Assembly: GCA_963771355.1 (NCBI GenBank)
Contig: CAVYTA010000006.1
Span: 64,001-128,000 of the forward strand
Length of the DNA stretch: 64,000 nt
Direction: 5' to 3'
Origin: an uncultured Candidatus Rokubacteria bacterium
GTDB lineage: Bacteria > Methylomirabilota > Methylomirabilia > Rokubacteriales > CSP1-6
Shown here: positions 1 through 64,000 of the stretch, one piece after another
Layout of the letters: every line of letters begins with the position of its first letter
Position numbering within the stretch: position 1 is the first letter of the stretch
The notes under the pieces: model-generated
Database searches by the model: none
Seen by the model: only the letters and a program-made list of their open reading frames with translations
Told to the model about the DNA's origin: nothing
Program-made: the position numbers and the translations under genes

Positions 1-714
1 GCGAGTGCTTCCGCCAGCCTAAGGTAGGCTGCCACTCCGTCTTGAACGTACAGATAATCACGCAGGGGCCGTCCGTCGCTCCGAATCACGGGAGGCTCTC
101 CGCGCAGGACCGAACGGATCGTGCCGGGCACGAGGCGGTTCCAGTTCATATCGCCGCCGCCGTACAGATTCGCGCAGCGGCTGATGACGACGGGCAAGTG
201 GTACGTGATCGCATAGGACTGCGCGATCAGATCCGCGCATGATTTGCTGACGTCGTACGGATACCGTCCCTGAAGCGCCATGTCCTCCGTATACGGAAGC
301 GGTCGCGTGCGATCCGTACGCCTTGTCGGACGAAGCGACGATCACTTGCCTGACCGCCGGGCTTCGCCTGGCTGCTTCCAGCACCGCCCATGTGCCGCGG
401 ATGTTCGTATCGAGGGTCGAGATTGGATTTCTGCCGGCGATGCCAACGACCGCCTGCGCAGCGAGGTGAAACACCGTATCGACTTCGTACTCGCCCAGAG
501 CGCGTTCGACGAGTGCCTGATGTCGGACAGCGCCCCTGACGACGCGTACACGATCGAGCCACCCGCGGCGCACCAGCTCGCAGTCGGGGACCCAGTCGCG
601 CACGAGGCAGACGACTTCCGCGCCCTGCTCGACGAGGGCGGGCACGAGCCAGCCGCCGAGAAATCCGGTGGCGCCGGTGACCAGGGTGGCCCGATCGCGC
701 CAAAACGAGCTCAC
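1..714 (-). CDS. NAD-dependent sugar epimerase/dehydratase (CDP-glucose 4,6-dehydratase-like); frameshift near 305; runs off left edge
   Basis: [20 protein letters not shown]ossmann motif, HLAAQ, SSDKAYG; a shifted frame continues YPYDVSK...RLVPGTI; GTG overlaps the rfbF stop. Confidence 0.8.
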
Positions 715-1481
715 GGCCAGATCTTCCACGGCGCCCGCCCGCTCGACCACAGTGACTCCAGCTGCCTTTTGTCGCGGAGGGTGTCCATCGGCAGCCAGAA
801 CGAATCGTGGCGATAGGCCATGAGCTCCCCGTCCGCCGCCAGCCGCTCGAGGGGGTCGCGCTCCCACTGCGTGTGGTCCCCTTCGATGTAGTCGAGCACA
901 CGAGGCTCGAGCACGAAGAACCCGCCGTTGACCCAGCCTTCGCCAAGCTGCGGTTTTTCGGAAAAGGTGGCGACCCGATCGCCGGCGAGCTCGATGCCGC
1001 CGAACCGCGCGGGCGGCCGAACCGCGGTAACTGTCGCGAGCTTGCGATGGCTACGATGGAAAGCGACCAGTGCGTGCAGGTCGAGGTCGGCGAGGCCGTC
1101 GCCGTAGGTCATCAAGAAGGTGCCGTCACCCACCCACCGGCGCAGTCGTTTGAGCCGGCCGCCGGTCATTGTCTCGTTTCCCGTCTCGACGAGGTGCACG
1201 ACCCAGTCTTCCGAGGTCTGGTCGTGACGTTCGATGCGGCGGTCGCGGGTGAACACGCTGACGCTGCCCTCGAGGGAAACCGTGTCGACAAAATACTGTT
1301 TGATCACGTCGCCACGGTAGCCGAGGGCGATCACGAACTCGCGGCAGCCCCCCGCCGTGTAGTGCTTCATGATATGCCACAGGATCGGCCGTCCGCCGAC
1401 CTCGACCATGGGCTTCGGGCGCAGCTCGGTTTCCTCGCTGAGCCGGCTGCCGACCCCCCCGGCAAGTATGACGACTTTCAT
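711..1481 (-). CDS. rfbF: Glucose-1-phosphate cytidylyltransferase
   Basis: [44 protein letters not shown]...APWKIW. Confidence 0.93.
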
Positions 1482-1885
1482 GTCGAGGAGCGATTGTATC
1501 GCAGAGGCGCGGGACTTGCTTCCTTCGCGTCCGGCACCCACGGTAGCGCCATCAGGGCCCACGCGACCAGCACGATCTCCGAGTCGCCGAAGTTGTATTC
1601 GGAGAGGCCGGCGACGAGAAAGCCCACGATCGCGGCCAGGCTGCCGATTACGAGGGCGCGCTCCCGCGCCGCATTCGCGGGCAACCGTCGTAGCAGGCCG
1701 ATGCCATTGGCGATGAAAGCGACCCAGATCCAGAGCCACGCGGCCAGACCGAGCGCCCCCGCGCTCCACCAGAATACATGTGGCGCAGCGGGCTGACGAT
1801 GTGGAGCGGGCACCCCCTGCTTGGGAGTGGGGCCGGGGGAAGTCAAGCGCGAATACGAGCGCTACGCGCTGCCGGCGGCGGCCAC
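1478..1885 (-). pseudogene. O-antigen ligase family C-terminal remnant with an internally inverted segment
   Basis: Minus strand: ILVERG/ALGLAAWLWIW...LVAGLSEYNFGDSEI. Plus strand 1775-1885: YMWRSGLTMW..HPL/LGVGPGEVKREYERYA. Confidence 0.7.
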
Positions 1886-2660
1886 GCCCGGCTCGCTGCA
1901 GCTTCTCGATGTGGCGAGCGACCTCATCGCTCCCCCAGCCGTCAGCGCCGACGATGACGAGCGGACCGATCCGGCTCCGCCAGCTCGACAGCCTGCAAGA
2001 GACGCGGCAGATTCTTCCGGGGCTCGATCGTCCCCATGAAGAGCAGATAGCCGTCCTGCACGAGCCCCCAAGCCGACAGGACCTGCTGTATCTCCGCGGC
2101 CGGCAATGGCCTGAACGACTGGTCCGCAGCGAGGGGAACCGCACTGATGCGCTCGGAACGAACACTGAAGTGCTTGATGATGTCGTCTCTCGTCGCCGCC
2201 GAGTCCGCGAGGATGTGATCCGCGATCTCCAGAGAACGCGCTATCTCGTGCGTCATGCTGTTGACGCGGGCCCGTGGGTGCCACTCGGGGAACAGCACGA
2301 GCGTCAGGTCATGAATCGTCACCACCCGCCGGGCCCGCTTCACCGCATGCGTGAACACGTAGTTCGTCGCGTGGTATACGTCGAAGAACCCGATGCTTCG
2401 TTCGACAGGAGTGCCGATGCCGAGCTTGCGCTGTACCCGAAGCCGGAGAGCGCGGAACCGCCCCTCGCTTACCACGCGAACGCACTCCTCGGCAAATACG
2501 GCACCTCCCGCATGCGAAGGGATCTGGTCAGTCGCGGGTACATGACAACGTACTCGTGGACTGGGGCCACGCGCGCGAGAGCCTTGATCAGATGATACGT
2601 GTACTGACCGATCCCCGCCCTGGGAGGCACGAGAGGGTACCCGTCGATCGCGATCTTCAT
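1886..2660 (-). pseudogene. GT4 glycosyltransferase, two frameshifts, C-terminally truncated
   Basis: MKIAIDGYPL..GIGQY, VVTIHDL, LFMGTIEPRKN, LVIVGADGW; the EGFGLP..EAM motif is absent. Confidence 0.8.
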
Positions 2661-2732
2661 GCGGTGGGCATCAGGCGGTGGGTTCGGACGGATTGTGTAC
2701 CAGGCCCATCGCGTCGTGGGGGCCGCCGATGC

Positions 2733-3626
2733 TCACAATTGCGTTCGCGCCTCCTGTATGCTGTCGCGTAGCCATACCCACCACACGGCCCAAGCGGAGC
2801 GGGGGATGCTTCGGTTATAGCGTAGGAACGTAGCGAGACTAATCCCTATCAGGGATAGCCGGTCCCGGATGGAAGGGTCGCGGTTTTGCAGCCCCAAAGC
2901 CGCATGCGCATACCCAAAAACCAAGCTCGGCGCAACGCGGCCGAAATGACGGTAGATGACCCGGAGGATCTCAGCGTGCGCCTGCCTGCGCTGGTCCAAT
3001 GTCTTCGCCTCTGCGTGCAGGCGGGTGCTGGCGAGATAGTGTGGCGTGTGGATCAGGATCTTCCCCGCCCGGGCCAGGCGAATCCAGAGGTCGTAGTCCA
3101 TGCAATAGCGTAGCGATTCCTCCAGACAACCGGCGTCTTCGACGGAGTCACGTCGAAGAAAGACGGTAGGTTGACAGATGAAGCAGGTCTCCTGGAGCCG
3201 ATCCGGGTTGAAGGGCTCGGTCGGATAGCGCTCCAGGATCCGGCCTTCCTCATCGACGTGGTAACCCTCTCCGTAGACCGCCGCCGATTCAGGGTGGGCG
3301 TCCAGGGCTGCCACGGCCTGCGCGACGGCTCCCGGCAGGTAGAGGTCGTCGGAGTTGAGGTAGGCGAGGATGCTCCCACGCGCCTGTCGCCAGCCTTTGT
3401 TGATCGCGTGCGCCTGCCCGTGGTCGGGCTCTGAGACCCACCGGAGACGATCGGAATACTCTCGGAGGATCGACACTGTCTCGTCCGTCGATCCCCCATC
3501 GATGATGAGGTATTCGATCCGCGGGTAGTCTTGCTTGAGGACGCTCTCGATCGTCGCGCGGATGAATCGCCCCTGATTGTAGGACGGCGTGACGATGGTG
3601 ACGAGTGGAAGCGTGAGTGTTCCCAA
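2733..3626 (-). CDS. GT2 glycosyltransferase
   Basis: LVTIVTPSYNQG, IIDGGSTD, YLNSDD, CQPTVF, MDYDLW; start uncertain. Confidence 0.85.
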   Translation of the reverse strand: MGTLTLPLVTIVTPSYNQGRFIRATIESVLKQDYPRIEYLIIDGGSTDETVSILREYSDRLRWVSEPDHGQAHAINKGWRQARGSILAYLNSDDLYLPGAVAQAVAALDAHPESAAVYGEGYHVDEEGRILERYPTEPFNPDRLQETCFICQPTVFLRRDSVEDAGCLEESLRYCMDYDLWIRLARAGKILIHTPHYLASTRLHAEAKTLDQRRQAHAEILRVIYRHFGRVAPSLVFGYAHAALGLQNRDPSIRDRLSLIGISLATFLRYNRSIPRSAWAVWWVWLRDSIQEARTQL

Positions 3627-4816
3627 TCCAGTGCTCTCAATAGGTAGGCGAGCCGACGTCGGTCCGGCCCGAGCCCTTCGGCGCTCGGGACAAACCATCG
3701 GGACGCGACTAGGACAATATTCGTCGGCTGCTTCGACTGCGGCACTGACAGGACGACGTCGAAATCGCCGTATTCGATCGGGATCTGCTGTGACATGCCA
3801 TTGCACTCGACACGGATCGTCTGCCCTTTCAGGGCATCGCTGAGCCGCGGCAGTGAGCCGCTAAGGCGGAGTTTTCCATTGCCAGGCGGCAGCATGTAGT
3901 AGGCTCTTGTGGTCGCCCAGCCATCGGAATACAGTCCCTGGGCCTCGTTAACGATCCAGTGACTGATCGAGTAGGCAAGAGTCACCAGACGCGCACGAAA
4001 CCATTGCGAGGGCTTGCTGAGAAAGCCGGGCGTCAAGACTGCGCAATGTGGTCGCACCACACGCTGACATACGGTATCCAGCCCATAGTTAACGTAACCC
4101 GGCGGATACCGCAGGCGTCCGTGGCGGCGCATGATCCGCACCAATTCCCAAAAACGCTTGGCACCGCCAGTTGCTGTCTTGGCTTCCTCGTATTCTCGTA
4201 AGCACCCCATAAATCTGGGGATGTACTCCAACGGATACCTTTTCCCGATCCTGATGAGTACGTCCAGATCCATACCCCAGTGGAGGGTTTCGTCCAAGTA
4301 GCCGACCTCATCGAGCACCGCCCTCCGAAAGAAGACGGTTTGCTGCAGAGTATAGTCGGAAAGGTGAGAATCAGTTTCCAGAGATTGAACGGCGCAGTGT
4401 GCGGAAAACGACTCTTGATCTGGCCTTCGATGTCAATCTGATAACCCTCGCCATACACAGCGCCGGCTTCCGGCCTGCGCTCGAACGCGCGCACCGCCTC
4501 CCACACGGCGCCGGGCAAAATCGTGTCGTCCGAATTCAACCATGCCAGTATCTCGCCTCTAGCCATCGAGAAGCCCTTGTTGATGGCGTGGGATTGGCCG
4601 CGATCCTTCTCGGATATCCAGGTGAGACGGTTCGAGTACTCTCTCACGACGTCAGCGGTATCATCGGAAGACCCGCCGTCGATAATCAGATATTGAATCC
4701 GAGTGGGTAGTCCTGCTGGAGAACGCTTTCGATCGTTGCGCGGATGAACCGGCCCTGATTGTAGGACGGGGTGACGATGCTGACGAGTGGGAGCACGACG
4801 TGAGTCTATCAGGCAC
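3610..4816 (-). CDS. GT2 glycosyltransferase with C-terminal extension; frameshifts near 4800, 4705 and 4365
   Basis: LVSIVTPSYNQG / IIDGGSSD..WLNSDD / QQTVFFRR..MDLDVL across three frames; GAAGGA before GTG 4816; end uncertain. Confidence 0.7.
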
Positions 4817-4955
4817 GGTGGTTCCTTCGAAGCCGCCGTCTCCGCAGGGCCGGCGGCGGGGAGATCTGCGGCGACAGACACGCCCTTGACCAACCTCGAT
4901 GAGTGGGGCACTATCGGGACTCAGTAAACGATAAATATTCGCCCCCAAGGAAGCC

Positions 4956-5711
4956 GTGGACGCCGCCTACCAAGCCATCTATTGGCAGCTGGAAGAGACC
5001 CACTGGTGGTTCAGGGGCCGCGCGCATCTCATCCTGAGTCTCCTGCGCCGGCTCAAGGTTCCGCCCTCCGCCGCCATACTCGAGGCTGGCTGCTCGGCTG
5101 GCCCGCTCATGCGCCGCTTGCACGGCGCTGGCTTCACGAACGTCACCGGGATTGACCTGTCAGAAGACGCCATTCGTCGCTGCCATGCTGGAGGTCTGAC
5201 CAACACGGCTGTGATGGATGCGACCAACCCGCGATACGCGGACGACTCATTCGATTTCTTGATTGCTTCGGATGTGCTCGAGCACATTGCCGACGAAGAG
5301 GCTGCGCTCAGGAATTGGCTGCGCCTGCTGAAGCCAGGCGGCCGATTGCTGGTGTGCGTTCCTGCGTTCATGTTTCTCTGGTCTGACCACGACGCGGTCA
5401 ACCATCACCTACGCCGGTACACGAGCAAGAGCCTCAGAGCCGCGCTCAATCGAGCGGGCTTCGCAATCGACCGTGCGGGCTACTGGAACTTTAGCCTGTT
5501 TCTTCCGGTGGCCGCATTGCGACTCCTCCAGCGCGCATTGGCACGGTCGGACGGGCAGAAGACAGGCCAACTTCGTCCCAGCGCCTCTTTGGTCAACGCC
5601 GCCCTCTACACGCTCCTGAGGGTCGAGAACCACCTGCTTCTGAACTCCTGTCCGTTCCCCTTCGGTGTGAGCACTTTCGCGATTGCGAGCCGCCGGAGGA
5701 GCGGGGCTTAG
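4956..5711 (+). CDS. Class I SAM-dependent methyltransferase
   Basis: EETHWWF, ILEAGCSAG, DVLEHI, LKPGG, HHLRRY. Confidence 0.88.
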   Translation: MDAAYQAIYWQLEETHWWFRGRAHLILSLLRRLKVPPSAAILEAGCSAGPLMRRLHGAGFTNVTGIDLSEDAIRRCHAGGLTNTAVMDATNPRYADDSFDFLIASDVLEHIADEEAALRNWLRLLKPGGRLLVCVPAFMFLWSDHDAVNHHLRRYTSKSLRAALNRAGFAIDRAGYWNFSLFLPVAALRLLQRALARSDGQKTGQLRPSASLVNAALYTLLRVENHLLLNSCPFPFGVSTFAIASRRRSGA

Positions 5712-5715
5712 TCCT

Positions 5716-6703
5716 TCAGGGCGCCGGAAGGCGGCCTTGCTGGTACAGCGTCACGTGGTGCTGGAGCATGGCGTGGATACCAGCTGGGAGGTCGGTCATC
5801 GGCGGCGCATCCGCGTCGAGCGCGCGCCGCGAGCGGAATTGGAGCCGCAGGGGCTGCTGGCGGTGGCGCGCGTGCGGCATGCAAACGATGCGGGGCGGCC
5901 GCTTGGAGACCCGCGTGAAGATGCCGATCAGGCCTGCGATGGAGAGGCTCTGGCCGGCTGCGAAGATCTTTACGAGTGTTCCCGAAGGCCGCGTCTCGCG
6001 GAGGCGCCTGACGACCCGGAGGAGGTGGCGAGCCGCGTCATCCACGAACAGATAGTCGCGGAGCGTATCCAGCGGGACATAGATGTGTACGGGTTGACGG
6101 TGAACGAGGCTTCGCGAGAGGTGCGCAATCAATCCTTGTTGGCGAGCTAGGTTCTGCCACGGGCCATAGAGATTGGAGAATCGCGCCACCAGGCAGGAGA
6201 CGTTCGGGCGCGATCGGGCCCAGCGGAGCACGAATTCCTCTTGGCCCAGCTTGTTTCTGCCATAGTCCGAGATCGGAGAGCAGCGCGAATCCTCCGTGAG
6301 AGGAACCTCTGGGTTGTCGCCGTAGACGCCTCCCGCCGAGCTCGAGAGAAGGAAGAATCCCGGACGCGCGGGTTCTGCGTTTGCGAGACGCGCGCCGAGG
6401 TAATCGACCAGCTGCCGGAGCGCCGTGCTCTCCGTCTCGAAGGCCTGGGTCGGGGTCCCGATCCCGCCGGCACCCGCGCACCAGAGCACGAGCCACGGAC
6501 TGTCTCGCCGTCGGATCTCGGCTGCGAAGGACTCAGTCGCGCGGTCGAGTTCCCCGGAGAGACGGGTCGGGTCCTGCCATGAAAACTTGGATGGGGCGGG
6601 GCTCCAGCAAGTCGTGTCGACAAGCTCCTGCGGAATGAGCGCTTCGGGTACGGGACCCCAGCAAGCCTCCCCTCCCGACTACCCATGCGAGCGCAGGTCT
6701 CAG
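5716..6703 (-). CDS. NAD-dependent epimerase/dehydratase, 5' part frameshifted
   Basis: AWVVGRGGLLGS near 6690; SSAGGVYG, YGRNK, RFSNLYGP, RDYLFVDD. Confidence 0.75.
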
Positions 6704-7705
6704 GGGTCAGCCTTGTCGTTACGGCTTGGTCGTGAAACGGTGATGTAGAGTGGCTTGCCCATCGTCGTCGTGACCACGAACGCCAGGTATTCGGCGATCA
6801 CTCCGAGCGAGAAGAGGATGATGCCAGAGAAGAAGCAGACCACGATGAGCAGCGACGTGTACCCCTGTACGGGGATCTGATGCGCGAGCTTGGCCCAGAG
6901 GGTGTGCACGCTGATGACGATACCGAGAAGCACGGACAGGAAACCCAGAATCGAGATGATCCGAAGCGGGCGGGTGCCGGCGGAGAGGATCAGCCGGCCG
7001 AAGTGTGCCGTGAGCTTACCGAGAGTGTAGCCGGAAGCCCGCCCGCGCTCCGGCCGTAGCGTCACGGGACAAATCGCAGTCTGCCCAACCACCCATGAGA
7101 GAGCCACGTCCAGGTATACGCCGTTGCCACAGTAGGCCGCGATGCTACGCGCGATGTCGCCGCGGACGAGCCGGAAGCTGTTGAAACCCTCTAAGGACCG
7201 ATTGCCAACCAATGCCACCGTGAGGCGCTTGACCAGGAGACTCGTTGCGTTACGCCACCGCGTATGAGGAGGCCCGTTAACGGGTTTGGCGTAAACCAGG
7301 GCCACGTCACTCTCGATGGCATGGTCAAGGAGGTTCGCGATGTCGGCCGGGTCCTGCTGACCGTCCTCGTCCAGCGTCGCGACCCAATCGCCGCTCGAGG
7401 CTGCCATACCTGCGAGCGTCGCAGGGTGCTGCCCGTAATTGCGCGAAAGCCATACTGACATGACGAACGGATATTGCCGGGCCAGCGCCTCCATGACCGA
7501 GTGGGAGTGATCGATCGCCCCGTCGTGGACCAGGATCACCTCGATTCACCCGAAAGCGCCGACCCCGGGGGGTTTCCTGCGGCTTCACGAGGGGCTCGAT
7601 CTCCGCCAGGAGTGATTCGAGGGTCCGCTCGCCCTGGTAGACGGGTACCACGATGCTGATGGAGTAGGTGAGGGCAAGCGGAGGCTCTTCCTTTGTCGTT
7701 ACGAT
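6700..7705 (-). CDS. Polyprenyl-phosphate glycosyltransferase (ArnC/GtrB-like GT2), frameshift near 7545
   Basis: ISIVVPVYQGE / VILVHDG, LSRNYGQH, TLDEDGQQDP, two C-terminal TM helices; start approximate. Confidence 0.8.
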
Positions 7706-7767
7706 CTTTCGCCTCCCCTAAGAGGTGATGTCGGAGACTAGCGGCTCAACCTCGCGGAAGTCAAGGG

Positions 7768-9923
7768 TCAATTGACTCGCAACTCTTTGAACAGAACTGC
7801 CATTGACCGAGGATCATTCGCGTGACTGTTCCAGACTGCATAGCGGAGCTCCACTCGATTCGATCCAGCGTTCCACCTGACCGGAATTTTTGCGTTCCTG
7901 AAACCATCGCGGATTTCAAATGTGATGTGAGCCACCGCAACACCATTCACGGCAAGCTCCACGGCCTGTCCGGGGCTCCATGGTAAGTCCCGTCGAGCTC
8001 GATCAATCCTTCCCGCTGGCTCGCCGATGTCGATAGAAGCACTGTCGTGGGCCCGAGTCCCCATCGCACCATCCGGTTTCCCGCTGGCGCGTACGGCCCC
8101 TCCAGCGGCCCTAGGCCCGTGGCGACGGTCCAGCCGCCGAACGCCGGCGTCCGACCGAACACGTAGAAGTTCAGTCCCTCATGCGCCGGAACTGTCGCCA
8201 GCAGGCGGAGACCCGCGTCCGTCTTCAGCGCCTCGAGGATCTGACCTTGGACCTTGTAGCTCGGAACATGTGTCCACCGAAACGCCCCCTGGTCGCCCGC
8301 GACCACGTACTCCGCCCCCTCAATCGCCTTGACATGTTCCGACACGTTCGTGGAATACGTCAGTGAAGAAAACCTCAGTGGTAGCTGGTCAGTGAGCGCT
8401 CGGAATCGAAGGAGGTCGGCGTTGAGGTTGGCCGCGCTTGTGACGTAGACGAGCCCGAAATGGCCCTCGGCCGCCGACGGTTCTTTAATCGCCCTATACA
8501 CCTCACGCTCCACGCGATTGTCCGTCACCACCCAATCGGTCGTCTTGGTCCCCAACTTCTCCGGCCAGTTGAACGCAAGGAGCGCCGTGGCGACTGCGAC
8601 CCAGCCTAGGACTATCCCAATCGGCGCGCGTCCGGGGGGACGCCTCGACCAGTGCTGGTCGAGCAGGAACAATGCGCGAAGCAGAAGCACGCCGACGAAT
8701 AGCAGGATCGCCGCGAATGTCGATCCGATGAATGGATTGCCGTAGCGGCTTGCCGTGGGCATCAGCCAAGCGAGGAACAACACCGCGCCAAACCCAAATC
8801 CGACTTTGAGTTGGATTCGGCGGGTAGCTGCGTCTTCCGTCCCAACATATGCGAGGCCAGTGACTACGGCCAAGACCATCACGAGGTATCCATGTTGCCC
8901 AATCATCAGCTGCCCGCCATGACCGTCCCACACGTACCGAACGAGGTCCCGCCAGCTGTCCTGGCGCAACCACATCTCCTTCTGCTGGCCTAGCACGTTC
9001 ACGTACACGTACCGGGCCACATTCCCCCCCGCTACCGCGTAGTATGGCCCCGCGAGCAGCAGCACCGGCAGGCAATACGGCCACATGGCCGCCCAGCAGC
9101 GCTGTCGCTTGGCCATTTCCCGATGGCTCGGGTCGAGCAAATCCGTCCCGCGGCTCCACAGAGCCGCCGCCACCCAAGACCCGACGAACATGTAGATTGT
9201 GAACGGGAACGAGGGCGTCTTGACGAGGAGCGCAAGCGCGAAGCACAGCCCTGTCAGCATCTGGTGTCGGCGCGGGGCCCAATACGGGGAGTAGCGAAGC
9301 ATCAACACCGCGCCCAGCCCCGTCACCAGTCCGGCCGTCGCGTCCGGCCGGAAGTGGTAGGGCAGCGTCCCCATGATCGGGAAGCTGAGCGTAAAGAGTG
9401 CTCCCGCGATGCGCGCGTGCAGGGGCAGGCCATTCAGGAGGCGATCGGCCACGAACATAACGGTCAGCACGATCAGCCCCATGAGCGCGTAGGGCGCCCA
9501 CTCGGTCGGCCCAAAGATCACAAAGCTGGTGCCTGTCACTAACGTCGCGAAGGGACTGTGTGGAGGGTCCACCCACATTCGCGCTAAGCAGGCCTTCACG
9601 CCCTGGGTCTGGAATAGCTGAGCGTACTCGAGCCCCTCGCTCAGATAGAAGACGTCGTCATATAACGGCCCGACCAGTGCGCGCCCATAGGTCCGTGAGT
9701 ACTGGATGATCATCGACGTGAATGCGGCCGCAAGGAGGATGTACACGAGGATCCGGAACCCGTTGACAGTGCTGTCTCGACTCACGAAGGGCGGCGCATC
9801 GCGGCTACTGACGTCCTCACCAACCGTCCCCGTAGCTGGCCTGGCCCCGTCTGTCGCGCGATTTACCTCGCCACTCGCCCGTGTGACTTGCCAGTCGGAT
9901 GTCCTGAATCCTTCGTCAGCCAC
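7768..9923 (-). CDS. Multi-TM GT-C-like (ArnT/PMT-type) membrane protein with soluble C-terminal domain; frameshift near 7965
   Basis: YDDVFY luminal motif, many TM segments, RPD, LALLVK; C-terminus continues in ORF 7768..8064 (NRVELRY..MAVLF). Confidence 0.6.
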
Positions 9924-9987
9924 CGAGGATCTCGACGTTTAGTGGGTCGCCCGTGCCATCCATCTCGCGCGATGAAACTCTCACGTA

Positions 9988-10692
9988 CTACTCATACGCG
10001 ATGTCGTCGAAGACGCCGGGAGGCAATTGCAGGCGCCTGGCGAGCGGAGCCTCTTCCTCGCGCACATAAAACCGGTTCAAACCGTCGAAATAGGCGAAGA
10101 CATAACGGTTGGCGAGAATGATCGGCTCCCAATCGTGCCACATCGCAATGCTCTCGAGGTCATCCCAGCTTGCAGGCCGCGTAGCGGGCTTGGTGGCCTC
10201 GATCACCAGGGCGCGGGGCCGAAATCGGCGCCAGTCGCAGCTCTCGATGGCGGGCTTCTCCCACCCCTCAATATCGATCTTGAGAAAGTCGACCGGACCT
10301 GAGCAATATCGCTCGAAGATCTCATTCAGGGTAACGACGGGGACCATGTACTCCGTGACGGTTCCGCCTCTGGCTCGGAACTGATCCGCGATGGCGGGGT
10401 CGGGCGTTGACAGGTAGCTCTCTTCCACACATTCGAAGAAGCGCATCTCACCGGGAACCTGGCCGACCGCCACATTCAGATTGACGTCGCGCGGGCGTTC
10501 TCGTTGGAACAGATCGAACTTCGAGCGCAGTGGTTCGATGTTTACGCCGTGCCAGCCACTGTTATAGAAGTGCTTTGTCACGGAGTCCGTGTTGGGATCC
10601 CAGGCGCCCACGTCGACATAGAACCCGCCCGCCTGTTCGTGGAATAGGCGGTTGAGCATGATATCTTCGAAGTTCTGCGCGTACGTATACAT
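9988..10692 (-). CDS. FkbM family methyltransferase
   Basis: YAQNFED, FYVDVGA, GVNIEP, DFLKIDIEGWE, FDGLNRFY. Confidence 0.9.
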   Translation of the reverse strand: MYTYAQNFEDIMLNRLFHEQAGGFYVDVGAWDPNTDSVTKHFYNSGWHGVNIEPLRSKFDLFQRERPRDVNLNVAVGQVPGEMRFFECVEESYLSTPDPAIADQFRARGGTVTEYMVPVVTLNEIFERYCSGPVDFLKIDIEGWEKPAIESCDWRRFRPRALVIEATKPATRPASWDDLESIAMWHDWEPIILANRYVFAYFDGLNRFYVREEEAPLARRLQLPPGVFDDIAYE

Positions 10693-10756
10693 GTAGATTA
10701 TCGACTTCGCGGAAACCTGCCCATCCAACGGCGCGCAGATCGGCGCATCTCCTGCC

Positions 10757-11488
10757 TCACGACTTCTCGTACGCCGCGATCACCTCGTCGGGGTCCCCCT
10801 CCATCACGACCCTGCCTCCCGCGAGCCAGACAACCCGGTTACAGAGTGCGCGGATCTCCTTGAGCGAATGAGACACGATGACGAACGTCGTCCCCTGCCG
10901 CCGAAATTCTTCGAGGCGCTCGTAACACCTTGCCTGGAAGTGATTGTCCCCGACGGCGAGGATCTCATCGATCAGGAGGATATCAGGACTCAAGTGGACT
11001 GCCACCGAGAAACCAAGCCGAGCGACCATCCCGCTCGAATAGGTCCGGAGCGGTTCGTTCAACGAAGCCTCGAGTCCGCTGAACGCCACGATGGCGTCCA
11101 TCCGCGCCGCCACCTCGCCGCGAGTCAGCCCCATCAGCACCCCATTCAGGACGATGTTCTCGTGGCCGGTCAGCTCGTAGTGGAAGCCCGCGCCCAGCTC
11201 GAGGAGCGGTACCACACGGCCATGTACCTCCACCGTGCCTGCCCCGGGCTCGATGACGCCGGCGATCAGGGCGAGAAGTGTGCTCTTGCCGGAGCCGTTC
11301 GCGCCGACGATGCCCACCGTCTCGCCTTGCCGCACGTCTAGAGAAACGTCGTCCAGGGCGAGGAAGCGATCCGCACGCATGCTCCGGATGAGATCAGGTA
11401 GGTGGAGCAGAGACTGCTTGAGGCCGCGGCCCAGGTGTCGATGGCGCGGATACTCCTTCGTGACGCGGTCAACCCGGACGACCGTCAT
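10757..11488 (-). CDS. wzt: Polysaccharide ABC exporter ATP-binding subunit
   Basis: GANGSGKST, YSSGM, LLIDE, VSH; ATGA overlap with the permease gene. Confidence 0.9.
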   Translation of the reverse strand: MTVVRVDRVTKEYPRHRHLGRGLKQSLLHLPDLIRSMRADRFLALDDVSLDVRQGETVGIVGANGSGKSTLLALIAGVIEPGAGTVEVHGRVVPLLELGAGFHYELTGHENIVLNGVLMGLTRGEVAARMDAIVAFSGLEASLNEPLRTYSSGMVARLGFSVAVHLSPDILLIDEILAVGDNHFQARCYERLEEFRRQGTTFVIVSHSLKEIRALCNRVVWLAGGRVVMEGDPDEVIAAYEKS

Positions 11489-12285
11489 ACGAGCTCGGCG
11501 AATCGAGGAGACAGGGCGCGGTAGACGAGCGTACCGACCGCGAGGCAGACGACGCCGGTCAGATAGGCGGCTCCGACGAGTAGCGGGTCGAGATGGCCGT
11601 CCAGCAAAAGCTTCTGCCAGGCCCGGATGAGCGGTGCCACCGGATTCAGCTTGATCCAAACGTGATACTGCACCGGGACTACCGAAACCGAGTACATGAT
11701 GGGAGTGAGGAAGAACAGGACCTGGATGAACAAGGCGACGAGCCGCTCGAGGTCGCGGACGAAGACATTGATCGAGGAAACCGCCAATGCCACACCGTAG
11801 AGGGTGAGGAACTGAGCGAAGACCAAGAGGGGGATGCCTGGCAGCCACCACCAAGATGGGGCGCGACCATACCACAGCAGCGCCAGGACGGTGACCGGGA
11901 TCGTCAGCAAAAAGTGGATCGCATCGCTCAGGACGCTGCTCACGATGAGGACGTTCCGCGGGAAGCGGACTTTCTTGATGAGCGAGGCGTTGGCAATGAA
12001 AGCCATCGGCGCGTTCCCGACCGAGCTCACGAGCCACTGCCACGGGAATAGCCCTGCGATCAGGAAGAGCGGGTACGGATAGCCGGGGATCTCGAAGCGG
12101 AGGAAAACGCCGAGCGCCACGTAGTAAACGGCGGTGAACAGCAGGGGATTGGCCACCGACCACGCGTAGCCCAGCCAGCTGTTCTTGTAGCGGACCTTCA
12201 TGTCCTTCTGTACGAGAATCAAGATCAGGTCCGTGGGGTATCCACGGTGCCGGGGAAAGGATACGGCGAAGGTCCGCGTCGTCAT
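11485..12285 (-). CDS. wzm: Polysaccharide ABC exporter permease
   Basis: DMKVRYKNSWLGYAWS, LIKKVRFP, RDL, FFLTPIMY, LNP. Confidence 0.9.
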   Translation of the reverse strand: MTTRTFAVSFPRHRGYPTDLILILVQKDMKVRYKNSWLGYAWSVANPLLFTAVYYVALGVFLRFEIPGYPYPLFLIAGLFPWQWLVSSVGNAPMAFIANASLIKKVRFPRNVLIVSSVLSDAIHFLLTIPVTVLALLWYGRAPSWWWLPGIPLLVFAQFLTLYGVALAVSSINVFVRDLERLVALFIQVLFFLTPIMYSVSVVPVQYHVWIKLNPVAPLIRAWQKLLLDGHLDPLLVGAAYLTGVVCLAVGTLVYRALSPRFAELV

Positions 12286-12372
12286 CCAACGCGAATTGTA
12301 CACGCGTATAGTCAGGGCGTAAGCAGGTTCTTGGTGGCGCGAGCGGCTGCCGCCATGTCAATATGAGGCCTC

Positions 12373-15300
12373 ATGGAAGGCCCTCTCAAGACGCGTCCGC
12401 GCATCAGCATCGTCGTCCCATCCTTCAATCAGGGGCGATTCCTCAGGCAGGCCCTCGACAGCATCCTTACCCAGTCTTACCTCGAGCGTGAAATCGTCGT
12501 GATGGACGGGGGATCCACTGACCAAAGCCTCGAGATCATCAAAGAATATGCGGGAAGCCTGACCTATTGGCGGAGCCAACGGGATGCGGGCCAAGCGGCG
12601 GCGATCAATGAGGGCCTCCGCCACTGCTCAGGCGATATTGTCGCCTGGCTCAATTCCGACGACTACTATCTCCCGGATGCCCTCTGGAGGATCGCCCGTG
12701 CGTACGCCGAGTTTCCCGCGCGTGGCCTTTACGTGGGAAACGGTCTCCGATATCGAGAGCATAACCAACAGTTCACTCCCTTCTGCCGGCGTCATGTCGC
12801 GATCAATCGCGACGCGCTCACGAACGGCCTCGATTACGTGCTGCAGCCTGCCACGTTCTTCCTGCGTACCGCTTGGGAGGCGGTGGGCGGTTTGGATGAG
12901 GGGATGCGCTATTGCCTTGATTGGGACATTATCGTCCGCATCGCACAGCGATACACAGCAGTCACAATCAACGAATTCCTCGCGGTAACCAGAGAGTACG
13001 ACGAAACAAAGACCAGCCTCGGAAGCATGGAGCGTATCTTTGAGATCCATCGAGCCGTGAGAGGGTGGACCGGACGAGAGGTTACGCCCGGAACGTTGCA
13101 CTATCTGATCGAAACTCTTCTCGATCCCAAGACCAAGATGGTACCTCCGAAGGTCCAATATCACCTGGCCGGAGCCCAATTAGCCGTCCTAGATCATTTC
13201 CGCACGACGTGTGGAAACTTGGATGGTTTCCCTGAGGCCGGTGATCGTCAGGACTCGGTCTATCTGCAGCTCGCCACTAGAGAGATCGAACGCGGTCCCA
13301 CACCTGCTCTCTCCGATCTGCCGTCTATCAGCATCGTCGTTCCGTCGCTGAACCAGGCAGCGTTCCTCGGCCAGGCGCTGGAAAGCATCCTGAACCAGGA
13401 CTATCCGAATCTCGAGATCCGCGTCTACGACGGAGGTTCGTCGGACGGCAGTGTCGAGATCCTCCGACAGTATGAGCACAGGCTGAGCTACTGGGTCTCC
13501 GAGCCGGATCGCGGGCCGGCACACGCCATCAACAAGGGCTTCGCCGGCGCGAAGGGCGAGATACTTGGCTGGCTCAACTCGGACGACATGCTCGCCGAGG
13601 ACGCGCTCATGGCCGTTGGACGCGCGTTCGCCGAGGATCCGGAGCTCGATCTGGTGTACGCCAACGCGCTCTACATCGATGAAGAAAACCGTCTCTATCT
13701 CGCCGACCACGGGGGCTACCGCACCGGGCTCTACTATGGAGAGATGCAGCCCCGGGAGAGAATCCCAGCGTACTGGTCATATGTTCACGCCGTTCCTCAG
13801 CCCACCGTATTCTTTCGTAGGCGATTGCTGGAGTCCTGTGGCGCCCTGGACGAGCATTATCACTTTATCTTCGACTTCGACTTGTTCTACCGGTTTGCCG
13901 CGAGCGCCAAGACGAGGAAGCTGGAGCGCACTCAGGCTTTCTACCGGATCCACCGAAGAGCCAAGACAAGTGATTGGAGCAAGTTCCTCGTGGAGCTGTA
14001 TGACTTCAGCAGGGTGAGGTGGCCCGGCCGCCGGGCCCCCTCCTTCCATCCATTCCTCAAAGACTTCTTGAGAGGCTTCGCTCGTCGCCATTTCGGAGGC
14101 CGACCACGTGATCTCCGAGAATGGGTGATATTGGCTGTGGCGGGACTCTCGGCCTTTGCCAAAATTGGTAATCCCGAGCGTCTCGTGTCTCGCTGGCGAC
14201 GAAACCCCAGCCCCCGCGCCGCAGATCCCGTGCCCGGCCAGGCGAGCACCTACACATATACTGTTCCAGATCGAGCCCCTCGGTATCGCTCCTTCTTCTG
14301 CTCCCTGGTCATGCCTCGCCATCCGGGCTATTTCGGTGGTGAGATTCGAGACTTCCACCTTCTCCGCTATCTCCTCGGGATCAGCACCGTAGAGTTCTTC
14401 TCCGTGAGTCCCTTGCCCGAGGCAGGTGTAGACGATCGAGCTGACTGGCTGGCACCTTTTCTCCAACGCCGTCACACACCAGTTATCGGCTCCCAGGAAG
14501 CAGCGGGTCTCATTCCCAGATTCGTCAGCGCTCTACGGGCCCGCCAGCTTCCGGTGCTCGGGCCTCGTTACCACTCGGACGTAACGAATCACATCAGACT
14601 AATCGGCACCTTCGGCGAGGCGATGCGACAGGCGCTCCTCCGAGATCAGCCAGACTTCCTCTTCGTCAGCCCGCAGGTGAACCCGATCGCTCTGACGTTC
14701 CCTGCCGAGGGACTCCGTACTCGGTTGGTCATGGCGTCCTACGATGTGGAGGCCGAACGCATCCGAAGCTTCGTCGAGGCATCGCGCGGCCTCACCAAAG
14801 TAGCATTCCACCTGGAAAGCCGTCGGGCTCAGCGGTTCGAGGAGGAGAACCTCCAAGTCTATGACGGGGTAATCGCCGTGAGCGCGAAGGATCGAGACGT
14901 GTTCATCGGCAGGTATGGCTTTTCACCCGAGCGTGTTCTCGTCATCGAGAACAGCGTGGATCCGCACTACTTCACGTTCGCGGAGAGATCGTCCGATCCG
15001 ATTCCCCGTGTGATCTTCGTCGGAACGCTCAGCTACATGGCCAACCGTCAGGCCGCGTGGCGACTCGTACGCGACATCATGCCACTCGTACGCCGGCAGT
15101 GTCCGGACGCACGCCTGTTAATCGTTGGCCAGGGACCGGAACCGGCCCTCCTGGCGCAGCACGATGGGGATCAGACCGTTGTCACCGGCCGCGTCGAAGA
15201 CGTGCGTCCCTACCTGGCGAGGGCGGCCGTCGCTTGCATGCCGCTCTCTGCTGGTTCCGGAACGAAGTACAAGGTTTTGGAGGCGTTGAGCGCGGGCGTG

Positions 15301-15558
15301 CCCACCGTGTGCACGCCAACCGCCCTCGAAGGGCTCGATCTGAAGGATGGCGAGGAGTTGTTGGTCAGAGAGACCGACGAAGACCTTGCCGCCGGCGTCG
15401 TGACCCTCATCAAACAATCGGAGGTGGCTGCGCGACTGGCGCGCCAGGGGCGCGAGGTGGTCGAACACCAGTACGCCTGGGACGCCAACCTGCCGCGCCT
15501 CGACGCGTGGCTCGATCTGCTCTTGTCATTGCCGCTCCGCCGAGAGGTGAATCAATGA
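12373..15558 (+). CDS. Trimodular glycosyltransferase GT2-GT2-GT4
   Basis: Two ISIVVPS.NQ..DGGS.D..WLNSDD modules plus a GT4 module (FVGTLSYMAN..GSGTKYKVLEA). Confidence 0.88.
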   Translation: MEGPLKTRPRISIVVPSFNQGRFLRQALDSILTQSYLEREIVVMDGGSTDQSLEIIKEYAGSLTYWRSQRDAGQAAAINEGLRHCSGDIVAWLNSDDYYLPDALWRIARAYAEFPARGLYVGNGLRYREHNQQFTPFCRRHVAINRDALTNGLDYVLQPATFFLRTAWEAVGGLDEGMRYCLDWDIIVRIAQRYTAVTINEFLAVTREYDETKTSLGSMERIFEIHRAVRGWTGREVTPGTLHYLIETLLDPKTKMVPPKVQYHLAGAQLAVLDHFRTTCGNLDGFPEAGDRQDSVYLQLATREIERGPTPALSDLPSISIVVPSLNQAAFLGQALESILNQDYPNLEIRVYDGGSSDGSVEILRQYEHRLSYWVSEPDRGPAHAINKGFAGAKGEILGWLNSDDMLAEDALMAVGRAFAEDPELDLVYANALYIDEENRLYLADHGGYRTGLYYGEMQPRERIPAYWSYVHAVPQPTVFFRRRLLESCGALDEHYHFIFDFDLFYRFAASAKTRKLERTQAFYRIHRRAKTSDWSKFLVELYDFSRVRWPGRRAPSFHPFLKDFLRGFARRHFGGRPRDLREWVILAVAGLSAFAKIGNPERLVSRWRRNPSPRAADPVPGQASTYTYTVPDRAPRYRSFFCSLVMPRHPGYFGGEIRDFHLLRYLLGISTVEFFSVSPLPEAGVDDRADWLAPFLQRRHTPVIGSQEAAGLIPRFVSALRARQLPVLGPRYHSDVTNHIRLIGTFGEAMRQALLRDQPDFLFVSPQVNPIALTFPAEGLRTRLVMASYDVEAERIRSFVEASRGLTKVAFHLESRRAQRFEEENLQVYDGVIAVSAKDRDVFIGRYGFSPERVLVIENSVDPHYFTFAERSSDPIPRVIFVGTLSYMANRQAAWRLVRDIMPLVRRQCPDARLLIVGQGPEPALLAQHDGDQTVVTGRVEDVRPYLARAAVACMPLSAGSGTKYKVLEALSAGVPTVCTPTALEGLDLKDGEELLVRETDEDLAAGVVTLIKQSEVAARLARQGREVVEHQYAWDANLPRLDAWLDLLLSLPLRREVNQ

Positions 15559-16319
15559 CTGTTCGGTTCGAGACGCCGCGCGACGTTCCGGATATTTCGG
15601 AGTGCGCCTTCTACCACTACATGGACCTACCTGGCATCGGTCAGGTCGGAGATCACTGGGATCTGCGCAGGACCATTGAAGAGTACTTCGGTGGATTCGA
15701 CTTCAAGAGGAAGAGGGCTCTGGATGTCGGCGCCGCGAGCGGGTACCTGACATTCGAGATGGAGAAGCGGGGCGCCAGCGTCGTGTCATTCGATATCGCC
15801 GATGGTGGGGACTGGGACTGCGTACCGTTCGCGCACCCTGAATTCGATCCCGAGAAGCTTGTGCGCGATCTCAAGTGGCACATCAATCGGATCAAGAACG
15901 CGTACTGGTATGCCCATCGCGTACTGGGCTCGAAGGCGCAAGTCTACTACGGTGACATCTACAGCTTTCCGCCGGAGCTTGGTTCCTTCGATGTGGTCGT
16001 GTTCGGGATGGTGCTGCCACACCTCCGGGATCCGTTCCGCGCTCTGCAATCGGCCTCGCGGCTATCCAACGAGTGGTTGGTCATCACGCAGCAGTGCCTC
16101 AAGCGATCCGAGCCCGTCTGTCTGTTCCAGCCAGATCCGGGGACCAGAGCCGATGCCCTCACGTGGTGGCTAATGTCGGAGGGATGCGTCGATCAAATGC
16201 TCGGGGTGGTCGGCTTCGAAGTCGTGTCTCTGACCCGCGCGATGCACGACTGCCCGATCCGGAAGCATGCCGAGGAGTGCACGACTTTCATCGCGCGGCG
16301 GGTTTCCGGCCACGCCTGA
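15555..16319 (+). CDS. SAM-dependent methyltransferase
   Basis: FYHYMDLPG, ALDVGAASG, FDVVVFG..HLRDP; ATGA coupling to the upstream gene. Confidence 0.85.
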   Translation: MTVRFETPRDVPDISECAFYHYMDLPGIGQVGDHWDLRRTIEEYFGGFDFKRKRALDVGAASGYLTFEMEKRGASVVSFDIADGGDWDCVPFAHPEFDPEKLVRDLKWHINRIKNAYWYAHRVLGSKAQVYYGDIYSFPPELGSFDVVVFGMVLPHLRDPFRALQSASRLSNEWLVITQQCLKRSEPVCLFQPDPGTRADALTWWLMSEGCVDQMLGVVGFEVVSLTRAMHDCPIRKHAEECTTFIARRVSGHA

Positions 16320-16337
16320 GGGAGTATTCGGGCCTCT

Positions 16338-18317
<1,980 letters not shown>

Positions 18318-18449
18318 CTACTACGCTGCCGCGTGATAGTCGACACGTGAAGCCTCCATTCGGCTAGCCGGGGCCGGCTCCCGCACGACGCGCCACCGAT
18401 AGGCGTCGCGCGTCGGCAGGGACTGAGCGGTCCCGGCGGAGCCGCGTCA

Positions 18450-19565
18450 TCAGGCGGCGACGGCGCGCGCCACCGCCTGTTGCACGGCGCGCGCCGTCGC
18501 CGCCCACGAGAAGCGACCCGCGCGCTCCAGCCCGCGCTCGCGCAGGTCCTTGCAGAGCCCGTCCTCGGTGAGGACCCGGCAGAGGCCGGCCGCGATGGAC
18601 GCGGGGTCGAGGGGATCGACGAGCACCGCGGCATCGCCGACGACCTCCGGAATGGAGGAGACACCGGCGGCAACGACCGGCGTGCCGCAGGCCATCGCCT
18701 CCAGCGCGGTAAGCCCGAAGCCCTCGTGGAGGGAGGGGAGCACGAGGGCGCGCGCGCCCCGGTAGAGGGCGAGCAGCTCCTCGTCCGGGGCGTAGGGCCG
18801 CCAGTCCACCCGGGACTCGAGGCCGAGCGCGCCGATGCGATCCCGGAGCATCCGGACGTGCGGGGGCCGTCCCCATCCCCTCAAGACCAGCCGGACCGGA
18901 AGACGGCGGGCCACCTGGGCAAAGGCCTCCACGAGACGGACGAGGTTCTTGTGCGGCATCACATTGCCGACGTAGAGCACGTAGGGTTCCCCGTCGGGCG
19001 CCGCCGGCGGGTCCGCCGGGACGAACCGCTCGGCGTCGTATCCCGACAGCACGACGTGGACCTTCTCGGGCGGCACGTCGTAGAAGCGCAGCAGTTCACG
19101 CCGCGTGCTCTCGGAGATCACGATGACGGCCCGGGAGGCGCGGAGCACCGCCGGCACGTAGTGCCGGAAGTAATACTGCTGCCGTGGGTACTCCGACGGA
19201 TACAGCAGCGGCAGCAGGTCGTGCACGGTGGTCACCTGGGGGAGCCCTGGCGCGAGCAGCCCCTCGGGCATAAGGTTCAACAGGACGCGCGGACGTGCCC
19301 GTCGCACGCGCGTCCGGAGCCCCGTCTGCACCCACAGGAGGCGGCGGAGATGTCCCCAGGTGCCCCGCTCGGGCCGCATGGCGGGCGACACCCGCTGCAC
19401 GAGCGTGCGCGGGCCTGCGATGAGGTCGGGCCGCGACGTGTAGACGACGAGCCGCTCGCCGAGCGCGGCCAGCCCCGAGATGAGGTGGAGGGCGTAGAAG
19501 CCGAGCCCGGTTGGCCGCTGCCCGATGATGGCGGCGTTGATCGCGATGGTGCCGTCGATGGCCAC
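18450..19565 (-). CDS. GT4 glycosyltransferase
   Basis: TTVHDL, YVGNVMPHKN, PSLHEGFGLTALEAMACG. Confidence 0.9.
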   Translation of the reverse strand: MAIDGTIAINAAIIGQRPTGLGFYALHLISGLAALGERLVVYTSRPDLIAGPRTLVQRVSPAMRPERGTWGHLRRLLWVQTGLRTRVRRARPRVLLNLMPEGLLAPGLPQVTTVHDLLPLLYPSEYPRQQYYFRHYVPAVLRASRAVIVISESTRRELLRFYDVPPEKVHVVLSGYDAERFVPADPPAAPDGEPYVLYVGNVMPHKNLVRLVEAFAQVARRLPVRLVLRGWGRPPHVRMLRDRIGALGLESRVDWRPYAPDEELLALYRGARALVLPSLHEGFGLTALEAMACGTPVVAAGVSSIPEVVGDAAVLVDPLDPASIAAGLCRVLTEDGLCKDLRERGLERAGRFSWAATARAVQQAVARAVAA

Positions 19566-19571
19566 GCCGAT

Positions 19572-19581
19572 GATTATAATC
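19572..19581. promoter_or_regulatory. Palindromic bidirectional -10 element GATTATAATC
   Basis: TATAAT on both strands; 6 nt to ATG 19587 and 7 nt to GTG 19565. Confidence 0.7.
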
Positions 19582-19586
19582 GCAGG

Positions 19587-21818
19587 ATGACCGTGTCCGG
19601 GACTTCTGTCTCTCGCGCGCCCCGGTTCGGATCGGCGGTCGGGCCGTGGTGTCTGCTCGGCGCCCTCGTCCTGGGCCTGTGTGTCGTCGTGGCGATCTGG
19701 ACCTCCATCGACCGGCGGCCGCCCGAGTGGGACTACGCCAACCATCTGGAGCGGGCGCTCCAGTGCTACCGCATCCTGGCGCAGCCCGGCCACGACCGGG
19801 CGCGCGAGATCCTCGAGGCGACCGCGTTCTATCCGCCCGTGACCACCTGCGCGGCGGGCCTGCTCTACTTCCTTTTCCCGGTGGTGCCGCTCACCGCTCA
19901 GGTCGTGATGCTCGGCTTCCTCGCCCTGGGCGTGGTGAGTGTCTTCCTGCTCGGGCGGCACCTGTTGGACACCCAGGCCGGGCTGCTCGCGGCTTTTCTG
20001 CTGTCGACGGCGCCATTCGTGGTCTTCTCGCTGACGAACTTCCAGCTGGATCTACCGCTGACCGGGATGGTGGCGTTCTCCCTGTACTTGCTGGTGCGCA
20101 GCGCGGGCTTCTCGCTGACCGGCTGGTCGCTGGCCTTCGGCATCGCCGCGGGTATCGGCATGCTCACGAAGCCGCCCTTCCTGGTCTACCTGCTGCCACC
20201 GCTCCTCTGGGTCGTCTGGCGGACCGTGAGGCTCCCGCAGGACGGAGGGCGCACGGCGCGGCTCGGGCGGCTCGCCGCCGCTCTGGTGGCCGCGACGGCG
20301 CTGGCGCTGCCGTGGTACGGCCCGCGGCTGATCGGCCTGCCGCTCCAGGTCATGAACCGCTCCTTCAAGAACGCGGCGATCGAGCAGAAAGCCGGCACGT
20401 TTTCCCCGGAAGGGCTCCTGCACTACCCGACGATGTTTCCCACCCAGTTTGGCCTTTTGGCCGTGGCCCTCTTTCTCTGGGGTCTCTGGGCGCTCAGGCG
20501 GGAACGCGCGGCCCGCGCCTTCCTCTGGATCGCCGCTCTGGGTCCGTTCGTGGTCTTCATCCTGGTCCAGAACAAGAACCTCCGCTACACGCTGCCGATC
20601 CTCCCCGCCGCCGCGCTGGTGGCGGCGGCGGGCGCCCGCGCTCTGCGCCCGGCCCTGCGTCACGGCGTGACGTGGGCCTGCGTCGCGCTGGGCGCGCTCC
20701 AGGTGTCCATGACGGCTTTCGCGCTGCCGGCGCCCCCCACCCTCGCCGGGTTCGGTTTCCCGATGGTGTTCGTCCGGCGCCCAGAGCCGGCCGACTGGCA
20801 GCAGGCGCGAATCCTCGGCGACATCAAGCGCGAGAGCGGCAACCAGCCGGTGACCGTGGCCATCGTGCCCAACCGTGACTACTTCTCGGTCTCGAACTTC
20901 CGCTACGAGGTCGCGCGCCTGGGACTGCCCTTCCGGATGATCGGAGCATGGTGGTGGGGACCGCCGGTCGGCGTGGACTTCGTCGTCGTCAAGACGGGAT
21001 CCCAGGGGGCTCCGTGGACGGCCGAGCGGCTTGAGAAGATCACCCGAGCGGTGGACGGCGGCGACCCTTACCTGGCCGAAGTCTTCCCGGTGGTCGGCCG
21101 ATATACGTTGCCCGACGGCAGTATCGGCACCCTCCGCCGGCGCCGCATCCCGGCGCTCACCGACTGGGCACCCGCGCGCGTCGCAGCGCGCCTGGCCGAG
21201 GCGCCGGCGTCGTTGCTCCGCACCAACGTGCGCGACCCGGTGGGGCTCCGGGTGACGCTCGATTATCGTCCGGACGCCATTCTGCGCGGCGAGGTAGAGC
21301 ACGTGCGGCTGACGGCCGAGAGCGCCGCGGTGGGGGAGATGGAGCGGCACGACCGCTCGCCGCTGACGCTTCGCGACATCCGGGTCGCCGTGGACGGGCT
21401 CGTGTTCAACCCCCGCCGGCTCGTGGAGACGGGCGAGCTCGAGGTGCTGGATGTCGGCGCGCTCCGGCTCGAGCACGCGGTGGTGACCCAGGCCGATCTC
21501 GACCAGCTCCTGCGGGGGCAGCCGGCCGGGACCGGCGTGGAGGTGGCGCTCGGCGACGGCGCTGCCGATGTGCGGGTGACCCGGCTCGGCCCCGCGATCG
21601 CCGCACGCGTGCAGCTCGCGTCCTCATCCGGGGATCGCCCACTCGCGCTCGCGGTCGACCGCGTGCGGGTCGCCGGCATCCCGGTCCCCGATATCCTCGC
21701 GGCCTGGATCGTGAGGCATCTTGACCCGACACTTGCGCTTCGACGGCTGCCAACGCTCGTCACGGTGCCCGCGGTCCGGATCCAGCCCGGGCGCATCGAG
21801 ATCGGCGAGCGGCAGTGA
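19587..21818 (+). CDS. GT-C (family 39/ArnT-like) glycosyltransferase fused to a C-terminal LmeA/DUF2993-like domain
   Basis: PPEWDYANH, YPP, FQLDLP, GMLTKP, KNLRY; C-terminal AILRGEVEHVRL..LRDIRV..VVTQADLDQLL. Confidence 0.7.
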   Translation: MTVSGTSVSRAPRFGSAVGPWCLLGALVLGLCVVVAIWTSIDRRPPEWDYANHLERALQCYRILAQPGHDRAREILEATAFYPPVTTCAAGLLYFLFPVVPLTAQVVMLGFLALGVVSVFLLGRHLLDTQAGLLAAFLLSTAPFVVFSLTNFQLDLPLTGMVAFSLYLLVRSAGFSLTGWSLAFGIAAGIGMLTKPPFLVYLLPPLLWVVWRTVRLPQDGGRTARLGRLAAALVAATALALPWYGPRLIGLPLQVMNRSFKNAAIEQKAGTFSPEGLLHYPTMFPTQFGLLAVALFLWGLWALRRERAARAFLWIAALGPFVVFILVQNKNLRYTLPILPAAALVAAAGARALRPALRHGVTWACVALGALQVSMTAFALPAPPTLAGFGFPMVFVRRPEPADWQQARILGDIKRESGNQPVTVAIVPNRDYFSVSNFRYEVARLGLPFRMIGAWWWGPPVGVDFVVVKTGSQGAPWTAERLEKITRAVDGGDPYLAEVFPVVGRYTLPDGSIGTLRRRRIPALTDWAPARVAARLAEAPASLLRTNVRDPVGLRVTLDYRPDAILRGEVEHVRLTAESAAVGEMERHDRSPLTLRDIRVAVDGLVFNPRRLVETGELEVLDVGALRLEHAVVTQADLDQLLRGQPAGTGVEVALGDGAADVRVTRLGPAIAARVQLASSSGDRPLALAVDRVRVAGIPVPDILAAWIVRHLDPTLALRRLPTLVTVPAVRIQPGRIEIGERQ

Positions 21819-21871
21819 GGACTACGCGGCCAGAGTCACCTCGTCGCGTCCCGGCGCCGCCTCGTGCCCGG

Positions 21872-22927
21872 TCACCCACCCAGACGTCCCGTGTCAGAGC
21901 GCAGGCTGCGACGCGCGAGGACGCGCCGGTGCTCGAGGAGCAGGCGCACCGTCTCCTGGAGCACCGTCGCCACCGGCACGGCGATGATCATGCCGAGCAC
22001 GCCGAGCGCGTGATTGCCGACGACCACCGAGCCGAGCAGGAGCGCCGGGTGGAGGTGGACGCTCCGTCCAATCGTGAGCGGCTGGATGACCGTGTCGTCG
22101 AGCACCTTGATGGCCAGGAACAGCACCATCACCCGCACCACGCCCGCGAGCCCTTGTCCCGGCGTCAGCAGAACCACCAAGCTGGCGGCGGCGGCCGAGA
22201 GCAGCGGCCCGACGAACGGCACCACGTTGGCGATGCCGGCGAAGGCGCCGAGCAGGAGGGGATAGGGCACGCGCAGTGCCCAGAGCCCCAGCGCCGCCAG
22301 CGCCGCCACCACCAGACCGTCCAGCACCACGCCCCGGATGTAGCGGCCGATGACACCGTTGAGCTCGCGCCAGACCGCGACGGACGTCTCCACGTGCTGG
22401 GGGGGCAGCCGGTTCATGGCCGCGGTGACGATCCGCGGCATGTCCCGAAGGAAGAAGAAGGCGAAGAACGGGACGAGGATCACGAGCAGGAAGAGGTGCC
22501 CGGCGTGCTCGAAGAATTCGCTCGGGTCCCCGGCGGGACGGTCGAGGACGAACCGGTGGATCCAGCCCCCGCCCTCGGGGAGCACACGGCGGAACACCGG
22601 TGCCGTCTCGACGAGCTCCCGCACCGCGCCGTCGAGGCTAGTGTCGAGCTGAATCGCCAGCGCCGGCAGGCGGTCCGCGAGCGCCGACAGCTCGGTGGCC
22701 ATGCGTGGCCCCAGGAGCAGGCCCGCGCCGAGCAGCAGGGCGATGAGGACGGCGAAGAGCGCACCGACCGCCACGCTCCGGCGGACGGCGAGGGCATCCG
22801 CCCGGGCGACGATCGGGCTGAGCAAGTAGGCGAAGATCAGCGCGAGGAAGACCGGCAGAGCCAGGCCGCGCGCCAGCCAGGCGAGCGCGGCGACGCCGGC
22901 GATGGTCACGACCCAGCTCGGCTTCAC
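21872..22927 (-). CDS. AI-2E family transporter
   Basis: FAYLLSP, FFFLRD, RYIRG, VVPFVGP, IQPLTIGRSVHLHP, GMIIAVP. Confidence 0.88.
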   Translation of the reverse strand: MKPSWVVTIAGVAALAWLARGLALPVFLALIFAYLLSPIVARADALAVRRSVAVGALFAVLIALLLGAGLLLGPRMATELSALADRLPALAIQLDTSLDGAVRELVETAPVFRRVLPEGGGWIHRFVLDRPAGDPSEFFEHAGHLFLLVILVPFFAFFFLRDMPRIVTAAMNRLPPQHVETSVAVWRELNGVIGRYIRGVVLDGLVVAALAALGLWALRVPYPLLLGAFAGIANVVPFVGPLLSAAAASLVVLLTPGQGLAGVVRVMVLFLAIKVLDDTVIQPLTIGRSVHLHPALLLGSVVVGNHALGVLGMIIAVPVATVLQETVRLLLEHRRVLARRSLRSDTGRLGG

Positions 22928-23448
22928 GGTCGTTCGTCGCTCTCCGGCCGGGGCGGGGGCTCGGTCACCACCACCGGGTTGCGCCGCGCGTATGCCGCCA
23001 GCAACCGCGAGAGATTGCGCATGACGACGACCGCGATCCGCGCCTCGCCGTCCATCAGCGCGTCGAAGTCGGTCTTGTAGAGGATGAGCAGTCGCGCCGG
23101 CTCGGCGACCCGCGCGCTGCCGGAGCGCTGGGACTCGTCGATGAGCGCCAGCTCGCCGAACGCGTCGCCGGCCCCGAGCGTGCGTACGACGTGCTCGCCC
23201 CGCGTCGTCGCCTGGGTGATCTCCACCGTGCCCTCGACGACGACGAAGAGCGCGCGGCCGGGGTCGCCCTCGTGGAAGACGACATCTCCCGCGGAGTAGG
23301 ACTTCTCCAGGAACCGCGTCCCCAGGCGACCGAGCAGGCGGCGCGGAAGCCCGGCGAAGAGTGGCGAGTGGGCGAGGAAGGGCGCGCGCCGTGCCTGCTC
23401 ACGGTCCATCGCCCACGCGAGCCACCGGGGTAGTCGCCGCTCCGACAT
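22924..23448 (-). CDS. Stand-alone cyclic-nucleotide-binding domain protein
   Basis: VFHEGDPG, FVVVEG, GDAFGELAL, RSGSA; no HTH. Confidence 0.85.
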   Translation of the reverse strand: MSERRLPRWLAWAMDREQARRAPFLAHSPLFAGLPRRLLGRLGTRFLEKSYSAGDVVFHEGDPGRALFVVVEGTVEITQATTRGEHVVRTLGAGDAFGELALIDESQRSGSARVAEPARLLILYKTDFDALMDGEARIAVVVMRNLSRLLAAYARRNPVVVTEPPPRPESDERP

Positions 23449-23578
23449 GGCGCGCACTAGCGCGTAAGTATCACCGCGCGGACGAACCGTGGCATCTCGC
23501 GCCGATCCTGTCAGAGCGCCCGGGACAAGTCAAACCGGACCCTCGCGGACGCGGGCAGGAGCGGCCACCCGCCGGGAG

Positions 23579-23622
23579 AATATGTTAATTGACGAAAGTA
23601 TTAAGTAGGTACATTGTTAAGA
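23579..23622 (+). promoter_or_regulatory. AT-rich promoter/likely MarR operator
   Basis: TTGACG and TACATT with repeated TTAA motifs in a GC-rich background. Confidence 0.5.
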
Positions 23623-23626
23623 CCTC

Positions 23627-24091
23627 ATGCGCGCCTCGCGTTCCGGCCACCGCTCGGCGGAGGCCCAGCGTCTCCTCGACCTGCTGAACGCTCTCGGCAG
23701 CACGACCTTTCGCCAGCTCCTCTGGCAGCGCGCATCGGAGCTGGACCTCACCTACGCCCAGTCGCAGGTCCTCTTCTATGTGGGCGAGCATGCCGCCTGT
23801 CACATGGGCGACGTGGCCAAGGCATTCGGCGTCACCCTGCCCGCCGTCACCCACATCATCGACCGGCTGGAGCAGAAGCAGTTCGTGGTCCGCGGCGATC
23901 ACCCCGTCGACCGCCGCGTGTACGTGCTCGAGCTGACCCGCCAGGGCAAGGCGTTGGTGCAGGAGCTCCACGGCATGCAGATGCGCGGTCTGGAGAAAGT
24001 GCTGGCGCGAATGTCCGCCGATGATCGCAACCGCGCGGTCAAGGGCCTCGAGGCCCTGGTGGAGGCGGCGACGGACGCCGCGAAGGCATGA
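23627..24091 (+). CDS. MarR family regulator
   Basis: LTYAQSQVL, VTHIIDRLEQK, DRRVYVLELT. Confidence 0.9.
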   Translation: MRASRSGHRSAEAQRLLDLLNALGSTTFRQLLWQRASELDLTYAQSQVLFYVGEHAACHMGDVAKAFGVTLPAVTHIIDRLEQKQFVVRGDHPVDRRVYVLELTRQGKALVQELHGMQMRGLEKVLARMSADDRNRAVKGLEALVEAATDAAKA

Positions 24092-25365
24092 AGCGCGTGG
24101 TCGCCGCCCTCGCCGTCCTCGCCCCCGCCCTCGCCGTCGGTGCCTGCTCCGATCGCGGGGGCGCGGCGACGGGGCCGCCGGCACCGCCGGCCGTTCCCGT
24201 CGGCGTGGCCGCCGTGGAGCAGAAGATGGTGCCGCTCCAGGAGACGGCGGTGGGTAACGTACAGGCGTATGCCACGGTGGGCGTCAAGTCGCAGATCGCC
24301 GGCCAGATCGTGCAGGTGCACTTCACCGAGGGGCGCGACGTCAAGCGCGGGGAGCTTCTGTTCACGATCGATCCCCGGCCCCCGGAGGCGGCGCTGCGGC
24401 AGAGCGAGGCCAATGTCGCCAAGGACGTGGCGCAGCTTCGTCAGGCCGAGGCAGCGCTCGCGCAGCGACACGCGGAGGTGACGCAGGCGCTGGCGAACCT
24501 CGAGCGCGACCTCGCCCAGATGGAGAATGCCCGCGTCCAGGAGCAGCGCTATCGCGCCCTGATGGAGAGGGAGCTGATCGCCCGCGAGCAATACGACCAG
24601 CTCCGGACGATCTTCGCCGCGCTCCAGGCGACGGTGCAGGCGTCCCGGGCCGCGGTGGAAAACGCTCGGGCCTCCGCGCGCGCGGCGGAGGCGGCGGTGG
24701 AGAACGCGCGGGCGGCCATCAAGGCGAACGAGGCGATGGTGGACGTGGCGCAGCTGCAGCTCGCCTACACGACCATCCGCGCCCCCATGGACGGCCGCAC
24801 CGGCAACCTCCTCGCCCAGGCCGGCAACGTGCTGAAGTCCAACGAGGACAACCCGTTGGTGGTCATCGCCCAGGTGCACCCGATCTACGTGTCGTTCTCC
24901 GTCCCCGAGCAGCACCTCACCGCGATCAAGAAGTACCAGGCCGGGGGCGGCCTCAAGGTCGAGGCCGCGATCGACGGCGGGCAACGCCGCGCCGCCGGCG
25001 CCCTGACCTTCATCAACAACACCGTGGATCCGACCACCGGCACCATCCAGCTCAAGGCGACCTTCCCCAACACTGACGACCTGCTGTGGCCCGGCCAGTT
25101 CGTCGACGTGTCGCTGACGCTCACCGCCGAGAACGCGGTCGTGGTGCCGGCCCAGGCGGTGCAGGCCGGCCAGCAGGGACCGTTCGTCTTCGTGGTGAAG
25201 CCGGACCTGACCGTCGAGTCGCGCCGCGTGAAGGTGGGCCGGCGACTGCCGCGCGAGCTGGTGATCGACGAGGGCCTCACCGCCGGCGAGCGCGTGGTGA
25301 CCGACGGGCAGCTCCGGCTCGTCCCCGGCGCGCGGGTGGAGATCAAGCCGCCGAGGCCGTCATGA
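24088..25365 (+). CDS. RND periplasmic adaptor (MdtA-like lipoprotein)
   Basis: VGAC lipobox, TIRAPMDGRTG, VDPTTGTI, LWPGQFV. Confidence 0.9.
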   Translation: MKRVVAALAVLAPALAVGACSDRGGAATGPPAPPAVPVGVAAVEQKMVPLQETAVGNVQAYATVGVKSQIAGQIVQVHFTEGRDVKRGELLFTIDPRPPEAALRQSEANVAKDVAQLRQAEAALAQRHAEVTQALANLERDLAQMENARVQEQRYRALMERELIAREQYDQLRTIFAALQATVQASRAAVENARASARAAEAAVENARAAIKANEAMVDVAQLQLAYTTIRAPMDGRTGNLLAQAGNVLKSNEDNPLVVIAQVHPIYVSFSVPEQHLTAIKKYQAGGGLKVEAAIDGGQRRAAGALTFINNTVDPTTGTIQLKATFPNTDDLLWPGQFVDVSLTLTAENAVVVPAQAVQAGQQGPFVFVVKPDLTVESRRVKVGRRLPRELVIDEGLTAGERVVTDGQLRLVPGARVEIKPPRPS

Positions 25366-28300
25366 GTCCGGCCCTGTTCATCCGCCGCCCGGTCCTCACC
25401 ACGCTCTTGATGGCGGCCATCCTCATCTTCGGATTGATGGCCTACCGCCTGCTGCCCGTGAACGACCTGCCCAACGTGGACTTCCCCACCATCCAGGTGT
25501 CGGCGGCGCTCCCCGGCGCCAGCCCCGAGACAATGGCCTCCGCGGTGGCCACCGTGCTCGAGCGCCAGTTCACGACGATCGCCGGCATCGATTCGATGAC
25601 CTCGACCAGCGCCCTCGGGCTCACCCAGATCACCATCCAGTTCACGCTCAGCCGCGACATCGACGCCGCCGCCCAGGACGTGCAGGCGGCGATCACCAAG
25701 TCGGCCCCTTTGCTGCCGGCCGGCATGCCGACCCCGCCGAGCTACCAGAAGGTCAACCCGGCGGACCAGCCCGTCATCTACCTGGCGCTCAGCTCGCCGA
25801 CGCTGCCGCTCTACACGGTGGATGAGTACGCGCAGACGAACCTCGCCCAGCGGATCTCGACCATCAGCGGGGTGGCGCAGGTCACGGTGTTCGGATCCCA
25901 GAAGTACGCGGTGCGTGTGCAGGTGGACCCGCGCGCGCTGGCCGCCCGGGGCATCGGCATCGACGAGGTCGAGCAGGCCATCGCCCGCGCCAACGTCAAC
26001 AAGCCGACGGGGACGCTCTACGGCGCCCACCAGGCGGTGAACGTGCAGGCGACCGGCCAGCTTCTGGACGCTGCCGCCTACCGGCCGCTCGTCGTCGCCT
26101 ATCGCAGCGGCTCGCCGGTGCGGCTGGAAGAGATCGGCCGCGTGATCGACGGCGTCCAGACCGACAAGGTGGCGAGCTGGTTCAATGACGAGCGCGCGGT
26201 CGTCCTCGCCGTCCAGCGTCAGCCGGGCACGAACACCATCGAGGTGGTCGACGCCATCCGGACCCTCTTGCCCGTCTTCCGGCAGCAGCTCCCGGCCTCG
26301 GTGAGCCTCAACGTCGTGTATGACCGATCGGCCGCCATCCGGGAGTCCGTGCACGACGTGCAGTTCACCCTGCTCCTCACCGTCGCCCTCGTGGTCATGG
26401 TGATCTTCGTGTTCTTGCGCAACGTGTCGGCCACCATCATCCCGAGCCTGGCGGTGCCGTTGTCCATCGTCGGCACCTTCGCCGTCATGTACCTCCTCGG
26501 CTACACGATCGACATCATCTCGCTGATGGCCCTCACGCTCTGCGTCGGGTTCGTCGTCGACGACGCCGTCGTCATGCTCGAGAACATCGTGCGCCACATG
26601 GAGGCGGGGGAGAGCCGCATGGAGGCGGCGCTCAAGGGCGCCCGGGAGATCGGGTTCACGATCCTGTCCATGACGGTGTCGCTGGCGGCGGTGTTCATCC
26701 CCGTGCTGTTCATGGGCGGCGTGGTCGGGCGGCTGCTCCACGAGTTCGCCGTGGTCATCATGGCCGCCGTCCTCGTGTCCGGTCTCGTGTCGCTGACGCT
26801 CACGCCCATGCTCTGCAGCCGCTTCCTCCAGCCCCCGCACGGGGGAGGGAACCGGCTGTACCAGGCCTCCGAGCGGGTCTTCCAGGCGATCCTTCACGCG
26901 TACGACCATTCGCTGCAGTGGGTGCTACGGCACCGGCGGACGACGATGGCGGTGCTCGCCTTCACCTTCGTGCTGACGGCGTATCTGTTCGTCATCATCC
27001 CCAAGGGCTTCATCCCGAACGAGGACACCGGCTCGATCTTCGCTTTCACCGAGGCCGCCCAGGACATCTCCTTCGACTCGATGGTGGAGCACCAGCGCGC
27101 GGTGGCCGACGTCGTGCGCCAGAGTCCGCACGTGGAGCAGTTCATGTCCTTCATCGGAGCGAGCGGCTCGAACGTGGTGCCCAACACCGGCCGCATCTTC
27201 ATCCGGCTCAAGCCGCGATCCCAGCGCCCGCCGGCGGAAGCGGTGATCCAGGAGTTGCGGCCCAAGCTGGCGGCGGTGCCGGGCATGCGCGTCTACCCGC
27301 AGGTGTTGCCCACGATCCGGATCGGTGGGCAGCTGACGAAGGCGGTCTACCAGTACACCCTGCAGGACGCCGACCTCCAGGAGCTGTACCACTGGGCCCC
27401 CCTCCTCTACGACCGGCTCCGGGCGCTGCCCGACCTGCAGGATGTCAACACCGATCTGCAGATCACGAGCCCCCAGGTCGTCGTCAACATCGACCGCGAC
27501 AAGGCCGCCGCTCTCGGCGTGTCTGTGGACCAGATCGAGAGCGCCCTCGGCAGCGCGTACGGCTCCAAGCAGGTGTCGACGGTCTATACGCCGTCCAACC
27601 AGTACTGGGTCATCCTCGAGCTGGATCCGCAGTACAAGCAGGACGCGACGGCCCTGGCGCGCCTTTACGTGCGCTCGAGCACCGGCCGCCTGGTCCCGCT
27701 GGGGGCGGTGGCCACGCTCACCCCTGGGCTGGGACCCCTCACGGTCACCCACCTGGGCCAGCTGCCGTCCGTCACGATCTCCTTCAACCCGAAGCCCGGC
27801 GTGTCCCTCAGCGACGCCGTCGCGCAGGTCGAGCGCGTGCAGCAGGAGCTGCGGCCCCCGGCCACGCTCGGCACCACCTTTCAGGGCACCGCCCAGGCCT
27901 TCCAGGCCTCGCTGCAAGGGCAAGGCATGCTGCTGCTCGTCACCATCCTCGTCATCTACCTCGTCCTCGGCGTGCTCTACGAGAGCTTCATTCACCCCCT
28001 GACGATCCTCTCCGGGCTGCCCTCGGCGGGCGCGGGGGCCCTCCTCACGCTGCTGCTGTTCGGGATGGAGCTGAACGTCTACGGGTTCGTCGGCATGATC
28101 ATGCTGGTGGGCATCGTGAAGAAGAACGCGATCATGATGATCGACTTCGCGCTGGAGGCGGAGCGGGCGGGGGCCACGCCGGCGGCGGCGATCTACCAGG
28201 GCTGCCTGCTGCGGTTCCGTCCGATCATGATGACCACCATGGCAGCCCTTTTCGGCACCCTTCCCATCGCGCTCGGCCTCGGCGCAGGCGCCGAGGCGCG

Positions 28301-28511
28301 CCGGCCGCTCGGGCTCGCCGTGGTGGGTGGGCTGCTGGTCTCGCAGCTCCTGACCCTCTACATCACGCCCGTGCTCTACCTCTACATGGAGGCGGCGCAG
28401 AAGAACCTGGCTGCGCACCCGCTCTCCCGCATCTTCTTCTGGCGCCGCTGGGCGCGTCGCCCGCCGCCGTCCGCCACGCCCGCCGTCCACTCCTCCGCGC
28501 CTCGGCCGTGA
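25362..28511 (+). CDS. RND efflux permease (MdtB/C-like)
   Basis: FIRRPV, LPNVDFPTI, GFVVDDAVVMLEN, GIVKKNAIMMIDF, RFRPIMMTT. Confidence 0.93.
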   Translation: MSPALFIRRPVLTTLLMAAILIFGLMAYRLLPVNDLPNVDFPTIQVSAALPGASPETMASAVATVLERQFTTIAGIDSMTSTSALGLTQITIQFTLSRDIDAAAQDVQAAITKSAPLLPAGMPTPPSYQKVNPADQPVIYLALSSPTLPLYTVDEYAQTNLAQRISTISGVAQVTVFGSQKYAVRVQVDPRALAARGIGIDEVEQAIARANVNKPTGTLYGAHQAVNVQATGQLLDAAAYRPLVVAYRSGSPVRLEEIGRVIDGVQTDKVASWFNDERAVVLAVQRQPGTNTIEVVDAIRTLLPVFRQQLPASVSLNVVYDRSAAIRESVHDVQFTLLLTVALVVMVIFVFLRNVSATIIPSLAVPLSIVGTFAVMYLLGYTIDIISLMALTLCVGFVVDDAVVMLENIVRHMEAGESRMEAALKGAREIGFTILSMTVSLAAVFIPVLFMGGVVGRLLHEFAVVIMAAVLVSGLVSLTLTPMLCSRFLQPPHGGGNRLYQASERVFQAILHAYDHSLQWVLRHRRTTMAVLAFTFVLTAYLFVIIPKGFIPNEDTGSIFAFTEAAQDISFDSMVEHQRAVADVVRQSPHVEQFMSFIGASGSNVVPNTGRIFIRLKPRSQRPPAEAVIQELRPKLAAVPGMRVYPQVLPTIRIGGQLTKAVYQYTLQDADLQELYHWAPLLYDRLRALPDLQDVNTDLQITSPQVVVNIDRDKAAALGVSVDQIESALGSAYGSKQVSTVYTPSNQYWVILELDPQYKQDATALARLYVRSSTGRLVPLGAVATLTPGLGPLTVTHLGQLPSVTISFNPKPGVSLSDAVAQVERVQQELRPPATLGTTFQGTAQAFQASLQGQGMLLLVTILVIYLVLGVLYESFIHPLTILSGLPSAGAGALLTLLLFGMELNVYGFVGMIMLVGIVKKNAIMMIDFALEAERAGATPAAAIYQGCLLRFRPIMMTTMAALFGTLPIALGLGAGAEARRPLGLAVVGGLLVSQLLTLYITPVLYLYMEAAQKNLAAHPLSRIFFWRRWARRPPPSATPAVHSSAPRP

Positions 28512-28604
28512 GCGCGGTGGCGGGGCACTATGATCGGGGGGCGCGCGTTCGTGTGAGGCCGTGCTATGGTGTGGCGGACTTCAATCCTTGTGAGGAGGTT
28601 CGGC

Positions 28605-28826
28605 ATGCCCGTCAAGATCAGCATCCGGCCCAACGGCCCGTATCTGGTGGAAGGCGAAGTCGAGCTACTGGACGTCAACGGGAACAAGATTGATACGAGC
28701 GCGCGGGGGCCAAAGTTCGCGCTGTGCCGGTGCGGCGCGTCGGTTACCAAGCCGTTCTGTGACGGCACCCATAGCAAGATCGGTTTCCAGGCCGCGGAGG
28801 CCGCCGTCGCCCAGGAGAAAAAGTAG
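28605..28826 (+). CDS. CDGSH iron-sulfur domain protein
   Basis: NGPY, LCRCGAS..KPFCDGTH; SD GAGGAGG. Confidence 0.92.
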   Translation: MPVKISIRPNGPYLVEGEVELLDVNGNKIDTSARGPKFALCRCGASVTKPFCDGTHSKIGFQAAEAAVAQEKK

Positions 28827-28924
28827 ACCACCGGAACTCGGACTAGGCGAGGCGAGCGCTGCTCCGCCTGATCGTGCGGGTGGGAAGCGCAACCCAGCAT
28901 GACATGCAGACGAGCGCGTCGCCG

Positions 28925-29047
28925 TCACCGCGCGCGCGTCGTCCGGTTGGCCCGGCCCCGCTTCCAGCAGATGGGGCAGGGGCCCGCCCCCCGGAACTTG
29001 TGTCCGCGGCTACAGGTCTTCCAACCGCCTGCCTTCCCTGGCGCCAT
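28925..29047 (-). CDS. 40-aa putative zinc-ribbon microprotein
   Basis: [35 protein letters not shown]. Confidence 0.55.
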
Positions 29048-29210
29048 GGCGTCCTCCGGCGGTTCGATCATGAGGGGTCCGACGGCGGAGATCAACCCGG
29101 CCCGGCACCCGTCGTGCGGGCGAGCGCGAATTCGCGGGGATACGATCCGTCCAACCCACGTCCGGGGCTTACCGGTCACGCGAAGCGCTCGCCGTTGTAG
29201 GATCTGATCC

Positions 29211-30434
29211 ATGTCACCCTTTGTCGCCGTCCGGCGCATGTTGTCAGGGTTGTCGCTCATTGCGGCGGCCCTGATACCGCTCGGCTGCCAGGAGAGCCCG
29301 GCGCCCGCGGCGGCCCCGCCATCCGAAGCCCAGCGTCAGCCTCCCCGACCGGTCCGCGTCGCCCCGGCGATGGAGGCGATGGTCGACCGAAGAGTCAGTG
29401 CCACCGGCACGCTCGCGGCCGATGAGCAGGTCGTGCTCGGCACCAAGGTCGCCGGCCGGATCGGCGAGCTGCTCGTGGACCTCGGCAGCCGGGTCCGCCG
29501 CGACCAGACGGTCGCTCGCCTCGACCCCACCGACGCGCAGCTCCGCGTCGACCAGGCGGTGGCGGCCCTGCAGCAGGCGCGCGCCCGGCTCGGACTCTCG
29601 CCGGGAGGTACCGACGACCGCGTCGACCCCGAGCAAACCTCGCTCGTGCGCCAGGCGCGGGCGGTGCTGGACGAGGCGCGGCTCACCAAGGAGCGGACGG
29701 ATCGGCTCTGGAGGCAGGAGCTGATTGCCCAGGCGCAGGTCGACACGGCGGTGTCGGCGCTGGGAGTGGCCGAGGCCCGCTATCAGGACGCCATCGAGGA
29801 GGTCCGGAACCGTCAGGCCGTGCTCCTCCAGCGGCGCTCCGAGCTGGAGCTGGCGCGGCAGCAGCGCGCGGACACCCTGGTCAACTCGCCGATCGAGGGC
29901 GCGGTGAGCGAGCGCCGGGCCTCGGTCGGGGAGTACCTCGCCGCGGGGGCGCCGGTGGTCACGCTCGTCAAGCTGCACCCGCTGCGGCTGCGCCTCGCCG
30001 TGCCCGAGCGCGACGCGACGTCGGTGCGGGTGGGTCAGCCGGTAGTCGTGACCGTCGAGGGCGTGGCCGGCGAACACCATGGGCGCGTCGCGCGCATCTC
30101 CCCCGCCATCAGTGAGCAGAACCGCACCCTCCTGGTGGAGGCCGAGGTGCCCAACGAGGGCGCCGTGCTCCGACCCGGCGCCTTCGCCAAGGCCGACATC
30201 GTCCTCGCGGGCGACCTCCGCGTGGTCACCGTGCCGGCGACCGCGATCGTTACCTTCGCGGGGGTGGAGAAGGTGCTCACGGTGGACAAGGGACGCGCGG
30301 TGGAGGTCCGCGTGACCACCGGGCGCCGCCTGGGCGACCGCGTGGAGATCGTCACCGGCATCAAGGCGGGCACCCCGGTGGTCGGTCAGCCCGGTAGTCT
30401 GACCGAGGGGCAACCGGTGACGGTCCAGCCCTAG
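29211..30434 (+). CDS. RND periplasmic adaptor (lipoprotein)
   Basis: LGC lipobox, [19 protein letters not shown]. Confidence 0.9.
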
Positions 30435-30436
30435 CC

Positions 30437-33400
30437 ATGCAGAAGCTCGCCGAGGTCTGCATCCGCCGGCCGGTGTTTGCGGCCATGCTCGTGCTCTCCC
30501 TCGTCGTGGTCGGCGCCGCCTCGTACGCCCGCCTCGGCGTGGACCGCTTCCCGGCCGTGGACGTTCCCACCGTGAGCGTCCGGACCGAGCTCAGCGGCGC
30601 CTCCGCCGAGGAGGTGGAGAGCCAGGTCACGCGCGAGATCGAGCAGGTGGTCAACACCGTGCAGGGCATCCGCGAGCTGCGCTCGATCTCCGGCCCGGGC
30701 CAGTCCATCGTCATCGTGGAGTTCGAGCTGCGCCGGAACATCGACGTGGCGGCGCAGGACGTCCGCGAGAAAGTTGCCCTCGCGATCCGGAATCTCCCGC
30801 GTGACGTGAAAGCGCCCATCATCGCGAAGTTCGACAACGACCAGGCGCCTGCCCTCACGGTGGCGGTGGCCGGCGACCGGCCGCTGCGCGAGCTGACCGA
30901 GCTGGCCGACAAGGTCGTCAAGATCCAGCTGGAGCGCTCGTTCGGGGTGGGCGAGGTGCGGCTCGTGGGCGGCCTCAACCGCGCGATCAACGTGTGGGTG
31001 GAGGCGGATCGGCTCGCCGCCTACCAGCTGCCCATCACCGCGGTTCGCGACGCCCTCGTCCGCCAGAACGCGGACATGCCGGGCGGCAATGTCACCGCGG
31101 GGCTCCGCGAGTCCTCGCTCCGCACCATCGGGCGCGTCGCCGACCCGAAGGCCTTCGACGACGTGGTCATCGCCACCGTCAATGGCGCCCCCGTCCGGAT
31201 ACGCGACGTGGGCCGGGCGGAGGACGGGACCGCCGAGCAGCGCTCGGTGGCCCGCCTCAACGGCGTGCCCAGCGTGATCCTCGAGGTGCGGCGGCAGTCG
31301 GGCGAGAACACGGTGGCGGTCATCGAATCCGCCAAGGCCAGCCTCGCCCGTCTCGCCGGGCAGATTCCCCCCGACGTGCGCCTGGAGGTGATCCGTGACC
31401 AGTCGCGCTACATCTACGCCGCGCTGCACGAGATCAAGATCCACCTGATCCTGGGCTCGATCCTCGCCTCCCTGGTGGTGCTGCTGTTCATGCGGAATTG
31501 GCAGTCCACCATCATCGCGGCGGTGGCCATCCCGTGCTCGGTGATCTCGGCGTTCGGCACCATGTGGGCGCTCGGCTTCACGCTCAACAGCGTGACCATG
31601 CTGGCGCTGGTGCTCATGGTCGGCATCGTCATCGACGACGCCATCGTCGTGCTCGAGAACGTCTTCCGCTTCGTCGAGGAGAAGCGGATGACGCCGTTCG
31701 AGGCGGCGAAGGCCGCCACTGCCGATATCGGTCTCGCGGTCATGGCCACCACCTTCAGCCTGGTGGTGATCTTCCTCCCCGTCTCCTTCATGTCGAGCGT
31801 CTCCGGCCGCTTCCTCTACCAGTTCGGCGTGACGGCGGCGGTGTCGGTGCTGGTCAGCCTCCTGGTGTCCTTCACGCTCACGCCCATGATGAGCGCGCGG
31901 ATGATTCGCACCGGCGGGGCGGGTGGCGCCCACGGTCACGCGGAGGCCGCCTCCCGCCGTGGGTTCTACTCCTGGCTCGACCGTGGCTACGCCTTCACCC
32001 TGCGCAAGTCCATGCGGTATCGCTGGGCGGTGGTGGCGATCTCGCTCCTGACCATCGCCGCGACCTGGCCCATCTACGGCTGGGTCAAGCAGGAGTACAC
32101 GCCCACCGACGTGGACGAGAGCGAGTTCGAGGCGTCCATCAACGGTCCCGAGGGCATCTCGATGCCCGCGATGGACGAGGCCGTCCGGACCATCGCCGAC
32201 GAGGTTCGCTCGGTGCCGGGGGTGCGGAACGTCCTCATCACCGCGGGCGGGGGCTTCCTCGGGCGCATCAGCCAGGGGAACGTGTACGTGCGCATCGCGC
32301 CCCACGACGACCGGACGTTCGGCCTGGCCCGGCTCTGGCGCGAGACGCTCAAGGGTACTCCGCTGGCGGCGTTCCGGGGCAACTACAGCCAGCGCGAGGT
32401 CATGCAGCAGGTGCGCCTCAAGCTCCGGAAGCTCCGCGACTTCCGCATCCTCGTGCGCAATATTCCCGGCTTCAATATCGGCGGCGGCAGCTTCGACATC
32501 GACTTCGTCCTGCGCGGCCCCGACCTGGAGGCGCTGTCGCGCTACGCGGAAGAGCTCCGCACGCGGGCCATCGCCCTGGGCGGTATCGCCGACCCCGACA
32601 CCACGCTGCGGCTCGACCGGCCCGAGCTGCGCGTCAGCATCGACCGCGAGCGCGCGGGGGACCTGCGCGTGGACACCGAGCAGATCGCCACCGCGCTGCG
32701 CCTCATGGTGGGGGGCGACACGGAAGTGTCACGGTTCCGCGACCCGGCCAGCAACGAGGACTACTACGTGCAGCTTCGGCTCAGCGAGAAGGACCGGGGC
32801 GACCTCGGCACCATCTCGCACCTCTTCGTCTCCCGTCAGGGCGGTGAAACCGGGCCGGGCAGCCTGGTGCGCCTGGACAACCTGGTGCAGATCGCCCCGG
32901 GGTACACGGCCTCCCGCATCGACCGCTCCGATCGGCAACGCGAGGTCCGGCTCCGCGCGGTGGTGCTCCCCGGCTTCGGCCAGGCCGACCGCATCGCCGC
33001 ACTGCGCGGCGCGGTGGCGGAGATGCGGCTCCCGCCCGGCTACACCACCGCCATTTCCGGGCGCGCGCGCGAGCTGGAGCGGACGTTCACCGAGTTCCTC
33101 TGGGTCTTCCTCCTCTCCGTCATCTTCATGTACATGATCCTCGCCGCCCAGTTCGAGAGCCTGATTCATCCCCTGACGATCCTGCTCTCTCTGCCGCTGT
33201 CGGTGCCCTTCGCCCTGCTCTCGCTCTGGTACACCGGCAATACCCTGAACCTCTACTCCGCGCTCGGCATCCTCGTCCTCTTCGGCGTGGTGAAGAAGAA
33301 TGCCATCCTGCAGATCGACCACATGAACAGCCTGCGTGCCGGGGGTATGAGCCGCGAGGACGCCATCATGCAGGGCAACCGCGACCGACTGCGGCCCATC

Positions 33401-33664
33401 CTGATGACCACCCTCGCCCTCGTGGGCGGCATGCTGCCGCTCTGGGCCGGGACGGGTCCGGGCGCCGAAGAGCGCCGGGCCATCGCCGTGGTCGTAGTGG
33501 GCGGCCAGACCCTCTCGCTCCTCCTGACCCTTCTCGTGACGCCGGTCGCCTACTCGATCTTCGAAGACCTCTCGCGCGCGCTTGGCCGCGTGCCGCAATT
33601 CTCCCGCCGGGGACCCGCTCTCCGCCTTCGTCGCTGGCGCCGAGGTACCCCCGAAAGGTCCTGA
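30437..33664 (+). CDS. RND efflux permease (AcrB/HAE1 family)
   Basis: CIRRPVF, GIVIDDAIVVLEN, GVVKKNAIL, RLRPILMTT. Confidence 0.93.
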   Translation: MQKLAEVCIRRPVFAAMLVLSLVVVGAASYARLGVDRFPAVDVPTVSVRTELSGASAEEVESQVTREIEQVVNTVQGIRELRSISGPGQSIVIVEFELRRNIDVAAQDVREKVALAIRNLPRDVKAPIIAKFDNDQAPALTVAVAGDRPLRELTELADKVVKIQLERSFGVGEVRLVGGLNRAINVWVEADRLAAYQLPITAVRDALVRQNADMPGGNVTAGLRESSLRTIGRVADPKAFDDVVIATVNGAPVRIRDVGRAEDGTAEQRSVARLNGVPSVILEVRRQSGENTVAVIESAKASLARLAGQIPPDVRLEVIRDQSRYIYAALHEIKIHLILGSILASLVVLLFMRNWQSTIIAAVAIPCSVISAFGTMWALGFTLNSVTMLALVLMVGIVIDDAIVVLENVFRFVEEKRMTPFEAAKAATADIGLAVMATTFSLVVIFLPVSFMSSVSGRFLYQFGVTAAVSVLVSLLVSFTLTPMMSARMIRTGGAGGAHGHAEAASRRGFYSWLDRGYAFTLRKSMRYRWAVVAISLLTIAATWPIYGWVKQEYTPTDVDESEFEASINGPEGISMPAMDEAVRTIADEVRSVPGVRNVLITAGGGFLGRISQGNVYVRIAPHDDRTFGLARLWRETLKGTPLAAFRGNYSQREVMQQVRLKLRKLRDFRILVRNIPGFNIGGGSFDIDFVLRGPDLEALSRYAEELRTRAIALGGIADPDTTLRLDRPELRVSIDRERAGDLRVDTEQIATALRLMVGGDTEVSRFRDPASNEDYYVQLRLSEKDRGDLGTISHLFVSRQGGETGPGSLVRLDNLVQIAPGYTASRIDRSDRQREVRLRAVVLPGFGQADRIAALRGAVAEMRLPPGYTTAISGRARELERTFTEFLWVFLLSVIFMYMILAAQFESLIHPLTILLSLPLSVPFALLSLWYTGNTLNLYSALGILVLFGVVKKNAILQIDHMNSLRAGGMSREDAIMQGNRDRLRPILMTTLALVGGMLPLWAGTGPGAEERRAIAVVVVGGQTLSLLLTLLVTPVAYSIFEDLSRALGRVPQFSRRGPALRLRRWRRGTPERS

Positions 33665-33685
33665 GGAGGGGGTTTCAGGCCTTCC

Positions 33686-33950
33686 TGTAGGAAAAGCTTT
33701 ACACTTCCGTGGTCCTGCATTAAATGTTGCCTTACTGATTAGCACCCTCGAAAGCGCCCTCACACCCTCGCGGCCTTCCTGGCGCCTCCCGTAGCGCAAG
33801 ACCCGAGCGTCTTGGTACTCCCCAAAGATCCTGGCCCCGTGGAGGGGTCTTTGGATGTAGGGAAAACTTTACATTTCGGCTTTCCTCATTTAATGATGTG
33901 TCATAAGTAGCTGAATATATGAACTGTAGCTTGCTGGCATGGGTTCTGCT
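33686..33950 (+). promoter_or_regulatory. sigma54 promoter with two TGTA-N10-TACA enhancer-like boxes
   Basis: TGGCAT-N5-CTGCT at 33935-33950; TGTAGGAAAAGCTTTACA at 33686 and TGTAGGGAAAACTTTACA at 33856. Confidence 0.75.
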
Positions 33951-33996
33951 CATGCCTGGTCAAAGGCAGCACAAAAGTGACTGGAATGGAGACAAA

Positions 33997-34845
33997 ATGA
34001 GGCCTATAAGGGCACTGGTGGCGGCAGGCGCATTTGCCGCGGTCCTCGGGATGTCGCCGGTGACGGCGATGGCTCTCCCGTTCCTGGTCGAGGTATCAGT
34101 CGGCTGGCTCAACGAGACTGGCCTCTGCACGGGCGGTGGAAGTGCCTGTCTCGGCTTCAGCGGAACGGGTGGATTCGGAGCGGGTAGCTCGACGATCCTG
34201 AACTGGGACGCCGGGTCCACCGCGCTGGACAGCCGCCTGTCGATCGGCGCGCTTCCCGATGCCTCCGCGACCCCTCCGTTCGATGGATTCCGCGCGGGCA
34301 CGATCGATGTGAATCAGACCGTTCGCACCGCCATGATCCGGCACACCAACAATGCCATTCCCCGGGCGGACGAGACGCTCTCCAGCATCACGCTCCGGAC
34401 GCTGCTGAGGATTCTCTCGCCGGATGGGAATACCGAGATCATCGGGGAGGGTACCGGCGGCGACTTCGACGTCTCCATCTCGTTCCTGGAGACGGCGAAT
34501 ACGGCGCCCTGCAACCAGACCAGCAACTCGATCGGGTCGATCTGCGACGATCAGTTCACGTTCATCAGCCTGAATATCGACATCCCCTTCACGTTCGACG
34601 GGCACAGCTACGTGCTGGAGGCGCGCGGGGTACTCAATCCGGATGGCACCCCGGCCTGCGAGGATGCTGGCAACGGGCAGGTCAATTGCCTGACGCAGGA
34701 GAGAGCGATCAGCGATCGCTTCGTCGCCATCACGCTGCGGCAGGTGGACGTACCCGTGCCGGCTCCGGCGAGTCTGCTGCTCCTGGGCCTGGGCCTGCTG
34801 GGTGCGAGTGTCGGGCCGATGATCCGCAAGCGGCTGGCGCCTTAA
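33997..34845 (+). CDS. PEP-CTERM sorted surface protein (THxN-like family)
   Basis: Signal peptide, IRHTNN, six Cys, C-terminal VPAPASLLLLGLGLLG..RKR. Confidence 0.85.
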   Translation: MRPIRALVAAGAFAAVLGMSPVTAMALPFLVEVSVGWLNETGLCTGGGSACLGFSGTGGFGAGSSTILNWDAGSTALDSRLSIGALPDASATPPFDGFRAGTIDVNQTVRTAMIRHTNNAIPRADETLSSITLRTLLRILSPDGNTEIIGEGTGGDFDVSISFLETANTAPCNQTSNSIGSICDDQFTFISLNIDIPFTFDGHSYVLEARGVLNPDGTPACEDAGNGQVNCLTQERAISDRFVAITLRQVDVPVPAPASLLLLGLGLLGASVGPMIRKRLAP

Positions 34846-34877
34846 CCGGACCACCGAGCCGAGTTTCTGACGCTTCA

Positions 34878-34919
34878 CTGGGGGGTAGCCCAATCGGGCT
34901 ACCCCCCAGAACCTTTTTT
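34878..34919 (+). terminator. Intrinsic terminator
   Basis: CTGGGGGGTAGCCC-AATC-GGGCTACCCCCCAG followed by a T-run. Confidence 0.85.
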
Positions 34920-35210
34920 GGTGCGGCTCCTTGCCCCGCCGCGGCTCCTGAGCCTTCAGGACCTGCGTGCGCTTGCCGGGCGCCGCCACGCCTGAATGTG
35001 CGACGCCCCGTAAGGATGACGCACGCCAAGCCACCGTCGCGGCAAGCGCCGGCCGGCGATCAGTATCAGGTAGCCGACTAGATAGATCCCAAAGGACATT
35101 TGTCCCCTCCTAGACCGCCGACATGGAGCTGGTCGCCCGTTCTCTCTTCTTGCCCCGACGCGATCGATCGAGCATCGTGCGAAGGTGCGGCCGGTCGGGC
35201 AGGCCTAGAT

Positions 35211-35390
35211 TGTCCAGACTCGGGTTGGTGTTGACACTTTCGCCGTCCCAGAGTGAGGCATCAAGTTACTGAAGCCACCACGGCGCCGTGGAAGAGGGAG
35301 GCCGGCGTGCGCCCTCGGACGCGGTAACCGTGATGGGGGCGCTCGAAATTGTAGAACTGCAGGAAACCGCACAGGCTGCGCTCGGCAGCG
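35211..35390 (-). mobile_element. IS481-family 3' remnant
   Basis: FLQFYNFERPHHGY..GRTP; end TGTCAACACC..CTGGACA. Confidence 0.75.
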
Positions 35391-35755
35391 CGATCTCGAC
35401 GCCCTCCGCATGGATGAGGCGCAGGAGATCGTGCTGCTGAAGTCCCAGCGAGCCCGAGGTGTTCGTCAGTGCGTATTCGTCGAGGGGACAGCCGAGCAGG
35501 CCGTCGCGCGTCCACTCGAACGCGTTTCCGGGACGCTCGGGAATTGAGAAAAGCGACAGCTCACCCGCTCACCATCGCAATAGAGGTCGTCGGTTGGCCT
35601 GATCGCGCGCTGCCGAGAGAACGCGGCCACGGTTTTGCGCCCGAACCGCCGAACCGAATACGGCGAGCAGTCCGGACATTGTTCAGGCGTCCGGACAGTC
35701 ATGGCCACCATCGTGCTCGAGTCGGTCGAGATGCCGGCGGCGACGCGGCTGGTGC

Positions 35756-36688
35756 TCACCTCGACGGCCGATCGGCGGATCGCGCCCGTTCGGCCCAGCG
35801 GAGCAGATCGGCCCGTGGCCAGACGAGATAGTATGCGATGGGCAGGTATTCGCCCGCTTCGTACAGGCGCCGCCGCGTGTCCGACCTGGCCAGGGCATCG
35901 CGCACCGCCGAGGGATGCGACCCGTATCGGAAGCCCCTGGCCCCGCGCTCCAATCGCCGCGAACGGAGGTAGGCGAGCCGCGGGCTGATCGTCTCGATCC
36001 GGGGATCGTAGAACCAGGCAGTACCGAAGACCCCCTTGACCTCGGGGTTGCGGACCAGCAGCTCTGCTATGCGAAGGTAGCTCCGGTCCCAGCTCTCCGG
36101 ACTGAACTCCGTCAGACGGCGCGGGTCGAGGTGCAGGGAATAGAACGGTCGGAAGCCGCGCGTCCTGACCAGGAAGAAATATACGCCTCGGAGGAACTGG
36201 AGCGCGCCTCCTCGGCAGAGCAGACTCCGTGGCACGCCCGCGCCCACCTCGAGTAGCTCCGCTCCGCACGGGAGCAAGATGAACCGACACAGCCCCAGAT
36301 CTTTCAGGAACAAGTCGTTGGAGAAGTGATAGAAGTCGTCCGGCTGGTGCCCGGTGTCCCGCTGGATCCGCCCGATCTCTTCACGGAGGAGCTCGACGAC
36401 AGATTCCGGTATCGCCTGCCCGGCGACCCTCGTCTCGAACGAAGCGGCCAGGTGCAAGAGGAGAAGCTTGTGGTACTTGCCGAGCGTGGACCGGCCCGCC
36501 CGCCGGGTGATGTCCAGGGAGGCGTCGCGGGTGGTGTTGCTGATCCAGCCGTATCCCCGATACCGGAGCGCTGCCTCGCCGGGCTCGAGATATTGCTCAA
36601 GCGGATGGCGCGTCAAGATCTCTTTGTCGGCGGCGCGCACCTGCGCTCGCAGTGCATCTTGGAGGGGGCCGAGGCCAGGCAAGGTCAC
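35756..36688 (-). CDS. Hypothetical protein, possibly GNAT-like acyltransferase
   Basis: 310-aa ORF; LHL, GVFGTAWFYDP; GTGA coupling to the upstream ORF. Confidence 0.6.
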   Translation of the reverse strand: MTLPGLGPLQDALRAQVRAADKEILTRHPLEQYLEPGEAALRYRGYGWISNTTRDASLDITRRAGRSTLGKYHKLLLLHLAASFETRVAGQAIPESVVELLREEIGRIQRDTGHQPDDFYHFSNDLFLKDLGLCRFILLPCGAELLEVGAGVPRSLLCRGGALQFLRGVYFFLVRTRGFRPFYSLHLDPRRLTEFSPESWDRSYLRIAELLVRNPEVKGVFGTAWFYDPRIETISPRLAYLRSRRLERGARGFRYGSHPSAVRDALARSDTRRRLYEAGEYLPIAYYLVWPRADLLRWAERARSADRPSR

Positions 36689-36903
36689 CGGGAATCCCGC
36701 CTCGCCTGCTGCCTTTGACCGCTCGCGCGCGTGTGGGCCTGGATTGCCTTGGAGGCCGTTTTCTCGAACTGCCGCTTGGCGACATTCTCGACGGCTGCAC
36801 TCCCGATCGCCTTGCGCTTGGTGGATCGGCGGGCGGCGGCGGCGGCCGCCGCGGTTTCTTGATTCGCCGAGGTCACACGCGACGACGCCTTTTTGCTCTT
36901 CAT
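36685..36903 (-). CDS. Small highly basic hypothetical protein (72 aa)
   Basis: SD GGAGGGAG, upstream TATAGT, K/R/A-rich. Confidence 0.6.
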   Translation of the reverse strand: MKSKKASSRVTSANQETAAAAAAARRSTKRKAIGSAAVENVAKRQFEKTASKAIQAHTRASGQRQQARRDSR

Positions 36904-36927
36904 TGGCGCTCCCTCCATTCGGGATGA

Positions 36928-38313
36928 CTATAGCCGAAGCGGAGGATCTTCAGCACCGATGTCGTGGTGGTCGTGGGCGGCAATCTTGAAGAAACGCTCG
37001 GCGTGGCTCGGGTGGACGGAGAGCTGGGTCGCGAGATCGCTCGCGGTGGCGCCGTTCCGGATCGCCAACGTCGCCATCTGGATGAGCTCGGCGCCCGCAT
37101 AGCTGATCATCTGGGCCCCCAGCAGCCGTTCCTGGGCGGCGTCGAACACCAGCTTGAGATACCCGTCGTCTTCCCCGGTGGCGCGGCCGTTCGAGGCCCC
37201 CCGTAGATCCTGGGTCGCGACGTGGCACTTCACGCCGCTGGCCGTTGCCGCCCGGTGGGTCAGGCCGACCCTGGCCACTTCCGGGGTGGTGAAGACGCTC
37301 TGAGGCACGAGCGTGGTGTCGGCGATCAGCTGGTCGCCCAGCAGCGCGTTGTGCGCCGCGAGACGGCCCTCGTACGCGGCCACCGGCGTGAGCTGCGCGT
37401 TGCCGGCGGCATCCCCGGCCGCGTAGATGTGGGCCACCGAGGTGCGGAGATAGGGCGTGACCGCGAGGCCCAGGCGCCCCCTCTCCAGCCCCAGGTGCTG
37501 AGCGCCCAGTGTTTCGGGCCGCCACCGGCGCCCGATGGCCACGCACGCCTGGTCCGCCGCCACCGCGTGAGGCTCGCCGTCTCTCGTGAACCGCGCGGTC
37601 ACGTCGCCTCGTCTTCCCGAGAAGCTCGTGAGCGTGGCGCCGAGGTGAAAGGTGACGCCGCGGCTCTCGAAGATCCTCCTGAGGTATCCGGCCACGTCGG
37701 GGTCGAACCCGGGGAGGATCTCGCCCTCCTGGCCGACGACCACGACCTCGGCTCCGAAGTCGCTGAACGCGCCCGCCATCTCCAGACCGATGACACCCGT
37801 CCCGACGATGACGAGACGTTGCGGGAAGACGGGCAGGAACAGGAGCTCGTCCGAGGTGATCGCCGCTTCGATGCCTGGCACCGCCGGAGCGACGGGGATG
37901 GATCCCGCGGCGATGATGATCCGGTCGCTCCGCAGGGTCGCGTCGTTCACCACGATGGTGTGCGGATCGGCGAACCTCGCTTCGCCGAGGATGATCTCGG
38001 CTCCCGGCCGCGCGAGCGCCGCCGGCAGCGGCTGGAACTCCTTGACGATGTCGTGCTGCCGGCGGATGACCGTCGGCCAGTCCAGGGCGATGGGGCCCGC
38101 CGTCGTGCCGAAGCGTGCTGCATCCTTCGTGATCCGGTGAATCCGCCCAGACCTTACCAAGGCCTTTTTCGGGATTCACCCCCAGTTGACGCACGTTCCG
38201 CCGAGCGGTCCCCGATCGACGAGAGCGACCCGCGCTGCGAGTGTAGCGGCCGCTTTCAATGCATTGATGCCCGCGGCCCCGCCTCCGATGATGACCAGGT
38301 CATAGCGATCCAA
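36928..38313 (-). CDS. Flavoprotein disulfide reductase (GR/LPD/MerA family), probable selenoprotein (in-frame TGA 38176-38178)
   Basis: GGGAGG SD + TTG; YDLVIIGGGAAG, GGTCVNWG-TGA-IPKK all in one frame; GTGVIGLE, IYAAGD, VHPSHAE. Confidence 0.85.
38138..38178 (-). promoter_or_regulatory. Putative bacterial SECIS hairpin
   Basis: UGAAUCC/GGAUUCA lower stem, AGGCCUU/AAGGUCU upper stem, GGU loop starting 18 nt after UGA. Confidence 0.65.
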
Positions 38314-38394
38314 GGCGATCCTCCCTCATGAGTTCGCCCGACGTTCGTCCGACCGTACGCGTCCCGATCGTAACGCGTCCGAGGCGCGCTCCAA

Positions 38395-38413
38395 GGTGGA
38401 CCAAGGTCCAATA
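38395..38413. promoter_or_regulatory. Palindromic operator GGTGGACCAAGGTCCAATA (copy 1)
   Basis: Identical 19-mer at 40556; centre 31.5 bp from the TACGAT -10 of the reductase gene. Confidence 0.7.
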
Positions 38414-38438
38414 GGCGGTCCCGAGGGGGCGGACTAGC

Positions 38439-38755
38439 TGTGAAGTCCCAGGAGGTTCTCCACCCGGGCCATCTCTGCGACGTTGGTGGTTGCGAGTCGA
38501 CCATCACCGCAGAGCCGGAGGCCCGGATGGACATCCATAAGAATGCCCGGACGACGCCGCATAGTCGAGCGGCAATCGTCGTGCGGGTCACCCAGTTGGG
38601 CGAAAGCATCAAGGGTGTGGCGCGGGCGGTCGGTGTCTGCCCCAAGACGGTGCGCAAATGGTTGGCTCGGGCCGGCGAGGGCCTCAGCGACCGCTCCTCG
38701 CGACCGCAGCAGCTCCCGACCGCCACGCCAGCCGCACTGGTCGCGCACGTCGCGC
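38439..38755 (+). mobile_element. IS481-family 5' remnant (left end + transposase N-terminus)
   Basis: TGT end preceded by an ACTAGC target-like site; MDIHKNARTTP..TVRKWL..LSDRSSRP. Confidence 0.85.
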
Positions 38756-39772
38756 CGTCTTGGCGCGGAGCGCGATGAAGGCGCCGGGGCCCACCGCGCA
38801 GAGGAGGTCGACCTCCTCGAGCGCCTGACGGGCCACCTTGGTGTAAATCCCGTTGTTGCCGGGGTGATCGGAGATGGTGCCGAGGACGAGGATCTTGCGT
38901 GATGCCCGCGCGCTCCGCAGGAAGGCCAGGACCGGCGGGAGCGTGCCGAGCGAGGCCTTGAGATCGTCGCGAACAAAGGTTACCCCGTCCGCGAGCGCGA
39001 CGGGATTCATGCGGCCCTTGAAGGGCTCGACCTCACCGATCGCCCGGGCGGCATCGGACAGGGGAATGCCCATCTCGAGCCCGACCGCGACGGCGGCCAG
39101 TGCCGCCGAAACCCAGTGGGTGCCGCAGAGCTGGGTGCGCACCGGGGCCCGCTCGCCGGCATGGACGAGAGTGAAGGACAGACGGTCCGGCCAGGCGCCC
39201 GTCACGTGCTCGGCGCGAAGCTCCGCCGAGGGATCGAGGCCGAAGGTACGTACGCGGCCCGGGAACCCCTCGCGCATCGCGAGTACGCGCGGGTCGTCGG
39301 CATTGAGGATCGCGACGCCATCGGGGGGAAGAGCCCGGATGAGCTTGCCCTTCTCGGCGGCGATGGCGTCGAGCGAGCCAAACGCCGTGTAGTGATCGGT
39401 GGACACGCTGGTCACCACCCCGATGCGTGGCCGGAGCAAGGCAAGGGGCCGGTCGAGCGAGCCCGGCCCGATGTTCGCGCCGATCTCGACGACCCGGAAC
39501 TGGTCGCGGGTCCGGACGGAGAGCACGTTGCGCGCGATGTCGTGCGCATAGTTGCCGGATCCCCGTCCCACGTTGCCGCGCAGGCGCGTGGCGAGCACGG
39601 CGGCGAGCAGGTCCTTGGTGGTGGTCTTGCCCGCGCTGCCGGTCACCCCGATGAAGACCGTGCCGCGGAGCCTCGAGCGGTGGCCGCGCGCGACCTGCCA
39701 GTAGGCGAGCTGGTAGGCGGGGCGCAGGACTCGCCAGTACAACCCCGTGGCCAGCCGGACCGGAGACAGCAT
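38684..39772 (-). pseudogene. MurF-like Mur ligase family protein, C-terminally truncated at the IS junction (~38760)
   Basis: IGVTGSAGKTTTK, EKGKL, ILNADD, GRM, VLGTI; no N-terminal MurF domain. Confidence 0.7.
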
Positions 39773-39863
39773 CGTCCTTCTATTCTAGAGCAGCGATGCG
39801 GAGCGAGTCGAGACGGGAACCGGGGAAGGCGCGCTTTTTTGAGTAGCCGCCCAGAGGATGATG

Positions 39864-40441
39864 TTACTTGCCACCGAAGGCCGATTCGAGTTGGTGAATC
39901 ATGTCGGCCTCCGCGGCGGAAACCTTGCCGACTCCGAGGAGGCCCCCGCTCGCGCTCGCGATGGCCCGAGCGCGCTCGATCAGGTCGGAGCGCAGAGCCC
40001 GGACCTGCTCCGGGGTCATGTGCTCGCACAGGCCCTCGACCATGTGGATCCACGCCGAAAGCAGCTTCGGGTCAGGCCGCCGCTCGAGCCAGCTCTGCAG
40101 GAGGGAGTGGTCCGTCGAGCTCGGGGCGATGCCGGACTTCTCGGCGCGCTCGAGGATCTGCCGGCGCTCTCGATCGTCGATCGAACCGTCCGCCCACGCC
40201 ACCTCGACCAGGGGGACCAAGGCGAGCGCCGCCACGACCTCGGCCCGGATGCCGAGCTGGAACAGCTTGTCGAGGATGGCCTCGTTCTTGATCCCGGAGA
40301 CCTTCCCCGAGGGCCTCGCGAGAAGCCGCTTTGTCCTGGAGCTCCCGGAGCCGCGCGGTAAGCCGCTGATCCTCTTTACGGAAGAACTCATCCTCGAGCG
40401 TGCGGACCTTGTCCCCGAGGAATCTGCGGAGTCTCAGCCAT
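39864..40441 (-). CDS. Hypothetical TerB-like protein, frameshifted (~40410, ~40305)
   Basis: AGGAGG SD; TLEDEFFRKED then LVPLVEVAWADGSIDDRER. Confidence 0.65.
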
Positions 40442-40555
40442 GGTGTCCTCCTGGGCGGCGGGGTGGGTAATGTGGGGTCATCATATCAGGAGGGCCACGC
40501 GACTACCTATCGAGCGTGTCGTCATCGCCGCCACGTCTGCCCTGGTCCCGACCCG

Positions 40556-40574
40556 GGTGGACCAAGGTCCAATA
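40556..40574. promoter_or_regulatory. Palindromic operator (copy 2)
   Basis: GGTGGACCAAGGTCCAATA in a divergent intergenic region. Confidence 0.7.
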
Positions 40575-40640
40575 TGATGCTGGACTATGGGTGCGTCAAA
40601 ATCGAAAGAGTCGCCGCCGGAAGTCATGGGAGGACCGTTC

Positions 40641-41174
40641 ATGCGGGTGTTCATCGTTGTGATGCTCTCATTCGCCTTGGCCGCGCCGGCGTACGGCCAG
40701 ATCCATGTCGACATCGGCATCCATCTGCCGGCGCCACCTCGGCTCGTCATCGTACCGGAAGTCCGAGCGGTCCAGTACGTACCATCCGCCCCCGCGAACC
40801 TCTTCTTCTACGACCGGCAGTACTGGGCCTTTGCCAACGGCGGCTGGCACGTGAGCCGCGGATACAACGGCCCCTGGATCGTCATCGCGCCGAACATCGT
40901 GCCTCGCCCCGTTCTGCTCGTGCCGGTGAACTACTACCACGTTCGTCCCGGCCACTGGAATCAATGGCAGCGGCAGCAGCCTCCCCGCTGGGGCAATGAG
41001 TGGGGACGCGAGTGGGCGGAGAAGCGACAGTGGCGGGAACGGCATGACGATCAAGATCGGGGCCGCGACCGGGATCACGATAAACGCGACAACAAGCGCG
41101 ATGACAAACGTGACGACAAGCGTGACGACCGGCGCGGTGAGAAGGGCAAGGGAGGCCACGGGCGGGGCAACTAG
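40641..41174 (+). CDS. Secreted Pro/Trp-rich hypothetical protein with DDKR-repeat tail
   Basis: SD GGGAGG, signal peptide, VDIGI.LPAPP, YNGPW. Confidence 0.75.
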   Translation: MRVFIVVMLSFALAAPAYGQIHVDIGIHLPAPPRLVIVPEVRAVQYVPSAPANLFFYDRQYWAFANGGWHVSRGYNGPWIVIAPNIVPRPVLLVPVNYYHVRPGHWNQWQRQQPPRWGNEWGREWAEKRQWRERHDDQDRGRDRDHDKRDNKRDDKRDDKRDDRRGEKGKGGHGRGN

Positions 41175-41226
41175 AGAGTGGCGTGACCGCGATGCGTGGT
41201 GTAACCCGAGCGGAAGAGAGGCCACG

Positions 41227-41385
41227 ATGGACAAATGCCAGGCGTGCGACAAGAGCTTGATCGAGGGAATGCATCGATTCTGCGGCGACGAGTGCCGTCG
41301 CCTCTTCGGAGAGGGACTCAGAAAGGGCACCGCCAGCCATCCTGGCCGCACGGTGGCTCGGCGGCGGCGCCGGCGGGGCGGCTGA
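41227..41385 (+). CDS. 52-aa putative zinc-finger microprotein
   Basis: CQAC..FCGDEC, Arg-rich tail, GAGAGG SD. Confidence 0.5.
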   Translation: MDKCQACDKSLIEGMHRFCGDECRRLFGEGLRKGTASHPGRTVARRRRRRGG

Positions 41386-41389
41386 ATCC

Positions 41390-41860
41390 TTGACCCTCGC
41401 GAACGCGATCGATGAGCTGGCGGACGCCGGCTTCGTCGAGCACTTTGGCGTGCGCGATGGTGCGCTGCGATCATTCGACAGCGGAAGGCGATTCAGCGCT
41501 CTTGAGCTGGTGATCCGGGAATACCATCGCTTCGAGGGGGTCTCGGATCCGGACGACATGTCGATCGTCTATGCGATCGAAGGTCAAGGTGGTGTTCGCG
41601 GAACGCTGGTCGATGCCTACGGGGCCTACTCCGACGCAGCGGTGAGCGCCTTCCTCCAGGGCGTGCCGATTCGGGGAACTTCCCGGTTCGGCGGAGGGGC
41701 GGGGGGGCGACCGTGGGTATTCGACCGGCCGGGCAAGATCCGTGGGCGGAATCCAGTGCGCCAGCCGTCACCGCTCGGGAGCTACCACCATGGCTTCCCG
41801 GTGCCGGTCACGAAGGATCCGTGGCACGACGAAGGGGGCGAGAGCGGCTCGACCCCTTAG
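41390..41860 (+). CDS. Conserved hypothetical protein (family often labelled 'phosphoribosylpyrophosphate synthetase')
   Basis: HRFEGVSDPDDMSIVYAIE..GTLVDAYG. Confidence 0.75.
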   Translation: MTLANAIDELADAGFVEHFGVRDGALRSFDSGRRFSALELVIREYHRFEGVSDPDDMSIVYAIEGQGGVRGTLVDAYGAYSDAAVSAFLQGVPIRGTSRFGGGAGGRPWVFDRPGKIRGRNPVRQPSPLGSYHHGFPVPVTKDPWHDEGGESGSTP

Positions 41861-42114
41861 ACGCGCGCGGTCCGTCCCAGGGTCGCCAGATAGGCGGTCA
41901 GCAGGACGAGCGAGCCGATGATCGCCATGACGAACCCGACCGGATCGCCGTCCCCGTACCAGCCGATCAGGCGACCCAGGAAGCCGCCCGTGAGCGCCCC
42001 CACGATTCCGAGCAGGGACGTGATGAACAAGCCGCCTGGATCGCGCCTCAGCCTCAAGAACTTGGCGGCGACGCCGGCGACCAGACCCAGGACGATCCAT
42101 CCCAAAATATACAT
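41857..42114 (-). CDS. GlsB/YeaQ/YmgE family stress membrane protein
   Basis: WIVLGLVAG.AAK..DPGG..LLGIVGA..GG. Confidence 0.9.
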   Translation of the reverse strand: MYILGWIVLGLVAGVAAKFLRLRRDPGGLFITSLLGIVGALTGGFLGRLIGWYGDGDPVGFVMAIIGSLVLLTAYLATLGRTARV

Positions 42115-42202
42115 CCGGTACTCCCCCCTCACTGTCTGCCACTCAACGAGAGAGCGCGGTGCTCTTGGTCATCACGCTAGCAGGGGGTGGGAGGGCCGCC
42201 TA

Positions 42203-42254
42203 GTGGACGTTGGTCCAATAGCGATCGCGCGCCGCGCCATTGGACCATGGTCGT
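42203..42254. promoter_or_regulatory. Two palindromic operators (copies 3 and 4)
   Basis: GTGGACGTTGGTCCAATA and ATTGGACCATGGTCG. Confidence 0.65.
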
Positions 42255-42303
42255 AGGGGTTGGCATTGCCGCAGGGTCCGGACCGGGCTATAGTCGCCAG
42301 TAG

Positions 42304-44712
42304 ATGTTGCGTTTGATGTCGGTCCCCGAGCGCGCACGCCCGGGCCGCAGAGTGCTTCTTCTGGCTCTCCTCGCGCTCCTCTGCTGTGCTTCCTCGAGTC
42401 CCGCGCGCGACGCGAAACGGGCGAGAATCGTGGTGCTCCTGTTTCCGGAGGCGCGACTGCTGCCGGAGATCCTTGCCGTGGAGGGCGCGATTCGCCCGAC
42501 CCTCGACCCGGAAGGAGCGGTCAACTTCTACACCGAGTATCTGGACCTCTCCCGGCTGTCGGATGCGCAGGATGAGCAACAGATGATCGCCTTTCTGCGC
42601 GAGAAGTATGCGAGTCGGCAGGTCGACCTGATCATGCCGGTCGCGTTTCCGACCCTGCGCTTCTTTCTGAAACACCGCGCGGCGCTCTTTCCCGGGGTGC
42701 CGGCCGTCTTCTGCGCGGCGAACCTGGATGCGGTCGCGGGGCTCGAGCTCGGGTCCGCCATCACGGGGGTCCGACTCCCTTCGGAGTGGGGGTCGACGCT
42801 GGAGGCCGCGCTCGCGCTCCAGCCGGCGACGCGGCGGGCGGTGGTGATCACGGGAACCTCGGAGATCGACCAGAACTTGCAAGCAGCGGCCGCTCACGAT
42901 CTCGCCCGATACGGCACTCGGATCGAGGTCGCGTATCTGGCGGGCCTGCCGATCGCGCGTCTGCTCGAGGAAGTGGCCGTCTTGCCGAAGGACAGCATCG
43001 TGTTGTTCGTGTCGCTGCTTCGGGACCAGGCGGGACGTCTGTTCACCGACCCGGAAGCGGTCTCCCTGATCGCCCGCGCCTCGAGTGTGCCGGTGTACAG
43101 CTGGTCGGAGACCCATCTCGGCCATGGGATCGTGGGCGGGCGCCTGGCCAGCTTCGAGACCCAGGGGACCCGGGCGGCCGAGCTCGCGGTGCGGGTGCTC
43201 CGCGGAGAGCGACCGGAGACGCTTCCCGTCGTCGACGGCGGCAAGACGGCGTACATGTTCGACGATCGGGAGCTGCGGCGGTGGGGTCTCAGCGCCAGCC
43301 GGCTACCGGCCGGCAGCATCGTGCGATACGAGGAGGTCTCGCTGTGGTCTCTGTACCGATGGAACATCGTCGGCGCGGGAGCCCTGGTCGCCGCGTTGGC
43401 GCTCCTCAGCGCGGGGCTGCTGGTCGAGCGCACGGGCCGGAGGCGCGCGGAGCTCTCGCTCGGCGAGCGCCTTCGCTTCGAGACGCTGCTGGCGGAGCAG
43501 GCCGCCACGTTCAGCCGGGTCTCCGGGACCGACGTCGATCGAGAGATCGAGCGGGCGCTTCGACGGATCGCGGACTTTCTTGCCGTGGACTGGAGCGGTT
43601 TGACGGAGTACTCCGAGGACAGCCAGACGGCGCGGGTCACGCACTGGTGGATGGCCGAGGGGATGGATCCGCCCCCGGTGGCACTTGGATTCGACGAGAT
43701 TCCGTGGAGCGTGACCCAGCTGCGACAGGGAGAGACGGTGAGGTTCACGCAGATCGAGGAGCTGCCCGAGAGTGAAGCGGCGGTGGACCGGCAGACCTAT
43801 CGTCGGTTAGGGGTCAAGTCGCAGGTCGCGATCCCGTTGACCGTAGAGGGGACGGTGGTCGGGGCCCTCGCGTTCAGCGCGGTGGCGACCGAGCGTACCT
43901 GGCGGGACGAGTTCGTCCAGCGCCTCCAGCTTCTCGGCGAGGTCTTCGCCAATACCTTGTCGCGTCGACGAGCGGAGATGGAAGGCGAACGACTCCGGCA
44001 GGATCTCGCTCACGTCGGGCGCGTCGCCACGGTAGGGGAGCTGACCACCTCGCTCGCGCACGAGCTCACCCAGCCCCTGACGGCGATCCTGGCCAATGCC
44101 CAGGCCGCTCGGCGCATCCTCGAGTCTGATGGGCCCGATCTCGCGGAGCTCCGCGCGATCGTGGGGGATATCGTCGATGACGACAAGCGCGCGAGTGAGG
44201 TGATCAACCGGCTACGGGGCTTCCTCAAAAAGGGCACCCTCGAGCGTTCGAGCGTGGACATGGGTGATCTGGTCGGGCAGATGGCAAGGCTGGTGGCCGG
44301 CGATGCCGTCCTCCGAAACGTGGTCACCCGGCTGGAGCTGGCCCCTGACCTCCCTCTCGTGCATGGGGACCGAGTACAGCTTCAGCAGGTCGTTCTGAAC
44401 CTGATCCTCAACGGATTGGACGCGATGCGGGATGGGAAGCCGATGAACCGCACGCTCGTGCTTCGAACGGCTCGCGGGGATGGGGGCTCCGTCGAGGTGA
44501 CGGTCCAGGATTCTGGGGCCGGCATCGAGAAGGCCGATCTCGACAACATCTTCGAGGCCTTCTACACGACCAAGGCCGATGGGCTGGGGATGGGACTGGC
44601 GATCGTCCGCTCCATTGTTGAGGCACACGGAGGCCGGGTGGGAGCCCGGAACAACCCCGAGGGGGGGGCCTCGTTCTCGTTCACGCTGCCTGCCGTCACC
44701 GAAGCGCCCTGA
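42304..44712 (+). CDS. Sensor histidine kinase (periplasmic ABC-substrate-binding-like, TM, GAF, FixL-type HisKA/HATPase)
   Basis: SLAHELTQPL, QLQQVVLNLILN, DSGAGI, FYTTK..GLGMGL. Confidence 0.9.
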   Translation: MLRLMSVPERARPGRRVLLLALLALLCCASSSPARDAKRARIVVLLFPEARLLPEILAVEGAIRPTLDPEGAVNFYTEYLDLSRLSDAQDEQQMIAFLREKYASRQVDLIMPVAFPTLRFFLKHRAALFPGVPAVFCAANLDAVAGLELGSAITGVRLPSEWGSTLEAALALQPATRRAVVITGTSEIDQNLQAAAAHDLARYGTRIEVAYLAGLPIARLLEEVAVLPKDSIVLFVSLLRDQAGRLFTDPEAVSLIARASSVPVYSWSETHLGHGIVGGRLASFETQGTRAAELAVRVLRGERPETLPVVDGGKTAYMFDDRELRRWGLSASRLPAGSIVRYEEVSLWSLYRWNIVGAGALVAALALLSAGLLVERTGRRRAELSLGERLRFETLLAEQAATFSRVSGTDVDREIERALRRIADFLAVDWSGLTEYSEDSQTARVTHWWMAEGMDPPPVALGFDEIPWSVTQLRQGETVRFTQIEELPESEAAVDRQTYRRLGVKSQVAIPLTVEGTVVGALAFSAVATERTWRDEFVQRLQLLGEVFANTLSRRRAEMEGERLRQDLAHVGRVATVGELTTSLAHELTQPLTAILANAQAARRILESDGPDLAELRAIVGDIVDDDKRASEVINRLRGFLKKGTLERSSVDMGDLVGQMARLVAGDAVLRNVVTRLELAPDLPLVHGDRVQLQQVVLNLILNGLDAMRDGKPMNRTLVLRTARGDGGSVEVTVQDSGAGIEKADLDNIFEAFYTTKADGLGMGLAIVRSIVEAHGGRVGARNNPEGGASFSFTLPAVTEAP

Positions 44713-44731
44713 TCGACTCGCGGCCTGGCTA

Positions 44732-44776
44732 TGGGACGAAAGGCCAATAGCCCTGGACCCGCGCGCCCACTAGAGT
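44732..44776 (+). promoter_or_regulatory. Operator copy 5 plus -10 of the desaturase gene
   Basis: GGACGAAAGGCCAATA centred 31.5 bp before TAGAGT. Confidence 0.55.
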
Positions 44777-44795
44777 AGAGGGGAGGAGGATACCG

Positions 44796-45539
44796 ATGCT
44801 CGATCACATGTGGCTTGCCCCGCTCGTTGCCCTGGCGCTCACCCAGATCGCCGCCATCGCGACCTCCGTCTACCTGCACCGGGGACTCGCGCACCGAGCG
44901 TTACGGTTGCATCCGGTCACGGACGGGTGTTTTCGCGCCCTGCTCTGGCTCACGACGGGTCAGAGCCGCCGGGAGTGGGTCGCCGTGCATCGGAAGCATC
45001 ACACCTTCACCGACCGGGCGGGCGACCCCCACAGTCCTCAGGTATTTGGCTTCTGGAATATCCAGTTCTGGAACGTTTTCTATTACATGCGGGAAGCGCG
45101 GAACCCCGAGACGCTTCGAACGTTTGCCCCGGATATCACCGAGGACTGGCTGGATCGGACGGTGTTTTCCTGGGGGCTGGGCGGCCTCGCGCTCGGCATC
45201 GCGCTGCTCTGCCTGGTGTTTGGAGTCTGGGTCGGGCTCGCCGCCGGACTGGTGCACGCGATCCTGTATGTCTTCGTGCTGGCTCCGCTCATCAACGGCC
45301 TGGGTCACTGGCGGGGGGCGAAGAACTTCGACAACACCGCCTTCAATTCCAGGACCCTCGCCTGGTTGACGGGCGGCGAGAGTCTCCACAACAATCATCA
45401 CGCCCACCCGCGCGCGCCGAAGTTCAGCATGCGACGGTTCGAGTTCGATCCCTCGTGGGTCGTGATCCGCTGTCTCGCCGCGGTTGGGCTGGTGGAGATC
45501 GTCGGCGCGCCGGTGAAGCTTACCGGCGCTTCGACCTGA
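44796..45539 (+). CDS. Fatty acid (acyl-CoA delta-9-type) desaturase
   Basis: His boxes HRGLAH, HRKHH, HNNHH; DPHSP. Confidence 0.9.
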   Translation: MLDHMWLAPLVALALTQIAAIATSVYLHRGLAHRALRLHPVTDGCFRALLWLTTGQSRREWVAVHRKHHTFTDRAGDPHSPQVFGFWNIQFWNVFYYMREARNPETLRTFAPDITEDWLDRTVFSWGLGGLALGIALLCLVFGVWVGLAAGLVHAILYVFVLAPLINGLGHWRGAKNFDNTAFNSRTLAWLTGGESLHNNHHAHPRAPKFSMRRFEFDPSWVVIRCLAAVGLVEIVGAPVKLTGAST

Positions 45540-45681
45540 GCCCGAGGAGTACGCTCCCCCCGCTCGGCCGGGCCACGTGGCGTTCCACTACGACGATGTG
45601 ACGATTCGATGAAGTAGTGGCGACGGCCCGAACCCCCATGGTACGGTCCGCCCTGCCCCTGAACGCGGGGGGCGCAGCGGA

Positions 45682-46545
45682 ATGCCGACCAAGAATTCCA
45701 GCCTTGCCCACGTCCTCGCGACGCTCCGTGCCCAGCTGGAGATCGTCCGCGCCAGCGAGGCCGGCACCCGGGCGGGCCGGGACCCCGAGGACCTGCACAA
45801 GATGCGGGTCGCGGTCCGCCGTCTCCGGGCCATTCTCCGGGCGAGCCGGCCGCTGTTCGACGCGAAGTGGGTGAAGGGGCTTCGGAGCGAGCTGGACTGG
45901 CTCGGGACCGCGCTGGGAGTGGCGCGGGACCTCGACGTGCTTCGGGGATACCTGGGCTCGGAGCTCGCCTCCCTCGAGCGGGCCGAGCAGAAGGCGGGCC
46001 AGAGGCTGCTCCGTCGGCTCGATGCCGACCGCGCCCGGGCCAGGGGGGCCCTGCGTGAGGTCCTCGCTGGCCCGCGATACGCCAAGCTCCTGGCCCGCCT
46101 GAAGGCGTCTTTCGCCGCCCCCCCCGTCAGCTCAATGGAGGTCTCGCTTCCCGGCAGTGCCGCCGCCGAGTTCAAGAAGCTTCGCCGGGCGGTCAAGGGG
46201 CTCCCCGGCCACCCGAGTGCCGACGACCTCCACGAGGTCCGGATCAAGGTGAAGCGGGCGCGGTACGCCGCCGAGCTGGTGGAGGCCGCGGGTAGTCGGG
46301 GCACACGGTTCCTGGATCAGGCGAAGACGGTTCAAGACATTCTTGGAGAACACCAGGACGCCGTGGTACTCGAAGAGTATCTACACGAAGTCATCGGCAG
46401 CCGAGAGGCCAAGCATGCGCTCGAGCAGCAGCTTCTCAAACGGCAGCGCAAGCGTCGAAAGAAGACGCGCGCCGCGTTTTTCGAGGAGTGGCCGAGGCTC
46501 GAGCGCCGTGGCCGGAAGGCATGGAGCGCTGCTCCCGTGCCATAG
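45682..46545 (+). CDS. CHAD domain (polyphosphate-binding) protein
   Basis: LHKMRVAVRRLR, RDLDV, LHEVRIKVKRARY, QDILGEHQD. Confidence 0.92.
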   Translation: MPTKNSSLAHVLATLRAQLEIVRASEAGTRAGRDPEDLHKMRVAVRRLRAILRASRPLFDAKWVKGLRSELDWLGTALGVARDLDVLRGYLGSELASLERAEQKAGQRLLRRLDADRARARGALREVLAGPRYAKLLARLKASFAAPPVSSMEVSLPGSAAAEFKKLRRAVKGLPGHPSADDLHEVRIKVKRARYAAELVEAAGSRGTRFLDQAKTVQDILGEHQDAVVLEEYLHEVIGSREAKHALEQQLLKRQRKRRKKTRAAFFEEWPRLERRGRKAWSAAPVP

Positions 46546-46551
46546 CGCCTC

Positions 46552-47049
46552 GTGAACCTCCTGCTGATTCGCCACGCCCCCGCCGTTCCCAACGGAAACG
46601 GCGGCACCCGTGATCACGACCGTCCTCTCACGCGAAAAGGCCGGACCCGCTTCCGGCAAGCGGCCCGAGGGCTGGCCCGGATCGCGGGGCGACCTGACGT
46701 CCTGCTGACGAGCCCTCTCGCCCGTGCCCGCGCAACTGCTGACATCGCCGCGGCCGCCTTCAAGCGGGTGACCCCGAAGATCGAGCCCGCGCTCGGGCAG
46801 GACGACGTCGACGTGCTGGTGACCGCGCTGAAGAAGTACGGTCCTGACGCGACGGTTGCGCTGGTCGGGCACGAGCCCACGCTCTCAGGCCTCCTGGCTC
46901 ACCTGCTCGGCATGCACCAGGGGGACGACCGCTTCGCCTTCAAGAAAGGCGGCGCGGCCCTGGTCCACCTGCCGGACGGACCCTCGATCCCCGGTCAGCT
47001 CAGGTGGTTTGTAAAGCCGCGAATTTTAAGGTCTCTAGGCTCCCACTAG
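46552..47049 (+). CDS. sixA: SixA-like phosphohistidine phosphatase
   Basis: LIRHA, RPLT, SPLARA..T, VGHEP, FKKGG. Confidence 0.85.
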   Translation: MNLLLIRHAPAVPNGNGGTRDHDRPLTRKGRTRFRQAARGLARIAGRPDVLLTSPLARARATADIAAAAFKRVTPKIEPALGQDDVDVLVTALKKYGPDATVALVGHEPTLSGLLAHLLGMHQGDDRFAFKKGGAALVHLPDGPSIPGQLRWFVKPRILRSLGSH

Positions 47050-47115
47050 CTCAGCCCGCCTGGCCGTCGGGACCCATGCTACTCTGAGGTCCTTTCCTTG
47101 TGAGGTAGTCAGCCT

Positions 47116-48090
47116 GTGGCACTAACAAACGGAGCCGGCTTGCGCGGTAGCCCCACCTCGGACCTGGTCGCCATCGTCGATCTGGGCTCAACCGCCGTCC
47201 GATTTCTTCTCGCGCAGATCCGCCCGAGCTCGGGGTTCCGCATCCTCGCCCAGGAGCGGGTGCCGACCCGGCTCGGAGGTGGCGCGCCCGGGACACTGCC
47301 CAGACGGGCCATCGCCAAGACCCTGCGAGCCGTGCATCGCTTCTTCGCCCGCTACTCGCCCCATGGGCAAGGGCCGCGCGTCGTCGCCATCGCGACCTCG
47401 GCGGTCCGGGATGCACGCAATCCCGAGCGACTCCTCGATCCCCTGCGGCGGAACGAGGGCATCGAGGTGCAGGTGCTCAGCGGGCGGGAGGAGGCACGCC
47501 TGGGGGTCATGGCGGCCCTCGAAAGCCTACCCTTCACCAATGGCGTCGTGGCGGACCTGGGGGGAGCGAGCCTGCAGCTCAGTCGGGTGCGCCACCGCCG
47601 CGTGGTCTCGAGCGCCAGCCTGCCGCTGGGGTCGGTCCGGACCACCCGTAACTTCCTGAAACACGATCCACCCACCCCGCGAGAGGTGCGCGAGCTCCGC
47701 ACCGAGATCCGGGAGCGGCTCCGGACCGCCATGCCGCCCGCCAATCACGGCGAGATCCTGGTCGGCATGGGGGGAACGGTTCGCACCCTTGCCAGCATGC
47801 ACCTGCGCGCCAACCCGGGGGAGCGCAAGCACCGGCACGGGCTCGTGCTGCAGCAGTCGGATGTCACCGCCATTCGCGAGCGGCTGGAGGCCCTGTCCTT
47901 TCGGGGGCGGCGCAAGATCCGGGGACTGAAGGCCGAGCGCGCCGACATCATTCTGGCCGGCGCCATGGTCATCGAGGATGTGATGGTCAGCGGAGGGTAT
48001 CTCCGTCTCGTGGTCTGCACCCGGGGAGTGCGGGACGGGTTGCTTCTCCACGAGGCCACCAGGAAAAGGAACTCACATGGGCTCCGATAA
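47116..48090 (+). CDS. ppx: Ppx/GppA exopolyphosphatase
   Basis: VDLGS, ATSAVRDA, LSGREEA, DLGGAS, RADII, GVRDG. Confidence 0.88.
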   Translation: MALTNGAGLRGSPTSDLVAIVDLGSTAVRFLLAQIRPSSGFRILAQERVPTRLGGGAPGTLPRRAIAKTLRAVHRFFARYSPHGQGPRVVAIATSAVRDARNPERLLDPLRRNEGIEVQVLSGREEARLGVMAALESLPFTNGVVADLGGASLQLSRVRHRRVVSSASLPLGSVRTTRNFLKHDPPTPREVRELRTEIRERLRTAMPPANHGEILVGMGGTVRTLASMHLRANPGERKHRHGLVLQQSDVTAIRERLEALSFRGRRKIRGLKAERADIILAGAMVIEDVMVSGGYLRLVVCTRGVRDGLLLHEATRKRNSHGLR

Positions 48091-50155
48091 ATTCGTGAAC
48101 CGGGAACTGTCGTGGCTGGAATTCAACCGGCGTGTCCTCGAAGAGGCGCAGGACCCGAGCGTGCCGCTCCTGGAGCGACTCAAGTTCCTCTCGATCTTCA
48201 GCTCGAACCTGGACGAGTTTTTCATGGTCCGCGTGGCCGCGCTGAAGCGGCGCATCCATGCCGGGGAGCAGACCTCGACCCCCGACGGGCTCACCCCGCT
48301 GCAGACGATGGTGGGGGTGTCGGCCCGGGTGCACGAGCTCGTCGACGCCCAGCACCGCTCATTCCTCCAGGATATCCAGCCGCTCCTCGCCCGCGAGGGA
48401 ATCCTGCTCCTGCGTCCAAAGGAGATCACCGAGGAGCAGCGGCGATTCCTTGAGGACTATTTCCGCCGCATGCTCCTCCCGGTGGTGACCCCGCTCGCGG
48501 TGGACCCGGGGCATCCCTTCCCGTATCTCGGCAACCGCTCGCTGTGCCTGGTGGCGTCGATGCGCCCGTCGGCGCCGTCCGGCTTCCCGCACAGCCAGCT
48601 CTCGATCATCCACATCCCGAGCCAGGCGCTGCCGCGATTCATCGCGCTCCCCGACCCGGACGGCAAGCGCGCGTTCATGCTCCTCGAGGACGTGATTCGT
48701 CTGCACCTGCCGACCATCTACAACGGCTACGACATCGTCTCGAGCCACGCGATTCGAGTCACCCGAGACGCCGATCTCCCCGACCTGCCGACCCGGCCCT
48801 CGGACCTCCTGAGCGGCATCGAGCGGAGCCTGCGCGAGCGTCGGCTGGGAGACGCGGTGCGCCTGCAGCACGACGGCGATCTCCCGCCGGAGATCCTGGC
48901 CCTGCTGCTCGATGAGCTGGAGCTGCAGGCCGACGACGTCTACGAGGGCGCGGGCTTCGCCGCTTTCTCGGATCTCCTGCAGCTCTACTCCGCGCTCGAG
49001 ATCCCGCGTCTCAAGGACCCGCCGCGACCGCCGCACCCGGTGGCCGCGCTGGAGAGCACCTCCGATATCTGGGGCGCCATCCGGGAGCGCGACATCCTCG
49101 TGCACCATCCGTATCAGAGCTTCGACAGCGTCACCCGGTTCGTGCAGGAGGCCTCCAGCGATCCGAAGGTGCTGGCCATCAAGATGACGCTCTACCGGGT
49201 CAGTCCCGCGTCGCCGATCGCGCACGCCTTGCAGACCGCGGTGGAGAACGGCAAGGAGGTGGCGGTGCTCGTCGAGCTGCAGGCCCGATTCGACGAGGAG
49301 GCGAACATCCGCTGGGCCCGCGCGCTCGAGGAAGTGGGCGCCCACGTGGTGTACGGCTTCCCCGGATTCAAGACGCACTGCAAGGCGTGTCTGGTCGTCC
49401 GGCAGGAGTCGGACGGCATCCGGCGGTACTGCCACCTCGCCACCGGGAACTACAATGTCCGGACCGCGGGGGTCTATAGCGACGTGGGGCTCTTCACCGG
49501 CCGGCGCCAGTTCGGCGAGGACCTGACCCAGCTCTTCAACCTCCTCACCGGCTACACGCGCCCGACCGGGTTCCACCACCTCATCCTCGCGCCCACCACG
49601 ATGCGTGACGCGTTCGTGGAACGGATCCGCCGCGAGGCGGAGCATGCCCGGGCGGGCCGCCCGGCGCGCATCATCGCCAAGATGAACGCCCTGGTCGACC
49701 GGAGCCTGATCGAGGAGCTGTACGCGGCGAGCGCGGCCGGGGTGCAGATCGATCTTCTCGTCCGCGGCATCTGCTGCCTGCGCCCGGAGGTCCCGAATCT
49801 CTCGGAGAACATCCGCGTCGTCTCGATCGTGGACCGGTATCTCGAGCACTCGCGCATCTACTGCTTCGAGAACGCCGGGCAGCCTGAGTACCTGCTGGCC
49901 TCGGCGGACTGGATGCCCCGCAACCTCGACCGGCGGGTGGAGGTAGCCTTCCCAGTCCTGGACCCAGCCCTGCACCGGCAGATCCGCGAGATCCTCGAGA
50001 CCCAGCTCGCCGACACGGCGAAGGCGCGCCGCATTCTCCCCGACGGTACCTCGGAGCGCGTCCGGTCGAACGGCCGCCCCGCCCTGCGCTCCCAGGAGCG
50101 TCTCTACGAGCTGATCGGGAACGGAGGCACCGGCGCGGAGGCCCCCGAGCGCTGA
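48077..50155 (+). CDS. ppk1: Polyphosphate kinase 1
   Basis: NRELSWLEFN, SNLDEFFMVR, HHPY, ARFDEE, TGNYN, SADWMPRN. Confidence 0.96.
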   Translation: MGSDKFVNRELSWLEFNRRVLEEAQDPSVPLLERLKFLSIFSSNLDEFFMVRVAALKRRIHAGEQTSTPDGLTPLQTMVGVSARVHELVDAQHRSFLQDIQPLLAREGILLLRPKEITEEQRRFLEDYFRRMLLPVVTPLAVDPGHPFPYLGNRSLCLVASMRPSAPSGFPHSQLSIIHIPSQALPRFIALPDPDGKRAFMLLEDVIRLHLPTIYNGYDIVSSHAIRVTRDADLPDLPTRPSDLLSGIERSLRERRLGDAVRLQHDGDLPPEILALLLDELELQADDVYEGAGFAAFSDLLQLYSALEIPRLKDPPRPPHPVAALESTSDIWGAIRERDILVHHPYQSFDSVTRFVQEASSDPKVLAIKMTLYRVSPASPIAHALQTAVENGKEVAVLVELQARFDEEANIRWARALEEVGAHVVYGFPGFKTHCKACLVVRQESDGIRRYCHLATGNYNVRTAGVYSDVGLFTGRRQFGEDLTQLFNLLTGYTRPTGFHHLILAPTTMRDAFVERIRREAEHARAGRPARIIAKMNALVDRSLIEELYAASAAGVQIDLLVRGICCLRPEVPNLSENIRVVSIVDRYLEHSRIYCFENAGQPEYLLASADWMPRNLDRRVEVAFPVLDPALHRQIREILETQLADTAKARRILPDGTSERVRSNGRPALRSQERLYELIGNGGTGAEAPER

Positions 50156-50179
50156 CCGAGGCTTGAGGGTCCCCGCCGC

Positions 50180-50347
50180 TCCCCGTCCATCAGATCATGC
50201 TGGCGGTCAACGGCATCCACCCTGCTGGAGAACATGCGGCTGGAGGAGCTGGCGGCCAAGCGCGTCCACGAGTTCGCCTTCGTGATGCAGCCGCTCAAGC
50301 GGCAGGGATTCTCGGGCGCGTCGGTCGCGCCGATCGCGATTCGCTAA
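50180..50347 (+). pseudogene. Cyclase (kynurenine formamidase-like) C-terminal remnant
   Basis: PVHQIMLAVNGIH/LLENMRLEELA..FAF..PLK..G..APIAIR*. Confidence 0.65.
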
Positions 50348-50387
50348 CGCGGGAGGGGGCGGGGGCGGCGGCGCCCGCGGTGACTCG

Positions 50388-52271
50388 TCACCGCGGGCGC
50401 GCTCCGTAGACGGGCGGCGGCGTACCAGCCTCGCGCGCGCCCAGGTCGGGAGCCGCTCCCGCAAAGCCGTCGTTGAAGTTGGGCAGGCGCGTTCCGGCAT
50501 CGATCCCCCTCGAGCGCGGGTGCAGCGTGAAGTCGGCGGGCGGCTGCCGGAGGGTGGTGTGGCTGCTCGGGATTTCCACCGCGGGCTGGAAGATGGGCTC
50601 GGAGAGGATCACCCCATGATGCTCGTACGGGGAGCCCCCGCGCAGCGCATCCAGGCTCGCCCAGGTCGCGTCGAACCGGAACGTGCCACGGGGGAACCAA
50701 CCGTTCCAGTCGAAGTGACTGTGGCGGATGCGGGTGGCGAAGACGACGGTGGAGACCGCCCGACCCTCCGGCCGCCCGGCGCCCACCACGACGTTGTTGT
50801 AGACGCGGAGATTCGAGACCGAGCCCGAGTACTGGAACCAGGCCTGCCCCGTCTTGACGCTGGTGTTGTGCAGGATCAGGGCACCGCTGGGATCGTTGTT
50901 GAGCTTGTAGGGGCTACGGGCGGCGTTGTAGATGACGTTCCGGAACGCATAGGCCGGTCCCCCCCAGACGGGCTGGAAGCTGATCCCGTGCGAGACGTTG
51001 GTGAACCGGTTCCGGTAGGCGCGCACGTTGCGCTCGCTGAGATCCAGCTCGATGCCGTCATCGCCGCCCCAGCGCACGTCGTTGCCGAAGAAGTCCACCC
51101 CGCGATTCGGCTCGGCATACCACTCGCGGCTGATCTCCATCCGACGCCCCTCGCGGTAGCCGCGGTCCATCCCCAGGGAGTCGCCGAATCCCGACAGCGT
51201 GTTGTGGCACACGACGTGACCGCTGCCCCGAACGATGATCCCCTCGAAGTTCCACACGCTGCGGTCGGTGTTGGGCCAGACGACCTCGCGGCCCTCCAGC
51301 ACGTTGTCGCAGATGGTGAGGTTGCGGTTCCGGTGGCCCCGGAGCCGCCCGTCGTCCCCGAGGTCGCCGCCGGCGTTGATGCCGTTGGCCACGCGGCTGA
51401 CCAGGGTCTGCCGGATCACGACACCCTCCGCGTCCGCCACGCGCATGCCCCACACGCTGCCGACGACGCTGAGGCTCTCCACCGTCACGTACGAGCCTAG
51501 AATGCTGAGGCCGGCGCGCGCGCCGGTTGCGTCGAGCACGACGCCTCGCGCGTCCTCTCCCCGCACGACGATGGGGTTCTCGGGCGTCCCGCTCCGCTCG
51601 ATCGCGACCGGGCCCGCGTACTGGCCGGGCGCAAGCGTGATGACGTCTCCGGGCCGTGCGCCCGCCAGCGCCGCCTGCAGCGCGTCCGCGGACGCCACGC
51701 GTACCGGCCGGGGGGCGGCGGGGGCGGCGGGCGGAAGCGCGCGCGTCGCCGTCGTCACCGTCCGGGTGGCGCCGCCGCCGTCGGGATCCTGCACCTCGAC
51801 GCGCACCTCGTAGGAAGCGCCCGGCATGAGGTCGACGATGCTGCCCGCGAACTGCGGGCGGACGGTGAAGCCGATCCGGTCGTCGGTATCGGCGGCGGGC
51901 AGGGTGTCCGGACGCACGCGGAAGAGCGGCAGCGCCTCGCGCCAGGCCCCGCCGGGCTCCCGGTAGGAGACGGTGGCCGTCGCGTTGTAGTTGTCGTCGC
52001 CCTCGATCGAGAGCGAGAAGCCGAGGCAGTGGAAGGTGGGGGGATCGACCTCGAGGGCTCCCACCGTGATGGCGGGCGCCACCGAGGCCACGGCGGGAGT
52101 CGCGGCGTATCCTCGGCGGCCCGGCCGAACAGGAGCATCCGCGCCGCCCGCGCAAGCGGCGAGCAGGCAAGCCGCGAGGCCCAGCGCGGCCAGGCGGACG
52201 ACAGAGTTGCGCCCCGGCCGCCGCGCCCGCGCCTCGACGGCCTCGTCGGTGTCAGGCCGAGCGGGAATCAT
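50388..52271 (-). CDS. Secreted lipoprotein with FN3-like and right-handed beta-helix domains (polysaccharide-lyase-like)
   Basis: LAAC lipobox, PGDVITLAPG, DDGIE, repeated RN/NN beta-helix motifs, APDLGA. Confidence 0.75.
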   Translation of the reverse strand: MIPARPDTDEAVEARARRPGRNSVVRLAALGLAACLLAACAGGADAPVRPGRRGYAATPAVASVAPAITVGALEVDPPTFHCLGFSLSIEGDDNYNATATVSYREPGGAWREALPLFRVRPDTLPAADTDDRIGFTVRPQFAGSIVDLMPGASYEVRVEVQDPDGGGATRTVTTATRALPPAAPAAPRPVRVASADALQAALAGARPGDVITLAPGQYAGPVAIERSGTPENPIVVRGEDARGVVLDATGARAGLSILGSYVTVESLSVVGSVWGMRVADAEGVVIRQTLVSRVANGINAGGDLGDDGRLRGHRNRNLTICDNVLEGREVVWPNTDRSVWNFEGIIVRGSGHVVCHNTLSGFGDSLGMDRGYREGRRMEISREWYAEPNRGVDFFGNDVRWGGDDGIELDLSERNVRAYRNRFTNVSHGISFQPVWGGPAYAFRNVIYNAARSPYKLNNDPSGALILHNTSVKTGQAWFQYSGSVSNLRVYNNVVVGAGRPEGRAVSTVVFATRIRHSHFDWNGWFPRGTFRFDATWASLDALRGGSPYEHHGVILSEPIFQPAVEIPSSHTTLRQPPADFTLHPRSRGIDAGTRLPNFNDGFAGAAPDLGAREAGTPPPVYGARPR

Positions 52272-52320
52272 GGACGATGCTGCGCTCGGGCACGCGACGG
52301 TGTCAAGGACCGATACCCTC

Positions 52321-53434
52321 TCAATGCCGCCGGCGGCCCGGGCGGGCCGGGGCGGGGAGCAGACCATGGTGCCGGCGCCAGCCGGCCGGCGGCATGCCGG
52401 CCGCCTTCTTGAAAGCCCGACTAAACGCCGCTTCGGAGTCGTAACCGACATCGAGTGCCACCGCGGACACCTTGGCAACACCGTCGGCCAGTCGGCGCGC
52501 CGCCAGCTGCATCCTCCAGCGGGTCAGGTACTGCATCGGCGGCTGGCCCACGAACTGAGTGAAGCGCTCCGCCAGCGCCGAGCGTGACAACCCGACCTCC
52601 CGCGCCAGACCTCGAAGCGTCCACGCCTGGGCCGGCCGCTCGTGGAGGAGACCCAGCGCGCGTCCGACCATCCCGTCACGCAGGCCGGCGAGCCACCCCG
52701 ACTGCTCGCCGGTCAGCGTGCCGAGGTGCCGCCGCACCACCTCGACGAACATCAGCTCGCTCAGCCGGAGCCGGATGCACTCGCCGCCCGCGCGCCGCTC
52801 ACTCGACTCCGCGATGGTGAGGGCGATCAGCTGCCGCAGCGAGTCGTCCGCCGCCGACCGGTGAACGTGGAGGAGGCGGGGGAGCGTGCCGAGCAGGGGA
52901 TTGAACGGGCGGACGTCGCAGCCGAGGAACCCGCACACGAGATGAAGCGGCTCCGGGCCGCCGCCGCCCTCGACCACCACGAAGGGAAGCTGGCCGGCGG
53001 ACATCTTCTTCATGAAGTCCAGGACCTCGGCCGCGTCCGGACCCGCGCCGGTAGCCACGTCGATGGACATGACGTAGGATCACCGTGTGGGAACACGAGG
53101 ACATCGCCGGTCTCGATCCGCGTCGGCACGCCGCCGGCGATGCGGCCCCAGCACGAGCCCCGGGTCACCACGTGATAGGAGATGACGTGCTGGGCCCGCG
53201 GCAATATGGCCGGGGCCAGCGCGGCGCCGTCCGGCACCGCGATCTCCCAGGGTGACGACGCCTCGACGAGGAAGTAGAGCGCGCCGGTCAGCCGCACCGT
53301 CCGGAGCACGTCGGAAAGCACGTCCGGGGGCGGTGTTCCCGGCGGGGCGGACTCTCGAGCAAGGGCGCCGGACGATCGGGTAGCCCGCGCGCGCGTCCCG
53401 GATGGCGCGACATGCGATCCGGACGCTCGATCAT
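52321..53434 (-). CDS. AraC family regulator with Cupin_6 domain (frameshifted near 53075)
   Basis: DVLSDVL, GDVLVFPHG, WLAGLRD, SRSALAERF, GYDSEAAFSRAFKK; start uncertain. Confidence 0.85.
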
Positions 53435-53506
53435 GGCGGCGCGGCACGCTCCGATCATACACTGCGCCTCGACGAGTGCAGCGCCCCCACGACACCAGGA
53501 GGCGGT

Positions 53507-54322
53507 ATGAGCAAGATCGCGAGCGGGCAGGTGAGCGCGAGCGCGGCGGAGATCTACGAGGAGTTCTACCTTCCCGCTCTCTTCCTCGAGTGGGCGCCCC
53601 GCATGGCGGAGGCGGCGCGCGTGGGCGCGGGCCAGCGCGTGCTCGACGTGGCGTGCGGCACCGGAGTGCTCGCGCGAGCCCTCCCCGCGCGGGTGGGGCC
53701 CCGCGGTGCCGTGACCGGGCTCGACATCAACGAGGGCATGCTGGCGGTGGCGCGGCGCCAGGCGCCCGGCATCGAGTGGCGCCAGGGGGCGGCGGAGGCG
53801 CTGCCCTTCGCGGACGCCAGCTTCGACGCCGTGGTCAGCCAGTTCGGATTGATGTTCTTTCAGGATCGGCCGAAGGCGATCGGCGAGATGCTGCGGGTGC
53901 TGCGGCCCGGCGGCCGCCTCGCCGTCGCGGTCTGGGACTCGCTCGAGCGGACGCCGGGCTACGCGGCCTTCGTTGGCCTGCTGGAGCGCCTCTTCGGGAA
54001 GGAGACGGCGGAGGCCCTTCGGTCGCCATTCGTGCTGGGCGATCCGCCGGCCCTTCGCGCCTTGTTCCGGGAAGGGGGCGCGCCGGACGCCCACATCGTC
54101 ACGCACGAGGGCTCGGCCCGCTTTCCCTCGATCGAGTCCTGGGTGTACACGGACGTCAAGGGCTGGACCGCCGCCGACCTGATCGACGAGGCGGGATACG
54201 CGCGGCTTCTCGCCGAGGCCGAGCGTGAGCTGCGCCCCTTCGTCACCGCCGACGGAACCGTTGTCCTCAGCGCGCCCGCCCACATCGTCACCGCCGTCAA
54301 GCCGGGCGGCGGCGCCCGGTGA
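53507..54322 (+). CDS. Class I SAM methyltransferase
   Basis: VLDVACGTG, GAAEALPF, QFGLMFF, LRPGG; SD AGGAGG. Confidence 0.9.
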   Translation: MSKIASGQVSASAAEIYEEFYLPALFLEWAPRMAEAARVGAGQRVLDVACGTGVLARALPARVGPRGAVTGLDINEGMLAVARRQAPGIEWRQGAAEALPFADASFDAVVSQFGLMFFQDRPKAIGEMLRVLRPGGRLAVAVWDSLERTPGYAAFVGLLERLFGKETAEALRSPFVLGDPPALRALFREGGAPDAHIVTHEGSARFPSIESWVYTDVKGWTAADLIDEAGYARLLAEAERELRPFVTADGTVVLSAPAHIVTAVKPGGGAR

Positions 54323-54339
54323 GCGGGGCCGAGCCGAGG

Positions 54340-55989
54340 TCAGCCTGAGATTCGCTCCTGGCTGGCGTCGCCGGACTCGGGTACCGCCGCCGCGGGCGCG
54401 TCCGGCCGCAGGGTGAAGTAGAAGGTGGCGCCCTCGCCGAACGTGGACTCGGCCCAGATGCGGCCGCCATGGCGCTCGATCACGCGCTGGACGATGGCGA
54501 GGCCCACGCCGGTGCCCTCGTACTCGTCGGCGGGGTGCAGGCGGTGGAACACGCGAAAGAGCTTGTCGGCGTGGCGCATGTCGAATCCGGCGCCATTGTC
54601 CCTCACGTAGTAGACGTCGCCCCGCCGCCCGACTTCGATCCGGGCGGTATCCCGCCGGCGCGTGAACTTGACTGCGTTGGAGAGGAGATTGGTCAGCGCC
54701 TGCTGGAGGAGGCCGGAATCGGCGTCGGCGGTACCGAGCGGGCCCACCGTGAACTCGATGCGCCGGTCCGCGTCGGGGGGACGTACCTCATCCATGGTCC
54801 GGCGCACGAGCGTCTCCAGCGGCACCGGCGCGCGCTCCAGCGCCTGGCGCCCGAGACGTGCGAAGGCGAGTAGATCCTCGATCAGGTGATCCATCTTCCG
54901 GACGCTCTGCTGGATGATGCCCAGGAGCCGGCGGGCCTCCCCATCCAGCCGATCCCCGAAGTCCTCCTCCAGCGCCCGCGCGAAACCGTCGACCGAGCGC
55001 AGGGGCGCGCGCAGATCGTGCGACACCGAGTAGGAGAAGGCTTCCAGGTCCCGGTTCGCTGCGGTCAGCTCCGCCGTGCGCTGCTGGACGAGCCGCCGCT
55101 CACGCCGCTCGCTCTCGTGGGATGCGGCGAGGCGCGCGTAGAGGAGCGCGTGCTCGATCAGGAGCACCCCCAGGACGAAGCTGGCCGCGAGGAGCCCGTA
55201 GATCCGGCCCGCGTAGAAGCCCAGGTCGAAGCGGCCCTGATTGAGGACCGCGGACAGCGCGACGTCGAAGAGCCAGACGCAGAGGACGACCACGAGCCAG
55301 AGGTCGAGCACCGAGTGCGGGCGCCGGCGCCAGAGGGCCCACAGCGCGAGGAGGCTCAGCGCCCAGACGCTCGAGACGACGCCGATCATGGCCGGCGTGT
55401 AGTGGTTGCCCGCCATGATGGCGGGGAGCGCATCCTGCCCTCTGGTCGCGAGAAGGGCTAGCCCGCCCACCGCGGCGAGGGGCGCCGCCACGCAGGCCAG
55501 GATGGCGGCGGCAGGATGGCCGCCCGCGGCTCGACCGGTCGCGAGTCCATCGGGCTTGCAGAGCGCATAGGCGACGACGCAGAGCGGAAAGCCGGCATGC
55601 CAGAACATGTAGAGCCAGGCTGTGGTCTGCGGGCCGGCGCCGAGGAGACCGGTCGGCGCGAAGAGGCCCGGGAAGCTGAGCGTGTGCACGCCCGCCATGC
55701 CCGCGGTGAAGAGATAGCCGGCGGCCAGCACGAGCAGCGCCCGCGTCCGGAGAATGGCGTACTGGCCGAAGAGGAGAACGGCGGTGATCAGGTCGTTGAC
55801 GACGAGGGTGGTCTGGTAGATGGGGATGAACGCCCAGACCGGCGCGAGGGGCACCTTCGCAAAGGGCGCCACCGCGAGGAAGATCGCGCCGCTCACCGCC
55901 ACCACTCCGAGCGCCAGACGCCGATCCCGCTGCCCCGCGGGAATGGTCGACACGAACGCCCCGCTCTCCTCGATGGGGTCGGCTCCCAT
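54340..55989 (-). CDS. MASE4-domain sensor histidine kinase
   Basis: GPQTTAWLYMFWH, SYSVSHDLRAPLR, DNGAGF, GTGVGL. Confidence 0.9.
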   Translation of the reverse strand: MGADPIEESGAFVSTIPAGQRDRRLALGVVAVSGAIFLAVAPFAKVPLAPVWAFIPIYQTTLVVNDLITAVLLFGQYAILRTRALLVLAAGYLFTAGMAGVHTLSFPGLFAPTGLLGAGPQTTAWLYMFWHAGFPLCVVAYALCKPDGLATGRAAGGHPAAAILACVAAPLAAVGGLALLATRGQDALPAIMAGNHYTPAMIGVVSSVWALSLLALWALWRRRPHSVLDLWLVVVLCVWLFDVALSAVLNQGRFDLGFYAGRIYGLLAASFVLGVLLIEHALLYARLAASHESERRERRLVQQRTAELTAANRDLEAFSYSVSHDLRAPLRSVDGFARALEEDFGDRLDGEARRLLGIIQQSVRKMDHLIEDLLAFARLGRQALERAPVPLETLVRRTMDEVRPPDADRRIEFTVGPLGTADADSGLLQQALTNLLSNAVKFTRRRDTARIEVGRRGDVYYVRDNGAGFDMRHADKLFRVFHRLHPADEYEGTGVGLAIVQRVIERHGGRIWAESTFGEGATFYFTLRPDAPAAAVPESGDASQERISG

Positions 55990-56224
55990 GCCTACCTATT
56001 GTAGGACCACCGGTCGCAAGATCACCAGAGTCCGGGGGGTGGGATCGGCCCCCACGATTACGCCCATTTGGCGTATGCTGGCGCCGGTGGCGGCCCTCGT
56101 GGTGGTGGGCGCCCAGGCTACCGGGAACTTCTGCCTTCCCTCCGCGGTTGATCGGCCGGCAGTGAGGCCGCCTTCCGATCGGCGGCGATACCCCAACCGT
56201 TCGCTCCCAAGGAGGAAGACGAAC

Positions 56225-56716
56225 ATGAAGAGGACGCGACTCCCCGCCCTGGTGCTGGGTACGATGGTGCTCTTCGCGGCGGCGTCGACCAGCGCCCAGG
56301 CGCCCCCGCCGTCCTACGGCACCCCGATCAGCCTCGAACAAGCCAAGAAGGTCATGGCCGGGGCCGAGGCCGAGGCAAGGAAGAACAACTGGCCCGTCGT
56401 GATCGCCATCCTCGACTCGGGTGGACAGGTGGTCATGCTGCAACGCATGGACAATGCTCAGTGGGGCAGCATCGAGGTGGCGAAGGACAAGGCCCGTTCC
56501 GCGGTGGCTTTCCGCCGGCCCACCAAGGTGTTCCAGGACCTCATCGCCCAGGGTGGTGCCAACATGCGGCTCCTGAATCTCACCGGCGCCAGCATGCTCG
56601 AAGGCGGCATTCCCATCCTCGTGGACGGCAAGATCGTCGGCGCGGTCGGGGTCTCCGGGGTTACCGCTCAGCAGGACGCCCAGATCGGCCAGGCCGGCAT
56701 TGACACGCTGAAGTAG
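56225..56716 (+). CDS. GlcG/HbpS family heme-binding protein, secreted
   Basis: AILDSGG, RMDNA, KARSA, GGIPI..GAVGVSG. Confidence 0.9.
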   Translation: MKRTRLPALVLGTMVLFAAASTSAQAPPPSYGTPISLEQAKKVMAGAEAEARKNNWPVVIAILDSGGQVVMLQRMDNAQWGSIEVAKDKARSAVAFRRPTKVFQDLIAQGGANMRLLNLTGASMLEGGIPILVDGKIVGAVGVSGVTAQQDAQIGQAGIDTLK

Positions 56717-56724
56717 CTGGTCCC

Positions 56725-56757
56725 GCGGCGGGTCGGACCTCGCGTCCGACCCGCCGC
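56725..56757. terminator. GC-rich hairpin between convergent genes
   Basis: GCGGCGGGTCGGAC-CTCGC-GTCCGACCCGCCGC. Confidence 0.55.
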
Positions 56758-57000
56758 ACGGTGGGTCTTACCCCGGGGAGTCAGCGTGGCTGGAGACTAT
56801 CAGCCGCCGATCAGACGGCAGCTCCTCGCTCAAGGCAGCGCCTCACACCGCTAACTCCTAGATAGACTCCACCCCCCTGGAAATCTGTTCCGAGTTGAAC
56901 ACTGGGACATGTCGGGCGGCCCACACGCGCCGAAGCAGCGCAAGGAGCTATCGGCGCCTAATGGTTCCTCGGCGACGGGTCCCGCTAGGCCGCGGGTGGT

Positions 57001-57654
57001 TTACCCATGCAACAGGACATTGAGGAGGGAACTGTGAATGTGCAGGCCGCCGTTGTACTCGATGAAGCCGAGCTTCCTGAATTTATTCATGAACCCACTG
57101 ATCCGCGGCCGGGTGGTGCCGACCATCTCCGCCAGGACTTCCTGACTGATCTTGGCAATGACCGGCTCGGTCTTTCCTTCCTTGCCAAAGCGCGCCAGCA
57201 ACAGGAGTACCCGGGCCAACCGCTTCTCGCTCGAGTTGAACAGCTGATCGACCAGGTCTTCCTCAAAGCGCACATTGCGGGCCAGCAGGTGCGCCATGAA
57301 GCGCTCGGAGAATATCGACTTCTCGTGGAGGAGTCTCATCATGACTCGCTTGTCGATGCGCACCACCGACGCGTCGGTCATCACCGACGCGGTGGCCATG
57401 CGAACGGGCTGACCGGCGAGACACCCTTCGCCAAAGAAGTCACCGCGTCCGAGCATGGCCACCACCGCCGATTTTCCCCGTTCAGAGACGACCGTGAGCT
57501 TGATCTGTCCTCGGTCGATGTAGAACACGGCGTCTGCGGGGTCCCCTTGGGTGAAGACCACTTGCTTCTTCCGGTACGTGGAAATCGATCGGCCGGTGCG
57601 GGTCTTCGTCAGGAACGCCTTCGAGTCGAACTCAGCGGTCGGCTTTCGGCCCAT
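57001..57654 (-). CDS. Crp/Fnr family regulator
   Basis: FFGEGCL, QLFNSSEKRLAR, SQEVLAEMVGTTR. Confidence 0.92.
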   Translation of the reverse strand: MGRKPTAEFDSKAFLTKTRTGRSISTYRKKQVVFTQGDPADAVFYIDRGQIKLTVVSERGKSAVVAMLGRGDFFGEGCLAGQPVRMATASVMTDASVVRIDKRVMMRLLHEKSIFSERFMAHLLARNVRFEEDLVDQLFNSSEKRLARVLLLLARFGKEGKTEPVIAKISQEVLAEMVGTTRPRISGFMNKFRKLGFIEYNGGLHIHSSLLNVLLHG

Positions 57655-57875
57655 GGCGGCCCTCCGTCACTTCGCGGTTCGAAGCGCTTCACCGGAGTCG
57701 ACGTTGCGTCGAGACTGGCGGGAAGATCTATCCGACCCGCGCCCAGTGGACCAAGAATACCATTTTACCCGGCGAAGAGCGCCCGCCGCGCCGGCCGGGT
57801 CCTGAATTCGCGGGGGTTTGGCCGGGTACTTCAGGTGGTACAGCCCTTGCGTGACAATGCCCCGGAGGAACTCGA

Positions 57876-59444
57876 ATGCACGCGTCCCGTCGGGCTTTTC
57901 TGTGGCGCGCCGGCATGCTTGCCGCGCCCTTGCTGCTGTCGCGAAGTCTCGGGGCCGAGGCTTCGGCGCAGTTCAACGTGCGCGACCACGGCGCACGCGG
58001 CGACGGCCGGGCGAAGGATACCCCGGCCATTCAGGCGGCGATCGACGCCGCGGCCCGATCGGGCGGAACCGTCTCCTTCCCGCCCGGCGACTACGTGTCG
58101 GGGACCCTTCGGCTGCGCAGTCACGTCACGCTGCGTCTCGAGGCCGGCGCGACCGTGCTCGCCAGCCCGGATGGTGAGGACTTCGATCCGCCCGAAGAGC
58201 TCGGCTACGAGACATTCACGGATCGCGAAACCGCGGACTTCACCTGGGCGCTTCTCCAGGGGCGGCGGGTGGCACACGTCCGCATTCTCGGGCCGGGCCG
58301 GATCGACGGGAAGGGGACGTCGCGCGGCGGGCCCAAACCGATCGCTTTGAAGGAGTGTCGAAATATCCAGATTCGCGACTTGACCATCGCCAACGCCCCC
58401 AACTACAACATCAGTCTCCTCGGCTGCGACGAGGTCGAGATCGACCGCGTCACCATTCTGAACGGCTACTCGGATGGGATCGACCCGGATTGCTGCCGGA
58501 ACGTGCGGATCTCCCGATGCCACATCGAGGCACGGGACGATGCGGTGGTGCTGAAGACGAGCTTCGCGCTCGGGGTGCGCCGAGCCACGGAGAACGTGAC
58601 GGTGAGTCACTGCCATCTCGTCACCCGGCACAATGGGCTCAAGCTGGGGACGGAATCGACCGGCGATTTCAGGCGTATCGTCATGCGCGATTGCACCATC
58701 GTCGGGCGGCGGTACCCCGTGAAAGGTGAGCTGAGCTGCGGCATTGCGCTGCAAGCGGTGGATGGCGGGGCGCTGGAACGCGTCGTGGTCTCGAATATCC
58801 GCATGACGGATGTCCGCGCGCCCATTTTCGTCCGGCTGGCCCGGCGTGGGCGCGCGCAGGCCGTGCGGACGGCGGGAGTATTGAGAGACGTCTCGATCTC
58901 GAACGTGGTGGCGACCGGCGCGTCCGGGACCTCCTCCATCACGGGCATACCCGGCCACCCGGTCGAGCGGATTTCTCTGCAAAACGTCCGGGTGACGGCC
59001 GCAGGCGGCGGCAAAGCCGAGCTCGTCTCGCTGGACATGCCGGAGATGGAACGACGGTATCCGGATGCCACCATGTTCGGTGACCTGCCCGCGTATGGAC
59101 TCTATTGCCGGCACGTCGTGGGTCTCAAGGTGAACGAGATCGACCTGAGCGTCGCTCAGGTCGACGCGCGTCCGGCGGTGGTGCTGGATGACGTCCGTGA
59201 CGTGGAGTTCCGGGCCATGCGTGTCATGCCGCCGGCCGACGGCGGCCCGACGCTCTGGCTGCATTCGGTGCAGGATGGCCTCGTTCGCGACCTTCGCCCC
59301 CACGCCTCCGGCCCGACCGTGGTCCGGGTCAGCGGCGCGGCAAGCTCGCGGATCCGCCTGCTCGGACCCCGCGACGCCCCGGTCGATCGCCATACGGTGA
59401 TAGTCGATGGGGATGTGATGGCGACGGCGCTCCAAGGCAGTTAA
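57876..59444 (+). CDS. Tat-exported GH28-like glycoside hydrolase
   Basis: SRRAFL, GARGDG..DT.AIQAAID, SDGIDPD, DDAVVLK, HNGLKLGTE. Confidence 0.85.
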   Translation: MHASRRAFLWRAGMLAAPLLLSRSLGAEASAQFNVRDHGARGDGRAKDTPAIQAAIDAAARSGGTVSFPPGDYVSGTLRLRSHVTLRLEAGATVLASPDGEDFDPPEELGYETFTDRETADFTWALLQGRRVAHVRILGPGRIDGKGTSRGGPKPIALKECRNIQIRDLTIANAPNYNISLLGCDEVEIDRVTILNGYSDGIDPDCCRNVRISRCHIEARDDAVVLKTSFALGVRRATENVTVSHCHLVTRHNGLKLGTESTGDFRRIVMRDCTIVGRRYPVKGELSCGIALQAVDGGALERVVVSNIRMTDVRAPIFVRLARRGRAQAVRTAGVLRDVSISNVVATGASGTSSITGIPGHPVERISLQNVRVTAAGGGKAELVSLDMPEMERRYPDATMFGDLPAYGLYCRHVVGLKVNEIDLSVAQVDARPAVVLDDVRDVEFRAMRVMPPADGGPTLWLHSVQDGLVRDLRPHASGPTVVRVSGAASSRIRLLGPRDAPVDRHTVIVDGDVMATALQGS

Positions 59445-59488
59445 AGGTGACGCCATCGCGCCTGAGGCTGCTCACGGCGTAGCGCTCG

Positions 59489-59869
59489 TCAACCCTGGAT
59501 CTCGATCCAGGCTCGGCGCCGGATGCGACCGGTCAGCCGGGAGAGCAGATCGGTCAGGCGCATCTGCCAGCCGTACTTGGCCCGCATCGCCCGATGGGCC
59601 CGCTCGATCACGGCGGGCTCGGTGACGATGCGGGCGGCCACCTCCCGCCAGGCGCCGCGGATTTCTCCGCGCATGTCGCAGGGGGCGACCCGCGCGCGCG
59701 AGGAATGCCGCAGGCGCTTGACCTTCCCGGAGTCCTGCGCCGTGAGTAGATAGAGCGGTCCGCCGGTCGCGGCGAACCACACCGGCGTTCTCACCTCGGC
59801 GCCCGAGCGCCGGAATGTCGCGAGACTCAGGTAGCGATGCTCGTCGAGCGCGCTGACCTCCGGCCCCAT
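59489..59869 (-). CDS. PPOX-class F420-dependent oxidoreductase
   Basis: YLSLATFRRSG..TPVW, SGKVKRLR, APCDMRG, KYG. Confidence 0.88.
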   Translation of the reverse strand: MGPEVSALDEHRYLSLATFRRSGAEVRTPVWFAATGGPLYLLTAQDSGKVKRLRHSSRARVAPCDMRGEIRGAWREVAARIVTEPAVIERAHRAMRAKYGWQMRLTDLLSRLTGRIRRRAWIEIQG

Positions 59870-59998
59870 GGAGCGATCGTAGCATCGCCGTAGGGAGTTC
59901 GTGCGCGCGGCGGAGGTGTTCGACGAGACGCCTGACGTGGAGCAGGCGGTCGGGTTCCACGGCTAGGCGTCGAGGCGCGGACGCCCGCGCCGCCGAGG

Positions 59999-61084
59999 CT
60001 ACTTCCGGGTCGCTCGCCGCTCCAGCAGTCGGAGGACGGCGGCTTCTTCCTGGCTGAGGCCGGCCGACTCCCGGCCGGTGACGCCGATCTCGAGGCCGCC
60101 GTCCACGTGGGCGGCGACCACGTCTGGGTGGATGTAGCACTTCCGGCAGATCGTCGGCGTGTTGCCGAGCCGGGCCGCCACCGCGACCACGGCCGCGGTG
60201 AGGCGGCGGCGGGTATCGCCGCCGTCGGGGTCCGGGGTGGCCAGTGCGAGGGCGGCGAGCACGGTACCGCCCCAGGTGCGGAAGTCCTTGGCGGTGAACT
60301 CCTCGCCGGCGATCCCGCGCAGGTAGTCGTTGACGTCCGCCGAGTCGATCGCCTGCCGCTGCCCGGCCTCGTCGAGGTACTGAAAGAGCTCGTGGCCGGG
60401 CAGATCCTGGCAGCGCCGTACCACGCCGGCGAGCCGGCGGTCGCTCACGTCGACGGTGTGGCGCTTGCCGCCCTTGCCGCGGAACTCGAAGCGCAGCCGC
60501 GCGCCCGCCACGGTGACGTGCCGGGCGCGGAGCGTGGTGAGGCCGTACGAGCGGTTCTCGCGCGCGTACTCCGCGTTGCCGACGCGAATGAGGGTCGTCT
60601 CGAGGAGGCGGACCACGCCGGCCAGCACCTTCTCGCGCGGCAGCCCGGGGAGGGCCAGGTCCCGCTCCACGCGCTCGCGGATCGCCGGCAGCGCGCGCCC
60701 GAACTCGATGACTCGGTCGAACTTGGCCTCGTCGCGCACGGCCCGCCAGCGCGCGTGATACCGGTACTGCTTCCGGCCGCGCGCGTCGCGGCCCACCGCC
60801 TGGATATGCCCGTGGGCCACGGGACAGATCCACACCTCGGCCCACGCCGGTGGGATCGCCAGGCTCCGGATTCGCCGCAGGGTGGGGAGGTCGCTCACCG
60901 GGTGCCCGTCGACGCCGAGGTAGCGGAACGCGCGCCCGTGGCGAATCCGCTGGAGTCCCGGGCGCGCGTCGGAGACATAACGGAGCTGGGCGGCATCCGC
61001 TGCCACCCCGGCATCGAGCGCGATGCGGCGCATCCGTGGCCGGCGGCGAGTCTTCGGAGCGGCTGGAACCAGCGCCAAAGCCAT
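59999..61084 (-). CDS. Bacterial DNA topoisomerase IB
   Basis: IPPAW, GRKQYRYH, IRVGN..Y, FRGKGGK, AKDFRTW, LGNTPTICRKCYIHP; start may be 61033. Confidence 0.92.
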   Translation of the reverse strand: MALALVPAAPKTRRRPRMRRIALDAGVAADAAQLRYVSDARPGLQRIRHGRAFRYLGVDGHPVSDLPTLRRIRSLAIPPAWAEVWICPVAHGHIQAVGRDARGRKQYRYHARWRAVRDEAKFDRVIEFGRALPAIRERVERDLALPGLPREKVLAGVVRLLETTLIRVGNAEYARENRSYGLTTLRARHVTVAGARLRFEFRGKGGKRHTVDVSDRRLAGVVRRCQDLPGHELFQYLDEAGQRQAIDSADVNDYLRGIAGEEFTAKDFRTWGGTVLAALALATPDPDGGDTRRRLTAAVVAVAARLGNTPTICRKCYIHPDVVAAHVDGGLEIGVTGRESAGLSQEEAAVLRLLERRATRK

Positions 61085-61238
61085 GGGGGCGGATGGAGCA
61101 AGCCATGTGCCACGGGGTCTCCGGGACCCCGGAAGGGGCGAAAGGCGGCTTCCAGGGGCTGCTAACGGGCCCGGTTGACCGCGATGGTCACCCCGGGTGG
61201 ACAGCGAGCGGCACGTGGCGCAGCAATTGCGCGGGTGC

Positions 61239-62003
61239 CTAGGGGAACTCGGCGGCCACCGTTCCGACCGGGACGAAGCGCGCCTCGATCCGGTCGCGCG
61301 CGCCCAGCGCGTACTGCTTGGTGAACGAGCCCGACATGATGCGCGTGCCGGCCTCCAGCGCGAGGCCGAACTCCGCGAGCTTGTTCGCGAGCCATGCCGC
61401 CGACGCTGCCGGCGTGCCGAGCACCTCACCGCCCATCGCGCGCTCGACGAGGGTCCCATTCACGTGGACCTCCACCGACACCGCCGCGAGGTCGGCGCCG
61501 GGCGGCACCGGCACCGCCGGTCCCGTCACGAAGAAGCGTTGCTGCGCGTTGTCGGCCAGGCTCACGTTGAGATCGGCCGCGAAGTCGCCGCGCTTCTCGA
61601 TGATCTCGAAGGCGGGCGCCATGGCGGACAGCGCGGCGGCGGCCTGCTCCGTCGTGACGCCGGGGCCCCGAATCGTCGTTCCCATCGTGAGACAGAGCTC
61701 GTTCTCGAAGCCCGGACTGATGAGCTCGGCGAACGGAATGCGGGCGCCGCTGGGCCGGTCGCCACTGGCGAGCAGGAACCCGAATACCGGCTCGTGCACG
61801 CCCTGCTGGATCTGCATGGCCTTGGCGGTGAGCCCCACCTTCCAGCCCACGTGGCGATCGCCCGCCCGCACGTGATGCGCGAGGACGCCGAGCTGGACGC
61901 GGTACGCCGTGTCGCGGTCGAGCCGCCCTATCCACTCGGGCGGCACGGGAACCCGTTGCCGCGCGCATTGCCAGAACGCGTCGATCGCTTGGTCGATGAG
62001 CAT
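61239..62003 (-). CDS. 2-keto-4-pentenoate hydratase (FAA hydrolase family)
   Basis: GWKVGLT, EPVFG, AFEIIE, ADN, WLANKL, SGSF. Confidence 0.88.
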   Translation of the reverse strand: MLIDQAIDAFWQCARQRVPVPPEWIGRLDRDTAYRVQLGVLAHHVRAGDRHVGWKVGLTAKAMQIQQGVHEPVFGFLLASGDRPSGARIPFAELISPGFENELCLTMGTTIRGPGVTTEQAAAALSAMAPAFEIIEKRGDFAADLNVSLADNAQQRFFVTGPAVPVPPGADLAAVSVEVHVNGTLVERAMGGEVLGTPAASAAWLANKLAEFGLALEAGTRIMSGSFTKQYALGARDRIEARFVPVGTVAAEFP

Positions 62004-62013
62004 CGAAAAGGAG

Positions 62014-62823
62014 CTAGCGCGAGATTGCGGACGCTTCCTCGGCGGGTCGGCCGGGAAGATGCGTGCGGAGGAACTCCTGGATATCGGCGGTCGGCGTCAG
62101 GAACGTCTGGCCCGCGACGGGTACGTCCACGTGGGTGGGGGAGGCCGTCCCCTCGAAGGCGACCCGCGCGGTCGGATAGCCCTCCACCAGACCGACCAGC
62201 TCCCCTCCGCGGGCGCGGAACACGCCCCCGCCGCTGGCCCCGTAGCTTACCGACGTGTCGACCATCAGCCGGCCCGTGCTGGTCAGGCGGCTGCCGCCGG
62301 AGCGCCGAAGCTGGCTGATGACGCCCCGCGAGACCGTGAGCTCGCGGCCCCAGGGGAAGGAGACCACCCAGACCGATTCGCCCAGCATCGCGGTGTTGCC
62401 CAGCCGGGCCACCGGACAGAACGCGCTGCGCGTGCCGAGCAAGGCGAGGTCCAGCTCGTCGGTGTCGCTCACGGCGAGCAGGGTGGCCGAGGCGCGCACC
62501 CCGGGACCCTCATGGCGGCGGAAGAGCACACGGATCTCCTTGCCGCGCCCCGTTCCCGCGAAGGTATGGCCGCTGGTGAGGATGAAGCAGTCGTCGCCGC
62601 CGGGACCGGGACGGGCGGCCACGACGACTCCGGAGCCGCTGCGGAACCGCCGCCCCTCTTGCTGCTCGAGCACGACCTGCACCGAGGCGGGGAGAATGTC
62701 GTCGAGGACGCGCTCGGGCGGCGGCTCACGGAACCCCGAGCCGCCACATCCGGCAGCGCTGATGAGGGTAAGCACGGCCGCCGCGGCTGCCAGCGAGGGC
62801 GCGATGCGCGATGCCTCTCTCAC
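62014..62823 (-). CDS. Trypsin-like serine protease lipoprotein
   Basis: GSGVVV, LTSGH, DLALL, GASGGG. Confidence 0.85.
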   Translation of the reverse strand: MREASRIAPSLAAAAAVLTLISAAGCGGSGFREPPPERVLDDILPASVQVVLEQQEGRRFRSGSGVVVAARPGPGGDDCFILTSGHTFAGTGRGKEIRVLFRRHEGPGVRASATLLAVSDTDELDLALLGTRSAFCPVARLGNTAMLGESVWVVSFPWGRELTVSRGVISQLRRSGGSRLTSTGRLMVDTSVSYGASGGGVFRARGGELVGLVEGYPTARVAFEGTASPTHVDVPVAGQTFLTPTADIQEFLRTHLPGRPAEEASAISR

Positions 62824-62862
62824 AAGACGATAATACGACACACGGTCGCACTCGCGCAGCCA

Positions 62863-63011
62863 AGTCAGCTTTTCCTGACTGACTGGGTAAGTTTTTTCGA
62901 CCTCACCGTGAACCCAGCGACCTCACACCATCTTTTGGTGCCGGAAGGGGCCGGTCGGGGGCCGAATCCACGCGCCGCCGCTGCCATCCGTCTCCTGGCA
63001 CCGTGGTTGCG
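62863..63011 (+). promoter_or_regulatory. sigma54 promoter with upstream palindrome
   Basis: TGGCAC-CGTGG-TTGCG at 62996-63011; AGTCAG-N6-CTGACT at 62863-62880. Confidence 0.75.
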
Positions 63012-63087
63012 TACAGAAGAGCCGTCGCGTCGCGACGAGCGGCGCGAGACTTCAAGTCAGCGACCACTTCGACAGAGGAGGAACGCG

Positions 63088-63363
63088 ATGAGCAAGCTGC
63101 TGAAGGCAGGGATGTTCGGAGCCCTCGCCGTCGCCCTCGTGCTCGGGAGCATGGCGGGCGCGCAGGCCGCCGATATCACCGGCAAGGTGCAGGCGGTGGA
63201 TCCCGCGGGCAAGTCCGTCACGCTCGACAACGGCACCACGCTGATGATTCCGGCCACCGCGAAGGTGGACCGGAAGGCCCTCGCGCCCGGCGCCGAGGTG
63301 AAGGCCAGCTACGAAGAGAAGGGCGGCCAGAAGGTCGCCACCTCGATCCAGGTCGCGAAGTAA
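63088..63363 (+). CDS. Small secreted DUF1344-like OB-fold protein
   Basis: GAGGAGG SD, signal peptide, GKVQAVD..TLDNG..VKASYEEK. Confidence 0.8.
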   Translation: MSKLLKAGMFGALAVALVLGSMAGAQAADITGKVQAVDPAGKSVTLDNGTTLMIPATAKVDRKALAPGAEVKASYEEKGGQKVATSIQVAK

Positions 63364-63384
63364 CTCGCTGTAAGCGGACCGGCG

Positions 63385-63410
63385 GCTCTCGGAGCTTCGG
63401 CTCCGGGAGC
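63385..63410. terminator. Hairpin with CTTCGG loop between convergent genes
   Basis: GCTCTCGGAGC-TTCG-GCTCCGGGAGC. Confidence 0.5.
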
Positions 63411-63510
63411 CGTGTCGGGCTGGAGCCCCCGCCCCCAAGCGCGCCCCGACCGCGACGGCGTGCGTCTGTGGAACGAGGCCGGAAGCCGTCCTCGCGTCGT
63501 CCCCGGAGGA

Positions 63511-64000
63511 CTATGGGGTCGAGGGGGGCGGCACGCGTCGTCTGGTAGCCTGCTCGAACCCGTACGACAGCTCGATGAGGCGGGGCTCGCTGCAGGCCAT
63601 GCCGGTGAAGGTCACGCCAAAAGGTGCGGGCTTGGCCGCGAAGCCATCAGGAAACGCCGGGGTCGGGGCATTCAGGATCAGGCCGAAGGGGACGATGATC
63701 GAGGGGTAGCCGGGACGGGAGGCGATGAGGGCGCCGGTGGCGCCGGGGAAGAGGAGCGCGTCGAGCCGCTGCTCCTTCATCACCGCGTCGATGCCTTGGG
63801 TCCCGGCGAGCGCGATGTCCTTGGCCCGGTCGGCCTTCGTAGCGCGGCGCGGTCGGCCACGAGATCGATCTCGTCCGAGATGTCGAGCCGGGATTGCCCG
63901 TACTTGATGGCGCCACGGCTGGGCCGCGCGAGATTGTAGTTCCGCAGCTCGGTGAGGCTCTTGACCGGCGCGCCGGGCCCCAGCGACTGGAGCCAGGCAT
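63511..64000 (-). CDS. Amidase family protein, C-terminal part (frameshift near 63845)
   Basis: LDALLFP, GYPSIIVPFG, PFGVTF, SEPRLIELSYGFEQAT..R.PP. Confidence 0.8.
   Translation of the reverse strand, partial: CLAPVAGARRAGQEPHRAAELQSRAAQPWRHQVRAIPARHLGRDRSRGRPRRATKADRAKDIALAGTQGIDAVMKEQRLDALLFPGATGALIASRPGYPSIIVPFGLILNAPTPAFPDGFAAKPAPFGVTFTGMACSEPRLIELSYGFEQATRRRVPPPSTP

Follow-up and report, generated by a model that had tools for sequence, protein, structure and literature searches.

Locus and gene features

The window analysed here is a stretch of 64,000 nucleotides from contig CAVYTA010000006.1 of an uncultured Candidatus Rokubacteria bacterium. Its minus strand carries a reading frame of 461 codons (38313 to 36928) that begins with TTG, terminates with TAG at 36930-36928 and, as read from the sequence, contains one in-frame TGA at 38178-38176. 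This TGA is codon 46 and stands in the context GGTCVNWG*IPKKALVR, where class I reductases have the second Cys of their motif. The original prediction had placed the start at TTG 38313 behind the Shine-Dalgarno sequence GGGAGG, with the frame open through to a 410-aa ORF, and had assigned the TGA to the second motif Cys; the frame was confirmed from the sequence, and the assignment by alignment with mercuric reductase (MerA) and glutathione reductase (GR). The features of the locus are as follows.

36928..38313, minus strand: full coding sequence of a class I pyridine nucleotide-disulfide oxidoreductase, 461 aa if the TGA is read as selenocysteine (Sec)
36928..38160, minus strand: truncated 410-aa ORF reported by gene callers, in the same frame as the full gene
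38320..38325, minus strand: Shine-Dalgarno-like GGGAGG in the sequence, 6 nt 5' of the TTG start at 38313
38191..38193, minus strand: Cys41 (TGC), conserved in 60 of 60 Sec forms and predicted to act as the interchange thiol of the CxxxxU centre
38176..38178, minus strand: in-frame TGA, codon 46, predicted flavin-facing selenocysteine; TGA in 18 and TGC in 6 of 24 relatives
38149..38165, minus strand: upper stem-loop of the predicted SECIS element, with a 7-bp stem and a GGU loop at 38158-38156, 17 nt past the UGA
38138..38178, minus strand: whole predicted hairpin, including a lower stem that pairs the UGA and is absent from some relatives
37222..37227, minus strand: Cys363-His364 in the first strand of the interface domain, a candidate tail-Cys partner or metal ligand
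36997..37014, minus strand: His434-Pro-Ser-x-x-Glu439, invariant in 66 of 66 sequences and predicted to form an acid-base dyad like that of GR and dihydrolipoamide dehydrogenase (LPD)
36955..36975, minus strand: His-rich tail, H447-G453, with Gly453 in the window and Cys at 453 in relatives

The 410-aa ORF starts at the TTG at 38160 (codon 52), a rare Leu codon within the hairpin, and database record P0002 and 56 of the 120 best database matches begin at the same point. Because all 120 of these best-matching proteins begin at residue 52 or beyond, and none has the CxxxxC motif, the gene is truncated by annotation; a split gene or a pseudogene call had been predicted, and truncation is what was seen. 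Full-length relatives also start behind a Shine-Dalgarno sequence, 42 to 48 codons 5' of the TGA, and purifying selection acts on codons 2-45 (pN/pS 0.25, from 59 non-independent pairs with the window).

The TGA is identical in bridging contigs from runs X1 and X15 and is kept in a contig from run X10, of which the sole difference from the window lies at 38146. As it is thus unchanged, and replaced by neither TGC nor TGT, in contigs of three studies (X1, X15 and X10; X16 and X17 were left out of this count), it is no assembly slip. RNA contigs of runs X15, X16 and X17 span the gene, although contigs per se do not show transcription; a search of run X19 gave no match to it, and no promoter-like site was found for it. 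In contigs of three other runs, 10 bases are missing just 5' of the Shine-Dalgarno site, at about 38330.

Distribution and conservation of the in-frame TGA

The relatives are Rokubacteria/Methylomirabilia. A protein search of 151 genomes of the class (E <=1e-80) retrieved 24 loci in 23 genomes, 18 with TGA at codon 46, down to approximately 60 % identity, and 6 with TGC, all from genus g7, so that homologs are not uniformly Cys proteins at this column. A DNA motif requiring the TGA was present in 34 of 251 genomes of the phylum, all of one family and covering 23 genera, while the reversed-pattern control gave 0, and the motif itself occurred in 0 of 251 Chloroflexota control genomes. The gene is patchily distributed: in the genus to which the window belongs, the TGA motif was found in 0 of the 7 other genomes. 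The family is isolated, full-length matches beyond it reaching at most 39 % identity in a set of 1.84 billion cluster representatives. A record titled Acidoferrum (L050) was considered as a sign of spread to Acidobacteria and rejected, its match coordinates being identical to those of G103, a member of the window's own family.

The Cys counterparts in Rokubacteria are approximately 53 % identical. Those of genus g7 (L039-L042, L044 and L045) are without the hairpin, Cys363 and the His/Cys tail, and in L041 Ser substitutes for Cys41. The Cys form is not explained by loss of the decoding machinery, because selB was found in 5 of the 6 Cys-form host genomes. TGA is also the terminator of these same reductase genes in many relatives, and UGA is therefore no general sense codon.

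Predicted SECIS hairpin

Both pairings named in the original prediction, UGAAUCC/GGAUUCA and AGGCCUU-GGU-AAGGUCU, were recovered by RNAfold, at -15.7 kcal/mol for the whole hairpin and -7.1 for the upper stem segment alone; the distance of 18 nt given earlier is refined, in that the loop begins 17 nt past the UGA and its first base is at +18. The consensus bacterial SECIS criteria, as given in the available part of PMC13188914, are a loop of 3-9 nt with G first, a stem of 4-16 bp, a spacing of 16-37 nt and a minimum free energy <=-7.5, and the window falls within all four with a 3-nt GGU loop, 7 bp, 17 nt and -15.7 kcal/mol for the whole hairpin. Its fold energy is no better than that of shuffled sequences (z -1.19 to +0.16).

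Conservation of the hairpin was examined in 43 distinct 33-nt TGA windows, derived from 111 loci that included duplicates, one of the 43 coming from the distant locus L176. With the loop position fixed (at least 5 pairs, loop starting at G, UGA+18), a position picked after the data had been seen, the stem is present in 43 of 43 Sec windows and in 0 of 6 Cys windows, and is expected under synonymous recoding in 0.8 % on average. A position-free test of 18 single loci of the Rokubacterial family (clade A, below) gave p values of 0.03-0.45, mostly non-significant, and since the fixed position was chosen post hoc, the weight of the hairpin lies in the position common to the sequences and in the choice of codons. 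Among 67 genes, TTG is used in the stem by 61, GTA by 55 and AGG by 61, compared with 2.9 %, 1.4 % and 7.7 %, respectively, elsewhere in the same genes. The hairpin occurs in two registers, with a 3-nt or a 4-nt loop, and the latter shows a compensatory change of a C-G to a U-A pair at the cost of an Arg-to-Lys substitution. Among the 10-codon windows of the gene, synonymous divergence is at its minimum in that starting at codon 51.

Selenocysteine machinery of the host genomes

The genome from which the window is taken (G000, 99.8 % complete) was searched for the decoding genes that the original prediction called for, and selA, selB and selD were found above their cut-offs together with a tRNA-Sec of 69 bits. 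The tRNA-Sec, selA and selB genes are clustered on contig C7 and selD lies on C4; a single tRNA with a TCA anticodon is present, and it scores as tRNA-Sec. The genome also has three matches to the alpha subunit of formate dehydrogenase (FdhA-type) with an in-frame TGA and hairpins (C7:2068-5047, C6:1158243-1161351 and C4:311117-312229), two of which break into two frames further 3', perhaps through assembly frameshifts.

In 33 other carrier genomes, selB was found in 27, and one of the 6 selB-negative carriers has a tRNA-Sec as well as part of selA, cut off where a contig ends. In the remaining five (77-100 % complete) neither selA nor selB was found, nor, with only 150 candidates scored in each genome, any tRNA-Sec in the four of them that were searched. 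In each of the five (G004, G013, G029, G219 and G220) the SelD gene contains its own in-frame TGA, and we infer that the selCAB contig is missing from these assemblies. The SelD match of G000 has no internal stop.

Predicted protein structure and motifs

The predicted structure of the 461-aa protein is confident (pLDDT 90.3), and in Foldseek comparisons its fold matches LPD, MerA and GR with TM scores of approximately 0.9 at approximately 30 % identity. The FAD and NAD(P)H Rossmann motifs, a CxxxxC-type centre and an interface domain with the His-Glu pair are all present, and all catalytic motifs are retained in the family. None of the best 25 of 42 NCBIfam families was matched at its cut-off. 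In alignments with MerA and glutathione amide reductase, Cys41 falls in the column of their first motif Cys, and the MerA structure 5x1y has Tyr in the His434 column. The original prediction held that the second motif Cys of such enzymes faces the flavin, which agrees with the high-molecular-weight thioredoxin reductase TXNRD1, where Cys64, the second motif Cys, forms a charge-transfer complex with FAD according to the available text of PMC10840350.

For the coenzyme the sequence gives mixed signs, with Gly or Ala at 194, where the second NAD strand ends, Arg or Gln at 195 (about half Arg) and an acidic residue at 196. GxGxxG is present in 56 of 60 Sec forms and, together with the acid at 196, resembles glutathione amide reductase, which is in the PDB with NAD. 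Of 45 outgroup proteins, 34 have the LPD-type acid at 194, which the Sec family lacks.

Two further Cys residues distinguish the Sec forms. All 60 full-length Sec forms and all 120 database fragments have Cys363, which is shared by 1 of 45 outgroup proteins and by none of the 6 Cys forms. For the tail Cys at 453, the counts are 57 of the 60 full-length Sec forms, 110 of the 120 fragments and 0 of the 6 Cys forms. The window protein has Gly453, identically in contigs of runs X1, X4, X9 and X15. The earlier description of the tail as lacking the MerA Cys-Cys stands, but its HDHHD sequence is a reduced form, since 57 of the 60 Sec relatives have Cys where the window has Gly453. In genus g7, Sec and the two Cys were lost jointly, which counts as one event. 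His364, His447 and His450 are altered together in one subclade of 6 sequences (L133, L152, L170, L180, L244 and L259), in which both Cys and Sec are kept. The tail is of low confidence in the AlphaFold monomer models both of the window protein and of a relative that has the tail Cys; given the result for this relative, a Cys363-Cys453 pair is put forward as a hypothesis.

Host thiols and gene neighbourhood

Among 20 genomes of the family, carriers and non-carriers together, gshB above its cut-off and GCS2, the two models by which glutathione synthesis was searched, were each found in 0 of 20; bshC, for bacillithiol synthesis, was likewise found in 0 of 20. The mshC and senB models gave sub-cut-off matches only in 5 of 5 genomes, and egtB was above its cut-off in 1 of 5, this not being G000. 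The G000 genome has two further LPD-like genes with intact motifs.

The neighbourhood scan covered 96 ORFs at 24 loci and the window; these ORFs were picked by a crude gene finder, and some true frames escaped it. No conserved operon was found and the neighbours vary across the loci scanned; there were no mer genes, no genes for lipoyl-dependent complexes, and no recurrent regulator or rclBC-like genes. In the closest subclade, a Fe/Mn superoxide dismutase gene lies close upstream at three scanned loci (L048, L051 and L120). A stand-alone redox-maintenance enzyme is favoured because of the absence of gshB and GCS2 matches, the two other LPD-like genes, the varied neighbours and the nearby superoxide dismutase. 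Elsewhere in the window, a basic ORF of approximately 72 aa and an overlapping 310-aa ORF, with no Pfam match, lie 3' of the gene (35756-36903, minus strand), two tandem HlyD and AcrB-type efflux pairs are found at 24088-33664 (plus strand), and a polyphosphate cluster of CHAD, histidine phosphatase, Ppx and Ppk at 45682-50155 (plus strand).

TGA at the same column in other clades

A motif scan of metagenomes gave at least 120 matching stretches, 80 of which were classified. Among these 80 listed matches, 53 belong to the Rokubacterial family (clade A), 13 to clade B, 5 to clade C and 1 is L176, while 8 are scattered. Three of the clade A matches stop early. Clade B is lipoamide/mycothione-reductase-like (best model NF004947) and has TGA at the same column (L168:1271-2647, minus strand; L175, L156, L147, L149, L179, L185 and 6 more); its many Cys relatives are 72-83 % identical and include records labelled Nitrospirota. 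NCBI record P0122 is a truncated clade B form. The hairpin of clade B is unlike that of clade A: in 12 of the 13 loci its loop lies at index 29 (p 0.000-0.025). In the PRK06370-like clade C the TGA again stands at this column, and the stems have 6-8 pairs in 5 of 5 loci (p 0.005-0.125); all five (L140, L141, L165, L174 and L193) are interrupted by contig ends. L176 (556-1905, plus strand) is a 45 % GC reductase gene adjoining a BCCT transporter, its product being 32 % identical to the window protein; the TGA is followed by the same 17-nt stem-loop as in the window, and the gene lies outside clade A in the trees. The 8 scattered matches have stems of at most 4 pairs, which indicates that chance nonsense changes or other codes do occur at this column. 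L182 and L127 are near-identical low-GC glutathione-reductase-like genes with TGA at the column and no hairpin, and our guess is that their source could be a eukaryote reading UGA as Cys.

In a tree of 108 rows, clades A, B and C each had 100 % SH-aLRT support and were separate from one another; the g7 Cys forms were nested within A (87 %), and Cys forms were also nested within B, where the Cys rows had been chosen as the nearest to one Sec row. A joint clade of A, B, C and L176, a grouping named after the first tree, was rejected by the AU test with 40 rows (p 0.035). A deep single origin of the three clades and L176 with many losses is possible.

Proposed function and alternative explanations

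It is highly likely, from the sequence data taken together, that codon 46 encodes selenocysteine and that this is a real selenoprotein gene, in which the TGA would be decoded by SelB acting on the hairpin just 3' of it. Sequencing error or decay to a pseudogene, for which the 8 scattered hairpin-less matches among the 80 listed and the early stops in three clade A metagenome matches might be cited, has next to no probability and is refuted by the conservation data: the TGA recurs in 23 genera, down to approximately 60 % identity, in intact frames on independent contigs, with purifying selection on both sides of it and constraint on the hairpin. Variant tRNAs that insert Cys at UGA are known in a few bacteria, and a Sec-type tRNA charged with Cys, or another reading of UGA as a standard residue, would make this an ordinary sulfur enzyme. 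The five carriers with no detectable selA or selB suit such a reading, which is nonetheless very unlikely: the window genome has selA, selB, selD and a TCA-anticodon tRNA scoring as tRNA-Sec, all five of those carriers have the TGA-bearing SelD, and TGA terminates the same genes in many relatives.

The gene is best described as very likely encoding a selenium-containing flavin disulfide reductase with a Cys41-Sec46 centre beside FAD. From the chemistry of the family, NAD(P)H would reduce FAD, which would open the Cys-Se bond via Sec46 with formation of a selenolate-flavin charge-transfer state; Cys41 would then attack the disulfide of the substrate, the leaving thiol being protonated by His434-Glu439 from the partner subunit. 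As a tentative assignment, and the likeliest single role, the enzyme may serve stand-alone thiol recycling in oxidative-stress defence. It would reduce a non-glutathione disulfide, of a protein or of a small molecule, and most members would do so via Cys363 and Cys453, which would form a second thiol pair somewhat like the tail of the large thioredoxin reductases. The window copy, having lost Cys453, would act from the inner centre alone.

Three other roles were weighed for the same protein. As a metal handler, it would collect a soft metal through His364, His447, His450, Cys363 and Cys453 and pass it to the inner centre for reduction in the manner of MerA, which supplies both the best NCBIfam match (345.9 bits) and the best PDB sequence match (5x1y); the joint alteration of the three His in one 6-sequence subclade is what would be expected of the ligands of one site. 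That subclade nevertheless retains both Cys and Sec, the MerA cut-off of 454.45 is not reached, the Cys-Cys tail is absent, the His-Glu dyad stands where MerA has Tyr, and mer genes were found at none of the 96 neighbour ORFs scanned. A selenolate would, moreover, be expected to trap Hg or Au and not to release it, and a metal role is judged unlikely. In an equally unlikely role, the inner centre would itself reduce a small electrophile or oxidant, such as hypothiocyanite, products of hypohalous acids, quinones or polysulfides, as in RclA and Har, with Sec guarding against over-oxidation. This role draws on the intactness of the window copy despite its missing tail Cys, on the superoxide dismutase neighbour in the closest subclade, and on the use by RclA of the same two-Cys centre on HOSCN and the reduction of HOSCN by the mammalian Sec enzyme TXNRD, both given in the available text of PMC9335216; it leaves Cys363 and Cys453 unexplained, the scores with the models for RclA and Har, 205 and 201, fall short of the cut-offs of 740 and 650, and no recurrent regulator or rclBC-like neighbours were seen among the loci scanned. 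A divergent Sec-bearing LPD, serving as the E3 component of a lipoyl-dependent complex, is decidedly improbable. LPDs are among the top Foldseek matches, the nearest full-length clusters are often LPDs (6 of 8 scanned exceed the LPD cut-off), the His-Glu dyad is retained and the database fragments are labelled E3; against this, the protein scores 333.5 where the LPD cut-off is 408.8, it lacks the acid at 194 that 34 of 45 outgroup proteins have, it was placed outside the LPD-rich clade in both trees, lipoyl-complex genes were absent among the neighbours scanned, and the genome has two other LPD-like genes.

Thiol recycling by a selenoenzyme also allows a broader and more speculative picture, somewhat less secure than that role itself. 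Sec may have come to occupy the flavin-facing seat of the GR/LPD active site at least three times (in Rokubacteria, in a Nitrospirota-containing clade and in a PRK06370-like clade), each time with a hairpin; the Rokubacterial enzyme, with a Cys363/Cys453 relay, would be an inside-out counterpart of TXNRD and an example from nature of a selenolate-flavin enzyme, and it might do most of the thiol recycling in bacteria without glutathione.

Significance and comparison with known systems

Table 1 of a 2026 review lists 119 bacterial selenoprotein families (PMC13188914), and a CxxxxU class I reductase is absent from these 119; the nearest entries in that table are a CoA-disulfide reductase-like UGxP family and a sulfide-quinone reductase. 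No mention of such a reductase occurs in the available text of a 2022 review (PMC9312934) or of SelCysML (PMC13745706), in that of deep-Sep (PMC12013277) with its four supplements, or in that of BSepDB (PMC13326102), its family table aside. A full-text literature search for this family returned none, two stray matches proving unrelated; whether the family is new may also depend on the supplements to Haft and Tolstoy 2025 and to Deng et al. 2026. Deng et al. 2026, as cited in the available part of PMC13188914, reported 63 selenoprotein genes in a Methylomirabilota genome. The residue, the fold and the decoding system are known, and what is new against these lists is the very likely placement of Sec at the flavin-facing position, which seemingly recurs in other lineages. 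One family, and probably two more, would be added to the bacterial selenoproteome, and many records labelled as truncated E3 would be corrected. Natural Sec enzymes with close Cys counterparts would also make the gain of Sec over Cys testable at the flavin, where the charge-transfer band reports on it directly.

The chemistry of the disulfide reductase family is described in the available text of PMC9335216 and PMC8395237, and several of its members can be set beside the Rokubacterial enzyme. RclA and Har are likewise class I enzymes that work alone, their inner pair serving in defence against oxidants (PMC9335216, available text); they are Cys enzymes without Cys363 and the tail features, and their models score 205.5 against 740 (NF040477) and 200.8 against 650 (NF041853). 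GR, glutathione amide reductase and LPD share the fold (TM 0.86-0.91), the motifs and the His-Glu pair at approximately 30 % identity, and none of them is listed with Sec. In the alignment the acid at 196 matches that of glutathione amide reductase, whereas the glutathione reductase model gives 310.6 against a cut-off of 480, and the LPD model TIGR01350 gives 333.5 against 408.8, the acid that ends the second NAD strand of LPD being missing here. MerA is the best sequence match and has the same inner motif and a Cys-bearing C-terminal tail; it differs in its model score (TIGR02053, 345.9 against 454.45) and in that the Rokubacterial enzyme has His where MerA has Tyr, and no Cys-Cys. The selenoprotein listed as "putative mercuric reductase" is, in the available parts of PMC13188914 and PMC12013277, a small UxxU metal-binding protein and is other than the Rokubacterial enzyme.

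Two selenoenzymes come closest, the first of them an entry of Table 1 of PMC13188914. The CoA-disulfide reductase-like selenoprotein (TIGR03385, UGxP) is a bacterial flavoprotein of the same superfamily with a single-residue centre, whereas the Rokubacterial enzyme has CxxxxU-I-P, a Cys-Sec pair five apart, and the TIGR03385 model scores 83.5 against a cut-off of 578.8 and does not cover the N-terminus. The single redox residue of the CoA-disulfide reductase-like enzymes would be the structural equivalent of the flavin-facing Cys. TXNRD1 shares with the Rokubacterial family the class I fold, the inner CxxxxC-type centre at FAD, the His-Glu pair, a Cys-bearing C-terminal tail and the use of Sec, while the high-Mr thioredoxin reductase model TIGR01438 scores 182 against a cut-off of 475.85. 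In animal thioredoxin reductase, the best-studied selenoenzyme of this fold, selenium is on the tail (Cys497-Sec498 in TXNRD1) and the inner pair, Cys59/Cys64, is sulfur (PMC10840350, available text); in the Rokubacterial family, Sec is predicted at the equivalent of Cys64, and the tail has one Cys and not a neighbouring redox pair.

Follow-up and report, generated by a model that had tools for sequence, protein, structure and literature searches.

An 18-bp palindrome overlapping the -35 position is the likely operator of StyR/FixJ-type response regulators in a Rokubacteria genome

EL222 of Erythrobacter litoralis, a LOV-HTH protein (PDB 8a5r, 3p7n), is reported to bind in vitro a 12-bp consensus, RGNCYWWRGNCY (PMC10521638), and to activate a sigma-70 promoter from a box that overlaps the -35 element (PMC5001607). 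DosR (DevR) of Mycobacterium tuberculosis reads a 20-bp box, TTSGGGACTWWAGTCCCSAA (PMC2275270), and contacts DNA bases through Lys179, Lys182 and Asn183 (PMC4082495); the 12-bp core of the DosR box also fits the EL222 consensus. FixJ binds a 16-18-bp imperfect palindrome (PMC4999443). StyR, of the StyS/StyR pair of Pseudomonas (PDB 1yio), is the closest solved full-length relative of the regulators considered below (E 3e-59) and has the same architecture, a receiver followed by a helix-turn-helix.

Here we analyse a stretch of 64,000 nucleotides (the window) from the genome of an uncultured Candidatus Rokubacteria bacterium. An earlier note on this DNA placed five copies of a palindrome at 38395, 40556, 42203, 42239 and 44734, and all five are found there, an identical 19-mer occurring at 38395 and 40556. 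The motif proposed in that note, GGAC-N4-GTCC, did not survive, since the bare core is not above chance in window or genome. With one mismatch at most it has 47 matches in the window compared with 57.5 expected; genome-wide there are 107 perfect copies, whereas other spacer lengths from 0 to 11 give 94-247. The actual motif is the 18-bp palindrome ATWGGACCWWGGTCCWAT, an inverted repeat of heptamers with a 2-bp spacer, in which the A/T centre and the AT flanks carry the signal. The features of the window are as follows.

36928..38313, minus strand: class I flavoprotein disulfide reductase, 461 aa, TTG start, CVNWG-U-IPKK, predicted selenoprotein
38149..38165, minus strand: SECIS-like hairpin with GGU loop, some 10 nt beyond the TGA
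38176..38178, minus strand: in-frame TGA, predicted Sec codon at the second active-site cysteine position
38367..38372, minus strand: predicted -10 TACGAT of the reductase, 31.5 bp from the centre of site A
38395..38412: site A, 18-bp palindrome, centre 38403.5, 23.0 bits, upstream of the predicted selenoenzyme
40556..40573: site B, centre 40564.5, 21.2 bits, between divergent genes (left, a DUF533-like gene; right, the gene for a secreted 177-aa protein)
40597..40602, plus strand: possible imperfect -10 CAAAAT, judged from the sequence, 32.5 bp from site B
40641..41174, plus strand: secreted Trp-rich protein with charged repeat tail and no Pfam match, likely target of site B
41857..42114, minus strand: GlsB/YeaQ/YmgE (transglycosylase-associated) small membrane protein, predicted target of site C
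42174..42179, minus strand: TAGCGT, the predicted -10 of the GlsB/YeaQ/YmgE gene, at 31.5 bp from the centre of site C
42202..42219: site C (23.6 bits), centred on 42210.5
42239..42256: site D (25.4 bits), centred on 42247.5, upstream of the sensor kinase
42289..42294, plus strand: TATAGT, the predicted -10 of the kinase gene, at 41.5 bp from the centre of site D and so a helical turn beyond the usual distance
42304..44712, plus strand: sensor histidine kinase with periplasmic ABC-binding-protein-like domain, GAF, HisKA and HATPase
44731..44748: site E, centre 44739.5, 22.0 bits, upstream of the desaturase
44771..44776, plus strand: predicted -10 TAGAGT, 31.5 bp from site E
44796..45539, plus strand: fatty-acid desaturase-family membrane protein, predicted target of site E

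Starting from the five sites of the window, an iterated matrix converged and, at a cut-off of 17 bits or more, returned 42 genomic sites; three block shuffles gave 2-7 and ten column permutations 0-12. All 42 sites, and all matches of at least 18 bits, are intergenic in a genome that is 86% coding (this figure and the gene starts come from our own gene caller). The 12-bp RGNCYWWRGNCY alone has 253 genomic matches, only 50 of them intergenic. A fourth perfect GGAC-N4-GTCC copy in the window, at 35094, is absent from the 46 matrix hits of at least 14 bits. Measured against the EL222 consensus, 23 of the 42 sites match exactly, 16 have one mismatch and 3 have two. The core therefore fits a published consensus and cannot be called undescribed, as it had been, whereas the likeness to DosR/DevR that was also noticed is real, the palindrome core matching the DosR core. 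The box nevertheless differs from the EL222 operator in its added ATW/WAT flanks and in having an almost invariant A and T where the consensus has N. Its ATW...WAT flanks also set it apart from the DosR box, which has TTSG...CSAA, and it is unlike the FixJ site, TAAGTAATTTCCCTTA. The FixJ regulon comprises a few genes, compared with 42 sites here.

Where does the box lie with respect to the promoter? The four spacings reported earlier are reproduced, 31.5 bp at 38372, 42179 and 44771, and 41.5 bp at 42289. Of the 42 genomic sites, 18 have a TAnnnT at 31.5 or 32.5 bp, measured from the centre, and the other 24 lack it in this strict form; 19 of 84 arms carry it where about 0.5 would be expected, and all 19 are among the 61 arms that face a gene start, with none among the 23 facing away. 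At site B (40556) neither distance has a TAnnnT, CAAAAT at 32.5 bp being the best candidate, and the 21 weak intergenic sites of 8-17 bits show no spacing peak to a -10. In other genomes 56 of 109 held-out sites have TAnnnT at 31.5 or 32.5 bp. Among 41 held-out arms that could be oriented, all have T at +8.5 and 32 have G at +10.5; the motif is directional there, its central A's occurring in 32 and 35 of the 41. A weak second spacing class lies one helical turn further out in the held-out genomes, and the kinase homolog in relative G058 has TAGAGT at 42.5 bp. The last T of the palindrome is the first base of the -35 element, whose hexamers are poor matches to TTGACA. Given this overlap, the box suits a class II activator centred on about -43.5, and the class II position near -43 that had been proposed is supported by the -10 spacing at own and held-out sites; the position of about -42 to -44 is derived from the -10 hexamer rather than from mapped starts, transcription being expected to begin about 12 bp after its first T. 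RNA data comprised 24 runs, as contigs only, and half the sampled words are present in none. In the four RNA assemblies compared, two contigs have an end near predicted starts (42147 and 42308) and another (44690-44992) spans the desaturase promoter, but assembled contigs cannot show starts.

The likely binders of the palindrome, judged from sequence, are three response regulators of StyR/FixJ type. The genome has three REC-GerE genes (receiver plus LuxR-type helix-turn-helix) with the recognition helix EKT[VI]K, one at C5:188166-188795 and two paralogs at C7:215729-216373 and C7:223238-223945, and palindrome sites adjoin all three, as they do regulator homologs in relatives. FixJ/TtrR models and StyR are the best-scoring matches of these proteins; they belong to the family of FixJ, but reach 212 bits on NF006900, below its cut-off of 255. 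The FixJ helix, SPRT[VI]EV, is unlike theirs and that of StyR, EVTVK, differs at position 2, whereas EL222 and the candidates share the helix (SEKTVKMHRG vs SEKTVKVHRA). The DosR lysines presumably correspond to the two lysines of EKTVK. The input of EL222 is a LOV photosensor and that of the three candidates a phospho-receiver domain; with a receiver in place of LOV, the candidates would act on DNA like EL222, yet are not LOV-HTH proteins. DosR is a NarL-type protein working with haem-GAF DosS/DosT, whereas here regulators of FixJ/StyR type stand with HisKA kinases. The idea of a NarL/FixJ-family activator box is supported as to family and position, the likely regulator being of StyR/FixJ rather than DosR/NarL type.

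Motif and regulator occur together. Across 134 relatives, which as related genomes are not independent, motif matches average 6.6 in the 61 that have the regulator (32 of these reach at least 5) and 1.1 in the 73 that lack it, none of which exceeds 4. In genus g27, two genomes with the regulator have 20 and 15 matches and three without have 0, 0 and 0. Four relatives have the regulator and no pattern match (G014, G051, G066 and G172); in G014 a matrix site nonetheless adjoins the regulator gene. In other genomes, 40 of 86 downstream matches map to the 42 target genes (of 5012). Among 80 distant loci in other phyla, a site is present at 7 of the 12 with an xKT[VI]K helix (the other 5 have none within the flanks examined) and at 4 of the 68 others, and a matrix-free scan agrees with this association; the 17 matches observed compare with a mean of 4.4 in column-permuted controls, one of which reached 20. 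In the matrix-free scan none of 36 loci with non-basic E-x-K helices (StyR/NodW-like) gave this motif, and no distinct motif emerged for E[IV]TVK or QRTVE regulators. A single clade for the basic-K helix was considered and rejected: on an unrooted quick tree of 111 rows the helix label changes 7 times, compared with 34 when shuffled, and is clustered yet not one clade. In plasmids, relatives at less than 60% identity occur in 367 records.

We hold with considerable confidence that the palindrome is the operator of these three regulators, activating sigma-70 promoters from about -43.5. Membrane kinases of the matching kind, including the one encoded in the window, would phosphorylate the regulators, which would bind the palindrome as phosphorylated dimers; the dimer would read RGNCY half-sites with the two lysines shared by EL222 and DosR, and may contact RNA polymerase next to the -35 element. 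Sites upstream of the kinase, one regulator and the two single-domain receivers could close feedback loops. As the box is likely read by an EL222-related two-component activator, the switching mechanism is ordinary. Three matching kinases, all of HisKA type, have periplasmic-binding (window), MASE1 and PAS inputs. The window kinase is likely a cognate kinase of the regulators, and the box recurs upstream of its homologs in G058, G043 and G190; its GAF domain has no PDB match. The PAS domain of one kinase finds its best PDB matches in FixL and DosP and keeps the R-H-D stretch, the histidine of which is the haem ligand in FixL of rhizobia. In this assembly the FixL-like PAS kinase is frameshifted. 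The signal is probably periplasmic or membrane-sensed, and an oxygen input through the FixL-like kinase is possible.

What does the regulon do? Of the 42 genes directly downstream of the sites, 27 encode proteins with a signal-like or membrane segment at the N-terminus, compared with 25% of other operon-first genes (p 1.4e-7). Predicted envelope and stress targets include lipoproteins, an amidase, MlaC, DegP, porins, an RND pump, aquaporin Z, GlsB (boxed in relative G142 also), YdiK and DUF3300/DUF2950; no universal-stress or small heat-shock protein is among the annotated site neighbours. The output would be mainly an envelope and general-stress programme with some metabolic members. The same regulator and mechanism might instead serve chiefly an oxygen/redox response like that of FixLJ or DosRST, which we consider unlikely. 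Such a response would account for the FixL/DosP-like PAS in one of the three kinases, the match to the DosR core and the boxes upstream of frdCAB, sat and the selenoenzyme (the other metabolic targets are a transaldolase operon and the desaturase), and cydAB lies inside the largest site cluster. However, cydAB has no upstream site, the nearby one facing DUF481; the kinase concerned is the frameshifted one, the other two having the periplasmic-binding and MASE1 inputs; the window kinase's GAF is the one without a PDB match; the reductase is boxed in only 3 of 23 homologous loci; and envelope-type proteins dominate the targets, so that the 'redox' of the redox/stress regulon named in the earlier note is too narrow, its selenoenzyme being supported but peripheral.

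Other explanations concern the box itself. Were another factor to read it, an unlinked regulator family or an alternative sigma, the response regulators would only be regulon members; both models predict boxes in front of a regulator gene, the held-out motif is directional like a promoter element, and G012 and G153 have 4 matches each without such a regulator. We nevertheless regard this as very unlikely, because the motif tracks the helix sequence beyond regulator presence, EL222 with the same helix is reported to bind the consensus in vitro, and the TAnnnT of the -10 is of the housekeeping sigma-70 type. Repression by covering the -35 position, which the box does overlap, has a slim chance of being correct: EL222 is reported to be able to repress with a box in the core promoter (PMC10521638, PMC5001607), yet here the box is upstream of and abutting the -35, not between -35 and -10, and a poor -35, a spacing fixed within 1 bp and a second class one turn out suit activation. 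That the sites are mobile-repeat remnants or chance matches is largely refuted and hardly credible. Although 34 of the 42 lie within 15 kb of another and sites A and B share their 19-mer, flanks are unrelated at nearly all of the 42, and fixed -10 spacing, gene-facing orientation and co-occurrence with a regulator are unexpected of a repeat.

Taking activation by the three regulators as the preferred reading, we find a wider one somewhat more probable than its opposite. EL222, DosR and an uncharacterised cross-phylum, phospho-controlled subfamily would share a code in which EKT[VI]K reads RGNCYWWRGNCY; the subfamily would control an envelope-stress regulon that is conserved and island-borne in this phylum, Acidobacteriota, Desulfobacterota, Verrucomicrobiota and some Pseudomonadota would share its box, this box would be fused into the -35, and in some lineages the regulon would have taken in the CxxxxU flavoprotein reductase. 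The surprise is modest, given a textbook mechanism and a core published for EL222. The gene set appears uncharacterised as a regulon: searches of running text, largely open-access, on FixJ/NodW-type regulons and DUF3300/DUF2950 regulation gave no description of it, nor did exact 16-mers and pattern spellings of the box occur there. For a soil lineage that is abundant but uncultured, it provides a regulon open to experiment, linking numerous lipoproteins of unknown role and DUF genes with a single two-component system. The results further point to a rule by which one residue would predict the operator of a StyR/FixJ-type regulator, and to natural promoters on which EL222 may act as an activator.

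The reductase is a well-supported predicted selenoprotein, although a peripheral member of the regulon. The earlier reading of its TGA as selenocysteine gains support from the conserved TGA/Cys alignment (TGA in 17 and TGC in 6 of 23 other homologous loci) and from the Sec genes of the genome (selA, selB and tRNA-Sec). A similar SECIS-like hairpin with a G-rich loop occurs in most TGA-bearing homologs; its folding z-score of -0.09 is not stronger than that of shuffles, so the hairpin is not significant alone. A CxxxxU flavoprotein reductase is absent from the 119-family selenoprotein table (PMC13188914). The rightward arm of site A runs into an IS481 remnant.

The palindromic box is a real and well-supported regulatory motif. 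All five palindromes (sites A to E) and the four distances to a -10 element described in the earlier note lie in the window where it placed them. The window spans C6:64001-128000 of the source genome, G000 (5.53 Mb, 70% GC). The note's abbreviation of the motif, GGAC-N4-GTCC, proved uninformative: with up to one mismatch the window holds 47 matches against 57.5 expected, and the genome has 107 perfect copies, a low count beside the 94 to 247 found with other spacers. A symmetric matrix seeded with the five window sites and iterated to convergence yields, at a cut-off of 17 bits, 42 sites genome-wide with the consensus ATAGGACCWWGGTCCTAT, vs 2 to 7 in three block shuffles and 0 to 12 in ten column permutations. 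Leave-one-out matrix scores are at least 17.8. The intergenic enrichment predicted for the motif is complete for the converged matrix, as all 42 sites lie between called genes (our own calls, 5012 genes, 86% coding); every hit of at least 18 bits is intergenic, most hits of 6 to 12 bits are in coding DNA, and 34 of the 42 sites have another site within 15 kb. The promoter sequences downstream of two sites (contig positions C6:11337 and C7:213752 of G000) are near-identical, which suggests that a promoter segment was duplicated.

The box keeps a fixed distance to the promoter. Among the 84 arms of the 42 sites, TAnnnT begins 31.5 bp from the centre in 11 and 32.5 bp in eight, every other position having at most two; about 0.5 is expected for both positions together. 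These 19 arms, belonging to 18 sites, are all among the 61 that face a gene start (0 of the 23 others). The spacing is conserved beyond this genome: in a held-out set from other genomes, comprising loci L161-L205, chosen for holding pattern matches, and nine distant loci, the hexamer occurs at 31.5 or 32.5 in 56 of 109 sites (41 and 18 arms), and in at most four arms at any other position. When 41 held-out arms are oriented towards the -10, every one of them carries A at +7.5 followed by T at +8.5, 32 carry G at +10.5, 23 carry C at +12.5, and the two central A positions are kept in 32 and 35; this directionality is not imposed by the symmetric matrix. In the source genome T at +8.5 is found in 17 of 19 arms and the central bias is weak. 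Given that with a 17-bp spacer the -35 hexamer begins at +8.5, the AATA tail that had been read as part of the motif would in part be the -35 element. Taking the first T of the -10 at -12, the predicted box centre is -43.5 or -44.5, in agreement with the proposed centre near -43; this is the geometry of a class II activator. The 41.5-bp spacing reported for the window kinase is supported by a minor class at 41.5 to 43.5 (eight held-out arms), which includes the kinase homolog of genome G058 at 42.5.

Six GerE-type matches are present in the genome, three of them receiver-HTH proteins with the helices EKTVKVHRAR, EKTIKVHRGR and EKTIKIHRGR, and these three are likely the regulators that read the box. 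The top-scoring model for the first is FixJ, under the FixJ cut-off, and its nearest solved structure is StyR. Its gene has one site 50 bp upstream and another just downstream, ahead of a single-domain receiver; the second regulator has sites upstream and the third downstream, and regulator homologs in relatives have sites at the same positions. Three sensor kinases of matching type, whose pairing with the three regulators we infer, are encoded in the genome:

Window kinase: ABC-binding-like periplasmic domain and GAF
Second kinase: MASE1-GAF, divergent from the third regulator
G000:C7:108269-111544 (loci L213 and L011): third kinase, FixL-like PAS, with a frameshift near 108636, in the ATPase domain

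The frameshift is either an assembly error or the mark of a pseudogene. The same gene adjoins tRNA-Sec, near selA and selB.

Regulator and box occur together across the phylum. In a scan for a 16-bp pattern, one mismatch allowed, of 134 other genomes at least 90% complete, the 61 with the regulator average 6.6 matches (at least five in 32) and the 73 without it 1.1 (maximum 4), counts that come from related, not independent, genomes. Within genus g27, genomes with the regulator have 20 and 15 matches and those without it 0, 0 and 0. The pattern has no match in four genomes that carry the regulator (G014, G051, G066 and G172); G012 has four matches and lacks the regulator. At 80 distant loci the matrix finds 17 sites in 11 loci, vs control means of 1.75 (shuffles) and 4.4 (column permutations, one of which reached 20). 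Of the 12 distant loci whose regulator helix reads xKT[VI]K, 7 have a site, vs 4 of the 68 others, two of these four having Arg at that helix position. When palindromes spaced 31.5 or 32.5 bp from a -10 were sought without the matrix, there were seven candidates at 15 basic-helix loci, all of them the regulon motif, and eight at the 65 other loci, none of them the motif. In a quick tree the helix type is clustered, yet falls in more than one clade.

After StyR, the best match to the regulator helix-turn-helix is EL222 (helix SEKTVKMHRG). The EL222 consensus is RGNCYWWRGNCY (PMC10521638), matched exactly by 23 of our 42 sites and within one mismatch by 39, and a sigma-70 promoter whose -35 is overlapped by the EL222 box is activated by this protein (PMC5001607); the DosR box, TTSGGGACTWWAGTCCCSAA (PMC2275270), has the same core as ours, DosR reads bases through Lys179, Lys182 and Asn183 (PMC4082495), and the FixJ site is unlike our box (PMC4999443). 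The system would thus resemble EL222 and DosR in its action on DNA and belongs to neither, because the candidate regulators lack the LOV domain of EL222, and box flanks, regulator subfamily and sensors all differ from those of DosR. The mechanism is ordinary and the core already published, for EL222, so that 'undescribed' does not hold for the core, whereas the regulon and the helix rule look uncharacterised: a literature search whose scope excluded figure logos, supplements and most subscription journals found no account of the regulator subfamily or regulon.

What the regulon does is suggested by its neighbours, annotated for a subset of genes (86, 43 and 28 proteins picked from loci). Among them are MlaC, an AmiC-type amidase, an OprD porin, DUF481, DegP, an RND pump, aquaporin Z, YdiK, DUF308, DUF3300/DUF2950, an Lnb-like protein, CopD, a binding protein and many small lipoproteins. 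A hydrophobic N-terminal segment is found in 27 of 42 predicted direct targets vs 547 of 2177 other operon-first genes, by a crude predictor with approximate starts. Metabolic neighbours are frdCAB, sat, a transaldolase operon, a glycosidase and SulP-PPK2. We somewhat favour an envelope and general-stress programme; a mainly oxygen or redox role, to which frdCAB and the FixL-like PAS domain of one kinase point, is rather unlikely. As for conservation upstream of orthologs, 40 of 86 downstream hits in other genomes map to these 42 genes; single-domain receivers are the commonest, followed by the regulator, the kinase, YdiK and two uncharacterised secreted proteins.

One family of about 80-aa lipoproteins (pattern CATSEEWAEW...WWG) has no Pfam hit, and its homologs are repeatedly downstream of the box in relatives:

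G000:C5:189418-189678, lipoprotein
G000:C4:29876-30136, lipoprotein
G000:C6:1969690-1969953, lipoprotein
G000:C7:214222-214452, lipoprotein

Window 33919-34845 (+) encodes a secreted protein with a C-terminal PEP-CTERM-like sorting signal (VPAPASLLLLGLGLLG); 250 bp downstream, at 35094-35105, is a perfect GGACATTTGTCC palindrome with no score as a regulon box. Just downstream of the desaturase, at 45682-50155, a CHAD-domain gene is followed by genes resembling SixA, Ppx and Ppk1 in sequence, a putative polyphosphate cluster; PPK2 and a polyphosphate glucokinase-like gene are near sites elsewhere in the genome.

The selenoenzyme downstream of site A may be a greater novelty than the regulon itself:

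Window 36928-38313 (-): flavoprotein disulfide reductase, predicted CxxxxU active site

Its in-frame TGA (38178-38176) replaces the second cysteine of CxxxxC. Of 23 other homologous loci, 17 have TGA and six have TGC as the aligned codon, the TGA is conserved across family f1, and selA, selB and tRNA-Sec are present in the genome. Most TGA forms have a hairpin 3' of the codon, no stronger than in shuffles. The reductase family is absent from the 119-entry selenoprotein table of PMC13188914, in the portion of that paper available, and our literature search found no account of a CxxxxU reductase family. As a regulon member the selenoenzyme stands as lineage-specific, not core: the box lies upstream of the homolog at only 3 of 23 loci; these three are among the four closest, have their -10 at 33.5 and come from genomes with the regulator. 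In the rightward arm of site A an IS481 remnant (window 38439-38778) begins inside the would-be -10 (TAGCTG at 31.5) and borders a MurF-like gene (38684-39772, -) where that gene is truncated; a divergent promoter may have been lost to the insertion.
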